Part shown: piece by piece, positions 1-64,000 of the stretch
Position numbering within the stretch: position 1 is the stretch's first letter
How the letters are laid out: each line of letters opens with the position of its first letter
Assembly: GCA_030390025.1 (NCBI GenBank)
Contig: CM059432.1
Span: 77,316,001 to 77,380,000, forward strand
Direction of reading: 5' to 3'
DNA from: Squalus acanthias
Lineage: Eukaryota
Length of the DNA: 64,000 nt
The notes under the pieces: generated by a model
Seen by the model: the letters and a program-made list of their open reading frames with translations, nothing else
What the model was told of the DNA's origin: nothing
Database searches by the model: none
Position numbers and translations under genes: made by a program

Positions 1-160
1 GCACCATAATCATGTAAGTTATGTCAAAATGCAGCAATATGTCTCTTGCCCAAGATACTATAATGATGAAAATGGGGTATTATTCTTCTGTTTTATTCAT
101 CCACCCAAAAAAAAGCTTGCTAAGTAATTTTCCATGAAGGGTTGAACATTTGTGTTTTTC

Positions 161-522
161 TGTCTTAGATGAGATGTTAAACAAAATCTGCCTATTCAAG
201 TGGATGTAAAAGATTTCATGGCACTATTTAAAGAACAGCAGGGGAGTTCACACTGTTTATCCCTCAATCAACACCTCCAAAAGCTGATTAACTGGCCATT
301 TTTCTCAATGTTGTTTGTGGGGCTTTGCTATGAGCAGATTGGCTGCTGCATTTGCCTACAAAACAGTGGCTACACATGAATATCCCAGCATTTTCTGTTT
401 TTATTTCAGATTTCCAGCATCCGCAGTATTTTTCTTTTGTGACTACACTTCATTGACTGTGAAGTACTTTAGGAAGTCCTGAGCATGCGAAAGGCGTGAT
501 ATAAAAATAAGTTATTTCCTTT
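161..522 (+). mobile_element. Decayed 5'-truncated DeuSINE (SacSINE1-like) SINE
   Basis: Matches the reverse complement of the better copy at 60029-60502 (gtggatgtaaaagat..catggcactattt..caggggagt..tttatccct..attggctgc). It is interrupted by a PLE fragment. Confidence 0.65.
376..438 (+). mobile_element. Penelope-like 3' end (pLTR) fragment, family A
   Basis: ccagcattttctgtttttatttcagatttccagcatccgcagtattt resembles 30328-30375. Flanked by GTGGCTACAC (366-375) / GTGACTACAC (439-448). Confidence 0.7.
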
Positions 523-550
523 AAATCTCCTCTTAGTCTAATCTGCTCCA

Positions 551-639
551 AAATTGAGAAGTCGCACAACACCAGGTTATAGTCCAACAGATTTATTTAA
601 AATTACAAGCTTTCGGAGCTATCCTGCCCCTCCACATCA
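551..639 (-). mobile_element. Penelope-like 3' end fragment, family B (partial hammerhead)
   Basis: gagaagtcgcacaacaccaggttatagtccaacag..caagctttcggagct is shared with 30726-30790 and the reverse complement of 14146-14208. 12-bp TSD TAATCTGCTCCA at 539-550 and 640-651. Confidence 0.75.
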
Positions 640-1313
640 TAATCTGCTCCAGTGTAATTAATTCCAGTATCTTCATTCTCTACTCATAACAATTGTTACT
701 CATCACGGTATCATTCTGGTGAATCTATACTGTACATGCTCTATGGCTATAATGCTCTTTCAATAATAGGTTACCCAAAACTGCATGCAGTATTATTGGC
801 TTTTAATTACTTTATTAACTTATATTTATATATGAATTTTCAAGAAATTATGGGGGAAAAATTCGGTTGGTTAGCGCCTCCGGGGGACTCCAATGGGGCG
901 CTAGGAACTTAGCGCCTGAGCACAGCGATTTTAGCGTCGCTCGCAAAATTGACCGTCATTTTGCGGCGGCGCTAAACACTACCACCACAATCTCCTGCGC
1001 TCGCAGATCGTGACGTCAGTCGAGTGTGCAGCGCCCCGGACCGGATATTGAGTCCCGCCCCCTGCCTTACCGCCTGCCGCTAGGAACGACAGGTAGAAGG
1101 GAAGGTTTTCAAGTCGGGAAGGGGCTGGGGGAGCGCTATTTAAAGGCGGGCACTTCCTGCCTTTTCTTGTCAGCGAAATTTTTGGAACATGCAGGTTGAG
1201 AGGGAGAGAAACGTCTGGAGAGATTCGACGCGGTCCGAAGAAGTTTTGGGTCCTGCGAACCACTTTGGAGGTTAATTTTTATTTCACCTTCATATTAACG
1301 ATATTTAGAAGCT

Positions 1314-2470
1314 TTGATAGGGGCTACACTAACTCGGGGCGTCATCATCCAGCTGCACAATCGGAGGCAGCAGAGGCGCAGAGAGAGAGTGGCAAACGTG
1401 GCCAGAGGGAGGAGGGCCAACAGGCCTCTGCACAGGAAACCTTACCCTCCCAGAGTATTCCGGGAGCAATTCTCCTACATTCATTTGTCTGAGGAGCAGT
1501 GTTTCCGAAGGCTGCGCTTCAGCAAGGAGGTGGTCACTGAGCTCTGCCACCTCCTGCAACCAGATCTGCAGCCTCAGCTCAGGACCAGGACGTCTCTGTC
1601 GGTGGCAGTGAAGGTGACAATGGCTCTGAATTTTTAAGCCAGTGGCTTCTACTGGGGACATAAAGAATATCTCGCAGTTCGCTGTTCATTGTTGCATCTG
1701 GGAGGTGACAAAAGCTTTGTATAAGAGGAGACGCCAGTACATCTCTTTCCCGATGACCTGGGACAAATAGCGCGAACGCGCATGTGGTTTTGCGAGGATA
1801 GTGGGCTTCCCCATGGTGCAGGGCGCTATTGACTGCACGCACGTGGCATTGCGGGCACCACATGAAAATGCAGAGGTGTTCCAAAACCGCAAGGGCTTCC
1901 ACTCTTTAAATGTACAGTTGGTCTGTGACCACAGACAGCTCATACTTGCCGTCAATGCCCGCTATCCTGGCAGCACCCACGATGCTTTCATCCTGCGCCA
2001 GACTGGTGTGGCAGACCTCTTCCAAGCCCCACATCAACCAAGTGGCTGGCTCCTCGGGGACAAGGGTTATCCACTCTGCACCTGGCTGATGACCACTCCG
2101 AAACCCCAACACCCCTGCCGAGCTGCAGTATAATGAGAGCCATAGCGCCACCAAGAACCTCATAGAGCAGACGATCGGTGTCTTGAAACAACAGTTCCGG
2201 TGTCTGGACCACTCAGGAGGAGCCCTGCAGTACTCTCCCGAGCGAGTCTCCCTTTTCATTGTTGTGTGCTGCATGCTGCATAACATTGTGATCATGAGGA
2301 CCCAGCCATTGCCACCAGGGATTGGTGGACCACCTGAAGAGTAGGAGGAAGAGGGAGAGGAGGAGGATGAAGAGGAGGATCAGCAGCACTAACGTGGGAG
2401 GGAGGCACACAATGTTGCCACTGCAAGGACCATCCGTGAACAGCTCATAAGACACCGATTCCAACCCCTT
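1314..2470 (+). pseudogene. Harbinger (HARBI1-like DDE) transposase, disrupted
   Basis: Motifs FRRLRFSKE, GFPMVQGAIDCTHV, NRKGFHSLNVQLVCD, RYPGSTHDAFIL, WLLGDKGYPL, YNESH..IEQTIGVLK. In-frame stops (e.g. 1635-1637) and a frameshift near 2095. Confidence 0.92.
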
Positions 2471-2823
2471 ACTGAGAAGATGGCTTCTGGGATGAAGAAG
2501 CACATCATGGAAAGCATCCCGCACCCGCTATTGTCAGGCAAAGCTGCAATGAGTCAAATGACCAAAGATGTAAAGTTAGAATTAAAAAATGTATTTATAT
2601 TACAAACTCTGTGTCATTTATTCAGGACAAACAATTAGAAACCAACACAACAAATCATGAACTAACAAAACTCGTTCTCACAACATGGAGATAAACGGCA
2701 AAAGAGTAAACAAATATAATAACAAGAACCTCGAACTTTCCCACAAACATTCCCCCCATTTATTTACACATCCTACTGTTAGGCCTTCGAGGGTGATCTC
2801 CATCACCTGCACACTTCCCCCCT

Positions 2824-4758
2824 TCACACCCTACTGCTTCTCCGTAATGTGGCCCCAGTGGCTGCAGCAAGGCTGGTGGAAGGCTGCTGAGTCTGGGAGC
2901 CAGAGACTGCAGATGGCCTTGAAGGACGCCCTCGACCAGCTCTGGGCCTGGAGGGCGCGGCTGCAGACTGCACCAACTCTGCATGGGCGGCAGCAGTCTG
3001 GACTGGCTGTGTTGCAGGCCGTGCCAAGTGCAATGGCGGAGTGGTAGTGGTGGGAGCAGGAATGCTGTCATCCTGAGAGAGGACAGCACCTTCCTGCTTG
3101 ACCGACACACTGCCACTCCCATGGGGCAGTACCTCAGCATCCGGAGCAATCTGCTCAGGCACAGATTGCTGGCCTGCTGCAGTACCATGAGATCCCTGAG
3201 GGACTGTGGGCGACCCAGCGAGGATGGCAGCAGTCAGTGCTTGTATGACATCAACCTGAGACTGCATCAGAGCAGTCTGAGACTTGATGGTACCAGCCAA
3301 TGACTCAATTGTAGCACTAAGCTGTTGCGTTGCGTCGGCCTGTGCTGCATTGGATCCTGCCACCTCACCCATTACACGCGGCATGGGCTCGGGTTCACCA
3401 CGGTCTCCCTGCAATTCCACCATCCTCTGCAACGAGGCAAGGATGGGTTCAAGGGTTTGCGCACAAATGACAGCTGTGCTAGCGGCGGACTCCTCCACGC
3501 TCCTAGCCAGTCCATCCATGCTTTTGGGCACCCTTGCCATTGCACCCATGAGCTCAGTGTGCATGCTCAAGGCCTGGGTATTCATGGCCGTGATGTCAAG
3601 GTCCTCATCCGAGTCCTGTGCAGCAGAACTCGCGCGTCTACTCGCCCTCCAGGGAGAAGGCCCCCGAGCTTCCCTACCCCCATGGCGTTGCTGCAGCCCG
3701 CTGGGTCCAGGAGCTTTGCCCTCATCAGACCCTACCCCACTGCTCCCCTCCATGGCCCCAGTGACTTGATTTGTCACCCTCGGGAGACGCAGGCGCTGAG
3801 GCTCCAGCTTCCTCTTCCTCCTCGTCTGGGGCGTCGCTGCCACTGGCAGGTTGAGGGATAGGCTGGTCAGTTGGTGGTTCACTATCTGAAAGCAGGAAGG
3901 TACAAGAGTGGCTTTAGCGTGAGGGCAGGGGGGCAGGAAGGGAGCAAGGGCTGGAGACAGTTAGTTGGATTGAAAGTGTAGAAGGCTGATGTTGTGAGGG
4001 GCAAGTGGTATGAGAGAGGAGAGAAAGTTGATGAACATACCATTGCTATCCCCAAGGCGGTCGACCTCCCCAGCGGCCACAGCACCTATGACCTGGCTGG
4101 CAACGATCCTGTGCACTGTCGGCTCCAAATTGGTCAGGGGGTGTAGGTCAGCCGGTCCTCCTCCCGTGCGTTGCTGCTGCCGCCTGTTATGAGAGAGCTT
4201 GGCTTGCAAGAAAAAGGACAGCGTCTGAGTGAGTGTGCAGTCATGTGTTGCACATAGCTGAATAGCCCTTAATGTGTACATTCGTTTGTTTGCCTGATGT
4301 GCCTCCCATAGTTGAATAGCCCTTAATGTGTGCAAGGTGTGGAATGTGCATGTGTCTTTTTTGAGATGGCCATAGATCTTGGATGAGTGCTGTGCATTTG
4401 GGTTTTTAAACCCTTTGGGCACAGAGTGAAGTTGAGATGGAGGGATGTAGAGGTATTGAAAAGCAGCTACTCACCCTGACGACCCGAGTGAGGTCGTTGA
4501 ACTTCTTCCTACACTGAGTGTGACTCCTCGGCAACAGGCTCCTTGAGGAGACGTGCTGAGCCACCTCCCTCCACACTCTTCGGTACTCCCGGGGCAATGG
4601 CCTCCTGCCACTCTCTGGGTACAGCACTGCCCGTCGGTGCTCAACAGCACCAACCAGAGCCACCAAGGCCTGGTCGCTAAAGCGACGAGCTCTCTCCCTG
4701 GGCCTATCCATCAGTCCTCTCAGCACAATAGTAGTAGGTCTTTCCAGCTCCAGAGTCA
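2824..4758 (-). pseudogene. Harbinger Myb/SANT-like DNA-binding protein gene, three exons (~4475-4758, 4041-4203, 2824-3885)
   Basis: Exon 1 RARRFSDQALVALV..VWREVA..QCRKKFNDL with GTGAGT donor at 4474. Exon 2 AKLSHNRR..RTGGGP with GTATGT donor at 4040; its acceptor reads CAA instead of CAG. Exon 3 has an acceptor at 3886 and appears frameshifted. Confidence 0.85.
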
Positions 4759-5072
4759 TTGCTGCAATGAGAAGAGTGTGGCTGACTAGCAAGATGGATC
4801 TTCCCCTTTAAGAACTGGCCAGCGCCAGTCTGTCTGGGTTCCATGCTAATTGTCATCGCTTGAGCTCCGGTAGCATTTTGTGCTAGCACCTCGCTCCCCG
4901 ACGTTAGCGCCTTAAGAGAGGTGTGTAGCGCTTGATTTACCGCTCAAATCACCTCCAGGGGCGATAGAGGCGAATTTTGCAGTCGGAGGCGATAATTAGC
5001 GCCAGGCGCTAAACTTTGCGCCTGGCTAATATTAGCGCCCCAAAATGGGTGATACCCAATTTTTCCCCTTAT

Positions 5073-7930
5073 TTCTTTGACCCCTAGATCTCTCTTCAGT
5101 ATCAAGAGTGTGTAGTCCTATTTCTTGTTTTCTCATACTTCTCTACAGTAAACTGCCCCAGCCATCTGCTTCCCTATTCCACCAACCTATCTGTGTCCTC
5201 CTAAATTATTTTATAGTCCTCTTTACTGTTTGCCAATCCCTTTTGAGACTTTTGTATCATCAGAGTATTTCAAGCTTGTGCTCCCTGTGCCCAAGTCAAA
5301 ATCATCCAGATACAGAGAACAAAAATGAACTGATCCCTGGGTGTGCCATTTCCAACCCCTTTCCAATCCAAGCAACAGCCATTTACCCTAATCATTTGTT
5401 TCCTGTCTGTCAACCAACTTTCTATACCTGCTGCTAAACAGGGTAGAGGAGCAGAGCGATCTGGGGGTACAGATATGCAAATCACTAAAAGTAGCGGTGC
5501 TGGTTAATAAGGCCATAAAAAAGCAAACAACGCACTGGGGTTCATTTCTGGAGGGATAGAATTGAAAAACAGAGAAGTTATGTTAAACTTGTATAGAACC
5601 TTGGTTAGACCACACTTGGAGTACTGTGAACAGATCTGGTCTCCATATTATACAAAAGATATGGAGGCACTGGAGAAGCTGCAAAAAAGATTTACTAGAA
5701 TATAAGAACATAAGAAACAGGAGCAGGAGTAGGCCATTTGGCCCTTCGAGCCTGCTCCGCCATTCAATAAGATCATGGCTGATCTTCTACCTCATCTCCC
5801 CTTTCCTGCACTATCCCTATATCCCTTGATTCCCTTAATATTCAAAAATCTAGCGATCTCTGTCTTGATTATACTCAACGACTGAGCCTCCACAGCCCTC
5901 TGGGGTAGAGAATTCCAAAGGTTCACCACCCTCTGAGTGAAGAAATTTCTTCTCATCTCAGTCCTAAATGGCCGACCCCTTATTCTGAGACTGTGACCCC
6001 TGGTTCTAGACTCCTCAGCCAGGGGAAACATCCTCCCTGCATCTTCCCTGTCAAGCCCTGTAAGAATTTTGTATGTTTCAATGAGATCACCTCTCATTCT
6101 TCTAAACTCTAGAGAATATAGGCCTAGTCTACTGAATGTCCTCATAGGACAATCCCCCCATCCCAGGAACCTAGTCTGGTGAACCTTTGTTGCACTCCCT
6201 CTATGGCAAGTATATCCTTCCTTTGGTAAGGAGACCCAAACTGTACACAATATTCCAGGTGTGGTCTCACCAGGGCCCTATATAATTGCAGTAAGACGTC
6301 CTTACTCTTATACTCAAATCCTCTTGTAATAAAGGCCAACATACCATTTGCTTTCCTAATTGCTTGCTGTACCTGCATGTTAACTTTCAGTGATTCGTGT
6401 ACAAGGACACCCAGGTCCCTCTGAACACCAACATTTCCCAATCTCTCACCAAACGAATGGAAGGATATGTTAACAGGGTTAGATGAAGAAGGGTGGGAGG
6501 AGGCTTGTGTGGAGCATTAACACCGGCATGGACCTGTTGTGCTAAATGGCCTGTTTCTGTGCTGTAAATACTAGGTAATACTGATCCCTGAATGTGCCAT
6601 TTCCAACCCGTTTCCAATGCAAGCCACAGCCATTTACCCTAACCATTTGTTTCCTGTCTGTCAACCAACTTTCTATACCCTGCTGTTACATTTCCTCTTA
6701 TACCATACACCTAAATTTTTAACACGCCTTCTTAGAAACACCTTACTGAACGCCTTCTGAAAATTCATGTACGTAACATCTACCGAACTCCCTTCATCTA
6801 TCTAATTAGTCACCTCTTCAATATTTTAATTACATTTTCGAAATATGACTTGCCTTTAACAAACCCATTCTGGCTATCCTTAATTATCCCATACACCTCT
6901 AAACGCTCACTAATTTGATTCCAAATTATGGATTCTAAGATTTTGCCCAGAAATTATTTTAGAATAACTGATCCAGTTACCCAATTTATCCTTCTTTCCC
7001 ATCTTGAACGAGGTGTTATATTGGCATCCGTCCAGTCCCCCTGTACAATTTGCAAACTAAGGAAGACTGAAAAATTCTGGCCAGAGCCTCTGTTATCTAC
7101 TTGCTAACTTATTTCAACAGCCTAAGGGGCATGCTATCAGGCCCCAGTGACTTATCCACTTTGAGTCTGTTATTCTTTTCTGAACTAAAACCTTTTCTAC
7201 AGTTATCTCCAACAGTTGTTCCACAACCTCCTCCAGGACACCTATATTCTCACTTCCACCTTTAGTTTTAAACACCAAGGCAAAGTATTTACTTAATATA
7301 CCCACCATACCTTTATCAGCCACAACTATATTCCAGTTCATCCCCAAGCAGTCCTAACCTCTCGTTAATTATTCTTTTGCTTTTAATATACTTATAAAAG
7401 CTCTTACTATTTACTTTGTTATTTGCTAACATCTTATCATATTTCCTTTTAGCCTTTTTAATATTTATTTTTGCCTCCCTAGATTTATTATATGTCTTTT
7501 AAGTTTCAGTTTACTTTTGATCTTTACTTATGCACAGAACTCTAACCTCTTTAATACCCTATTTTTGCCTTGGAGGAATATTTCCCACTGTGGATCTATT
7601 GTCCTGTTTGCTAACTTTTTGTTCAGTTAATTTGGGTCAGATCCCTATTTATCTTGTTGAAGTTTGCTTTTTTTCTAGTCCAACTCCCTAATCTATGACT
7701 TTTCATTATCCTTTTCTGTTTTCACATTGAACCTAATTCCATTATGGTTGCTATTTTCCAATTGTTATCCTACTCTCACACTGCTTATTTGTCCCACTTC
7801 ATTTCCAAGAACTAAATCAAGCAATGCTTCTTCCCTTTTTGGACTGGAAACATACTGATCTAGGATGCAGTCTTGAATGCATTCTAAAAGCATTCCACAC
7901 TTTGATCATTATATTATCTTAATCTATATT
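5073..7930 (-). mobile_element. Stack of CR1 LINE fragments: old minus-strand CR1, a plus-strand CR1 3' part (~5437-6579) and a nested minus-strand CR1 3' end (~5702-6447)
   Basis: RT thumb/C-terminal motifs (LYRALVRPHLEYCVQF, RRMRGDLIETYKIL, FFTQRVVNLWNSLP) and (ATAAGAAC)n tail at 5702. Confidence 0.85.
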
Positions 7931-7989
7931 TGCCATTATTTGCTGTTGATTAATTTTGGACAGAATGTTAAAAGGTATTCAGAGCTTTA

Positions 7990-9757
7990 GGGCTCGATTT
8001 TGCCAGGCCCAAGGAGGCGGGATTGGAGGCGTGTGAGGTGTTAAAATCGCAAAAAATGGCGGGCGGCACCGATCCTGCCTCCAGCCCACCTCCGAGCAAT
8101 TTCCTCAGAATCGGGGTTTCAGACCCCGTTTCCATCCCGCTCCACGGGATAGGCCCTTAAGGCCCTTAACTACCAGTTAAGTGCCTCTATAATCCAATTT
8201 TGAGAGGCCTTTCTGAATTTAACACTTTTCCCCCGTGCTGCACGTCTCCTCTGGAACACGCCAGTTAAACCTGGCGGCCTCACAAGTGGATGTCTTACTA
8301 ACAGCTGCAGCTCCACCATTAAAAAGGAGTTTTCAGCAATCATCATTTGCAGGTGGCAGAACATTGTTGTCTCAGGTCTGGGGGAACTTTTAGCATTGTT
8401 GTGGAAATTTGGAGCCTGAGACCCATCTCCAGTGTGACCGCCTGGGAAACCCCTCTCCCCACCTTGACTGAGCGCTTCCTCAACTGAGGTATATACCAGA
8501 AGAATGGGAACCATTTATTTCCTTTCCTCCTGGACAGTGGGGAGGGGGGCTGTCGCTGGTCCTGTGGGGGAGTAAAGGAAAGAGTTAGACATGTGAGATA
8601 AACGTTGCATGCACATTGAATTGTGCAGATGATCATAAGTCAATCTGTGAGAGCATCAGAATCAATATCAGTCACTCATGCAATGTCAATGAGAGAGATG
8701 AAAAACTATTCTGTCACCAGCTTGCTCTGATGCGCCCGTCTGTCCGTCCCCCACTTGCGCATCCTCCTCCACTCCCACGATCTGCAGGGCCGCCACCTCC
8801 GCAATGGTGAGCTGGGCTATTGAGGGTGGCCCTCCTCCTGTCCTCGTCCTCTCCCTCTTATTGTGGGCTCTCTTTTCCTGCAATGAGGAACACAAGTGGA
8901 GTTTGAGTGAGAATGAAGGAGTGAGTGTAGAGAATCCATAGCATAGATGCTTAGAAGGACACAAAGATGGAGTGAGGTGCCAAGACCAAGGGCCCTCCCT
9001 GTGTGTTGTAAGTTGTTGTCATTGCATCACAGTGATAGGGAATATGAGGGCTGCATAGTCGAATAGTTAAGTAAATGTGAACTTACAGAGAGAGGGAATG
9101 GGTAAGGGTGCAGGGATGTAAGGGTGAAGTGGTATGTAGAGGAGGAGGTTGACAAGGTAGAGTGCTGGTGATGAGAGGCGATGGGGATCAGATTGAGGGT
9201 CATGGGGATGGAATACTCACTTTTCCTGTGCGGAGAAGGTCATGAAACCTCTTTTGGGACTGCAGCCAGGTTCTGCTGCACATTGAAATGGCATTCACCT
9301 CCTGTGCCACTTGAAGCCACACAGCTTTGGTCTGTTGTGGAGGCTTTTTCCTCCCTGAGGAAGGAAAGAGCACTTCCTTGTTTGCTCTTGCTCCGTCTAC
9401 CAGAGCTTGGAGGGAGGCCTCATCGAATCTGGGTGCACACTTTGGCCTGGTGCTGGACATAGTTGCAGTAGTAATCCCTCAGAAGTATGGTCATAAAGTT
9501 GTAAGGCTGAAAAAGAACCAAGGCTGCTTGCAGGCCTTAAATCTAGCTGCATTGATGACGTCATCAGAGGCGAGTTTCAGTATCAAAAGACTCATTGGGC
9601 CAGGGGTTCCCACACGCTGGAAATCAAGTGCCCAATTAGGGCAAAATCGCACTTTTGTCCCGCCTCACATTGGAGGCAGGGTCTGGATACGACGACCACC
9701 TGACACGCCGACCACCTGACATGCCCCCAACCCGCCCCCAATGACAAAATCCAGCCC
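7990..9757 (-). mobile_element. Non-autonomous Harbinger derivative retaining only the Myb/SANT gene
   Basis: TIRs GGGCTCGATTTTG / CAAAATCCAGCCC. TTA TSD at 7987-7989 and 9758-9760. No transposase motifs seen. Confidence 0.88.
8515..9460 (-). CDS. Predicted spliced, C-terminally truncated Myb/SANT-like protein, 148 aa (exons 9221-9460, 8718-8877, 8515-8561)
   Basis: MSSTRPKCAPRFDEASLQALV..WLQVAQEV..RTWLQSQKRFHDLLRTGK | EKRAHNKRERTRTGGGPP.. | GPATAPLPTVQEERK*. GT/AG sites give an open frame. Expression unknown. Confidence 0.5.
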
Positions 9758-10495
9758 TTACATTCTGACAGCCTGTATTTCTCACCAATGAAAGATTTTT
9801 TTAGGAAGCAGGGAGATGGTGGTTAACATAGATATGGTGATTAGCAGTAAAGAGGAATTCAGCATGTGCTATTGTGGCAATTCAAAGATCTTAACTTGTA
9901 GAACTTTATTCCATGAAATGACATGATGCCATAATAGAATTTCTTTTATCCAATTTTTCTCCAATACAAACAGCTTTTACTATACACATTGAGGAATCTA
10001 ATTAATACTAAGTGGCAATAAGGTTTGTATGAATGTTAAGCAAATTGGTTAAATGCAGAAAAATAGATCACCACCTAATAGCATAAGATTCTATTGAGGT
10101 AAAGTGCTTTGTAACATTGTAATTAGAACATTTTGCTTTCATAGTGTACAATGAAAAATCCTGTTATAATTCAACAAGATTTTAAAGTAATTGTGTTTTA
10201 AATTGGTTAATTGGGTTGATTTCCACAGGGGTTTTCCCAATTGTCTGCTGTAACTTCTGCGGAAGAGCCACAGAAATCCCAGAGAAATTGAGTAAACACC
10301 ATCCAATCCCTCAGTACAATAGAGGATGGAGAGAAAGCAAGAGATCTCCAACAGTTGCTTTGGCAGCAGCTCATTGAAGAGCGCTTCAGCTGAACAAATT
10401 CCTGCTCCCCTGCATTAATAGTCCTTTTCCATATCTCTCCCAGTCCTTCCACCCTCCAATAAACTGCATCCGCACGACATTGATATTCACGTGAA

Positions 10496-13400
10496 TTAAC
10501 ATTGTAGGAAATTCTCAGCAATAATTCTTGCATCGTCTGGTAATTTGCAAGACTTTTGAAATAATAACACTCTTTCAGAGACTTCTTGGCATGATGACTG
10601 TGTATATGTGAGATGATATTGCTGCCCAACACACAGTCCAGCCATTACTTTAGAATCAACAAAAACTGAACTACAGGTGTTGAAGAAGGAAGGCAATATA
10701 TATTTCCAGCTCAGGTTTCAGAAACTACAACAGAGTCTCACAAGTACAGCAGGATTATTTCTCTTACATAATAGAGTTACATAATACAAATTGATTATTT
10801 CTGCAAAATGCAGTGAGTGGAGGATAGTTACTTAATGCAAATGATGTGTGTAAAGTCAATCACAGTTATTTACAGGCATAATTGATGGGGGAATTACCCA
10901 ATCATCTCCATTCTGGCCAGGACTTGTGGTGTCACTGTATGCAGTCTCTGAATAAAGTGCTGTCATAAATTAAGGTCAAAGACACAATGGTGCATTCTTT
11001 GCATAGAACCATTGTTCACACCTTCCCCAGGCCTCCCATGTCTATTGACACTTAAACTATTATAATCTGATTAGCCCTGGAATAACGTTTTGGCATCCTG
11101 GTTAATCTTTTCCTCGTGGGGAAATCTAGAACTCGGGGGGCATAGTTTCAGAATAAAGGGTCGCCCTTTTAGAACTGAGATGAGGAGGAATTTCTTCTCT
11201 CAGAGGGTCGTAAATCTGTGGAATTCTCTGCCCCAGAGAGCTATGGAGGCTGGGTCATTAAATACATTTAAGGTGGAGATAGACAAATTTTTGCAAGATA
11301 AGGGAGTGAAGGGTTATGGGGAGCGGGCGGGGAAGTGGCTTTGAGCCCTAGATCAGCCATGAATGGCGGAGCAGGCTCGAGGGGCCAAGTGGCCTATTCC
11401 TGCCCCTATTTCTTATGTTCTTATAAAACGGCTGTGTGTGTCTTGCTTTCAGCTGGGCTCCAGCCCCCATATTTAACTAAGGAGAAACATTTTCTATCTT
11501 AACTTTAGTTATTCAACATAAATTACCCAACAACAACAATAACTTGTATTTATATAGTGCCTTTAACATAGTAAAACGTCCCAAGGCGCTTCACAGGAGT
11601 ATTATAAGACAAAAAATTTGACACCAAGCCACATAAGGGGAAATTAGGGCAGCTGACCAAAAGTTTGGTCAAAGAGGAAGGTTTTAAGGAGCTTCTTAAA
11701 GGAGGAAAGAGAGATGGAGAGGTTTAGGCAGGGAATTCCAGAGGTTAGGGCCTAGGCAACAGAAGGCACGGCCACCTATGGTTGAGCGATTATAATCAGG
11801 GATGCTCAAGAGGGCAGAATTAGAGGAGCGCAGATATCTCGGTGGAGTTGTGGGGCTGGAGGAGATTACAGAGTTAGGGAGGGGCAAGGGCCATGGAGGG
11901 ATTGGAAAACAAGGATGAGAACTTTGAAATCGAGATGTTGCTTAACTGGGAGCCAATGTAGGTCAACGAGCACAGGGGTGATGGGTGAATGGGAATTGGT
12001 GCGAGTTAGGACACGGGCAGCCAAGTTTTGGATGACCTCAAGTTTACATAGGGTAGAACGTGGGAGGCCAGCCAGGAGTGCGTTGGAATAGAGTCATAGC
12101 GTCATTACGGCACAGAAGGAGGCCATTCGGCCCATCAAGTCCATGCCAGCTCTCTGTAGAGCAATCCAGTCAGTCCCATTCCCACGCTCTATCCCCGTAG
12201 CCCTGCAAGTCAAGTCTAGAGGTGACAAAAGCATGGATGAGGGTTTCAGCAGTGGATGAGCAGAGGCAAGGGCAGAGACGGGTGATGTTACAGAGATGGA
12301 AATAGGCGGTCTTAATTATGCCGCGGATATGTGGTCAGAAGCTCATTTCAGGGTCAAATATGACACCAAGGTTGCGAACACTGTGGTTCAGCCTCAGACA
12401 GATGTTAGGGAGATGGATGGAGTCAGTGGCTAGGGAACGGAGTTTGTGGAGGGGACCGAAAACAATGGTCTATAGGAAGGATGTGATTGCATTGGAGAGG
12501 GTGCAGAGGAGATTCACCAGGATGTTACCTGGGCTGGAGCGCTTCAGCTATGAAGAGAGACTGGACAGACTGGGGTTGTTTTCCTTAGAGCAGAGACGGC
12601 TGAGGGGGGACCTGATTGAGGTGTACAAAATTGTGAGGGGCATAGATAGGGTAGATAGAAAGGAACTTTTCCCCTTAGTAGAGGGGTCAATAACCAGGGG
12701 GCATAGTTTCAAGGTAAGGGGCAGGAGGTTTAGAGGGGATTGGAGGAAAAACTTTTTCACCCAGAGGGTGGTTGGAATCTGGAACTCACTGTCTGAAAGG
12801 GTGGTAGAGGCAGGAACCCTCACAACATTCAAGAAGCATTTAGATGAGCACTTGAAACGCCATAGCATACAAGGCTACGGACCAAGTGCTGGAAAATGGG
12901 ATTAGAATAGATAGGGCTTGATGGCCGGCGCGGACACGATGGGCCGAAGGGCCTCTTTCTGTGCTGTATAACTCTATGACTCTATGACTATTCCTAATAT
13001 TTAATTGGCGAAAATTTCTGCTCATCCAGAACTGGATATTGGACAAGCAGTCTGACAATTTAGAGACCGTGGAGGGGTCGAGAGAAGTGGTCGTGAGGTA
13101 GAGCTGGGTGTCGTCAGCGTACATGTGGAAACTGATGCTGTGTTTTCGGATGATGTCGCCAAGGGGCAGCATGTAGATGAGAAATAGGAGGGGGACAAGG
13201 ATAGATCCTTGGGGGACAAGGATAGATCCTTGGGGAACATCAGAGGTAACAATGCGGGAGCGGGAAGAGAAGCTGTTGCAGGTGATTCTCTGGCTATGAT
13301 TAGATAGATAAGAATGGAACCAGGTGATGTACCCTGTACATCTATGGCCATATAACAAAGAAAAATATAAATATTTTCCTAATTAAATAAAAAATGAATC

Positions 13401-15405
13401 TGCTTTAGTCTTATTTTTTCTGCAGCTCTCAGATAAGTATACATTTTAAAATAACATTTATCACAGAACGAATGTTGTGAATTAAAAAATACCCTGTAGT
13501 TGTGCACAGTTCTCCTGATTCTACTTTGTGATAACAACCTTCAAGAATGAAAAGAAAATCAGTTTTGCTGACGTTACATGATGAGGCATCTTGTGATTTT
13601 GAAACACTACAAAGAACTTTCTGTACTGATTGCTTACAATCTCAGTCTGAAAACAGTTTACTGATTTTTGAATCTCAAATAACAAAGTCATCCAATTAGC
13701 TTTTTTAGAAACTTTCTTCCACTTTTGCTGATGAAAGAAACGTATTATGGAATTTACCTCATGCTAAGCTTAACAATGTCAATACTGTCAAGTGACAATG
13801 TACCATTGTTGCTGATTATTAGCTGTTCAGATAGAACTGGGCCACTGTCAACTGACACCGTGACATTTTGAATTATTTTGGAACTAAAACATGATGTGAT
13901 GTGTAACTGTTGGGCAATTGTCCAATCTGCAGCCATAAATGGCTATTTGGTTAGCTAATCACTATAATGTCTATTTGTTTTCATATAATCTACTGCTGGA
14001 GGTAATTTAAACCATACAATGGAATAGAATGATGTAAAGGTTTGAACCTGAAATGATGCCTGTGACCTTTGTTACTGCATTGTTCTCTATCTATATATGC
14101 TTTGTCGATTTGTATTCCTTTACTTCACCTGACGAAGGAGCAGCCGCTCCGAAAGCTTGTGATTTCAAATAAAACTGTTGGACTATAACCTGGTGTTGTG
14201 CGACTTCTCACCTTTGTTACTGTATGTGACCTATTTGCTGCTGGTTGTGATTGAAACAAAAATAGTTTACTAACACAAAGGTGTGTCACATTTAAGGGAT
14301 CTGTGACATGCATATTTAATTTAAATCGCTAATTAAACAGATAAAATAAATTGTGAGATTGACAGATCAATTGTCCACAGAAAATGTGCAATGAAAAATC
14401 GAGGCTAAAACAGCTGCAAACAAGAGAGAGGCTACACACTGCAGAAAGTTGCTCAATGATCTTAAAAGGATGGAGTGGGTGAAAGTGGCCAATAATAAAA
14501 GTCTGCACTGCAAAGACAAGACATGAGCTGGGACATAAGTAAAAGCTACTGACTGCATCACAAATGGCTGTGTGTTTCCATCCTGTGAATGAAGGGAAGA
14601 GTACATCCACCATGTGCTAGGATTCTGGTAGAGCAATTTCAGATCATCCGTCATATCTTGGTAGAAGTTAACTCTTAGATTCCTGAGTTTACTGTGCATC
14701 TTTCCAATTATGCACACATGGAAAATGTTCACTGTGGCGTTGGAAACATTTCTATTCTTAAATCGCATGCCAGAACTCCACTGGGAAGGATCAACCATAA
14801 CCTGTACATCTATGCTCATATAACAAAGCAAATATAATACAAAAATATTCCTAGTTTGATAATTGATGAAACTATGCTTTTGTCACATCCTTTCTGCAGC
14901 TCTCAGGTAAGTATATATTTTAAAATAAAATTTCATCTCAGAAAATTAAGTACTGTCCTGGAGTTTGGTGCAGTTCCTTTAATTCTACTTTGTGATAGCT
15001 ACCTTAAAAAAAATGAAAATAAAATTAATTTTGCTGATATTGCATGATAGAAACTTTAGAAAGTGCTGTGATCCTGGGCGGTTCTACTTTATGTGTGACA
15101 GAGAAAATAAGGGGTCTACTAGTGAGATCAATTCAAGCAACGCCTTTAGAGATTCCTGAGGACTTTTGGCCAACCCTAAACACGTTCTATAACATCCATC
15201 CATGTTGCCTCATGATTCCAACTTATGTAGTTTTTGTGGAAACATCTAATCAATTATGTTCTTGATATTTCTTTAGAATAGTGAAGGCTCTGAGAAATTC
15301 AGTTCAAATTCAAGTCATACTTTACCTTTCTGTTTGCTGCAACACGTCCTCAACTGATGACATCAGATTCAACGGTGCTGTGGTTGTCTTTCTGGAAGAG
15401 TACAT
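10496..15405 (-). CDS. Candidate host gene of unknown function, three coding exons (15326-15405, 13758-13883, 10496-10670), 126 aa; may be the 3' part of a longer gene
   Basis: Donors AG|GTAAAG (15325) and AG|GTAAAT (13757). Acceptors TTTTAG (13884) and CCTGTAG (10671). Both introns are phase 2 and splice into one open frame ending in TAA. The exons lie in non-repetitive DNA. AATAAA on minus at 9905-9910. Confidence 0.5.
11105..11423 (+). mobile_element. CR1 LINE 3' end
   Basis: GHSFRIKGRPFRTEMRRNFFSQRVVNLWNSLP, followed by the 3' UTR and a TTCTTATG tail. Confidence 0.88.
11528..13324 (-). mobile_element. L2 LINE 3' part with nested CR1 fragments (~12090-12210 minus, ~12470-12988 plus)
   Basis: VPQGSIL, HMYADDTQLYL and GGRAFCCLGP.LWNSLP motifs. 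(AAC)n tail at 11528. A 21-bp tandem duplication at ~13190-13235. Confidence 0.88.
14078..14209 (+). mobile_element. Short Penelope-like 3' end insertion, family B
   Basis: Contains a hammerhead motif. 13-bp TSD ACCTTTGTTACTG at 14065-14077 and 14210-14222. Confidence 0.8.
14125..14162 (+). ncRNA. Minimal type I hammerhead ribozyme motif
   Basis: TCAC-CTGACGA-A-GGAGC agcc GCTCC-GAAA-GC-TT-GTGA: conserved CUGANGA and GAAA core, stem I TCAC/GTGA, stem II GGAGC/GCTCC, palindromic AAGCTT stem III. Confidence 0.85.
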
Positions 15406-15513
15406 TCCTCTTTAGTCTGTCGTACATCACAAGAGTTCCTCATTGTCCCTTATACTGATGAGGTAAAACACTTGCTGTGTGACAGATTAAAAATATTAAG
15501 ATCTAAATAGAAG

Positions 15514-15790
15514 TAAAAAGCAAAAAATTGAAGATGCTGGTAATCTGAAACAAAAACAGAAAATGTTGGAAACACTCAGCAGGTCACTCAGTTACAGAGA
15601 GACACAGAGAAGCTATCATTTTGGGTGCTGACCCTTCTTCAAAACTGAAAAGTAAGAGTCGACAGGTGTATTGTGTATTAATACAATCATAAAAAGGGCA
15701 GCTTAAAAATATTTACATTTTTCAGTTTTGAAGTAAAGTACTCACCCTAAAAGTTACCCTTTCCACAGATGCTGACTACAGAACTGAATA
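15514..15790. mobile_element. Old inverted pair of Penelope pLTR remnants (family A-like)
   Basis: 15514-15651 resembles the minus pLTR at 24370-24475. 15719-15780 is the plus-strand counterpart. Perfect 15-bp inverted match at 15637-15651 / 15719-15733. Confidence 0.6.
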
Positions 15791-16303
15791 GACTTGAGTA
15801 CATATGCATTACAAACAGCTCCTTGCAGTTAGCCCATACGGTTTGCAAAATATTGCTACAGTATACCAGTTAATTCACAGTTTTTATTTTGGGAAAAAAA
15901 TTCAAATTATCCAGAAGTACAAATTAAACAATTTAAATAAAACAGCTCAGAAGACATTTTTTGCACTATTTCAATGCAAATTAACAGATAATTAGAATTA
16001 AGCACTTCTGATTCAGAGAAGGCTGTAATTGTAATAATTGTATTTTTAGGACCAAGTAAATCATTGCAGCAAAATTATGCCTGATGATAAAAACACACTT
16101 CACTCTATACTTTTTGTCAAAGAATATAAAGTTGGAGGGAAATCATACAATAATATCTCTAGAGATTTCCCAGCTTCAATAAAAATTAAATAAACTGACC
16201 AGCTTTTGTTTCTGTTTCTAGATTCTCTTTAAGACTACATGCGGAAATCATTAAGGACCTCTGAAACATTCATTTCCTTAGAAATGTGTTTTCAGATATA
16301 ACA

Positions 16304-17072
16304 GGGCTGGAATTTGCGGTTGGAGGCATACCTCCAGAGTACGCCTCCGACCCGATAAAAAATTCGCACTTACCTTCAGGCTCCTGGGCTTTGGAGACGT
16401 CGGGTCCTGGGCCTTCAGGCATATGCCTGCGTAAAGGCCCACGGATCCCAGGGACACAGGCGGTTCGGAAGCGTCCTTGGGATCATGTGGGCCAGGTCCT
16501 CCAATCAGAAACGAGGATTCCTCATATGCTTATGGAGATTCCATTTACGAACGGAATCCCCATCAGCATATGGGGAATCCCCAAATAATTAAATAATTTA
16601 TACAACTGGAATAAAAATAAATGTTCCCATTTTCACATTTAATTAAAAGTCTCTTCAATAAAGTATATACAATAAAAAAATTATTTTTTGAAAAATTATT
16701 TTAAACATTTTAATCCAGGCCAAAATTTGTATAAACTAATTTTAAATGTTTGTGCATGATTTTTTATTTTTAAATTTTAAATTTAAGTTTTATATTAACT
16801 CTTACGCTGGTGAAAACAGGCCCTAAGCCTGCTTTTACAGGCTTAAGGGTTTCGGGGCATTTGCTGGGCAGTAGTTGGGCAAATAGCTCAACTCTGGGCC
16901 AGCAAAAGTGATTTTTGGGTCGGTGTGGTAGATTTGTCAAGGCGAACCTTGACAGATCGCAAGTTCCAGATTTTCGAGCATGCAGAAACCCGAAACTTGC
17001 GGGGCCTTTCTGATGGCTTACGACGGCGTACTCTGTGTGTACGCCATCTTCAAGAGCGCAAAATCCGGGCCA
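16304..17072. mobile_element. Harbinger-type MITE
   Basis: Imperfect TIRs GGGCTGGAATTTGCG / CGCAAAATCCGGGCC, probable ACA TSD, GC-rich ends with an AT-rich core, internal hairpin at ~16517-16581. Confidence 0.75.
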
Positions 17073-17666
17073 ACATCTTTCTGTCAATACGCGTGCACTA
17101 TGTTCAATTCCACAAATAGATCCACCTCAGTGCAATTCATGCTGCATCTCTTGTTTCTGTTGCCTCCATTATTTTTGTTTCTTTCCATTGGGGTAAATTA
17201 GGTGGCGCACATCAAAACAAGACCTGTGTGTCACTTATATATAATTAATACATATACAGCTGTAATTTATTCAAGGAGGCTGATTGGTCAGTACAGCATT
17301 GCTTCAGAACAATTTGTGTCAGTCCAAAACAGATCAGCCTTTATCAATGGCCCACTCCTGCTCCTATTTCTTATGTTCTTATGTTCTAATACAGCACCAA
17401 TAGTTTTCTTTACACTAAATTTGTGATGTGCCATTATGGGTGAAAATCTAGCCTGCAGTAATCTGCAACATTTCCATTTTGTGAATTTTTAATACTGTAT
17501 GTACAATACTTTATTCAAAAATTCATGAAACCTCAGAGTATGTTTAATATGCAGTATTCTCTGACAAATTGAATTTTGTGGAGGGTTGCCATTTTGTCCA
17601 GTGACTAAATGATGAGGTGAATGACACTGTTTATTATTGAATTTATTATCGAGGTATCATTAAAAA

Positions 17667-20370
17667 TAACAACAAACTTGCATTTATATAGTGCATTTAA
17701 CATAGAAAAACATCCCAAGGCACTTCACAAAGACTTAATCAGAATTAAATGGACACCAAGCCAAAAGAGATATTGGGCCAGAAATTCGGCTTTCCGGCTT
17801 CCTGCGGGTGCAAGCATCGCGTGCGTACTTGCTTACCGCGCCTGCCGTTGTGCTTTGGGCCCACGAGGACTTCGGCTCCTGGGCCTCCTCCAGCTGCCGG
17901 CACGTAGTGCTTGCGTATCCCAGGAGTGCAGTTAGTTCAAAGCGTCCCCTGGGATCATGTGGGCCATGGAGAGCCAATCCTAACAGGGCATTTTCATTCA
18001 TAGATTTGACAGGAAGACCTATGAATAGAGATCGGCCCCAAAACCACACTTAAACTTCAAATAAATTTTAAAAAAAACATCACATTTTTAAAATAACTCT
18101 AAGTTACATAAATTAACTACCTTAAACAAAAATTTAAATTTTTGAAAAAATTAATTATACTTTTTAACGGTGCTAAAAATAAACTTACCTTTCTTTAAAG
18201 TATCTAAAAAAGATAAACCTGTTGAAAAAATGTTTAAATTGTAATTAATTAACCATTTACCTTGTTAAAAACAGGCCTTGCGCCTCCTTTTTAATAGTGC
18301 AGCTTCTCCATACTTACCTTCCCGGAGAAACCTGAAAAAAACCCCGAAGTTCACTGCATGCGCACAGCCTCTCCCGCGCACGCGTTCGACTTCTGAACCC
18401 CTTCCTTCAGGGGAACGGAAGTTCCGGTTTCCCGCGCATGCGCAGTGCATGCAGGAAACCGGCACTTCAGGTGGCCTTACGGGTGAGTACACAGCGCGTA
18501 CTCACCCGACAAGAGCCGAATTTCTGGCCCATTAAGAGCCAGGACTAAAACCTTGGTCAAAGAAGTTGGTTTTAAGAAGGGTCTTAAAAGAGGAGAGGGA
18601 GGTGAAGAGGCAGAGGGGTTTAGGCAAGGAATTCTAGAGAAAGGGGTCTACATGGCTGAAGGCATGGCTGCCAATGGTGAGGGCGAAGGGAAGGGGCGAT
18701 GCACAAAGGCCAGAGTTGGAGGAATGGAGAATTTGGGGAAAATTTGTACGGCTGAAGGAGGTTCCCAATATAGGGAGGGGCAAAGCCATGAAGGGATTTA
18801 AACAGGAGGATGACAATTTTAAATTGGAGGCATTGAGGGACTGAGAGCAATGACAAGGATGATGGGTGACTGGAACTTGGTATGGAATAGGGTACGGGTA
18901 GCAGAGCTTTGAATGAGCTGAAGTTTACACAGGGTGGTGGATGGGAGGCCAGCCAGGAGATCATTAGAATAATCGAGTCTGGTGGTGATAAAGGCATGGA
19001 TGAAGATTTCAGCAAAGATGGGCTGAGGTGGCGGTGGAGATGGGCAATGTTACGAAGGTGGAAGTCTTTGTGATGGAGAGGATATGGGGTTAGAAGCTCA
19101 GCTTGGGGTTGAATAGGATGGCGAGATTGCAAACAGTCTAGTACAACCTGAAACTGTGACCAGGGAAGGGATGGAATCCGTAGCAAAGGTACGGAGTTTG
19201 TGCCGGGGTCCAAAGACGATGGCTTCAGTCTTCCCATTGTTTAACTGGAGGCAATTTCAGCTCATCCAAGACTTGACATCTGACGTGCAATCTGACAACA
19301 CAGAGGCAGTGAAAGGGTTGGGAAAGGTGGTGGAGAGGTGGAGCTGGGTGTCAGCAGTGTACATCTGGCACATTGTACAGCATATGTTAGTGGATGATGT
19401 TGCTAAGGGGATGATATGTAGGGCAGTCCACTGAGCTGGACAATGGAAGATAGGCATTGGAGGAGGATAGTGTGGTCCACCACATCAAAGGCTGCAGAGA
19501 GGCTGACGAGGATGAAGAGGGACAGTGAACCATGGTTACAGTCACAGAGGCTGTAATTTATGACTTTGTTTCGGGCAGTTTCAGTGCTATGGCAAGGACG
19601 GGCAGAAGCTTGATTGGAGACATTCAAACATGGAGTTACGGAAAAGACGAGAAAGGATGTGGAAAGTGACAACATGTTCAAGGACTTTGGAGAGCTGAAA
19701 GGAGGTTGCAGATGGTAGTTTGCAAGGACAGAAGGGTTAGGGTGGATTTTTTTGAAGAGGGCGTGATGACAGTGATTTTGAAAGGAAGGGGATAGTATCT
19801 GAAGAGAGAGAACCATTTATAATTTCAAATAGCATAGGGGCCAAAAAGTGAAGTTGGGTAGTCAAGGGAATGAGATCAAGCGAGCAGAAGGTGGATCTCA
19901 TGGATGATATAAGTTCAGAGAAGGCATGAAGGGAGATGGAAGAAAAACCTGGAAGATATGGGTTCAGGACAAGGGCAGAGGGAGCTTGTGGGTAGGTTTG
20001 GCTTAATGGGCAAGGGGAAGGGGTAAGCAGTGGAGACAGTTGAATGGATGGTCTCGATCCTAATGACAAAGAAGTCCACTTGTTGGAGTTCAGGATGGAG
20101 GGGGCAGGGGAGAGGTGTTTAAGGCAACAGTTGATAGTGGAGAAAGGAAGCTGAGGATTACCTTTTCTCTGCAGGATGATGCTGAAGTAGTGCACAATTT
20201 TGGCAGTGGCGAATGAGGCCTAATAGCGCTTGATGTGTTCCAGTGAGAACTGGTGCTGGATGGCTAAACCAATTGTGTGTCAGATATCCTCAAGCCTGCA
20301 TCCCTTGGATTTGAAAGAGTGAATATGGAGGCCATATCAGGCGAAATGGCTGGGATGGGGGAGATTGGCT
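17667..20370 (-). mobile_element. Old decayed L2 LINE (3' part), split by a MITE
   Basis: (AAC)n-AACTTGCATTTATATAG tail at 17667, plus LSAAFDVVDH and YTADTQLHL remnants. Confidence 0.8.
17775..18530. mobile_element. Harbinger-type MITE, 756 bp
   Basis: Perfect 17-bp TIR GGGCCAGAAATTCGGCT. ATT TSD at 17772-17774 and 18531-18533. Same family as 34718-35480 in the opposite orientation. Confidence 0.92.
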
Positions 20371-20386
20371 GGTAGAAAGTATAGAT

Positions 20387-23300
20387 AACAACAACTTGTA
20401 TTTATATAGCACTTTTAACATAGTAAAACGTCCCAAGGCGCTGTACAGGAGTATTATGAGAAAAAAAAATTTGACACCGAGCCATATAAGGAAAAATTAG
20501 GGCAGGTGACCAAAAGCTTGGTCAAAGAGGTAGGTTTTAAGGAGCGTCTTAAAGGAGGAAAGAGAGGTAGCGAGGCAGAGAGGTTTAGGCAGGGAATTCC
20601 AGAGCTTAGGGCCTAGGCAACAGAAGGCACGGCCACCAATGGTTGAGCGATTATAATCAGGGATGCTCAAGAGGGCAGAATTAGAGGAGCGCAGATATCT
20701 CAGGGAGTTGTGGGGCTGAAGGAGATTACAGAGATAGGGAGGGGTGAGACCTTGGAGGGATTTGAAAACAGGGATGAGAATTTTGAAATCGAGGCGCTGC
20801 TTAACCGGGAGCCAGTGTAGGTCAGCGAGCACAGGGATGATGGGCGAATGGGACTTGGTGCGAGTTAGGACACAGGCAGCCGAGTTTTGGATGACCTCAA
20901 GTTTACATAGGGTGGAATGTGGGGGGCCAGCCAGGAGTGAATTGGAATAATCAAGTCTAGAGGTAACAAAGGCATGGATGAGGGTTTCAGCAGCGGATGA
21001 GCTGAGGCAGGGGCAGAGACGGGCGATGTTACAGAGGTGGAAATAGGTGGTCTTTGTTATGCTGCGGATATGTGGTCAGGACGCCCATTTCAGGGTCAAC
21101 TATGACACCAAGGTTGCGAACAGTGTGGTTCAGCCTCAGATAGTTAGGCAGAGGGATGGAGTCAGTGGCTAGGGAACAGAGTTTGTGGCGGGGATCAAAA
21201 ACAATGGCTTCGGTCTTCCCAATATTAAATTGGAGAAAATTTCTGCTCATCCAGAACTGTATGTCGGACAAGCAGTCTGACAATTTAGAGACCGTGGAGG
21301 GGTCGAGAGAAGACGTAGTGAGGTAGAGCTGGGTGTCGTCAGCGTGCATGTGGAAATTGATGCTGTGTTTTCGGATGTTGTCACCAAGGGGCAACATGTA
21401 GATGAGAAATGGGAGGAGGCCAAGGATAGAATCTTGGGGGACACCAGAGGTAACGATGCGGGAGCGGGAAGAGAAGCCGTTGCAGGTGATTCTCTGGCTA
21501 CGATTAGATAGATAAGAATGGAACTAGGCGAGTGCGGTCCCACCCAGCTGGACGATGGTGGAGAAGCATTGGAGAAGGATGGAGTGGTCAACCGTGTCAA
21601 AGGCTGCAGATAAGTCAAGAAGGATGAGAAGGGATGGTTTACCTTTGTCACAGTCACAAAGGATGTCCTTTGTGACTTTGATGAGAGCCGTTTCGATACT
21701 GTGGCAAGGGCTGAAACCTGATTGGAGGGATTCAAACATACAATTGCGGGAAAGATGGGCACAGATTTGGGAGGCGACAACACGTTCAAGGACTTTGGAG
21801 AGGAAAGGGAGGTTGGAGATGGGAGTTTGCAAGGACGGAGGGGTCAAGAGTTGTTTTTTTGAGGAGAGGGATGATGACGGCAGATTTGAGGGAGAGGGGG
21901 ACAGTACCTGAGGAGGGAGAACTGTTAACAATATCAGCTAACATGCGAGCCAGAAAAGGAAGTTGGGTGGTCAGTAGTTTGGTGGGAATAGGTTCGAGGG
22001 AGCAGGAAGTGGGTCACATGGACAAGATGAGCATGGAGAGGTCATGAGGGGAGATCAGAGAGAAACTGGAGAAAGATGTGAGTTCAGGGCTAGGGCACGG
22101 GGGAAGCTTAGAGGAAGTTTGGCCCGGTGGGTTAGGGGAAGGAAGGGAATTGGCAGAGGCAGCTGAACAGATGGTCTCAACCTTGGAGACAAAGAAGTCC
22201 ATGAGCTCCTTACACTTGTTATTGGAGGTGAGGGTGGAGGAGACAGAGGAGAGGGGTTTAAGAAGACGGTTAGCAGTAGAGAATAGGAGCCGGGGTTTAT
22301 CTTTGCATTCCAGAATGATTCTGGAATAGTGAACAATTTTGGCAGACGAGAGCAGGACCCGATAATGCTTTATGTGGTCCAGCCAGATCTGGCAGTGAAT
22401 GGCTAAACCAGTTGTCCGCCATATCCGTTCAAGTCTGCATCCCTTGGACTTAAGGGAGCGAAGATTAAGGCCATACCAAGGGAAACAGCCAGGGTGAGAG
22501 AGAGTAATTGTTTTAGTAGGAACTAGGGCATCAAAGGTGGTGGTGAGGGTGTGGTTGAGTAGATTGGTAGCTGCAGAAATCTCATGGTGAATGGAGGGCC
22601 AAAGACTGGACAGTTGGGATTTCATAAGCGCAGTTGTAAGAGAGTTGGGAGAGAGTTTTTTTCAGGGGCGGATATAGAAGGAAGTAGGATTGTGGGGTGT
22701 GGAGGCAGGATGTGTGTGGAGAGCGATATGAGGAAGTGGTCAGAGATGGCCTTATCTACGATTGACACGATGGGAGTAGCGAGGCCACGAGAGATGGCAA
22801 GGTTGAGGGGGTGGCCGTGAATATGGGTTGGGGAGTTTACATGGAGGGAGAGATTAAGGGAGGATAGGAGGATAGTGAACTCAGAGGAGAGAGCATGATG
22901 AATTGAGATGGAGGTTGAAATCACCGAGAATGAGAAGTCGTTCAGTGCAGAGGCTGAGGGAGGAAAGCAGTGAAGATATCTCGGTAATAAAATTTTTATG
23001 GTACTTGGGTGGGTGGTAGAGAACAAGATATTTAAATGAGAGGTGAGAGGGGTGGAATAAGGTGAGTTGCTCAAAGGAGGAGAAAGTGCCGGAGGAGTAG
23101 GGGGACAGACCAAGGTGTGATTTGGTGATGAGAGCCACACTGCCACCACGGCAGTCTGAGCGGGGCAAGTGGTGGAAGGTATAGCCAGGCGGGGAGGCTT
23201 CATTTAAGGGTAAGGTGTCATCACCCCTCAACCAAGTTTCCGTCAGGGCCATGATGTTGATGCAATCACCCATGATAAGCTCATGGATGGCAAAGGCCTT

Positions 23301-24355
23301 GTTCGCAAGTGAACGGACATTCTGGAGGGAGATGTGGTGAGGGTCGGTGATGGCTGCCCCACTGCCAGCATCCACAGGGTCAGCGCTGGGGGGAGGGATG
23401 AGTTGGATGGGGAGGAAGATGGGAAGATTTGCCCCCAGTGGGCACGCTGGGTGGGAAGGTCGGCGAGAGAGTAGGATGGGACAGATGGGATTGCTGCTCC
23501 TAAGGAGGCAGCGACGATTGCCTCGATGGGCCCTTCGTAGGGTGCCAAGAGAGGCCCAGAGGGAAGCTGTAGGCTTATCTTAGAGGAAGTGAAGCCTGGG
23601 ACGGCGGCAGGAGAGTAGGAAGGTCGAAGAGTAATGAAGGATTGGGGTAGGGATTTGGGAGGGCAGTGTATCCGAAAGAGGAGAGATGAAAGGAAGCATG
23701 ATGACAGGAGAGAGCGGTCAGGAAGGGATAGAGAGAAAAGGAAAATAGGAAGAAAAAGTGGAATGGCTCAGGTCCGGAGCGGCAGCCAAAGTGCGCACGT
23801 GAATGGACACGGGAAAAGCTCAGGTTACATAGGCCTGTTTAAATGTAATAATTAATGGAATACATATTTCCTGGTAGCAGGGAATAGGTTGGGAACAATA
23901 GTCAAAGTCAGAGGTCCCATGGAAGGACAAAGCCGGCGTAAGCAGGATGGGGCCGGTACAGAGCATCGATGAACCAATGTCTGAAGCAGATGAGTAAAAT
24001 CCAGAAGCTATTTGAAGGGTAGAGAGTTCGAGGATGGAGGTTGTTGCTATAGGAATGAGAGTCGGTGGCGGTGCAGAAAGATGATGGCGAAATTGACGCA
24101 AGTTGGAGGTCACCGTAGATCAAAGCGGCGGAGAAAAAGTAAAACCACAAGCCAGCGTCCAGAAAAGCTGAAAACCGGTAGAACGAGTCATTGGACAGCA
24201 AGTGAAGCAGCAGCTGCTACCTAGAAGCCAGCAGAGCTGAAAACCAGTAGAACCAGTTCAGCAGAGACACAGCCGCAGTTTTAAGATAACAATCTTTTTG
24301 CAGCTGAGATAGAGACAAAGCAGGTAAGTCTTACTGTGTAATCCAGTGCAGAAAC
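20387..24355 (-). mobile_element. Near full-length L2 LINE, frameshifted APE-RT ORF2; upstream region probably continues at 30399-30710
   Basis: Endonuclease LQNVRSL..IMALTETWL and ILGDFN. RT SNLPFLSKVLERVV, LLDLSAAFDTVDH and HADDTQLY. (AAC)n tail at 20387. Confidence 0.9.
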
Positions 24356-24433
24356 ATAGTATAATCCAAAATAACAACAGAAAACGCTGGAAAAACTCAG
24401 CAGGCCAGGCAGCATCCGTGGAGAGAGAAAGAG

Positions 24434-24470
24434 AGTTGACGTTTCAGGTCGATGACCTTTCATCAGAACT
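24434..24470 (-). ncRNA. Minimal hammerhead ribozyme in the left-arm pLTR
   Basis: Exact reverse complement of 30248-30284. Confidence 0.85.
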
Positions 24471-24746
24471 GGGAAGAGCTGGAAATCAAATAGATTTAAG
24501 GCCAGGGTAAAGCTGGGAAAAGGGGGAGGGGATAAAGGAACAAAGGAGGAGATGAAGAGACATTAAGAGACATTAAGAGATATGCAAGGCTAGAGGTGGT
24601 GTTAATGTGACAGATTAAGGCTGAATGAAGTGTGAAATCTACTGGCAGAATGAAGGACAGCTGCCAGCTTCTAGGAGGAAAAAAAAGGTGGGGGGGACAA
24701 ATAAAAGGGTGGATAAAATAAAATATAAATGTGATTGGAGCTGAGG

Positions 24747-27191
24747 TTATGATCTAAAATTGTTGAACTCGATATTGAGTCCAGAGGGCTGTAGCGTGCC
24801 TAAACGAAAGATGAGGTGCTGTTCCTCGAGCTTACGCTGAGCTTCCGTGGAACAGTGTATTAGGCCGAGGACGGTGAGGTCAGAGTGGGAGTGAAGCGGT
24901 GAATTAAAGTGACAGGCCACCGGGAGCTCGGGGTCCCCCTTACGGACTGAACGGAGGTGTTCCGCAAAGCGGTCACCCAATCTGCGTTTGGTCTCCCCAA
25001 TGTAGAGGAGTCCACATCGTGAGCAGCGAATACAGTATACTAAATTGCAGGAAGTACAAGTAAATCGCTGTTTCACCTGGAAGGGGTGTTTGGGGCCCTG
25101 GACAGTGGGAAGAGGGGAGGTATAAGGGCATGTGTTGCATCTCCTGCGCGTGCACGGGAAGGTGCCGGGCGAAGGGGAAGGGGTGCTGGGGGTGGTAGAG
25201 GAGTGGACTAGGGTGTCGCGGAGGGAGCGGTCCCTGCGGAATGCTGAAAGGGGAGGTGAGGGGAAGATGTGTTTGGTGGTGGGATCACGCTGGAGGTGGC
25301 GGAAATGGCGGAGGATGATCCGTTGAATGTGGAGGCTGGTGGGGTGAAAGGTGAGGACAAGGGGAACCCTATCGTGGTTCCGGGAGGGAGGGGCAGGGGT
25401 GAGGGCAGATGTGCGGGAGATAGAACGGACACGGTCGAGGGCCGTGTCGACCACGGTAGAGGGGAATCCTCGGTTGAGGAAAAAGGAAGACATGTCGGAA
25501 GCACTGGTATGGAAGGTGGCATCATCAGAGCAGATGCGGCGGAGACGGAGAAACTGGGAGAATGGAATAGAGTCCTTACAGGAGGCGGGGTGGGAGGAAG
25601 TGTAGTCCAGGTAGCTGTGGGAGTCGGTGGGCTTGTAGTGAATGTTAGTCAATAACCTATCCCCAGAGATGGAGATGGAGAAGTCGAGGAAGGGAAGAGA
25701 AGAGTCGGAGATGGACCATGTGAAGGTGAGGGAAGGGTGGAAATTGGAAGCATAGTGAATGAAATGTTCTAGTTCAGGGCGAGAGCAGGAGACGGCACCG
25801 ATACAGTCATCAATGTACCGGAAAAAGAGGTGAGGGAGGGGACCCGAGTAGGACTGGAACAAAGAGTGTTCCACATATCCCACGAAAAGGCAGGCATAGC
25901 TAGGACCCATGCGGGTACCCATAGCAACACCTTTAATTTGGAGGAAATGGGTAGAGTCAAAGGAGAAGTTGTTCAATGTGAGAACAAGTTCAGCCAGGCG
26001 GAGGAGGGTGGTGGTGGATGGGGACTGGTTGGGCCTCTGTTCAAGGAAGAAGCGGAGCGCCCTCAGGCCATCCTGGTGGGGAATGGAGGTGTAGAGGGAT
26101 TGTACGTCCATAGTGAAGAGGAGACGGTTGGGGCCGGGAAACTGGAAACTGTTAAAATGGCGGAGGGCATCGGAAGAGTCGCGGATGTAGGTGGGAAGAG
26201 ACTGGACAAGGGGAGAAAAAATAGAGTCGAGATAGGAAGAGATAAGTTCCGTGGGGCAAGAACAGGCTGAAACGATGGGTCTACCGGGGCAGTCCTGTTT
26301 GTGGATCTTGGGAAGGAGGTAGAAGCGGGCTGTGCGGGGTTGGGGAACTATGAGGTTGGCGGCCGTGGGGGGAAGATCTCCAGAGGAGATGAGGTCAGTG
26401 ACAGTCTTGGACACGGTGGCTTGATGTTCGGTAGTGGGGTCATGGTCCAGGTGGAGGTAGGAGGAGGTGTCAGAGAGTTGGCGTTCAACTTCCGCTAGGT
26501 AGAGGTCGGTTCGCCAAACAACAACAGCGCCACCCTTGTCAGCAGGTTTAATGACAATGTCAGGGTTGGATCGGAGAGAATGGAGTGCTGCAAGTTCAGA
26601 GGGAGGTAGGTTGGAGTGAGTGAGGGGAGCAGAGAAATTGAGCTGGCCGATGTCACGGCGGCAGTTAGCAATGAAAAGATCTAGAGAGGGTAAGAGGCCA
26701 GAGGGAGGGGTCCAGGTGGAACGAGAATTCTGAAAGCGGGAGAAAGGGTCAGCCGTGCGGGGGGAAGACTCCTGGCCAGAGAAGTGGGCACGGAGACGGA
26801 GGCGGCGGAAAAAGAGCTCAGCATCGTGCCGAGCTCGAAATTCATTGAGATGGGGGCGTAAGGGGATGAAGCTCAGGCCTTTGCTGAGGACTGATCGTTC
26901 GGAGTCAGAGAGGGGAAGGTCAGAGGGGATAGTGAAAACGCGGCAGGGGGTGAGATTGGGAGAAGGGGGGTCAGAGGAAAGTGAAGGGGAAGAAGGTTCC
27001 GGAGGGGCTTTAGTGTCCAAGAGTTGTTGAAGCTTGCGATCCTTGACATCGGAAAGGAAGAAGAAAAGTTTTTTGTTGAAGCGTCGGATGAGTCTAAGGA
27101 TGAAATGGAACTGTGGACCCGGACAGCTTTGAGATAGAGTGCGTCGGTGCTGCTGAAGAGAGATGTCGAGAGTGTTCATGTGGCGCCGCAT
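24747..27191 (-). CDS. 5'-truncated copy of the PLE RT + GIY-YIG ORF (814 aa from an internal Met)
   Basis: Translation reads identical to the C-terminal 814 aa of ORF 27221-29971. Confidence 0.8.
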   Translation of the reverse strand: MRRHMNTLDISLQQHRRTLSQSCPGPQFHFILRLIRRFNKKLFFFLSDVKDRKLQQLLDTKAPPEPSSPSLSSDPPSPNLTPCRVFTIPSDLPLSDSERSVLSKGLSFIPLRPHLNEFRARHDAELFFRRLRLRAHFSGQESSPRTADPFSRFQNSRSTWTPPSGLLPSLDLFIANCRRDIGQLNFSAPLTHSNLPPSELAALHSLRSNPDIVIKPADKGGAVVVWRTDLYLAEVERQLSDTSSYLHLDHDPTTEHQATVSKTVTDLISSGDLPPTAANLIVPQPRTARFYLLPKIHKQDCPGRPIVSACSCPTELISSYLDSIFSPLVQSLPTYIRDSSDALRHFNSFQFPGPNRLLFTMDVQSLYTSIPHQDGLRALRFFLEQRPNQSPSTTTLLRLAELVLTLNNFSFDSTHFLQIKGVAMGTRMGPSYACLFVGYVEHSLFQSYSGPLPHLFFRYIDDCIGAVSCSRPELEHFIHYASNFHPSLTFTWSISDSSLPFLDFSISISGDRLLTNIHYKPTDSHSYLDYTSSHPASCKDSIPFSQFLRLRRICSDDATFHTSASDMSSFFLNRGFPSTVVDTALDRVRSISRTSALTPAPPSRNHDRVPLVLTFHPTSLHIQRIILRHFRHLQRDPTTKHIFPSPPLSAFRRDRSLRDTLVHSSTTPSTPSPSPGTFPCTRRRCNTCPYTSPLPTVQGPKHPFQVKQRFTCTSCNLVYCIRCSRCGLLYIGETKRRLGDRFAEHLRSVRKGDPELPVACHFNSPLHSHSDLTVLGLIHCSTEAQRKLEEQHLIFRLGTLQPSGLNIEFNNFRS

Positions 27192-27220
27192 GGCATTGAG
27201 CTGCCACCTCTCTTCTTGGA

Positions 27221-29971
27221 ATGCCTACCTTGAAGAAGTTCTGCTCTTCTCTTCGACGGGATTTCCGTTTGGCTCTTCAACCTTGTTCATCTTCATTGAT
27301 TTCAGTTTCCCTTCTCGTGTTTGATCAGGTATCTGCCAAGACTCGGTTTCACAGCCACATTACTTTCCTCAGCAACTGTCTCCGGTTCCGACTTATCCCA
27401 CGTGGATTCCAACTAAACTTCCACCCTTCGTGTTTCGGATCCACCCAGGATTACAAATATCTCCAAGATATTCATCGTTCCTCGAACTACTGCTCTCGCC
27501 GCATCTTGAGATCCACGCTCAATGCCATGCGGCGCCACATGAACACTCTCGACATCTCTCTTCAGCAGCACCGACGCACTCTATCTCAAAGCTGTCCGGG
27601 TCCACAGTTCCATTTCATCCTTAGACTCATCCGACGCTTCAACAAAAAACTTTTCTTCTTCCTTTCCGATGTCAAGGATCGCAAGCTTCAACAACTCTTG
27701 GACACTAAAGCCCCTCCGGAACCTTCTTCCCCTTCACTTTCCTCTGACCCCCCTTCTCCCAATCTCACCCCCTGCCGCGTTTTCACTATCCCCTCTGACC
27801 TTCCCCTCTCTGACTCCGAACGATCAGTCCTCAGCAAAGGCCTGAGCTTCATCCCCTTACGCCCCCATCTCAATGAATTTCGAGCTCGGCACGATGCTGA
27901 GCTCTTTTTCCGCCGCCTCCGTCTCCGTGCCCACTTCTCTGGCCAGGAGTCTTCCCCCCGCACGGCTGACCCTTTCTCCCGCTTTCAGAATTCTCGTTCC
28001 ACCTGGACCCCTCCCTCTGGCCTCTTACCCTCTCTAGATCTTTTCATTGCTAACTGCCGCCGTGACATCGGCCAGCTCAATTTCTCTGCTCCCCTCACTC
28101 ACTCCAACCTACCTCCCTCTGAACTTGCAGCACTCCATTCTCTCCGATCCAACCCTGACATTGTCATTAAACCTGCTGACAAGGGTGGCGCTGTTGTTGT
28201 TTGGCGAACCGACCTCTACCTAGCGGAAGTTGAACGCCAACTCTCTGACACCTCCTCCTACCTCCACCTGGACCATGACCCCACTACCGAACATCAAGCC
28301 ACCGTGTCCAAGACTGTCACTGACCTCATCTCCTCTGGAGATCTTCCCCCCACGGCCGCCAACCTCATAGTTCCCCAACCCCGCACAGCCCGCTTCTACC
28401 TCCTTCCCAAGATCCACAAACAGGACTGCCCCGGTAGACCCATCGTTTCAGCCTGTTCTTGCCCCACGGAACTTATCTCTTCCTATCTCGACTCTATTTT
28501 TTCTCCCCTTGTCCAGTCTCTTCCCACCTACATCCGCGACTCTTCCGATGCCCTCCGCCATTTTAACAGTTTCCAGTTTCCCGGCCCCAACCGTCTCCTC
28601 TTCACTATGGACGTACAATCCCTCTACACCTCCATTCCCCACCAGGATGGCCTGAGGGCGCTCCGCTTCTTCCTTGAACAGAGGCCCAACCAGTCCCCAT
28701 CCACCACCACCCTCCTCCGCCTGGCTGAACTTGTTCTCACATTGAACAACTTCTCCTTTGACTCTACCCATTTCCTCCAAATTAAAGGTGTTGCTATGGG
28801 TACCCGCATGGGTCCTAGCTATGCCTGCCTTTTCGTGGGATATGTGGAACACTCTTTGTTCCAGTCCTACTCGGGTCCCCTCCCTCACCTCTTTTTCCGG
28901 TACATTGATGACTGTATCGGTGCCGTCTCCTGCTCTCGCCCTGAACTAGAACATTTCATTCACTATGCTTCCAATTTCCACCCTTCCCTCACCTTCACAT
29001 GGTCCATCTCCGACTCTTCTCTTCCCTTCCTCGACTTCTCCATCTCCATCTCTGGGGATAGGTTATTGACTAACATTCACTACAAGCCCACCGACTCCCA
29101 CAGCTACCTGGACTACACTTCCTCCCACCCCGCCTCCTGTAAGGACTCTATTCCATTCTCCCAGTTTCTCCGTCTCCGCCGCATCTGCTCTGATGATGCC
29201 ACCTTCCATACCAGTGCTTCCGACATGTCTTCCTTTTTCCTCAACCGAGGATTCCCCTCTACCGTGGTCGACACGGCCCTCGACCGTGTCCGTTCTATCT
29301 CCCGCACATCTGCCCTCACCCCTGCCCCTCCCTCCCGGAACCACGATAGGGTTCCCCTTGTCCTCACCTTTCACCCCACCAGCCTCCACATTCAACGGAT
29401 CATCCTCCGCCATTTCCGCCACCTCCAGCGTGATCCCACCACCAAACACATCTTCCCCTCACCTCCCCTTTCAGCATTCCGCAGGGACCGCTCCCTCCGC
29501 GACACCCTAGTCCACTCCTCTACCACCCCCAGCACCCCTTCCCCTTCGCCCGGCACCTTCCCGTGCACGCGCAGGAGATGCAACACATGCCCTTATACCT
29601 CCCCTCTTCCCACTGTCCAGGGCCCCAAACACCCCTTCCAGGTGAAACAGCGATTTACTTGTACTTCCTGCAATTTAGTATACTGTATTCGCTGCTCACG
29701 ATGTGGACTCCTCTACATTGGGGAGACCAAACGCAGATTGGGTGACCGCTTTGCGGAACACCTCCGTTCAGTCCGTAAGGGGGACCCCGAGCTCCCGGTG
29801 GCCTGTCACTTTAATTCACCGCTTCACTCCCACTCTGACCTCACCGTCCTCGGCCTAATACACTGTTCCACGGAAGCTCAGCGTAAGCTCGAGGAACAGC
29901 ACCTCATCTTTCGTTTAGGCACGCTACAGCCCTCTGGACTCAATATCGAGTTCAACAATTTTAGATCATAA
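27221..29971 (+). CDS. Penelope-like reverse transcriptase with C-terminal GIY-YIG endonuclease, intact, 916 aa
   Basis: IKPADKGGAVVV, YLLPKIHK, GRPIVS, TMDVQSLYTSI, QIKGVAMGTRMGPSYA, FRYIDD, LPFLD. CTRRRCNTC linker (Neptune-like). NLVYCIRCSRCGLLYIGETKRRLGDRFAEH endonuclease. Confidence 0.96.
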   Translation: MPTLKKFCSSLRRDFRLALQPCSSSLISVSLLVFDQVSAKTRFHSHITFLSNCLRFRLIPRGFQLNFHPSCFGSTQDYKYLQDIHRSSNYCSRRILRSTLNAMRRHMNTLDISLQQHRRTLSQSCPGPQFHFILRLIRRFNKKLFFFLSDVKDRKLQQLLDTKAPPEPSSPSLSSDPPSPNLTPCRVFTIPSDLPLSDSERSVLSKGLSFIPLRPHLNEFRARHDAELFFRRLRLRAHFSGQESSPRTADPFSRFQNSRSTWTPPSGLLPSLDLFIANCRRDIGQLNFSAPLTHSNLPPSELAALHSLRSNPDIVIKPADKGGAVVVWRTDLYLAEVERQLSDTSSYLHLDHDPTTEHQATVSKTVTDLISSGDLPPTAANLIVPQPRTARFYLLPKIHKQDCPGRPIVSACSCPTELISSYLDSIFSPLVQSLPTYIRDSSDALRHFNSFQFPGPNRLLFTMDVQSLYTSIPHQDGLRALRFFLEQRPNQSPSTTTLLRLAELVLTLNNFSFDSTHFLQIKGVAMGTRMGPSYACLFVGYVEHSLFQSYSGPLPHLFFRYIDDCIGAVSCSRPELEHFIHYASNFHPSLTFTWSISDSSLPFLDFSISISGDRLLTNIHYKPTDSHSYLDYTSSHPASCKDSIPFSQFLRLRRICSDDATFHTSASDMSSFFLNRGFPSTVVDTALDRVRSISRTSALTPAPPSRNHDRVPLVLTFHPTSLHIQRIILRHFRHLQRDPTTKHIFPSPPLSAFRRDRSLRDTLVHSSTTPSTPSPSPGTFPCTRRRCNTCPYTSPLPTVQGPKHPFQVKQRFTCTSCNLVYCIRCSRCGLLYIGETKRRLGDRFAEHLRSVRKGDPELPVACHFNSPLHSHSDLTVLGLIHCSTEAQRKLEEQHLIFRLGTLQPSGLNIEFNNFRS

Positions 29972-30247
29972 CCTCAGCTCCAATCACATTTATATTTTAT
30001 TTTATCCACCCTTTTATTTGTCCCCCCCACCTTTTTTTTCCTCCTAGAAGCTGGCAGCTGTCCTTCATTCTGCCAGTAGATTTCACACTTCATTCAGCCT
30101 TAATCTGTCACATTAACACCACCTCTAGCCTTGCATATCTCTTAATGTCTCTTAATGTCTCTTCATCTCCTCCTTTGTTCCTTTATCCCCTCCCCCTTTT
30201 CCCAGCTTTACCCTGGCCTTAAATCTATTTGATTTCCAGCTCTTCCC

Positions 30248-30284
30248 AGTTCTGATGAAAGGTCATCGACCTGAAACGTCAACT
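30248..30284 (+). ncRNA. Minimal hammerhead ribozyme in the right-arm pLTR
   Basis: AGTT-CTGATGA-A-AGGTC atc GACCT-GAAA-CG-TC-AACT: canonical core, GUC cleavage triplet, palindromic ACGT stem III. Confidence 0.88.
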
Positions 30285-30772
30285 CTCTTTCTCTCTCCAC
30301 GGATGCTGCCTGGCCTGCTGAGTTTTTCCAGCGTTTTCTGTTGTTATTTCGGATTTCCAGCATCTGCAGTATTTTGCTATCGTAATAGTATAATCCAATC
30401 TCGTTCAAAGCAGAGACGTAGTCCAGATGTCCAGAGAAGTCCAAGAGATCCGAAACCAATTTGACAAAAGAATTCCTCAGCTTAAGACTTGAAGTGACTG
30501 AAAAGCAGAGCATTGCCACAGCCGCTGAGTCAAACCGTGTAGTCAACGAAGTCCTGTCTGCGAGGAATCCAGCGATAGAGGTCAAGGTTCAGCAGAGTTC
30601 CAGCAGTGGAAAGAGCTCAGTGAGAACAAAAATGCCAGTGGATGGGCCGTGGACTCTGCAGGGGTAGCTTTAAACTTGTAGTTTGAACTTGTAGTTTGGG
30701 CTAAAATGCTTTCACTATCAGAAGTGAGAAGTCGCACAACACCAGGTTATAGTCCAACAGTTTTATTTGAAA

Positions 30773-30810
30773 TCACAAGCTTTCGGAGCTGCTGCTCCTT
30801 CGTCAGGTGA
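30773..30810 (-). ncRNA. Minimal hammerhead ribozyme motif, family B
   Basis: Minus strand reads TCAC-CTGACGA-A-GGAGC agca GCTCC-GAAA-GC-TT-GTGA. Confidence 0.85.
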
Positions 30811-30857
30811 AGTGAACAAATACAAATGGGCACAGCATATATAGACAGAGAACACGT

Positions 30858-32031
30858 GGGCAACACGGTGGCATAGTGGTTAGCACTGGTGCCTCACAGC
30901 GCCAGAGACCCGGGTTCGAATCTGACCTCGGGTGACTGTCTGTGTGGAGTTTGCACATTCTCCCCGTGTCTGCGTGGGTTTCCTCCGGGTGCTCCGGTTT
31001 CCTCCCACAGTCCAAAAATGTGCGGGTTAGGTTGATTTGGCTATGATAAATTGACCCTTAGTGTTAGGGGGGGGGGGATTAAATATGTGGGGTTATGGGG
31101 ATAGGATGGGATATGTTAGGGGGAATTAAATACGTGGGGTTACGGGGCTAGGGTGGGATATGTGTACTGTGGGGATTAAAGCAGGGACAGGGTACTGGAT
31201 TTGAATGATCAGCCATGATCGTATTGAATGGTGGAGCAGGCTCGACGGGCCGAATGGCCTACTCCTGCTCCTAGATTCTATGGCCGAAAATTGATCCCGG
31301 GACGCGAGAGTACGCACTGCGTACTCTCGCGTATTCCCACTCCAATTGCCGGTTTTCTGCATGCCCTGCGCATGCGCTGAAAACCGGCAATTGCTCTTCT
31401 GAAAAGGGGGCGGGGCCTGAGTGCATCGCGTGCGCGCACGCTGTGCACTTCATGCTTTGGACGCGCAGGTAAGTAGGGAAGATTTTGGAAATGTAAAAAG
31501 GAGGAGTAAGACCCGCTTTTAAGAAGGTAAGTAGTGAATTAAGTATTTTTTTGAATTTTTTTTTACAGGTATATCTTTTTTAGAGACTTTAAAGACAGGT
31601 AAGTTTATTTTTATAACTTTTTAAAAGATTTTAAATTTTTTCAAAAATTTAATTTTTTATTTAAAATGGTTAATTTAATTAACTATACTTATTTTATTAA
31701 TGTGATGGTTTTTTTTTTAAATTTAATTGAGGTTTAGCTGTTATTTTGGGGGGGTGTAAGATTCATAAGTCTCACAGCCATGCTGTGAGACTTATGAATG
31801 GAAGATGGTGTGCTGCCATTGGCTCTAACTGAGTCACGTGATCCCACAGCTCGCACGAATTAACTGCGCCGCTGGGATACGCAAGCCCAGCACAGCTGAT
31901 GTCTGGAACATCAAGTTCGTGCGAGCTGGATCAGAAAAAGCATAAGCGAGGTGAGACATCGCGGGGAAGGCTTACCCCCGCGGGAACAGAGCGAGATCAA
32001 TTTCTGGGCCTATGTTTCTATGTTTCTATGT
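30858..32031 (+). mobile_element. HE1-type tRNA-derived V-SINE with CR1-derived 3' tail, interrupted by a MITE
   Basis: A box TGGCATAGTGG and B box GGTTCGAATC. V-domain TGTGTGGAGTTTGCACATTCTCCCCGTGTCTGCGTGGGTTTCCTCCGGGTGCTCCGGTTTCCTCCCAC. (TTTCTATG)n tail. Confidence 0.92.
31282..32010. mobile_element. Harbinger-type MITE inserted in the SINE tail
   Basis: TIRs GGCCGAAAATTGATC / GATCAATTTCTGGGCC, TAT TSD, same internal layout as 34718-35480. Confidence 0.85.
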
Positions 32032-32199
32032 AACAATGCCTGTGCAGCGTACAATGTCAGACGACTACAGTTAATCTTTCTGACTGCCCTTTATCACACC
32101 TCGGCAGAGAGACAATCACGGCAATCAAATCCAACCAGGTCAGTCAGGCATCTCCGCATCATGTTCACTATCAGAGGCAGCGTATCTTAAGCAATTGAA

Positions 32200-32960
32200 G
32201 AAAGGAGATTGGGGGAAGAAAGGGCAAAAGATGGCACTGGATGACCATGGATACAGTTGAAGAGAAGAGAAGAGCAGCTCAGAAAGGAGCTACTAGCCCA
32301 GGAGCTATCTTGGGTCAAAACCAAGGCGGCAATGCTTCAGTAAGGAGAATGGTGTCACCACCCATGAGCCAGATCTCAGTCAAAGTCAGGATGTTGATGC
32401 AATCATGCACAATAAGGTTGTGGATGGCAAGGCTCTTGTTCATGAATGAACGTACAATCTGGAGGGAAATGCGTTGAGGGTTGGTGTTTGTTTATGCAGT
32501 GGCAGAGTTCAAGGGGTCATTGGTGGGTGGGGTGAGTGGCATGGGAAGGAGTTTGACGAGGTTATTCCCAAGCAGATGTACTGGATGGGAAGGTCATCGA
32601 GAGAGGAGGATTGGGCAGTTAGGGTTGCTGCTTGTAAGGAGGCAGCAATGGGTGCATCAATGTGTCCTTCAGAGAATCCATGAGAGGCACTAAAGTTAAC
32701 TGTGGGTTTGCAAGGGGGATTCAAGCCTGGGACAGCGGCAGGGGAGTAGGAAGGCAGAGGAACAGTGATGGGTTGGCGTAGGGATTGGGGAGGCAAAGTA
32801 CCCAAGGAAAGAAATGAAAGTTTGCATGACTGGGTGACAAGAAGAAGAGGAGACAGAAGAGAAGGGCTCAAAAGAAATAAAAAAGTAATGGGCTCAGGTG
32901 TGGAGTGGCAGCCAAAATATGCACATGAATGGACACCGAGGAATTTTGGGTTGCGTAGGC
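32200..32960 (-). mobile_element. Decayed L2 5'/endonuclease region
   Basis: Similar to 23000-23810 (gatgttgatgcaatca..ggatggcaa..tgaacg..tctggaggga). Confidence 0.7.
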
Positions 32961-33051
32961 ATGACAGAGATTAGGAGAGACGTGTGCTGATCATAAACAG
33001 CGGACAGATAGGATACTTAAAAGACGACTGGTAGTTTTAGAAAAGTATCAT

Positions 33052-33160
33052 AAAATGAAATAAAAACAGAAAATACTGGAAACATTCAGCAGGTCAGCTG
33101 GCATCTGTGGAGAGAGAAACGAACTTGACCTTTTAGGTCGATGACCTTTCATCAGCTCTG
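33052..33160 (-). mobile_element. Penelope pLTR remnant (family A) with degenerate hammerhead
   Basis: cagaaaatactggaaacattcagcaggtcag..ggagagagaaa..aggtcgatgacctttcatcag matches 24378-24466. Confidence 0.75.
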
Positions 33161-33603
33161 AAATGACTAATGTAGGATATTAATGTACAAACGCTTAACA
33201 CATTCATCTAAAGTTCCTCTCTCTGCTATTTTACTGGAGATATGAACCCATTTATTTTTAATCAGATAATGCTTCAAGAACAAAACGAGAGGAATTTCAG
33301 ACAAACAAGTTACTTGTTTGTGCGATAGTTTCCCTATGAAAAATGTCAGGGCCATTTGAAGTTTTAAAGCAAAATTTATGAGACCGGGGTGTAAGAAAAA
33401 TACTCTTGTCTCATGTTCTGGATTGGCCATGAGATAAATCCCATCAACTTTCATTTCTAATAGGTACATTCCAGAATGCACTGAGATTTTAAACTGTAAA
33501 CAATGGTTTTCCCCTTAGTTCAAAAGTACTGTACCAGACATCATTATAAAAATGGCGACAGAATATTTCATTAAAATTATTAGTGATTGTAGCAAAGACA
33601 ATT

Positions 33604-34441
33604 GGCCCAAATTGTACAACTCTGCCTCCAACGCCCCAGCAGAAACTGGGCGGGGGGGTTAGTTAAAATGAGGCCAGTCACTTACCACCTCTGATCCTGT
33701 TGCCTTCCCGTCGTGTCCCGATATTAACCTGCTCTTTTGAACAGGCGAGCGGGAGAACGGCCTCTTGCTCGCCTGCTCAAAAGAGCAGGTTTATATTGGG
33801 ATCCAATCAGCAATTTTAGTCCGAGGCTTGAGAGGGAGAGCAGTGACTGCTTCCCCATCAGGCCTGACCCACCGGGAGGTGGACTGTGGGCCAGAAGAGG
33901 CCCAGCAGGTAAGTCATTATTTTAATTTTAAGTTTTCTGGTGGGCCAGGAGGAGCAGGAGTGCTCATTGTCTATGTCTGCAGTTCCCATTACTCAACCAC
34001 TAATCTCCTCATTTTCTGAAGGATAATCTGTTGTATCGGGGAAAACCCATCTCCAGAGACATTGAGGGGAATTTTAACTCCTGGTGGGAAAGCAGTCTAG
34101 TGAGCACCTGGCCTCTCCGGGAGCAGCAGCGGGGGGTCAAACCTATTGTAATAGCCACGTCTCATTAACATGCCGCTGACCAACCTCGACCAAAACAGCT
34201 GGGAAGTCGGCAGGAAGCGCTGCCTGACTATTAAAATCAGGCAGCTACCAGCCGGGCCCAAGATAAGAGCAGAGCTGAGGGTTCTGTGCGGGTCAGCGGT
34301 TTTGGACCTAATCTGCGCATTTAAAGAAGGACCCTGTCGACTTCAGGCGGGTGTCCTTGGCGCCTGTGATTTAAAATTCAGTTAGGAGGCCAGTTAGTAA
34401 GACTCCCACTCCATTTTAACTGCCCGATTAAAATTTCTCCC
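33604..34441. mobile_element. Harbinger-type MITE remnants (34064-34441 bounded by TIR-like ends)
   Basis: GAGGGGAATTTTAA / TTAAAATTTCTCCC with ATT on both flanks. The upstream segment resembles 37479-37795. Confidence 0.55.
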
Positions 34442-34717
34442 ATTATATCTATCATCATTGAGGGTTGAGGGATCATGTGACCCAGTAGACATACATGTTC
34501 ACATACCTCTTGTTGTTATATAAGGAAGAGTTAATAATTAGTTCCAGGTAACTTAACTTTACTTCTCATTTGTTGGTGATTTTGGAGAACTCCTGGACTG
34601 ACCCCGAGTCAGCCAAATGGGAAGTGTGTCACTAACAGACCACACAGCTTATATTCCCTTAACAGAAAACTACATATGGTGGGATTAGTGCTTGTCCCCA
34701 AGCAGCCTAATATTAAT

Positions 34718-35480
34718 GGGGCAGAAATTCAGCTGTTGTCGGGTGAGTACGCACTGTGTACTCACCCGTGGATGGAACGAAAGTGCCAGTTTCTTGCATG
34801 CACTGCGCATGTGCGGGAAACCGGCACTTCCGTTCCCCTGAGGAAAGGGGTTCAGAGGTCGAACGCGCACGCCGGAGGGCCAGCGCGTTCGCCTCGCACT
34901 TCGTTTTTTTACAGGTTCCTCCGTGAGGGTAAGCACGGAGAAGACACACTTTGAAAAAGGAGGCGCAAGGCCTTCTTTTAACAAGGTAAGTGTTGATTTT
35001 ATTAAAATTTAAACATTTTTTTCACAGATTTATCTTTTTTAATTACTTTAAAGAAAGGTAAGTTTAGTTTTAGCCCCGTTAAAAAATGTAATTAATTTTT
35101 TCAACAATTTTAATTTTTGTTTAAAATAGTTAATTAATGTAATTTATAGTTATTTTAAAAATGTGATTTAAAAAAAAAATGTATTTGTAGTTTTAGGGAT
35201 GTTTTGGGGCCGATCTGTATTCATAGATTTGACAGGTCTTCCTGTCAAATCTATGAATGAAAGATGGCCTGCTGCCATTGGCTCTCCATGGCCCACGTGA
35301 TCCCAGGGGACGCATCGCACTAACTACGCCCCTGGGATACGCAAGCCCTGCGCGCCGGCAATTGGAGGAGGCCCAGGACCCGAAGTCCCCGTGGGCCCAG
35401 AGGTCAACGGCAGGCGCGGTAGGTAGGTGCGCGTGCGATCCTTGCACCAGCGGGAAGCCAGGGAGCCGAATTTCTGGTCC
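34718..35480. mobile_element. Harbinger-type MITE, same family as 17775-18530, inverted
   Basis: TIRs GGGGCAGAAATTCAGCT / AGCCGAATTTCTGGTCC, flanks AAT/ATT, colinear with the reverse complement of 17775-18530. Confidence 0.9.
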
Positions 35481-36195
35481 ATTATATATTTGTTGGGCTG
35501 ATCACTGTTACTCAGACACCAGAGGGTTAATACATCAGTTATCCAGCATAATATGAGCAAACAATGATAAAGCCTCATAAGGTCTTAGCATCTGTTAAAA
35601 ATATTGCACTAGATCTCTTTGTCTATTTTCAGGCATTTAAAGCTCACTAAATAATTTAAAATCAGTTCACAATTTAACAATGATAGCAAGTCATAGTACT
35701 GATTGACTCTTTGTAAACATGGCCAACTATCAGACATTATGGCAATCAGGACACAAACGGCATATTATCTTGTTTTCTCATAAAAACCACAGGAAGTTAC
35801 ATTATTTCCACAGACACACACGCACAAAAACAGCCCACATACTACACATTTACTACATCAGTGGGCTGACCAGCTGCAACTGAGAAAAATGCACGGCTTA
35901 GCACAATGAAAATTTGGGAATATTTGATTATGGTGGTCCTGTGGGGGGTAATGTTACCACAGATTTATCATTGATTATAGAATATTATAATTAGAAAGAT
36001 ACTTCTAGTAAGTGTCATTCCTGTCCAACTTCCAAGTAATATTAAACACAGACCACAAACATTGTGAACAAAATACCTCCTTCTCACTCACCATATTTCA
36101 TTAATAGGAAAGTATAATAAAAGCTAGAAATACAATAAGAAGTTATCACTGTTTACTGTTAAGTGAAATATAAATTGTCAGAGGACATAAGTATT

Positions 36196-37114
36196 GCTCA
36201 GTGAAAAACAGTAAGGCCTAGAGCGGCGAGGCGGCAGAGGCGGCAGGTCTGCGAGGGAACAGAGGCGGCGAGCGGCGGTACTTAAGGTGAGCCCTGAGGC
36301 GGCAGCGAGGCCTAGAGCGGTGAGGCGGCAGAGGCGGCAGGTCTGCGAGGGAACAGAGGCGGCGAGCGGCGGTACTTAAGGTGAGCCCTGAGGCGGCAGC
36401 GAGGCCTAGAGCGACGAGGCGGCAGAGGCGGCGGACCTGCGAGGGAACAGAGGCAGCGAGCGGCGGTACTTAAAGTGAGCCCCGAGGCGGCTTACAAATT
36501 CAAGTTCCGGGAGAGGGAAGCAAAAAGTATTCGTAGTGTAACGTCACCAAAAAGCAGGTAAATGATTGGTTGGTGAGTGTTTTCTTTCTCAATTTTTCTA
36601 AACTTAAATTTTGTGGTTTCTACGGTCTCTTTGTGTAGCGGGGACTACTGTTAAGCAAGGGCCCTTGAGTATATCACTTAATTCCAGTGTAATTGGTGGG
36701 ATCCATTTAATTTAAATTTAATTTTAATTAATTAATTAATTAAAGAGTAAGTCATGGTAGGACAGCTCGGTGCTGTGACATGCTTTTCCTGCACTATGTG
36801 GGAAATCAGGGACACTTCCTGTGTGCGGGAGGTGTATCCAGCTGCAGCTACTGACAGACCGCATTGCGGCACTGGAGCTGCGGATGGATGCATACTGGAG
36901 CATTCGCGATGCTGAGGACATCGTGGATAGCACGTTTAGGGAGTTGGTCACACCACAGGTAAAGGGTATACAGGCAGGAAGGGAATGGGTGCCCACCAGG
37001 CAGAGTAATAGGCGCAGGCAGGTAGTGCAGGGGTCCCCTGTGGCCATCCCCCTCTCAAACAGATATACCGCTTTGGATATTGTTGAGGGAGATGGCTTAT
37101 GATTCTATGATTCT
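36196..37114 (+). mobile_element. Internally deleted CR1: 5' UTR and ORF1 N-terminus joined to the 3' tail
   Basis: ORF1-like CxxC..CGRCIQLQLLTDRIAALELRM..IPLSNRYTALD, followed directly by (TTCTATGA)n. Flanks ATAAGTATT / ATAAGCATT. Confidence 0.75.
36214..36492 (+). repeat. GC-rich tandem repeat, 94-bp unit x3, in the CR1 5' UTR
   Basis: AGGCCTAGAGCG recurs at 36214, 36308 and 36402 with near-identical units. Confidence 0.92.
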
Positions 37115-38726
37115 ATAAGCATTTGGCTTTGGATTCAACAGGCCAAAACAGGAGCCTGGTGGTAAGACAATAGCAGCAATAGATCACCAGAGATTGGCCT
37201 CAGCCAACTTCCAGATAGGCAGGAAAGGCAGATTTTATTTTTTCCCCCTATCGGAGAGTCGGATCACATCTCGCTGGAGATTTGAATGTATAATCCACTG
37301 CCCGGGATTAGAAATATACGCTGCTCCTAAACTATGAAGAATTAGGCACACTCCACTACTAGACCCCCTTGCCCCCACCGGGGTTTCACCACCAAAGCGG
37401 TAAAATAATACAGTAAATAGGTTGTATGCGAGTTAATTTGTTGCCATAGTTTGTTTGGCCACTCCCGTAAGCACACTCGGGTAATTTTAATCCTACCTGT
37501 CTGGCAAAAACCGAGCTAGTGAGCAGTTAAACTCAGCCAGGTGACTTACCTGCCGACATTCCACCTGGATCCCGTCATTTCAATTTTAACCTGCTTTTCT
37601 GAGCAGGCGGCAAGAGCACCTGCCTGAAACTGGTGGGGTCATTCTTTAAATATGGGCATCGGGGTCTGATGGCACCATCAGGCCCTGACTGCAATTTTTT
37701 AACTGTGGCCTGAGTGGGGAAACTGTTGAGGCTTTCCCGGCAGGAGAAGGCAGTGGGAAGAGACTCCGGGACCAACTTAGTCCATTTAAAGTAAGTTTCT
37801 TCACTTATATTTAAAGAATGTTTCAGGGCAATCATGTGCAGATTTTTCTATAAAACGAGTCCTAGATCCCAACTGAAGAAGCAGATCTCCGGAATTTCCC
37901 ATTTCCAAATTTTGGCACTCGGATGTTAAACTTAGCAACTATGCAATCATCCATTTCCCAACTAGAACTTGGCCGAACTCGACAGAAATTCCACTCTTGG
38001 TAACCCCCCTCCTCCCCCAGAAAGTCCAAAGCTTTTTCATAGAAACCTATGGGAATTCCAAATCTCAAATGTGCTTTTTCCAGTAAATTGGTTGCAAATA
38101 TTTTATTGCATTAATCAAAGTTTTTAATCATGGTTTATTCAAAATTAAAGAAAGGGATCACTGCCTCAGTTATCATAATAATGCTTGTGGTAATCTGTTC
38201 TGATTTTTGTATTAATCTTCTCAACTATTTTCAAGAGAACTTCTCTTTTGGCACTCTAAACAAAAAGCTGTTAAAATCTGTTGACTAGAGAGGTCTAGTC
38301 AGTAAAAGTGAAATGTGTCCTTGTCCTTTTTTTTCCATGCCAATTTCTTTCTCTTTCCTGAAGGCGTTGATTCCCTGCTGAGGTTCAATTCCACTGGTTC
38401 TGGTCACCATCTGAAACCTCACCCTAGTAACCATTATTCTTAAAGAAGCCATGACAGTGTGCTTCAGCAAACTATTCTTTCACTGGCGCCTCACAGGCAA
38501 GACCAATCTCATCCTCAACTGAAATCTACTCACGGCCTCCAAGTCCTGGGATGGACAAGGGTCAGGCTTACTCTTTGTTATGGGCCCCTTGGCAGCCTGG
38601 TTTGCAAAGACTTTTAGGGAGCTGATGGGGTGCTCATCTGTGCTGCTGCCATGAGGGACGCAGCCTCTGAGGTACACACACCAGATTCTCCACTGATACT
38701 GCCAACTGGATTCTGTTTATCAGCAA

Positions 38727-40937
38727 TCATAGAAACATAGAAATGTAGAAGATAGGAGCAGGAGTAGGCCATTCGGCCCCTCGAGCCTGTTCCACCATTT
38801 AATGAGATCATGGCTGATCATCCAAATTCAGTACCCTGTCCCTGCTTTCTCCCCATACCCCTTGCTCCCTTTAGCCTTAAGAAATATATCTAACTCCTTC
38901 TTGAATATATTTAATGAATTGGCCTCAACTGCCTTCTGTGGTAGAGAATTCCACAGGTTCACCACTCTCTGGGTGAAGAAATTCCTCCTCATCTCAGTCC
39001 TAAATGGCTTACCCCTTATCCTTAGACTGTGACCCCTGGTTCTGGACTCCCCCGCCATCGGGAACATCCTTCCTGCATCTAGTCTGTCTAGTCCTGTTAG
39101 AATTTTATAAGTTTCAATGAGATTCCCTCTCATTCTTCTAAACTCCAGCAAATATAAGCCTAATCGACCCAATCTCTCTTCATACGTCATTCCTGCCATC
39201 CCAGGTATCAGTCTGGTGAATCTTCGCTGCACTCCCTCCATGGCAAGAACATCCTTCCTCAGATAAGGCGACCAAAACTGCACACAATACTCAAGGTGTG
39301 GTCTCACTAAGGCCCTGTACAACTGCAGCAAGACATCCTTGCTCCTGTACTCGAAGCCTCTTGCTATGAAGGCCAACATACCATTTGCCTTCTTGACCGC
39401 CTGCTGCACCTGCATGCTTACCTTCAGCGACTGGTGCACAAGGACACCCAGGTCTCGTTGCACTTCCCCTTTTCCCAATCTATTGCCGTTCAGATAATAA
39501 TCTGCCTTCCTGTTTTTGCCACCAACGTGGATAACCTCGCATTTATCCACATTATACTGCATCTGCCCAATCACCCAACCTGTCCAAATCATACTGGAGT
39601 TTCTCTGCATCCTCCTCACAGCACACACGCCCACCCAGCTTTGTGTCATCTGCAAACTTGGAGATATTACATCTAGTTCCCTTGTCTAGATCATTAATAT
39701 ATATATTGTGAATAACTGGGGTCCTAGCACCGATCCCTGCGGTACCCCACTAGTCACTGCCTGCCACTCGGAAAAAGACCCGTTTATTCCAACTCTTTGC
39801 TTCCTGTCTGCCAACCAGTTTTCTATCCAAATCAGTACCTTACCCCCAATCCCATGTGCTTTAACTTTGCACGCTAATCTCTTATGCGGGACCTTATCGA
39901 AAGCCTTCTGAAAGTCCAAATACACCACATCCACTGGTTCTCCCTTATCTATTCTACCAGTTACATGCTCAAAAAATTCCAGTAGATTAGTCAAGCATGA
40001 TTTACCTTTTGTAAATCCATGTTGACTTTGTCCGATCCTGTCACTGTTTTCCAAGTGCTCTGCTATTACATCTTTTATAATGGACTCTAGCATTTTCCCC
40101 ACTACCGATGTCAGGCTTACTGGTCTATAATTCCCCGTTTTCTCTCTACCACCTTTTTTAAATAGTGGGGTTACATTAGCTACCCTCCAATCCATGGGAA
40201 CTGTTCCAGAGTCTATAGAATTTTGGAAGATGACCAGCAATGCATCTACTATTTCTAGGGCCACTTCCTGAAGTACCCTAGGATGTAGATTATCAGGCAC
40301 TAGGGATTTATTGACCTTCAATCCCGTCAATTTCCCTAACACCATTTCCCTACAAATACTGATTTCATTCAGTTCCTCCCTCTCATTAGACCCTATGTTC
40401 CCCGACATTTCTGGGAGGTTATTTGTGTCCTCCTTTGTGAAGACAGAACCAAAGTATGTATTTAATTGGTCAGCCATTTCTTTGTTCCCCATTATAAATT
40501 CCCCTGATTCTGACTGCAAGGGAGCTACACATGACTTCACCAATCTTTTTCTCTTCACATATCTATAGAAGCTTTTACAGTCAGTTTTTATGTTCCCTGC
40601 AAGCTTACTCTCATAATCTATTTCCCCCTCTTAATTAATCCCTTTGTCCTCCTTTGCGCAATCCTAAACTGCTCCCAATCCTCAGGTTTGCTGCTTTTTC
40701 TGGCCAAATTATATGTCCTCTCCTTGGATCTTATGCTATCCCTAATTTCCCTTGTTAGCCACGGTTGAGTCACCTTTTTTGTTTTATTTTTATGCCAAAC
40801 AGGGATGAACAAATTCTGTAGTTCATCCATGCGATCTTTAAATATTTGCCATTGCGTATTCACCGTTAACCTTTTAAGTAACATTCCTCAATCCATCCTA
40901 GCCAACTCGTGCCTCATACCATCGTAGTTTCCTTTAT
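38727..40937 (-). mobile_element. 5'-truncated CR1 LINE (RT, frameshifted)
   Basis: NYRPVSLTSVVGK, YLDFQKAFDKVPH, GVPQGSVLGP. (CATAGAAA)n tail at 38727. Confidence 0.93.
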
Positions 40938-42283
40938 CACTGGGAGAACAGATGGCAAGGAATAAGAAAGATCCTAAATCCCTGAGAGGTTCAACTGAAT
41001 GTTCTTTAGTCCCTCTGAGATTCTGCCATGTATACTTTGCAATACGGTTGACATCAATCTCTCCAGATGGGTCCCAAAGACCTGTAGTCTTTCATTCAAT
41101 GCTTCCACATTGAGTTGACCGACTTGCCTGGATCTCTCATGAAGGTGCAGAAGTTTTCTAGATGCTCCTGCAGCTGAAACTTTCTCCAGGCTGCCCAGCA
41201 ATGAAGTGACACCCTCTGGGATGTTGGTGCACAGCAGGGTAGTGGACTCCACCGCTATCCCAGCTTCTCTATCTTGGGAGAGGCCATGCAGAAACTTCGT
41301 ATGTGTTGGATGCTCTGCTTGCATCTTTCTCTTCATGGTACGACCCCTGGGATCATCATCTGCTTGCTCTACATCAGAGTCCACTTCCACATCTGCATCC
41401 TCTGGCCTCTGTGTCTCACCACGTGTCAATTCTTCATCTACATTATCCACAAGTGTGTGTCTCTCGATTGATGAGTGCAAGGGAGAGGGTGAATGATGGG
41501 GTGGGTGAGTGGTCGCCAGTGTGGCTTGAGGTAGAGAGCACTGCAAGGTCTTGCTCTTGAGTAATGTTTTCCGTTATATCCTGGGTTCCAGCCTCTGGAG
41601 GAAATTCAGTACTGTTAACTTTGGTCTACTGGAACAGCATTCTATCTTAATCAACTAAAGAGCGCGTATGACAAATGTCAGGTCAAGAATACATCAGAGA
41701 ATCAGGCTAAATATAGAAATTTCAGAGGAGAAGTGAAAAAGAAAATAAGAGGGGCAAAGAGAGGGTATGAGAATAGATTCGCAGCTAACATAAACGGTAA
41801 TCCAAAAGTCTTCCAAAGGCATATAAATAGTAAACAGGTAGTAAGAGGAGGAGTGGGGCTGATTAGGAAACAAAAAGGAGACCTACGCATGGAGGCAGAG
41901 GGTATGACTAAGGTACTAAATGAGTACTTTGCATCTGTTTTCACCAAGGAAGAAGATGCTACCATAGACATAGACATAGACCTAGTAAAGAGGAGGTAGA
42001 GGAGATACTGGATGGGATAAGAATTGATAAAGACGAGGTACGAGAAAGGCTGGCTGTACTTAAAGTAGATAAGTCACCAGGACTGGATGGGATGCATCCT
42101 AGGATGCTGAGGGAAGTGAAGGATGAAATCGTGAAGGTACTGGCCATAATCTTCCAATCCTCCTTAGAAACGGGGGTGGTGCCAGAGGACTGGAGAATTA
42201 CAAATGTTACACCCTTGTTTAAAAAAGGGTGTAAAGATAAACCCAGCAACTACAGGCCAGTCAGTTTAACCTCGGTAGTGGAT

Positions 42284-45200
42284 CATAGAGTCATAGAGTC
42301 ATAATGGCACAGAAGGAGGCCATTCGGCCCATCGAGTCCGTGCCGGCTCTCTGTAGAGCAATCCAGTCAGTCCCATTCTCCCGCTCTATCCCCGTAGCCC
42401 TGCAAGTTTATTTCCCTCAAGTGCCTATCCAGTCTCCCCTTGAAAACATTGAGTGTCTCCTCTTCCACCACTTCCGTCAGCAGCGAGTTCCAGGTCATCA
42501 CCACTCGCTGCGTAAAAAAGTTTTTCCTCACATCCCCCCTGTATCTCTTGCCCAAAACCTTAAATCTGTGTCCCCTAGTCCTTGTACCATCAACTAGTGG
42601 GAACAGTCTTTCCCTGTCTAGCCTATCCAAACCCGTCATAATCTTGTACACCTCTATCAAATCACCGCTCAACCTCCTTTGCTCTAATGAAAACAAATCC
42701 AGCTTCTCCAACCTGTCCTTGTAGCTAAGATCCCCCATCCTCGGAACCATTTTGGTAAATCACCTCTGCACCCTCTCAAGGGCCTTCACATCCTTCCTAA
42801 GGTGTGATGACCAGAACTGGATGCAATACTCCAGTTGTGGCCTAACCAGCGCTTTATAAAGGTTCAGCATAACTTCTCTACTTTTGTACTTAATACCTCT
42901 ATTTATGAAGCCCAAGATCCCATATGCTTTGTTAACCACTCTCTCAATATGTCCGACCACCTTCAGGGACCTATGCACATTAACTCCCAGGTCCCTTTGT
43001 CCCTGCACACTCTTTAAAACTGTGCCTTTAAGTGTATATTGCCTCTCCCTGTTCCTTCTGCCAAAATGCATCACCTCACACTTCCATCTGCCACTTGTCT
43101 GCCCATTCTGCTAGCATTTCTATGTCCTGCTGCAGTCGATTGGAATCATCGTCACTGTTTGCCACACCCCCAAGTTTGGTGTCATCGGCAAAATTAGAAA
43201 TTCTACTCTGTATTCCAATATCCAGGTCATTTATATATATCAATAAAAGCAGTGGCCCCAGCACTGACCCTTGGGGAACACCACTGCCTACCAGTCTGAA
43301 AAACAACTATTTACCACAACTCGCTGTTTTCTGTCCTTAAGCCAATTCCTTATCCAAGCTGCCACTGACCCATCTATTCCATGAGCCTCAATTTTGTTAA
43401 CCAACTTTCTATGTGGTACTTTGTCAAACATCTTCCGAAAATGCATGTAGACAACATCCATTGCATTCCCTTCATCAATCCTCTCTGTTACTTCATCAAA
43501 AAACTCAATTAGATTAGTCAAACACGATCTGCCTTTTACAAATCCGAGTTGGCTCTCCTTAATTAGCTTAAACCTCTCCAAGTGCCCATTAATTTTTTAT
43601 TGTTTCGAAAACTTTACCCACCATTGATGTTAAACTGACCGGCCTGTACTTACTAGGATTGTCCTTACACCCTTTCTTGAACAATGGTGTCACATTTGCC
43701 ACTTTTCAATCCTCAGGCACCTCCACCGCATCTAGGGAAGATTGGAAAATTATGGCAAGCCCTTCTGCTATCTCCTCCCCCAATTCCCTTAACAACCTGG
43801 GATGCAAGCCATCTACAAGGCACAAGTAAGGAGTGTGATGGAATACTCTCCACTTGCCTGGATGAGTGCAGCTCCAACAACATTTAAGAAGCTCAACACC
43901 ATCCAGGACAAAGCAGCCCGCTTGATTGGCACCCCATCCACCACCTTAAACATTAACTCCCTCCACCACCGGCGTACCATGGCTGCAGTGTGTACCATCT
44001 ACAAGATGCACTGCAGCAACTCACCAAGGCTTCTTCGGCAGCACCTCCCAAACCCGCGACCTCTTCCACCTAGAAGGACAAGGGCAGCAGGCACATGGGA
44101 ACACCACCACCTCCAAGTTCTCCTCCAAGTCACACACCATCCTGACTTAGAAGTATATCGCCGATCCTTCATCGTCGCTGGGTCAAAATCCTGGAACTCC
44201 CTACCTAACAGTACTGTGGGAGTACCTTCACCACACGGACTGCAGCGGTTCAAGAAGGCGGCTCACCACCACCTTCTCAAAGGCAATTACGGATGGGCAA
44301 TAAATGCTGGCTTTGCCAGTGACGCCCACATCCCATAAACGAATAAAAAAAAAGCCATCTGGACCAGGTGACTTGTCCACTGTAAGCAAACCCAGCCGTT
44401 CTAGTACATCCTGTCTATCAATTTTCACCCCTTCCATTGCTTCTACCTTTTCCACTTCTACTGATATTTTGTCAGCATCCACCTCCTTAGTAAACACCGA
44501 TACAAAGTGCTCATTGAGTATTCTAGCCTTGCCCTGCGTCTCTAAGCATATATCACCTTCTTTGTCTCTAATAGGCCCCACCCCGTCTCTTACTACCCGC
44601 TTACTGTTTACATGCCGGTAGAAGATTTTTGGGTTCCCTTTTATGTTAACCGCCATTCTACTCTCATATTCTCTCTTTGCCAATCTTATTTTCATCTTCA
44701 CTTTGCCTCTCAACTTATTGTATTTGTTCTGGTTCTCCCTTGAAGAATTTACCTGACATGCATCATACACCCTCTTTTTTTGTTTCATCATCTTCTTTAT
44801 CTCCCTCATCATTCAAGGAGCCCTTGCTTTGGTTCCCTTACCCTTCCCTCTTGTTGGGGTGTACCTAGCCTGTACTTGGAACATTTCCTCCTTAAAGATC
44901 ACCCATTGTTCCATTACAGTTTTTCCTGTCAGTCTTTGGTTCCATTTTACCCTGGCTAGATCCTTTCGCATCCCATTGAAGTTAGCCCTATTCCAGTTTA
45001 GAAGTTCCACTCTAGATTGTTCCTTGCTCCTCTCCATTGCTAATCCAAATCTTATGAAACAATGATCACTCATACCCAAGTGTTCTCCCACAGACACTTG
45101 GTCGACCTGGCCCACCTCATTCCCCAGCATCAGATCCAGCAATGCCTCCTTCCTAGTTGGGCCAAGAACATACTGGTCAAGGAAATTCTCCTGAACACAT

Positions 45201-45576
45201 TTCAGAAATTCCTCCCCCTCCTTTCCCTTTACCCTAGCATTATCCCAATCGATATTTGGGTAATTAAAGTCCCCCAATATTACCACTCTATAGCGCTTGC
45301 ATATCTCTGCGATTTCCCTGCAGATTTGCTCCTCTACCTCCCTCTCACTATTTGGAAGCCTATAGAATACCCCCAAAAGTGTGATTATACCCTTTTTGCT
45401 CCTCAACTCTAACCAAATGGATTCTGTCCTTGTCCCCACAAGAACATCCTCCTTTTCCAACACTACAATGTCTTCCTTAATCAGCACTGCCACTCCGCCT
45501 CCCTTTTTTCCTTCCCTATCTTTTCTGAACACCTTGTAGCCTTGAATATTAAGTGCCCAGTCCTCACCATTTTTAA
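42284..45576 (-). mobile_element. CR1 LINE, endonuclease to 3' end, decayed
   Basis: FRKDREGKKGGGVAVL, ILGDFNYP, SDH and RT motifs FADDTKL. (CATAGAGT)n tail. Confidence 0.92.
43815..44351 (+). mobile_element. 3' end of a different, poly(A)-tailed non-LTR retrotransposon family (CR1/L2/I-like RT thumb)
   Basis: IYKAQVRSVMEYSPLAW..IQDKAARLI..SLHHRR, then AATAAA and poly(A). TSD AAGCCATCT at 43806-43814 and 44352-44360. Confidence 0.82.
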
Positions 45577-45681
45577 GCTTTTAGAAACAATAATCAGGGA
45601 CAAAATTAACAGTCATTTGGACAAGTGTGGGTTAATTAAGGAAAGCCAGCATGGATTTGTTAAAGGCAAATCGTGTTTAAC

Positions 45682-46411
45682 ATAAGAACATAAGACGCAG
45701 GAGCAGGAGTAGGTCATTTGGCCCCTTGAGCCTGCTCCGCCATTCAATAAGATCATGGCTGATCTGATCTTGGCCTCAACTCCACTTTCCTGCCCGCTCC
45801 CCATAACCCTTGACTCCCTTATTGTTCAAAAATCTGTCTATCTTCATCTTAAATATATTCAATGACCCAGCCTCCACAGCTCTCTGGGGTAGAGAATTCC
45901 AAAGATTCACGGCCTTCTGAGAGAAGAAATACCTCCTCGTCTCCGTTTTAAATGGGCGACCCCTTATTCTGAAACTATGCCCCCTAGTTCAAGATTCCCC
46001 CACGAGGGGAAACATCCTCTGTGTCTACCCTGTCAAGCCCCCTCAGAATCTTATACGTTTCAATAAGATCACCTCTCATTCTTCTAAACTCCAATGAGTA
46101 TAGGCCCAACCTGCTCAACCTTTCTTCATAAGACAACCCCTTCATCTCAGGAATCAACCCAGTGAACCTTCTCTGAAAAGCCTCCAATGCAAGTGTATCA
46201 CTCCTTAAATAAGGAGACCAAAACTGTACGCAGTACTCCAGGTGTGGTCTCACCAGCGCCCTGTACAGTTGTAGCAAGACTTCCCTACTTTTATATGCCA
46301 TGCCCCTTGCAATAAAGGCCAACATTCCATTTGCCTTCCTAATTACTTGCTGTACCTGCACGCTAACTTTTTGTGCTTCATGATCCCTCTGTACCGTAGC
46401 ATTTTGTAGTC
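45682..46411 (-). mobile_element. CR1 3' end
   Basis: LYRALVRPHLEYCVQFWSP, (ATAAGAAC)n tail, TTAAC duplicated at the flanks. Confidence 0.9.
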
Positions 46412-47580
46412 TTAACCAACTTGATCGAGTTTTTTGATGAGGTAACAGAAAGGGTTGATGAGGGCAATGCGGTTGACGTAGTGTACATGGATTTTCAAAA
46501 GATGTTCAACAAAGTGCTACATAATAGGCTTGCCAGCAAAGTTGAAGCCCATGCAATAAAAGGGACAGTGGCAGCATGGATACAAAATTAGCTAACTGAC
46601 AGGAAACAGAGTAGTGGTGAATGGTTGTTTTTTGGACTGGAGGAAGGTGTATAGTGATGTTCCCCAGGGGTCGGTTCTAGGACCACTGCTTTTCTTGATA
46701 TATATTAATGACTTGGACTTGGGTGTACAGGGCAGAATTTCAAAATTTGCAGATGACACAACACTTGGAAGTATAGTGAACAGTGAGGAGGATAGTGATA
46801 GACTTCAAGAGAACATAGACAGGCTGGTGGAATGGACGGCATGTGGCAGATTAAATTTAACTCAGAAAAGTGTGAAGTGATACATTTTGGTAGAAAGAAT
46901 GAAGAGAGGAAATATAAACTAAAGGGTACAATCCTAAAGGGGGTGCATGAACAGAAAGACCTAGGGGTATATGTGTACAAATCATTGAAGGTGGCAGGGC
47001 AGGCTTTCAAAATGGAGTTGGATAAGTACCTGAAGGAAAGAAATTTGCAGGGCTACGGGGAAAGGGCGGGGGAGTGGGTCTAGCTGAAGTGCTCTTGCAG
47101 AGAGCTGGCACGGGCTCGATGGGCCGAATGGCCTTCCGTGCTGTAACCATTCTATGATTCTATGAACTACTTTGTGGGTTTCTTATGTGGAAAGCAAGAG
47201 TGAGGAGACTGGGGAATACATAGAAACAAATTAAATAAGAAAAGGTGTATCTTCTCACAAACCCACTGAAGACACAGAGACACCCACGTTGCCATTCCCA
47301 TCTGCGAGGACAGAATTGAAGCCAATTATTGCAATTGCTTCCTCTTTATGTTCTGTTGACGGCGAAATGCTGGCACATCCTCCTGCAGTAGCCTGGCATT
47401 CCCCGGCATTGTGTGCTGTCTTCACCTGCAGGAGGAATGCTGGCTACTGCAATCTGCAGATCCTGCAGTCACAATCAGTCAGGATTCATAGAATGGATGG
47501 TAGTAATAGTAGGTGTCTGGGAGCCTAGGATGTGAAACTTCAGTGTGAGACACATGATTGCTACTGTGTCAAGGAACATA

Positions 47581-50500
47581 GGGGGAGATATTGGGCTCGG
47601 TAGCACACGTTATTTAGGCGCTAATCGGCCTCCTAAATGTCAAAAATTGGGTCTCAGATGTGCGCGCGCGCACGTTCGACAGGATGTGCGCCGGACACCA
47701 TCTTGGTACAGTAATTTGCGCGAGCGAACCTAACAACCGCCAGCAGCATGCAAAGCAGGTAGATTATGATGTCAATCAGTGTGCAACGCTGATTTGACGT
47801 CAGCACTGTCATTTTCAAATGTCACGCTCAAGCCAACGCCCTGTCTTAACCTGCCACAGCTGAAAACGACGTTAAACGGCATAAAGGACCCCACCCCCAC
47901 CACCAGTGCTACTTGAAAGGATCATGAACTACTTACAGGTTAGTTACTGGATTATTTCTTCTGGCTGCTGGTGCAATTCTATGCGTTTTTGGAGCTTTCC
48001 TATAGTTGTCTCAAGTTTCAATCATCTACCAGGAGTGGTCTGGCTGGTGCTGATGTACTTTTCTGTTGATTTAAAAGCTTGTGCTGAAACAAGTTGCTTC
48101 CACACATGGGCGGCCTAGTAGGCCTTCCTCTTGGAATTGAGCATGACTGGGAGAATGAAGAGAGGCCGTGCAGAGCAGAACAAGCTGCTAGAAGAGGAAG
48201 GATGAGGAGGGGGAGAAGGGCTCTCAGCAGGAGGACATATCCACCCAGGGTCTTTAGGGAGAAATTCTTTAACTTCAACTTCAGCGAGGATCAATGCATG
48301 CGATGTCTTCGCTTCACAAAAGAGGTTATGACTGAAATCTGACAACTGCTGCAGCCACAACTACAACCTCAAAGCAGGGCAAGGATCCCATTTCCATTGG
48401 CTGTTGAGGTGACTGTGGCGATGAACTTTTATGTGCCTGGCTCTTACCAGGCTGCTGCTGGAGATATAAGCAACATCTCACAGTTTGCAGTGCAGTGCTG
48501 CATGAGGGAGGTCACTGAGACTTTCTATACAAAGACAGACCTCTTCATCTCATTCCCTCTTGCCAGAGACAAGCAGGCAGAGCGAGCACATGAAAGAGGA
48601 GGAGGAGGGGAGGAGGAAGAAGTGTAGCAGGAAATGGAGGAACAGGAAGAGGAAGGGAGAATACAACCTATTAGAGACCAAAAAAGAAGCTTGTGTGTGG
48701 AGGCGGAAGACGTGGGTATGGTTTTAAATAAATACTTTGCGTCTATCTTCACAAAAGAGACAGACGATGCAGACCTTGTAGTTCAGGAGGAGGAGTGTGA
48801 AATATTAGATGAGATAAACATAGTAAGGGAGGAAGTATTAAGGGGTTTAGCATCTTTGAAAGTAGATAAATCACCTGGTCCAGATGAAATGTATCCCAGG
48901 CAGTTAAGAAAAGCAAGGGAGGAAATAGCGGAGGCTCTGACCATCATTTTCCAATCCTCTCTGGCTACAGGTGTGGTGCCGGAGGACTGGAGGACTGCTA
49001 ACATTGTACCGTTGTTTAAAAAGGAAGAAAGGGATAGACCAAGTAATTACAGGCCAGTCAGACTAACCTTGGTGGTGGGCAAATTGTTGGAAAATATTCT
49101 GAGGGACAGTATTAATCGTCATTTAGAAAGGCACAGATTAATCAAGGACAGTCAGCATGGATTTGTTAAGGGAAGGTCGTGTCTGACTAATTTGATTGAA
49201 TTTTTTGAGGAGGTAACAAGGAAGGTTGATGAGGGTAGTGCATTTAATGTAGTCTACATGGATTTTAGCAAGGCTTTTGACAAGGTCCCACATGGCAGAT
49301 TGGTCAGAAAAGTAAAAGCCCATGGGATCCAAGGGAAAGTGGCAAGTTGGATCCAAAATTGGCTCAGTGGCAGGAAGCAAAGGCTAATAGTCGATGATTC
49401 TTTTTGTGACTGGAAGGCTGTTTCCAGTGGGGTTCCACAGGGCTCAGTACTGGGTCCCTTGCTCTTTGTGGTACACATCAATGATTTAGACTTCAATGTA
49501 GGGGGCATGATTAAGAAGTTTGCAGATGATACTAAAATTGGCCATGTGGTTGATAGTGAGGAAGAAAGCTGTAGACTGCAGGAAGATATCAATGGACTCG
49601 TCAGGTGGGCAGAAAAGTGGCAAATGGAATTCAATCCGAAGAAGTGTGAGGGAATGCATTTGGGGAGGGCTAGCAAGGTAAGGGAATACACAATAAATGG
49701 TAGGATACTGAGAAGAGTAGAGGAACAGAGGGACCTTAGAGTGCATGTCCACAGATCCCTGAAGGTAGCAGGACAGGTAGATAAGGTGGTTAAGAAGACA
49801 TACAGGATACCTTCCTTTATTAGCCGAGGCATAGAATATAAGAGCAGGGAAGGTTATGCTTGAACTGTATAAAACACAAGTTAGGCCACAGCTGGAGTAC
49901 TGTGTACAGTTCTAGTCACCACATTACAGGAAAGATGTGATTGCACTAGAGAGGGTACAGAGGAGATTTAAGAGGATGTTGCCAGGACTGGAGAATTTTA
50001 GCTATGAGGAAAGATTGGATAGGCTGGGGTTGTTTTCTTTGGAACAGAGGAGGCTGAGGGGAGACTTGATTGATGTGTATAAAATTATGAGGGCCTAGAT
50101 AAAGTGGATAGGAAGGACCTATTTCCCTTAGCAGTGAGGTCAATAATCAGGGGGCATAGATTTAAAATAATTGGTAGAAGGATTAGAGGGGAGTTGAGGA
50201 GAACTTTTTTCAGCCAGAGGGTGATGGGGGTCTGGAACTCACTGCCTGAAAGGATGGTAGAAGCAGATACCCTCAGCACATTTAAAAAGTACTTGGATAT
50301 GCACTTGAAGTGCCGTAACCTACAGGGCTACGGACCAAGAGCTGAAAAGTGGGATTAGACTGGATAGCTCTTTTTCTCTGGCACAGACAGGATGGGTTGA
50401 ATGGCCTCCTTCTGTGCCATACATTTCTATGATTCTTTGAATGTAGACAGCCCATTTCTGCCTGGGCTTTACCTGCTCAAATAATTCATGAATGATACCA

Positions 50501-52810
50501 GTAACCTCAACCACAACTCCCCATTCACCAACAGTCCCACACTCCTTACCTTTCCTCTATCACTAACAATCACATTTTCCGCTTTCCGACAACACAAAAA
50601 TAAAAGCCACCAGAAAATGCACATCCCAATCCAAATTTATAAATTAAATCATGACATAATGCATACAAAAATAAACTAATCACCCTTGTGCATTCCCGTA
50701 GTGCTTGTCTTTCGTGTGCCTTTGTCTGCCCTAGTGCTCCAATGAGGCGCTACCCCAGTAGCTGCAGCATGGGTGGTGGAAGGCTGCTGACCTTCAATTG
50801 AGAAGATGGCAGATGGCCTAGGAGGGCGACCTCGAGCAGCTCTAAAAGGCCTGGCTTCAGATTGCACCATCTCGGCCTGGGCTGTAGCAGTCTGGGCTGA
50901 CTGGCTGACAGGCAACAGAAAGGGCACTGGCGGAGTGGCGGGGCGGGAGCACGAATGCTGTCATCCTGAGAGAGGACAGTAGGTTTGTACTACATGGAGC
51001 CACTGCCACTCCCCCGGGGCGGCGCCTCAGTAATCCTAGTAATCTGTTGGAGTACAGATTGATAAACTGCTGTAACACCCTGGAAGCCCCTTTGATATCC
51101 AAAGCCATGTTGGTAGCAGTCTGAGCTTCCACTGCAGCACTCAGGCCATCGGTGGAAGCTGCTTGTGCTGCAATGGAAGCTGAAACATCAGCCATTAGAT
51201 GTTGCACCATGGTGGGTTCCACAGGTGCACTGATGGAGGTGACCACCCATTCTATGTTGGAAAGAATGGGCTTCAAGCTCTGCACAACACCTTGTGCAAG
51301 GTTGGTGCCGGACTCCTCCATGCTCCTTGACAATGAACGCAGGCTTTCCAGTGCACCAAGCATTTGGATGTGTACACCCATCAGCTTTCTTCTGTAGCCT
51401 GGTCCATTGAAGTCCTCATCTGAATCCTCTACAGCAGAACTAGTGTGCGACCTCACCCTCTGGCGAGCTGGCACCTGTGCTATTTATTCCTCCGCCCTGG
51501 CTCCTGCGCACTTGTGCCTGGTGTCTCACCACATGCAGATCCCTCCTCTATCCTAGCCTCTAAAATATGCGCAATGTCAGTATATGAGCTGGTGGCTGCT
51601 CGTGTAAGATCGAGAGACGGTTTCTCTTCATCTTCACTGTCTTCTTCCTCTTCCTCCACTGCCCAGGCAGGTTCCAGTTCTTGGATATCTGAAATGAAAA
51701 AGGGACAAGGGTTGGGTTGTGGTGAGGGGTGAGGAGAAAGCAAGAACTGCATGCTTAGACTCTCTGCAGCCTCCCACTCCAGAAGAGATTGAGGGATGAG
51801 GGATAAGTAGGATGAGAGAAGGAGGATTAGGTATGCAGATACCCTCCTCATCAATCGCTTCAGCACTGCCAGTGACCACGGCCTCAGCGATGCACCTTCC
51901 CATGATGGCCAGGCACTGTCTCCTCGATGGGGTTAAAACAGGCAGGTGCACCCGTCCTCCTCCAGTTCTTTGATACTGCCTGCTGTTATGCACCACCTTC
52001 TCCTGCAAGAAAGAGGGAAGTGTGTCAGTGAGTGTCCTGCAATATTTTTGGGTGATGTTGCTATCATGGTTGAATAGTTGCCAGTGTGTGCGAGCTATGA
52101 GTTATGGGTGTGAGGCTTGCAACAGTGCTAAGTATGTGAGGGTGAGGGAAAGCATTTGAATGGTAGGGTTGAGTCCTGGTTGATAGAGATTGTTGGTAGG
52201 TGAGTGATGGGGTGTAGTGAATTGAGCAGTGGATGAGGCTATTGGTGCAGTTGGCAGGATATGCCATTTTAAGACAACTCGTGTTAGATCATTTAACTTC
52301 TTCCTGCACTGTATCCATGTTCGATGAGCAACACTCCTGGCATTGACCTCCTCTGCTATTTCTTCCCATTGCCTCCTGAGCATATGTTCCCCCTCCTGCC
52401 CTCCTGGGGATATAAGACATCTCTCCTTCTTTCCAGCTCTACCACCAAGGCCTCCAGTGTATTCTCTGAAAACCTTGGCACACACTCTGTCGCATGTTCA
52501 ACCATTGCTCAAAGTATCACAGTACTGATTCAGCTTTGAAAAACTCCCACCACTTGTTGCAGCCACAATGCACCTCCCCTTTAAGAGGTGCAGGCTGTTT
52601 TTAAGTAGCCCTAGACACTTGCGATATCAGGTCCCTTGCTAATGCGTGCAGCCAGTGAACAGCGTAGGAGCGCCGGCTGCAAGCAGCAATCATTTAAGGC
52701 AGCAGGCAGCACGAATTTAACGTACTGCCTGAAATGCTATGAACGAGCGCGGGTTAATCGCCCACCGTGATCCCTGCACCCGTTTTCAGGTCTTATCCAA
52801 GTTCTCCCTA
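47581..52810 (+). mobile_element. Harbinger transposon, decayed: transposase 5' part (~48106-48590) and minus-strand Myb gene (~50676-52490), with nested CR1
   Basis: TIR-like GGGAGATATTGG / CCAAGTTCTCCC. YPPRVFRE..CLRFTKEV..VAMNFY. QWEEIAEEV..TWIQCRKKLNDL. Similar to the element at 852-5069. Confidence 0.85.
48657..50435 (+). mobile_element. 5'-truncated CR1 LINE (RT) inside Harbinger
   Basis: ORF 48634-49863 carries YMDFSKAFDKVPH, GVPQGSVLGP and FADDTK. Frameshift and stop downstream. Confidence 0.93.
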
Positions 52811-55800
52811 TAGTGCCATATGACACCCCGAAGAGCAATGCTTGACTATTATGCTAAGGGTATACCCATGCGCTTCTCTGTGATTCAGTAATCTGTTCTT
52901 GGAAAACACTCTTACCGTGCGACCTAGTGAGATCATTAAACTTCTTTTGACACTCCTTGCAGTTATGGAGGTCCCACTCACAGCCACAGCCACATATTTC
53001 CACATGACCCTTGCTGCTGCATGTGATGAGTTTTTCTCTCGTACTCCGATTATTGCACCCCTCCCTTCTCTAGTTTGGGCAAGCAGCCCTTCCACTTCAG
53101 CCTCAGAAACGTTAGATGCTCACCTTCCCCTTCTGTACCCCGCCGCCGCTCCCCCCCGCCAGGATATATAGGAGGGTCGCCCTCTAATTATTCCCACCTC
53201 ACTACACTTCGGGGACCCAGGAATTTCCAGGCCAAAGCTATGAAAGATCCAATTGACCACAGGGAACTTTTAAAACTTGTCTCCGCACTGGCTGCAGTTA
53301 TACCCAAGTGGTGTACGATTATTTCCACAATGCTAAGTGGACTTTGGGTGACTTTGCATCCAAAGTACTGTATAGTTTTGCATCCATGTGATTCCTAAAC
53401 TGATTTACATCACCTCAAACTGTGCAGTATAAGTGGCCTATTACATATCGAGATAGTGCTGAGTGTAGTATATGTTAAACTCAAAATTAGACATTAGTCA
53501 TGTTTTTAAAAATTAATTAGTAAGGCAGATACTGGTACACTCTATGAACCAGTTGAAAACGTTTATTCAATAATTGCTGAAGTCCTATGGGCTCATTATT
53601 TCTTATTGGAGTCATTTGAAACTACCAATTAAGAGGAAGAGTGGTTTCTGTACAGAAACATAAAGAGAAAATTGATTTTTATTTGTCTAAATCATGTAGC
53701 CTACAGCAGTGCACAAATGAACTGATAATGCAAAAAAAACCTAATGGATTACATGGGTGATTACAGTAGTACTTGCACAATCATGCAGAAGCAATTGAAA
53801 ACTGAGCTGTTTATGTTTCTTTGATTCTGTGGTATTTGAAAATGTTTTTTTTTATCTGTACTGTGACCAAGGGAGAAAAATAGGATGCAGCCAACACCCA
53901 CCTTTGTGACATTTAAGATCTGGCATCTACTTATCAACGACTTTTCCTTCACAGGATTAGGCCTTGCTTGTTAAATCATATCCTGAAGCTGTGGGAAAAA
54001 AGCCTTGTTCTGGGTGTTCACTGATTAATGGAGCCATTTAGCCCTCAGCAAACCTCTGGGCAGTGTGAGATGAGCCATGATGAGGGACTTGCAAAGAGCA
54101 CAATGAGCCTTGCCTATTCAGTAACCAAATGACTGCTGCTCAGTTAGCTGTAAGCCTTAGTATAGAACCTTTTGCTCCAATACTCAATTAATGCTTCATT
54201 AGTAGCTTATGTGAGTACTGAGCTGAAACACTCCGGGCATATTCTAGGTCTGGTTCTTAATTGGGCTTAAATGGGTTAATTGCATTTCACAAGAACAAGA
54301 TCTTTGCTAATACCGATGGGAAAGAAGTCAATAGCTCCCAGGTATTAATAGTTTATAAAACAGCAGCTTTTTCCACAAACAAAATGCATTTTCCTCAGTT
54401 AACCGGACTCCAGTGTTCCCCCTCCAGCCCACAATCTCATTCTCACAAACTTAGGCTCAGTTTAACTCAGGTCCAGTTTAGCTGTAGTAAAACCATTTGG
54501 AGCTGTGGTGCCTGCACACTCGTCAATCACAGACAATGAAGTCCACCCTCGCCACTGCAATTAGAAGCATGGGGTGATATTACTGGAAATCAATAGTGTT
54601 TACTATTTTTAATAGTGGATAATTATCACATAGAGTGTATTGTTATCTGAATGTTCCATTTTTTACAAATGCTTTTCTCAACATTCAATTTAAATCAGAA
54701 ATGTACATTTGAGCTTTCCAGTACTGCCACCTGTGCAAAGCAAAAAATGGCAATTAGTTATCCTACAGCTATTGGCCTTCACAAAGGTCAGCCTGTCACC
54801 AAGAATATGGCAGAAGAGGAAATCTGTCCAAGCCCAGCAAGTCTGTCAGAGATTTGATCGTTGAGGCCTGTGATTTAAAAAAAATTCTTCTGGGGATGTG
54901 GCCAATGCTGCCAAAGTTGCATTTATTGCCCCTCACTAGTTGCCCTGAGAAGGTGGTGGTGGGCCTTCTCATTGAAGCACTGTAGTCCCTGTGGTGACAA
55001 TGCTCACCCAATAGTGTTAGGTAGGGAATTCCAGGATATTGACCCAGCAATAATAAAGGAATGGAAATATATGTCCAAGTCAGCTTTGTGTATGACTTGG
55101 AGGGGATAGTGTTCCCATGACATTACTGCTCTTGTTCTTCTTGGTGGTAGAGCTCACAGGGGAAGGAGGTGCCTTCGAAGTAATCTTGGTGAGTTGCTGC
55201 AGTGCATCTTGTCGATCATACGTACTGCTTCACAGTACACAGTGGAGAGGGTGGATATTGGTCCCGATATTAACTCCGAGGCGCTTTGGGAGTGGGGGAG
55301 TCTGATATCGCGTGGGAAACCCAAAGTAATTTCAGTGCGTCTATCTGTGGCATTTTAACGCAGCTACCGCATTATAATATTACTTCCGGGTTTGAGGTCG
55401 AATATGTGGCAGCAGGCGTGGTGCGAACCCGCATGAAGCGATCGCGACTCAAGTACTTAAAGAACCAATCCAAAGATGCAATTTGAAGGAGTTGGGAGGT
55501 TTTGCACAGCAATTGCAGAAGATGGACTCAGGACACTCCAAGGCTGCATCGTGCTTTAATGATGCCTCACTTGATGTACTTGATGTACTTCTGGGGGCAG
55601 TGAGGAGTCACAGAGAGATGCTCTTCCCCAGCAATGGGAGGAAAAAACCTGCTGCTGCTACAAATGAGGTGGGGCTGGAGGTGGCCGAGGAGGTCAGCAG
55701 CAGGAGCAGTGTGCCACGCTCCTGGCTTCAGTGCAGCAAGTGCTTAAATGACCTAACCAGGTCAGGAAAGCTGAGTACAGTTGTACATTCACCTATTTCC

Positions 55801-56249
55801 TGTTGTACACATCACCCGCCAACCTCCACTATGCCTTGTCAAGCCTAAACTATCACGTCACTCCTCGCAACCACTTACCTTGCAAGCGCACCCATCCTTT
55901 TCTTTCTGTGCACTTCCTCACATCCCCATCTATCCATCCACCATCATCCTTATGTACTTTGATGGCTCTCCCTGATAATCACCCTCACCAAATGCACTGC
56001 AACCATCAGGTGAATACATGCCATTACACTCACTCATAGGACTGTTCTTTCCCCCGTTGCAGGAGAAGAGAGCACAAAACATGAGGGAGAGAACCGGAGG
56101 TGGTCCTCCTGAGATCTTGCAGCTGACAACTGCAAAGGAGTAAGTGCCGGAGATCAGTGGCATCTTAGCGTCCATGGCCATCGCAGATGGGGACATGGAG
56201 ACCTTCCAGCTACCTGCTGCCATAATTAAATATCATCGATCCACATGTC

Positions 56250-59200
56250 ATGGGAGGATTCAGGAAAGAGTAAATTTAAAAGCAGCGAGAGAAATGTCAA
56301 GGCTCTAGAGCAGAGTAGAGTTTTGGGGAAAAATAAGCAGAGTGGGTCAGGAAGGGACAGAGAGAGTAACAAAGGTAATAAGGCATCAATGATTAAGGTG
56401 ACATCTTAGAAATAAGTCAAAGTTAAAGGCACTATATCTGAATGCGTGAAGCATTCGCAACAAAATGGATGAATTAATAGCGCAGATAGAAATTAACAGG
56501 TTTGATCTAATAGCCATAACGGAGACGTGGTTGCAAAGTGGCCAAGGTTGGGAACTAAATATTCCAGGATACCTAACTTTTAGAAGAAATAGGCAAAATG
56601 GAAAAGGAGGAGGGATAGCCCTGATAATAAAGGATGGGATAAAGACAGTAGATCTTAGCTCCGAAAATCAAGATGTAGAATCAGTTTGGGTGGAGCTAAG
56701 AAACAGCAAGGGGCAGAAAACATTGGAGGGAGTTGTTTATAGGCCCCCAAACAGTAGTTATAATGTAGGGCAGAGTATAAATCAGGAAATTAGAGGCGCG
56801 TATAACAAGGGTAATACAGTAATCATGGGGGACTTTAATCTACATATAGACTAGGCAAACCAAATTTGCAGTAATAGTGTGGAGGACGAATTCATGGAAT
56901 GTCTGCAAGATAGTTTTCTAGATCAGTATGTTGAGGAACCAACTAGGGAACAGGTTATTTTAAATCTAGTATTGTGCAATGAGAAATAACCTTGTAGTAA
57001 AGGGGCCTTTAGGGAAGAGTGACCATAATATGATAGAATTTTAAATTAAGTTTGAAAGTGATTTAGTTAAATCCGAAACTAGGGTCTTAAATCTAAACAA
57101 AGCAAACTATGTAGGTATGAGGGGCGAGTTGGCTACAGTAGATTGGGAAACTACATTAAAAGGTATGACAGTAGACAAGCAATGGCTAGCATTTAAAGAA
57201 TTAATACATCATTTACAACAAATATACATTCCTTTAAGGCACAAAAACCCCACAGGAAAAGTGGTCCAACCGTGGCTAACAAGAGAAGTTAAAGATAGTA
57301 TTAGATCAAAGGAAGAGGCTTATAATTTTGCCAAAAAGAGTAGTAAGCATGAGGATTGGGAGGATTTTAGGATTCAGCAAAGGAGGACCAAGAAATTGAT
57401 AAAGAAAGGGAAAATAGAATATGAGAGTAAACTAGCGAGAGACATAAAAACAGACTGTAAAAGCTTTTATACGTATGTAAAAAGGAAAAGATTAGCGAAA
57501 GTAAATGTGGGTCCCTTACAGGCTGAGACAGGAGAAGTTATAATGGAGAATAAAGAAATAGCAGAGTAATTAAACAAATATTTTGTGTCTGTTTTCATGG
57601 AAGAAGACACAAAAAACTTCCCGAAAATAGTGGAGAACCAAGCCTCTAGCGAGAATAGAAACATAGAAACATAGAAGATAGGAGCAGGAGTAGGCCATTC
57701 GGCCCCTCGAGCCTGCTCCGCCATTCAATGCGATCATGGCTGATCATCCAAATTCAGTACCTGAGGAACTGAAAGAAATTAGTATTAGTAAAAAAATAAT
57801 ACTGGAGAAAGTAATGGGACTGAAAGCTGATAAACCCCTGGACCTGATGGCCTACATCCTAGGGTTTTGAAAGAGGTGGCTATAGAGGTAGTGGATGCAT
57901 TGGTTGTCGTTTTCCAAAATTCCATAGATTCTGGAATGGTTCCTGTGGATTGGAAGGTAGCAAATGTAACCCCACTATTTAAGAAAGGAGGTAGAGAAAA
58001 TGGGGAACTACAGACCAGTTAGCCTGACATCAGTAGTAGGGAAAATGCTAGAATCTATTATTAAGGACGTGGTAACAGGGCACTTAGAAAATAATAATAG
58101 GATTAGGCAGCGTCAATGCGGATTTATGAAACGGAAATCGTGTTTAACAAATCTGTTAGAGTTTTTTGAGGTTGTAACTAGCAAAATAGATAAGGGGGAA
58201 CCGGTGGATGTGGTGTATTTGGATTTTCAGAAAGGCATTCGTTAAGGTGCCACACAAGAGGTTATTAAACAAAATTAGGGTTAATGGGAGGGGGGGTGGT
58301 AATATACTAGCATGGATTGAGGATTGGTTAACGGACAGAAAACAGAGTGCAGGAATAAACGGGTCATTTTCGGGTTGGCAAGCTGTAACTAGTGGGTTAC
58401 CGCAAGGATCAGTGCTTGGGCCTCAGCTATTCACAATCTATATCAATGATTTGGATGAGGAGACCAAATGTAATGTATCCAAGTTTGCTGATGATACAAA
58501 GCTGGGTGGGAATGTAAGTTGTGAGGAGGATGCAAGAAGGCTTCAAGGGGATATAGACAGGCTAAGTGAGTGGGCAAGAACATGGCAAATGGAATATAAT
58601 GTGGAGAAATGTGAAGTTACCCACTTTGGTAGGAAAAATAGAAAAGCAGAGTATTTTTTAAATGGTGAGAGATTGGGAAATGTTTGTGTTCAGAGGGACC
58701 TGGGTGTCCTAGAACACGAATCACTAAATGTTAACATGCAGGTACAGCAAACAATTAGGAATGCAAATGGTATGTTGGCCTTTATTACAAGAGGATTTGA
58801 GTATAAGAGTAAAAACTTAACTGGACCAGCCACATAAATAATGTGGCAACAAGAGTAGGTCAGAGGCTAGGTATTCTGCGGCGAGTGTCTCACCTCCTGA
58901 CTCCCCAAAGCCTTTCTACCATCTACAAAGCACAAGTAAGGAGTGCGATGGAATACTCTCCACTTGCCTGGATGAGTGCAGCTCCAACAACATTCAAGAA
59001 GCTCGACACCATCCAGGACAAATTCTTACAGGGCTTGACAGGTTAGATGCATGGAGGATGTTTCCCCTGGCTGGGGAGTCTAGAACCAGGGGTCACAGTC
59101 TCAGAATAAGGGGTCAATCTTTTAGGACTGAGATGAGGAGAAATTTCTTCAATCAGAGGGTGGTGAATCTTTGGAATTCACTACCCTAGAGGGCTGTGGA

Positions 59201-59395
59201 GGCTCAGTCATTGAGTATATTCAAGACAGAGATTGATAGATTTTTGAATATTATGGGAATCAAGGGATATGGGGATAGTGCAGGAAAGTGGAGATGAGGT
59301 AGAAGATCAGCCATGATCTTGTTGAATGGCGGAACAGGCTCGAAGGGCCAAATGACCTACTCCTGCTCCTATTTCTTATGTTCTTATGTTCTTAT
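56250..59395 (+). mobile_element. CR1 LINE ORF2 (APE + RT), decayed, inside the Harbinger Myb intron
   Basis: LIAITETWL, IMGDFN, NYRPVSLTS, FADDTKL. (TTCTTATG)n tail. Inverted CR1 tail inserted at ~57655-57762. Confidence 0.92.
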
Positions 59396-60028
59396 ACAAC
59401 ACTCAGTCATGTTGACTTGATTTAGCAGCAACTCATGCTTACCATGCACCAGCACTGATGCTCACACTTTGGTGGGTCCAGTTAGATAGAAGGATTTTTG
59501 CCTGATGACTCACAGTTCACAAGTATCAAGAGCATACAGTGGTAGCAGGGACAGCAGTGGAGGGTCCTTGTTGGAGGGCGTAGCCATCTCCAAGCTCTGC
59601 TCAACTGGACACAGAGGCTGTACCCCGGAGGCCATCGATGGAAAAGATAATCATTAAGGAGCCAGAAAAAATCTGCAATGTACTGACAGGCCTTCCATTC
59701 ACGTTGTCCATGATTGCAGAGAGGAATGGAAGCGTCCAGCTCAAGCATAAGTGGGTTGTAGACGCAGGGCTTTGCGAGGATGTCTTCTTCCATGGATACA
59801 TTGGACAACGCCATGGAACATTAATCGTGGCAATCAAATGAATCCATGCAGGCCTTGACCACGGCCGTGTAGACTCTGGATGCCAACATGTCTGACACCT
59901 TAAATAGGATGACAGATACCTTAACCTTGGCCTTACAGTGCATCATTGATCTGCATCAAGCTACTCTCCAGCAGAGTGGTAGGAGTGAAGTGCGGCTGGC
60001 CCATGAGAGGGATGATGGCGAAAGGGGA

Positions 60029-60502
60029 GAGAAAGAAAGAAAGACTTGCATTTATACAGCGCCTTTCATGACCACTGGACATCCCAAAGTGCTTTACAAC
60101 CAATGAAGTACTTTTGAAGTGTTGTCACCGTTGTAATGCAGGAAACGCGGCAGCCAATTTGCACACAGCAAGCTCCCACAAACAGCAAGGTGTTAATGAC
60201 CAGATAATCTGTTTTAGTGATGTTGATTAAGGGATAAATATTGGCCAGGACACCAGGGATAACTCCCCTGCTCTTCTTCGAAATAGTGCCATGGGATCTT
60301 TTACATCCACCTGAGAGAGCAGACGGGGCCTCCGTTTAACGTCTTATCCGAAAGACGGCACCTCTGACAGTACAGCATTCCCTCAGGACTGCACTGTAGT
60401 GTCAACCTAGATTTATGTGCTCAAGTTTCTAGAATGGGACTTGAACCCACAACCTTCTGACTCAGAGGCGAGGGTGCTACCAACTGAGCCACAGCTGACA
60501 CC
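60029..60502 (-). mobile_element. Full-length tRNA-derived DeuSINE (SacSINE1-like)
   Basis: Minus strand has A box TGGCTCAGTTGG and B box GGTTCAAGTCC, a Deu-like core, an L2-like 3' end and a (CTTT)n tail. Confidence 0.8.
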
Positions 60503-63500
60503 CCATGGACATGGAAGTGGGGACTCCACTTTAAGCGCTCTCACTTCTGACCTGTTGCCCCCGCCACCCCCAGTCAGTACCTGACATGCTGCCTCCTCTC
60601 CCGATGGCCGAGTCTGCCCTTGCACAAGTGCAGGTGGAGCAGTCTTTGGCGGGGCCCTCACAGACTCCAACACCCAAAGGTTGCCGGCCAAGAGCATCTC
60701 AACAGTCAGAGCAGGAATCTGAGCAGCCTGCTTCTACCTTTACTCAAGCCACAGAGATTGCACCACATAGATGCGATAGGAAAAGGAAGAGTAAAGCTTT
60801 GTAGTTGCACAAGGGTATGCACATGGGTGTATGAAAAAAACATTATGTTGTTAAGTTTCCGTTTTTTCGTAGAATCACATAAAATGTATTACTTTGCACC
60901 ACTTTCCCGTGTTGCCCCTTCTTGGTTGCTGGGTGGCAACTCGCCTTTTCAGTTGCTTGTTGATGAATGAGAAGACATGAATTAGCAGGAACCAATGGGA
61001 GGGATGTGCAATGGGTGCTTGGTTGGTTACAGGACTGCTTTGTGTCAGTGGGATGGTTGGAGGAAGATTGAAAGTGGTCGTTGGATGTGTTTGTTACATC
61101 GGTCCAGTGATGGTAACTAACTGATCATTACAGTTATAAGGGAATCCCTGGCAGCTGGGCAGCAATGTGAGCGGCTGGTGCTTCATTGGGGTCACCATCT
61201 TCTTCCTCCTCCTCCTTTCCTCTTCTTCTTCCTCTTGCTCCTCCTCCTCTCCCTCAGATTCGTCCGCAAACGATGTACGCTCAGCGCCTTATGCTTCCTG
61301 CAGCTCCAAACTTTGCTGCTGCACAATGTTGTGCAGAGTGCAGCACACCATGATCATTCTGGAGACCTTGGCTGGTGAGTACTTAAGGGTGCCTCCTTAT
61401 CTAACCAGGCATCGGAAGCGCAACTTGAACATGCCGATCGCTTGTTCAACGACACATCTGGTAGTCATATGGCTTTCATTGTACCGCTCTTGGGCACCAT
61501 TGCTTGAATTTCTCACTGGCATCATCAGCCATGTTTAAAGGGGGTATCCTTTATCCCCTAGCCGCCACCCCTCAAGTCTGCTTACAGTTCTAAAGAGGTT
61601 GGGGAGCTCGGACTGCTGCAGGATGAAAGCATCATGGCAGCTCCCTGGGAATCTGGTGCACACCTGCATAAACCTTTTCATGAGGTTGCACACCAGCTGT
61701 ACATTGATGGAATGGAACCCCTTGCGGTTTACAAATACTCCTGGTTGATCTGAGGGTGCACGGATTCCCACATGTGTGCAGTCAATGGTGCCCTGCACCT
61801 GTGGGAAGCCAGCCAGAGATGCCCACTCATTCTGACTGGCATCATCGCAGGGGAAGTTGACATAATTGTCAACAACCTATCAGTGACCTGCCCTATGCAT
61901 TTGTGGGCCGCCAACTCGGAGATCTGTCTCTGGTAGAGCCCTGGAAGGATCTGGAGGAAAAATAATTGAGGGCGGTAGGCACTTTCACAGCCATTGGTAA
62001 TGCGTGGCCACCAGGTCCAGCAGGGAGCAGATCTTCTTCTAGGAGGCTGCTAATATCTGTCACAACCTCAGCCTCCAGAGGCGCTGCTATTCCGAGAGGT
62101 TAAGGAAGCTGAGCTTCTGCCTGTACACCCTGTTGTGCAGGAAGTACCTCCTGCGTGTGTGTCCCCTCTGCTGCTCCCCTCTCTGCTCCACCACCTGCAG
62201 GTCTCTCCATAGCAGACTGTTGCTGCTGCTGATGGTCAGCTTGCTCCTTGTCCAAGGTCCAATCTAAGGTAGCCAAGGCGCCACCCATCCTGATCTGAGT
62301 CTCAATACCTCCAAAGTGCAGAAATTAACTTCTCACCACAAGTACTCTCAACAAACCTGTTCCCAATGATAGATAAGAAAGCAGCTGTGAATACTAAGTA
62401 TTTATTGCTGTATTTGTCTGACTTTTAATGAGCCCATGAATTGGCGTTCTATTCTCACCTTGGTTTCAATGGCAAGTTTCAGGAAGCCCGGGAAACCCAT
62501 GGATGAGTCATTAAATTTGAATGGAGGTTGAAATATCGCAACAATGGAACAATTAGCATATTTAAATTGCTAGCCAGCCTCTCCAGAGGGGGGTAACATG
62601 CAACCTGCTGAACGCAACCAAGTTAAATCTGGAAGTCGGCGGGTTGGAGCGGGCTTCCGGATGTGAACACATTTTCAGCCATATTAACCCCCCCCCCCCT
62701 CGCACCTAAACCCATGGCTGCTTCAAGTTAAAATTCCCCCCATTGAGTCCAGTAAAAGGGGCGCTGATCAAGCGAAACTGCTCTGTCCTGGATCGTGTCG
62801 AACTTCTTGAATGTTGCTGGAACTGCACCCATCCAGGCAAGTGGCTAATATTCCATCACACTCCTCACTTTTACCTTATAGGTGGTAGAGAGGCTTTGAG
62901 GGGTCAGGAAGTAAGCCACTAATCATAGCTTCTGTCCTATTCTCGAAGCCAAGGTGTTTATATGGCTGGTCCAGTTCAGTTTCTGGTCAATGGCCATTCC
63001 CAAGATATCAATGATCAGGGATTCAGTGATGCTGGTGCCATTGAAGATCAGGTGAGATGTTTTGTGACATGAAAAACATACTGGGGAATTATTGAAGATC
63101 TAGATATAACTATTGTGAAAATCATCAGAGGATTGGTTCTCTATCTGTTCCAAGAATCTTACAGTAATGAGAGAGTTGGCTACAAAGAAAGACTGAGGTG
63201 TAAAAAACTGGCAAAATACAAAGAGGCTGAAATTCCTTGACAGAACATCCTGGAAAGCAGCAGACACCTAGTTGTGCTAGCTCTCCGCCATTTTTTGGAG
63301 CTTACACATTGCCTTGTAACAGACAGAATTTCTGCCTAGCCCCTTACAAGGCAAATGTATTGGAGGTGGAGCAAGGGGCAGAGACTCCCTACACTAGGAG
63401 TCCCAACTCCATGGGCTCAATCGAGGCTTGGCATATCTCTGGAAGTTGGTACACTAAATGAGTTAAAGCATTCTAGCATCCAGATAGGCATAGGTTCACC

Positions 63501-63808
63501 CCACTGGCTGGGCCCATCTTGGGGAAGCGACATGGCCGTCTAAAGAAATGGCATTATTTGAAAAAAACAGATTGGCCTCTGTGTAAGGAAGACATGGCTA
63601 GGGTTGTGGGGGGCTTAAGCAACTCCTTCATGGTGGGCGAGCGCCAGAGTTTCCACCTGAGGCAGGTGGGTGCCAGAGATGCATCCGTAGAAGCGCTTCA
63701 GCTCACCTGCCCCATGCTAATTAGGTGCCCTCATAATAATCTCATGAGGCGGTCTTTCCAGAATCTCAATGAGAAATTACTTAAGAGATAGGGATATTAA
63801 TGAAACAA

Positions 63809-64000
63809 GGGCCCGGAATTCGCGGTCAACAACGAAGCAAAGGTGTTCGCAGCTGGCCCCAAAGTATGCTTCACACAAGGATCTCACGATCCCTGTGTCG
63901 AGGACTTCGGGTTTTCCGACCTTCAATTCAAATCAATGGAAGTTAATGTGAATTCCCTTGTGCAAACTGCTGTGATGTCAACAGGCTGTTTAAGCAGCCG
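63809..64000. mobile_element. Left end of another Harbinger-type element, running off the window
   Basis: GGGCCCGGAATTCGCGGT resembles the TIR at 16304. Confidence 0.55.

Follow-up and report, generated by a model that had tools for sequence, protein, structure and literature searches.

Insertions in which inverted terminal arms of variable size lie within one target-site duplication (TSD) are a described layout of Penelope-like elements (PLEs) (PMC2377424, PMC3846280, PMC8557442), and the formation of the 3′ tail and of the inverted structures is named as unresolved in PMC8557442. In Drosophila virilis Penelope, the insertion consists of a partial tandem plus an inverted piece and is surrounded by inverted terminal repeats that are large and vary in size, and this inverted form is described as the most frequent structure; the upstream pseudo-LTR (pLTR) carries the promoter, and the 3′ extension measures 34–37 bp (PMC2377424). 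Pen2 and Pen2a of Adineta vaga have head-to-head inverted pLTRs within one TSD of 9–10 bp, with arms of ~200 bp and a tail that is optional on one of the inverted pLTRs; self-priming was proposed, and the available part of the paper holds no count of how the tails are paired (PMC3846280). The protein of the Anolis PLE Poseidon PAc, a member of a different clade, nicks and extends both target strands in vitro, and its reverse transcriptase (RT) starts at two directly mapped sites that bound the tail; the protein is a predicted dimer, the start site was no different between strands, and the ORF begins within the hammerhead (PMC11167929). In its available portions, that study draws no link from the extension of both strands to inverted insertions, nor to a single tail in each event.

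The window, a 64,000-nucleotide stretch of the Squalus acanthias genome (contig C8; genome size 3.7 Gb), contains a PLE unit that is real, recent and of this known kind (Table 1). It shares with D. virilis Penelope the large inverted terminal repeats and a 3′ tail of comparable length (35 nt), and with Pen2/Pen2a the head-to-head arrangement within one TSD; it differs from the former in having no upstream pLTR and an inverted arm that makes up 89% of the 3,199-bp family tandem unit. Specifically, the inverted arm is the reverse complement of positions 27517–30349 at 2,833/2,833 bases by direct comparison, with the exact match stopping at both inner ends and reaching 0 bases further outward. 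The right copy starts at unit base 16–17. An initial annotation had reported two ~2.83-kb arms free of differences around a 315-bp spacer, with mirrored ORFs of identical translation, and this is borne out in full, as the ORFs mirror each other exactly. Its picture of a single palindrome holds for the arms but not for the ends: because the 35-nt tail, which it overlooked, lies past the arm end in the right copy only, the palindrome ends are asymmetric. Elsewhere in the window, an older fragment of this 3′ end (33057–33155, 84% identity) stops at the tail-less site.

Table 1. Features of the inverted PLE insertion and its host repeat (window coordinates)
Feature	Position	Strand	Remarks
Host LINE-like repeat, left part	22869..24355	-	Paralog comparison
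APE-type endonuclease remnant in left part of host repeat	22881-23579		
Left 14-bp target-site duplication	24356..24369	+	Last base common to arm
Inverted arm, 2,833 bp	24369..27201	-	Begins at tail-less 3′ end (unit base ~3164); 5′-truncated at unit base 332
Hammerhead motif, mirror copy	24434..24470	-	By arm identity
Left-arm ORF, 5′-truncated	24747..27201	-	RT and GIY-YIG kept, N-terminus missing
Head-to-head junction	27201/27202		1-nt overlap; unique in assembly
Spacer	27202..27516	+	5′ part found in right copy alone
Right-copy open ORF	27221..29971	+	916 aa from first remaining ATG
RT core	28535..28918	+	RVT_1 E 2e-5, below gathering cut-off; YIDD motif
CX4CxxC linker (CTRRRCNTC), Neptune/Nematis type	29564..29590	+	Motif per PMC8557442
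GIY-YIG endonuclease, N-terminal part	29672..29785	+	Pfam E 4e-4, below gathering cut-off
Minimal type I hammerhead motif	30248..30284	+	AGTT / CTGATGA / 5-bp stem II / GAAA-CG-TC / AACT
35-nt tail	30350..30384	+	This end only
Right target-site duplication copy	30385..30398	+	
Host repeat, right part	30399..30722	.	Collinear with left part in paralogs, ~90% identity

The unit is flanked on both sides by a single older repeat, which retains a remnant of an APE-type endonuclease. The 14-mer ATAGTATAATCCAA has two copies in the window, one at each end of the unit, and none on the minus strand. In 7 of the 11 host-repeat paralogs that were fetched, the two flanks run directly into each other with this motif present once (one of the others joins the flanks with a gap and three are without the left part). 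The 14-mer therefore represents a genuine target duplication, as supposed when one direct repeat was said to flank the whole unit. Against two near-exact paralog motifs, both window copies show mismatches at the same two bases. The window is rich in repeats, among them degraded LINE pieces that match RT or APE endonuclease (38828–40630, 44813–45580, 48628–49863 and 58190–58837).

The element has several features of EN+ PLEs. A single ORF carries RT and then, C-terminally, a GIY-YIG endonuclease, with DKG and YIDD motifs; the two domains noted in the arms at the outset are both matched significantly in Pfam, but each match falls under its gathering cut-off. The family forms tandems that create pLTRs, although the window copy is without a direct upstream one, and the optional tail falls in the 30–40 bp range. 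A CX2-5CxxC linker precedes the endonuclease, a feature of Neptune elements that Nematis also has and that sets the window element apart from D. virilis Penelope. Near the 3′ end lies a putative hammerhead whose motif matches a minimal form (PMC4209133): its core can be read by eye, as can both stems (I, 4 bp; II, 5 bp), and stem II folds. The region had no Rfam match at E<=1, in RNA folding the 3′ end did not surpass shuffles (z 0.6, -0.9, 0.1), and a PDB search with the element gave 0 matches. An in-frame ATG lies inside the motif, at 30255. Across 40/40 pLTR–ORF junctions of the family, the frame is open from the ATG in the upstream hammerhead and measures 971 aa in 32/40, in copies that are near-identical and hence not independent evidence of coding. 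Judged from these frames, the family ORF is likely to comprise 971 aa and to begin, as in PAc, within the hammerhead, at an ATG of the upstream pLTR, and the window copy is likely to be without its first 55 codons. That the spacer holds the ORF start, as first annotated, is doubtful, given that the upstream hammerhead in which the family frame opens is missing here. To call the element intact was likewise an overstatement; because a source-competent partial tandem has an upstream direct pLTR with promoter and ORF start and the window unit has none, the copy here is unlikely to be an intact source of new ones.

The family is very young and abundant, and the early reading of the unit as one recent insertion with one TSD is supported: a 27-mer near the unit 5′ end has 582 exact matches, and the nearest sampled relatives of the window copy differ from it by 1–2 substitutions over 2.8 kb. 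We fetched 85 insertions from match lists without regard to layout, and 19/85 have an inverted arm; the sample consists of long copies on larger contigs, and its frequencies apply to copies of ~2.2 kb or longer. The layout is therefore not unusual in kind: it is common in the family as well as previously described in PLEs, and the arm length alone is extreme. Inverted arms in the sample range from 130 bp to 3.3 kb (median ~770 bp), and those above 2.3 kb occur in 2/85 insertions, L053 (two full copies head-to-head, 15-bp TSD) and L101. Head-to-head pairs number none among the first 100 listed 5′-end matches and one among the first 100 listed matches at unit base ~850. The window unit is rare in length (order 1–2% of long copies), not in kind.

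Examination of the 3′ ends across the family revealed a strict pattern. Plain, non-inverted copies (n = 63) fall almost entirely into two end classes (59/63), 25 with the tail and 34 without it, with 4 others; L097 (two separate insertions) and two multi-stretch tandem loci count as non-inverted in the 85 and stand outside these end classes. Our first set of inverted insertions numbers 21, made up of the 19 above, the window and L100, which was added because it had been seen as a pair; 17 have both ends intact and 4 have one end truncated. Every one of the 17 has one tailed and one tail-less end (16/16 without the window), a result with P = 5e-6 if the ends were independent. With the prediction fixed beforehand, we repeated the count in a replicate drawn from the first 60 places on contig C1 among the matches at unit base ~850, L100 excluded, which are mostly older copies. 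Seven loci had an inverted piece; three of these copies have one end truncated or outside the stretch, and the four readable at both ends (L135, L145, L152 and an insertion nested in L147) all follow the rule (4/4). Pooled, 21/21 inverted insertions carry exactly one tail (P = 3e-7, with the tail frequency taken from the first set). In 10/17 of the first set and 3/4 of the replicate, it is the shorter arm that bears the tail. We did not find a strict one-tail count or an explanation by two primers in the literature searched; older Penelope papers may state part of either, and priority is uncertain. The available parts of PMC9977147, PMC12910113 and a 2026 retrozyme preprint contain nothing on inverted insertions.

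These results lead us to the view that the window unit is probably one recent Penelope-like insertion into a LINE in which both cut strands primed RT on RNA from the same source, a mechanism read from end products. The element protein, possibly as a dimer, would cut the target strands ~14 bp apart. One target 3′ end would then prime at the tail end and give a cDNA running from 30384 back to 27202, while the other would prime 35 nt further in and give the cDNA from 24369 to 27201; both would run almost the full unit before their far ends were joined with a 1-nt overlap. The RNA for both primers would come from the same source, either one molecule or two transcripts of one locus. Plain copies may be cases that kept only one cDNA, which fits the roughly even split between tailed and tail-less ends. 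This mechanism joins the two-strand extension, the two start sites and the predicted dimer of the Anolis system, and the one-tail pattern, the alleles shared between arms, the TSD lengths and the differing junctions (below) speak for it. That the Anolis protein had no start-site difference between strands counts against it, as does L054, the one case that suggests two different templates: its inverted arm (3901–4573) does not match the main copy at a polymorphism that is common in the family. The initial annotation had the element doubled in one insertion; the single event stands, but two separately primed copies fit better than duplication of a copy.

A related possibility, which we regard as unlikely, is that priming takes place at the tail end on both strands, or that a double-ended intermediate forms, and that the endonuclease then trims 35 nt from one end, along the lines of the 'EN-mediated resolution' suggested in PMC8557442. 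Trimming would yield one tail per insertion within one TSD, and end products cannot tell a trim from a second start site; however, RT start sites at both tail boundaries have been mapped in vitro (PMC11167929). The junctions speak against a pre-formed inverted donor. In the first set (n = 21) they have overlaps of 0–10 nt or inserts of 5–38 nt, none of which repeats, and the central junction of the window unit has 1 occurrence in the assembly; that all 21 differ and that the window's is unique indicates that junctions form anew rather than being inherited between loci. TSDs of 13–16 bp were called at 18/21 first-set inverted insertions and 19/63 plain ones, counts that depend on the caller and may miss TSDs of plain copies; the replicate TSDs are 14 bp (L135), 15 bp (L145), 11 bp (L152) and 15 bp (the insertion nested in L147).

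It is improbable, in our judgement, that a single cDNA folded on itself and that the arm was copied from this cDNA, in a way akin to the self-priming idea proposed in PMC3846280. Such copying would account for alleles shared by the arms, which are indeed seen: over 19.5 kb, arms differ from their own main copy at 30 positions where 107 would be expected from other loci, and alleles private to a locus within the sample are common to both arms in 6/21 first-set inverted loci (L099 was left out of this scoring, in which short arms have little power). It also fits the window arm being a perfect subset of the main copy, as in 7/17 cases. In the 13/21 cases with a tailed short arm, however, that tail has no contiguous template in the longer copy, which excludes fold-back copying for those arms, and the main copy of L101 has no tail whatever. 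In addition, the overlap at the window junction is just 1 nt, and fold-back gives no reason for stopping exactly at the tail-less site. On these comparisons, self-priming is contradicted as a general route; it could hold for single copies and might formally apply to the window. The arm-shared base 28036 was considered as a private allele (39/40 pieces differ, and the one that does not is a poorly aligned end) and rejected: the 31-mer with this base has 1,304 matches, so the base is uninformative on fold-back.

It is very improbable that the palindrome is a fold-back artefact of assembly or library preparation. Zero arm differences would suit an artefact, and contigs from four public runs (23300–27516), swamped by family copies, yielded no spanning piece and no empty site either. 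Zero differences are nevertheless expected when the nearest other copies differ by 1–2 bases, and older inverted copies in the replicate have diverged arms (92–98%). Moreover, the flanks of the unit differ from each other; as they are contiguous in host-repeat paralogs, they are not mirrored in the way a fold-back artefact would leave them, and they enclose a proper TSD and the one-tail signature of the family. Least credible of all is that a second, independent insertion landed in inverse orientation on the 5′ end of the first: nested insertions are known in the family (L097, L147), but one TSD surrounds the whole unit with none inside, tailed and tail-less ends are anti-correlated in 21/21, and the arms share alleles.

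In L1 twin priming, both target strands also prime and leave an inverted 5′ piece within one TSD; there each cDNA is copied from a different part of a single RNA, and the tail is poly(A). By this definition, the window unit is not of the L1 type: both of its copies begin from the 3′ end, with the same 2,833 bp present in each. As a tentative extension of priming on both strands, and one we hold to be a close call that leans slightly toward doubt, a PLE dimer may in general hold one RNA at its terminal stem-loop and cut ~14 bp apart, with the tail-end start given to one strand and the internal start to the other. If true, such an asymmetric rule would account for three traits across PLEs, namely the tail being optional, the arms being inverted and the layout being head-to-head. 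In length, the palindrome stands at the upper end of a distribution already known, and its value lies in the family-wide one-tail rule, which makes the question of tails and inversions directly testable with an in vitro system that is already in place (PMC11167929). Being very young and having many open ORFs, the family is a good substrate for such tests. Perfect multi-kilobase palindromes made in one step could also yield hairpin RNA or local instability.

Several other loci have unusual structures. The independent inverted arms of L087 and L119 end at the same unit base, 2434, and are joined to different main-copy positions; this base is a possible RT stop site. At L035 (5122–5159), the junction has a 38-nt duplication and the main-copy 5′ end falls at the predicted hammerhead cleavage site; the 5′ end lies <=60 nt downstream of that predicted site in 7/35 insertions of an initial sample. 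A young inverted-type insertion is nested in an older family copy at L147 (5585–6885), with a 15-bp duplication. In L088 (1643–3481; G000:C3 near 100.477 Mb), a young copy has at its 5′ truncation point an 84-nt piece (unit 1591–1678) that is repeated head-to-tail in ~22 identical copies, as though one segment had been re-copied by RT again and again. The upstream tandem unit of L047 (5017–6882) is a mosaic, with 20 substitutions clustered in the 5′ 300 bp, which suggests a template switch to an older subfamily. Finally, L156 and L157 (G000:C1 near 69.45 Mb) are fragments that share their breakpoints and lie 5,131 bp from each other, and are likely a local tandem duplication.
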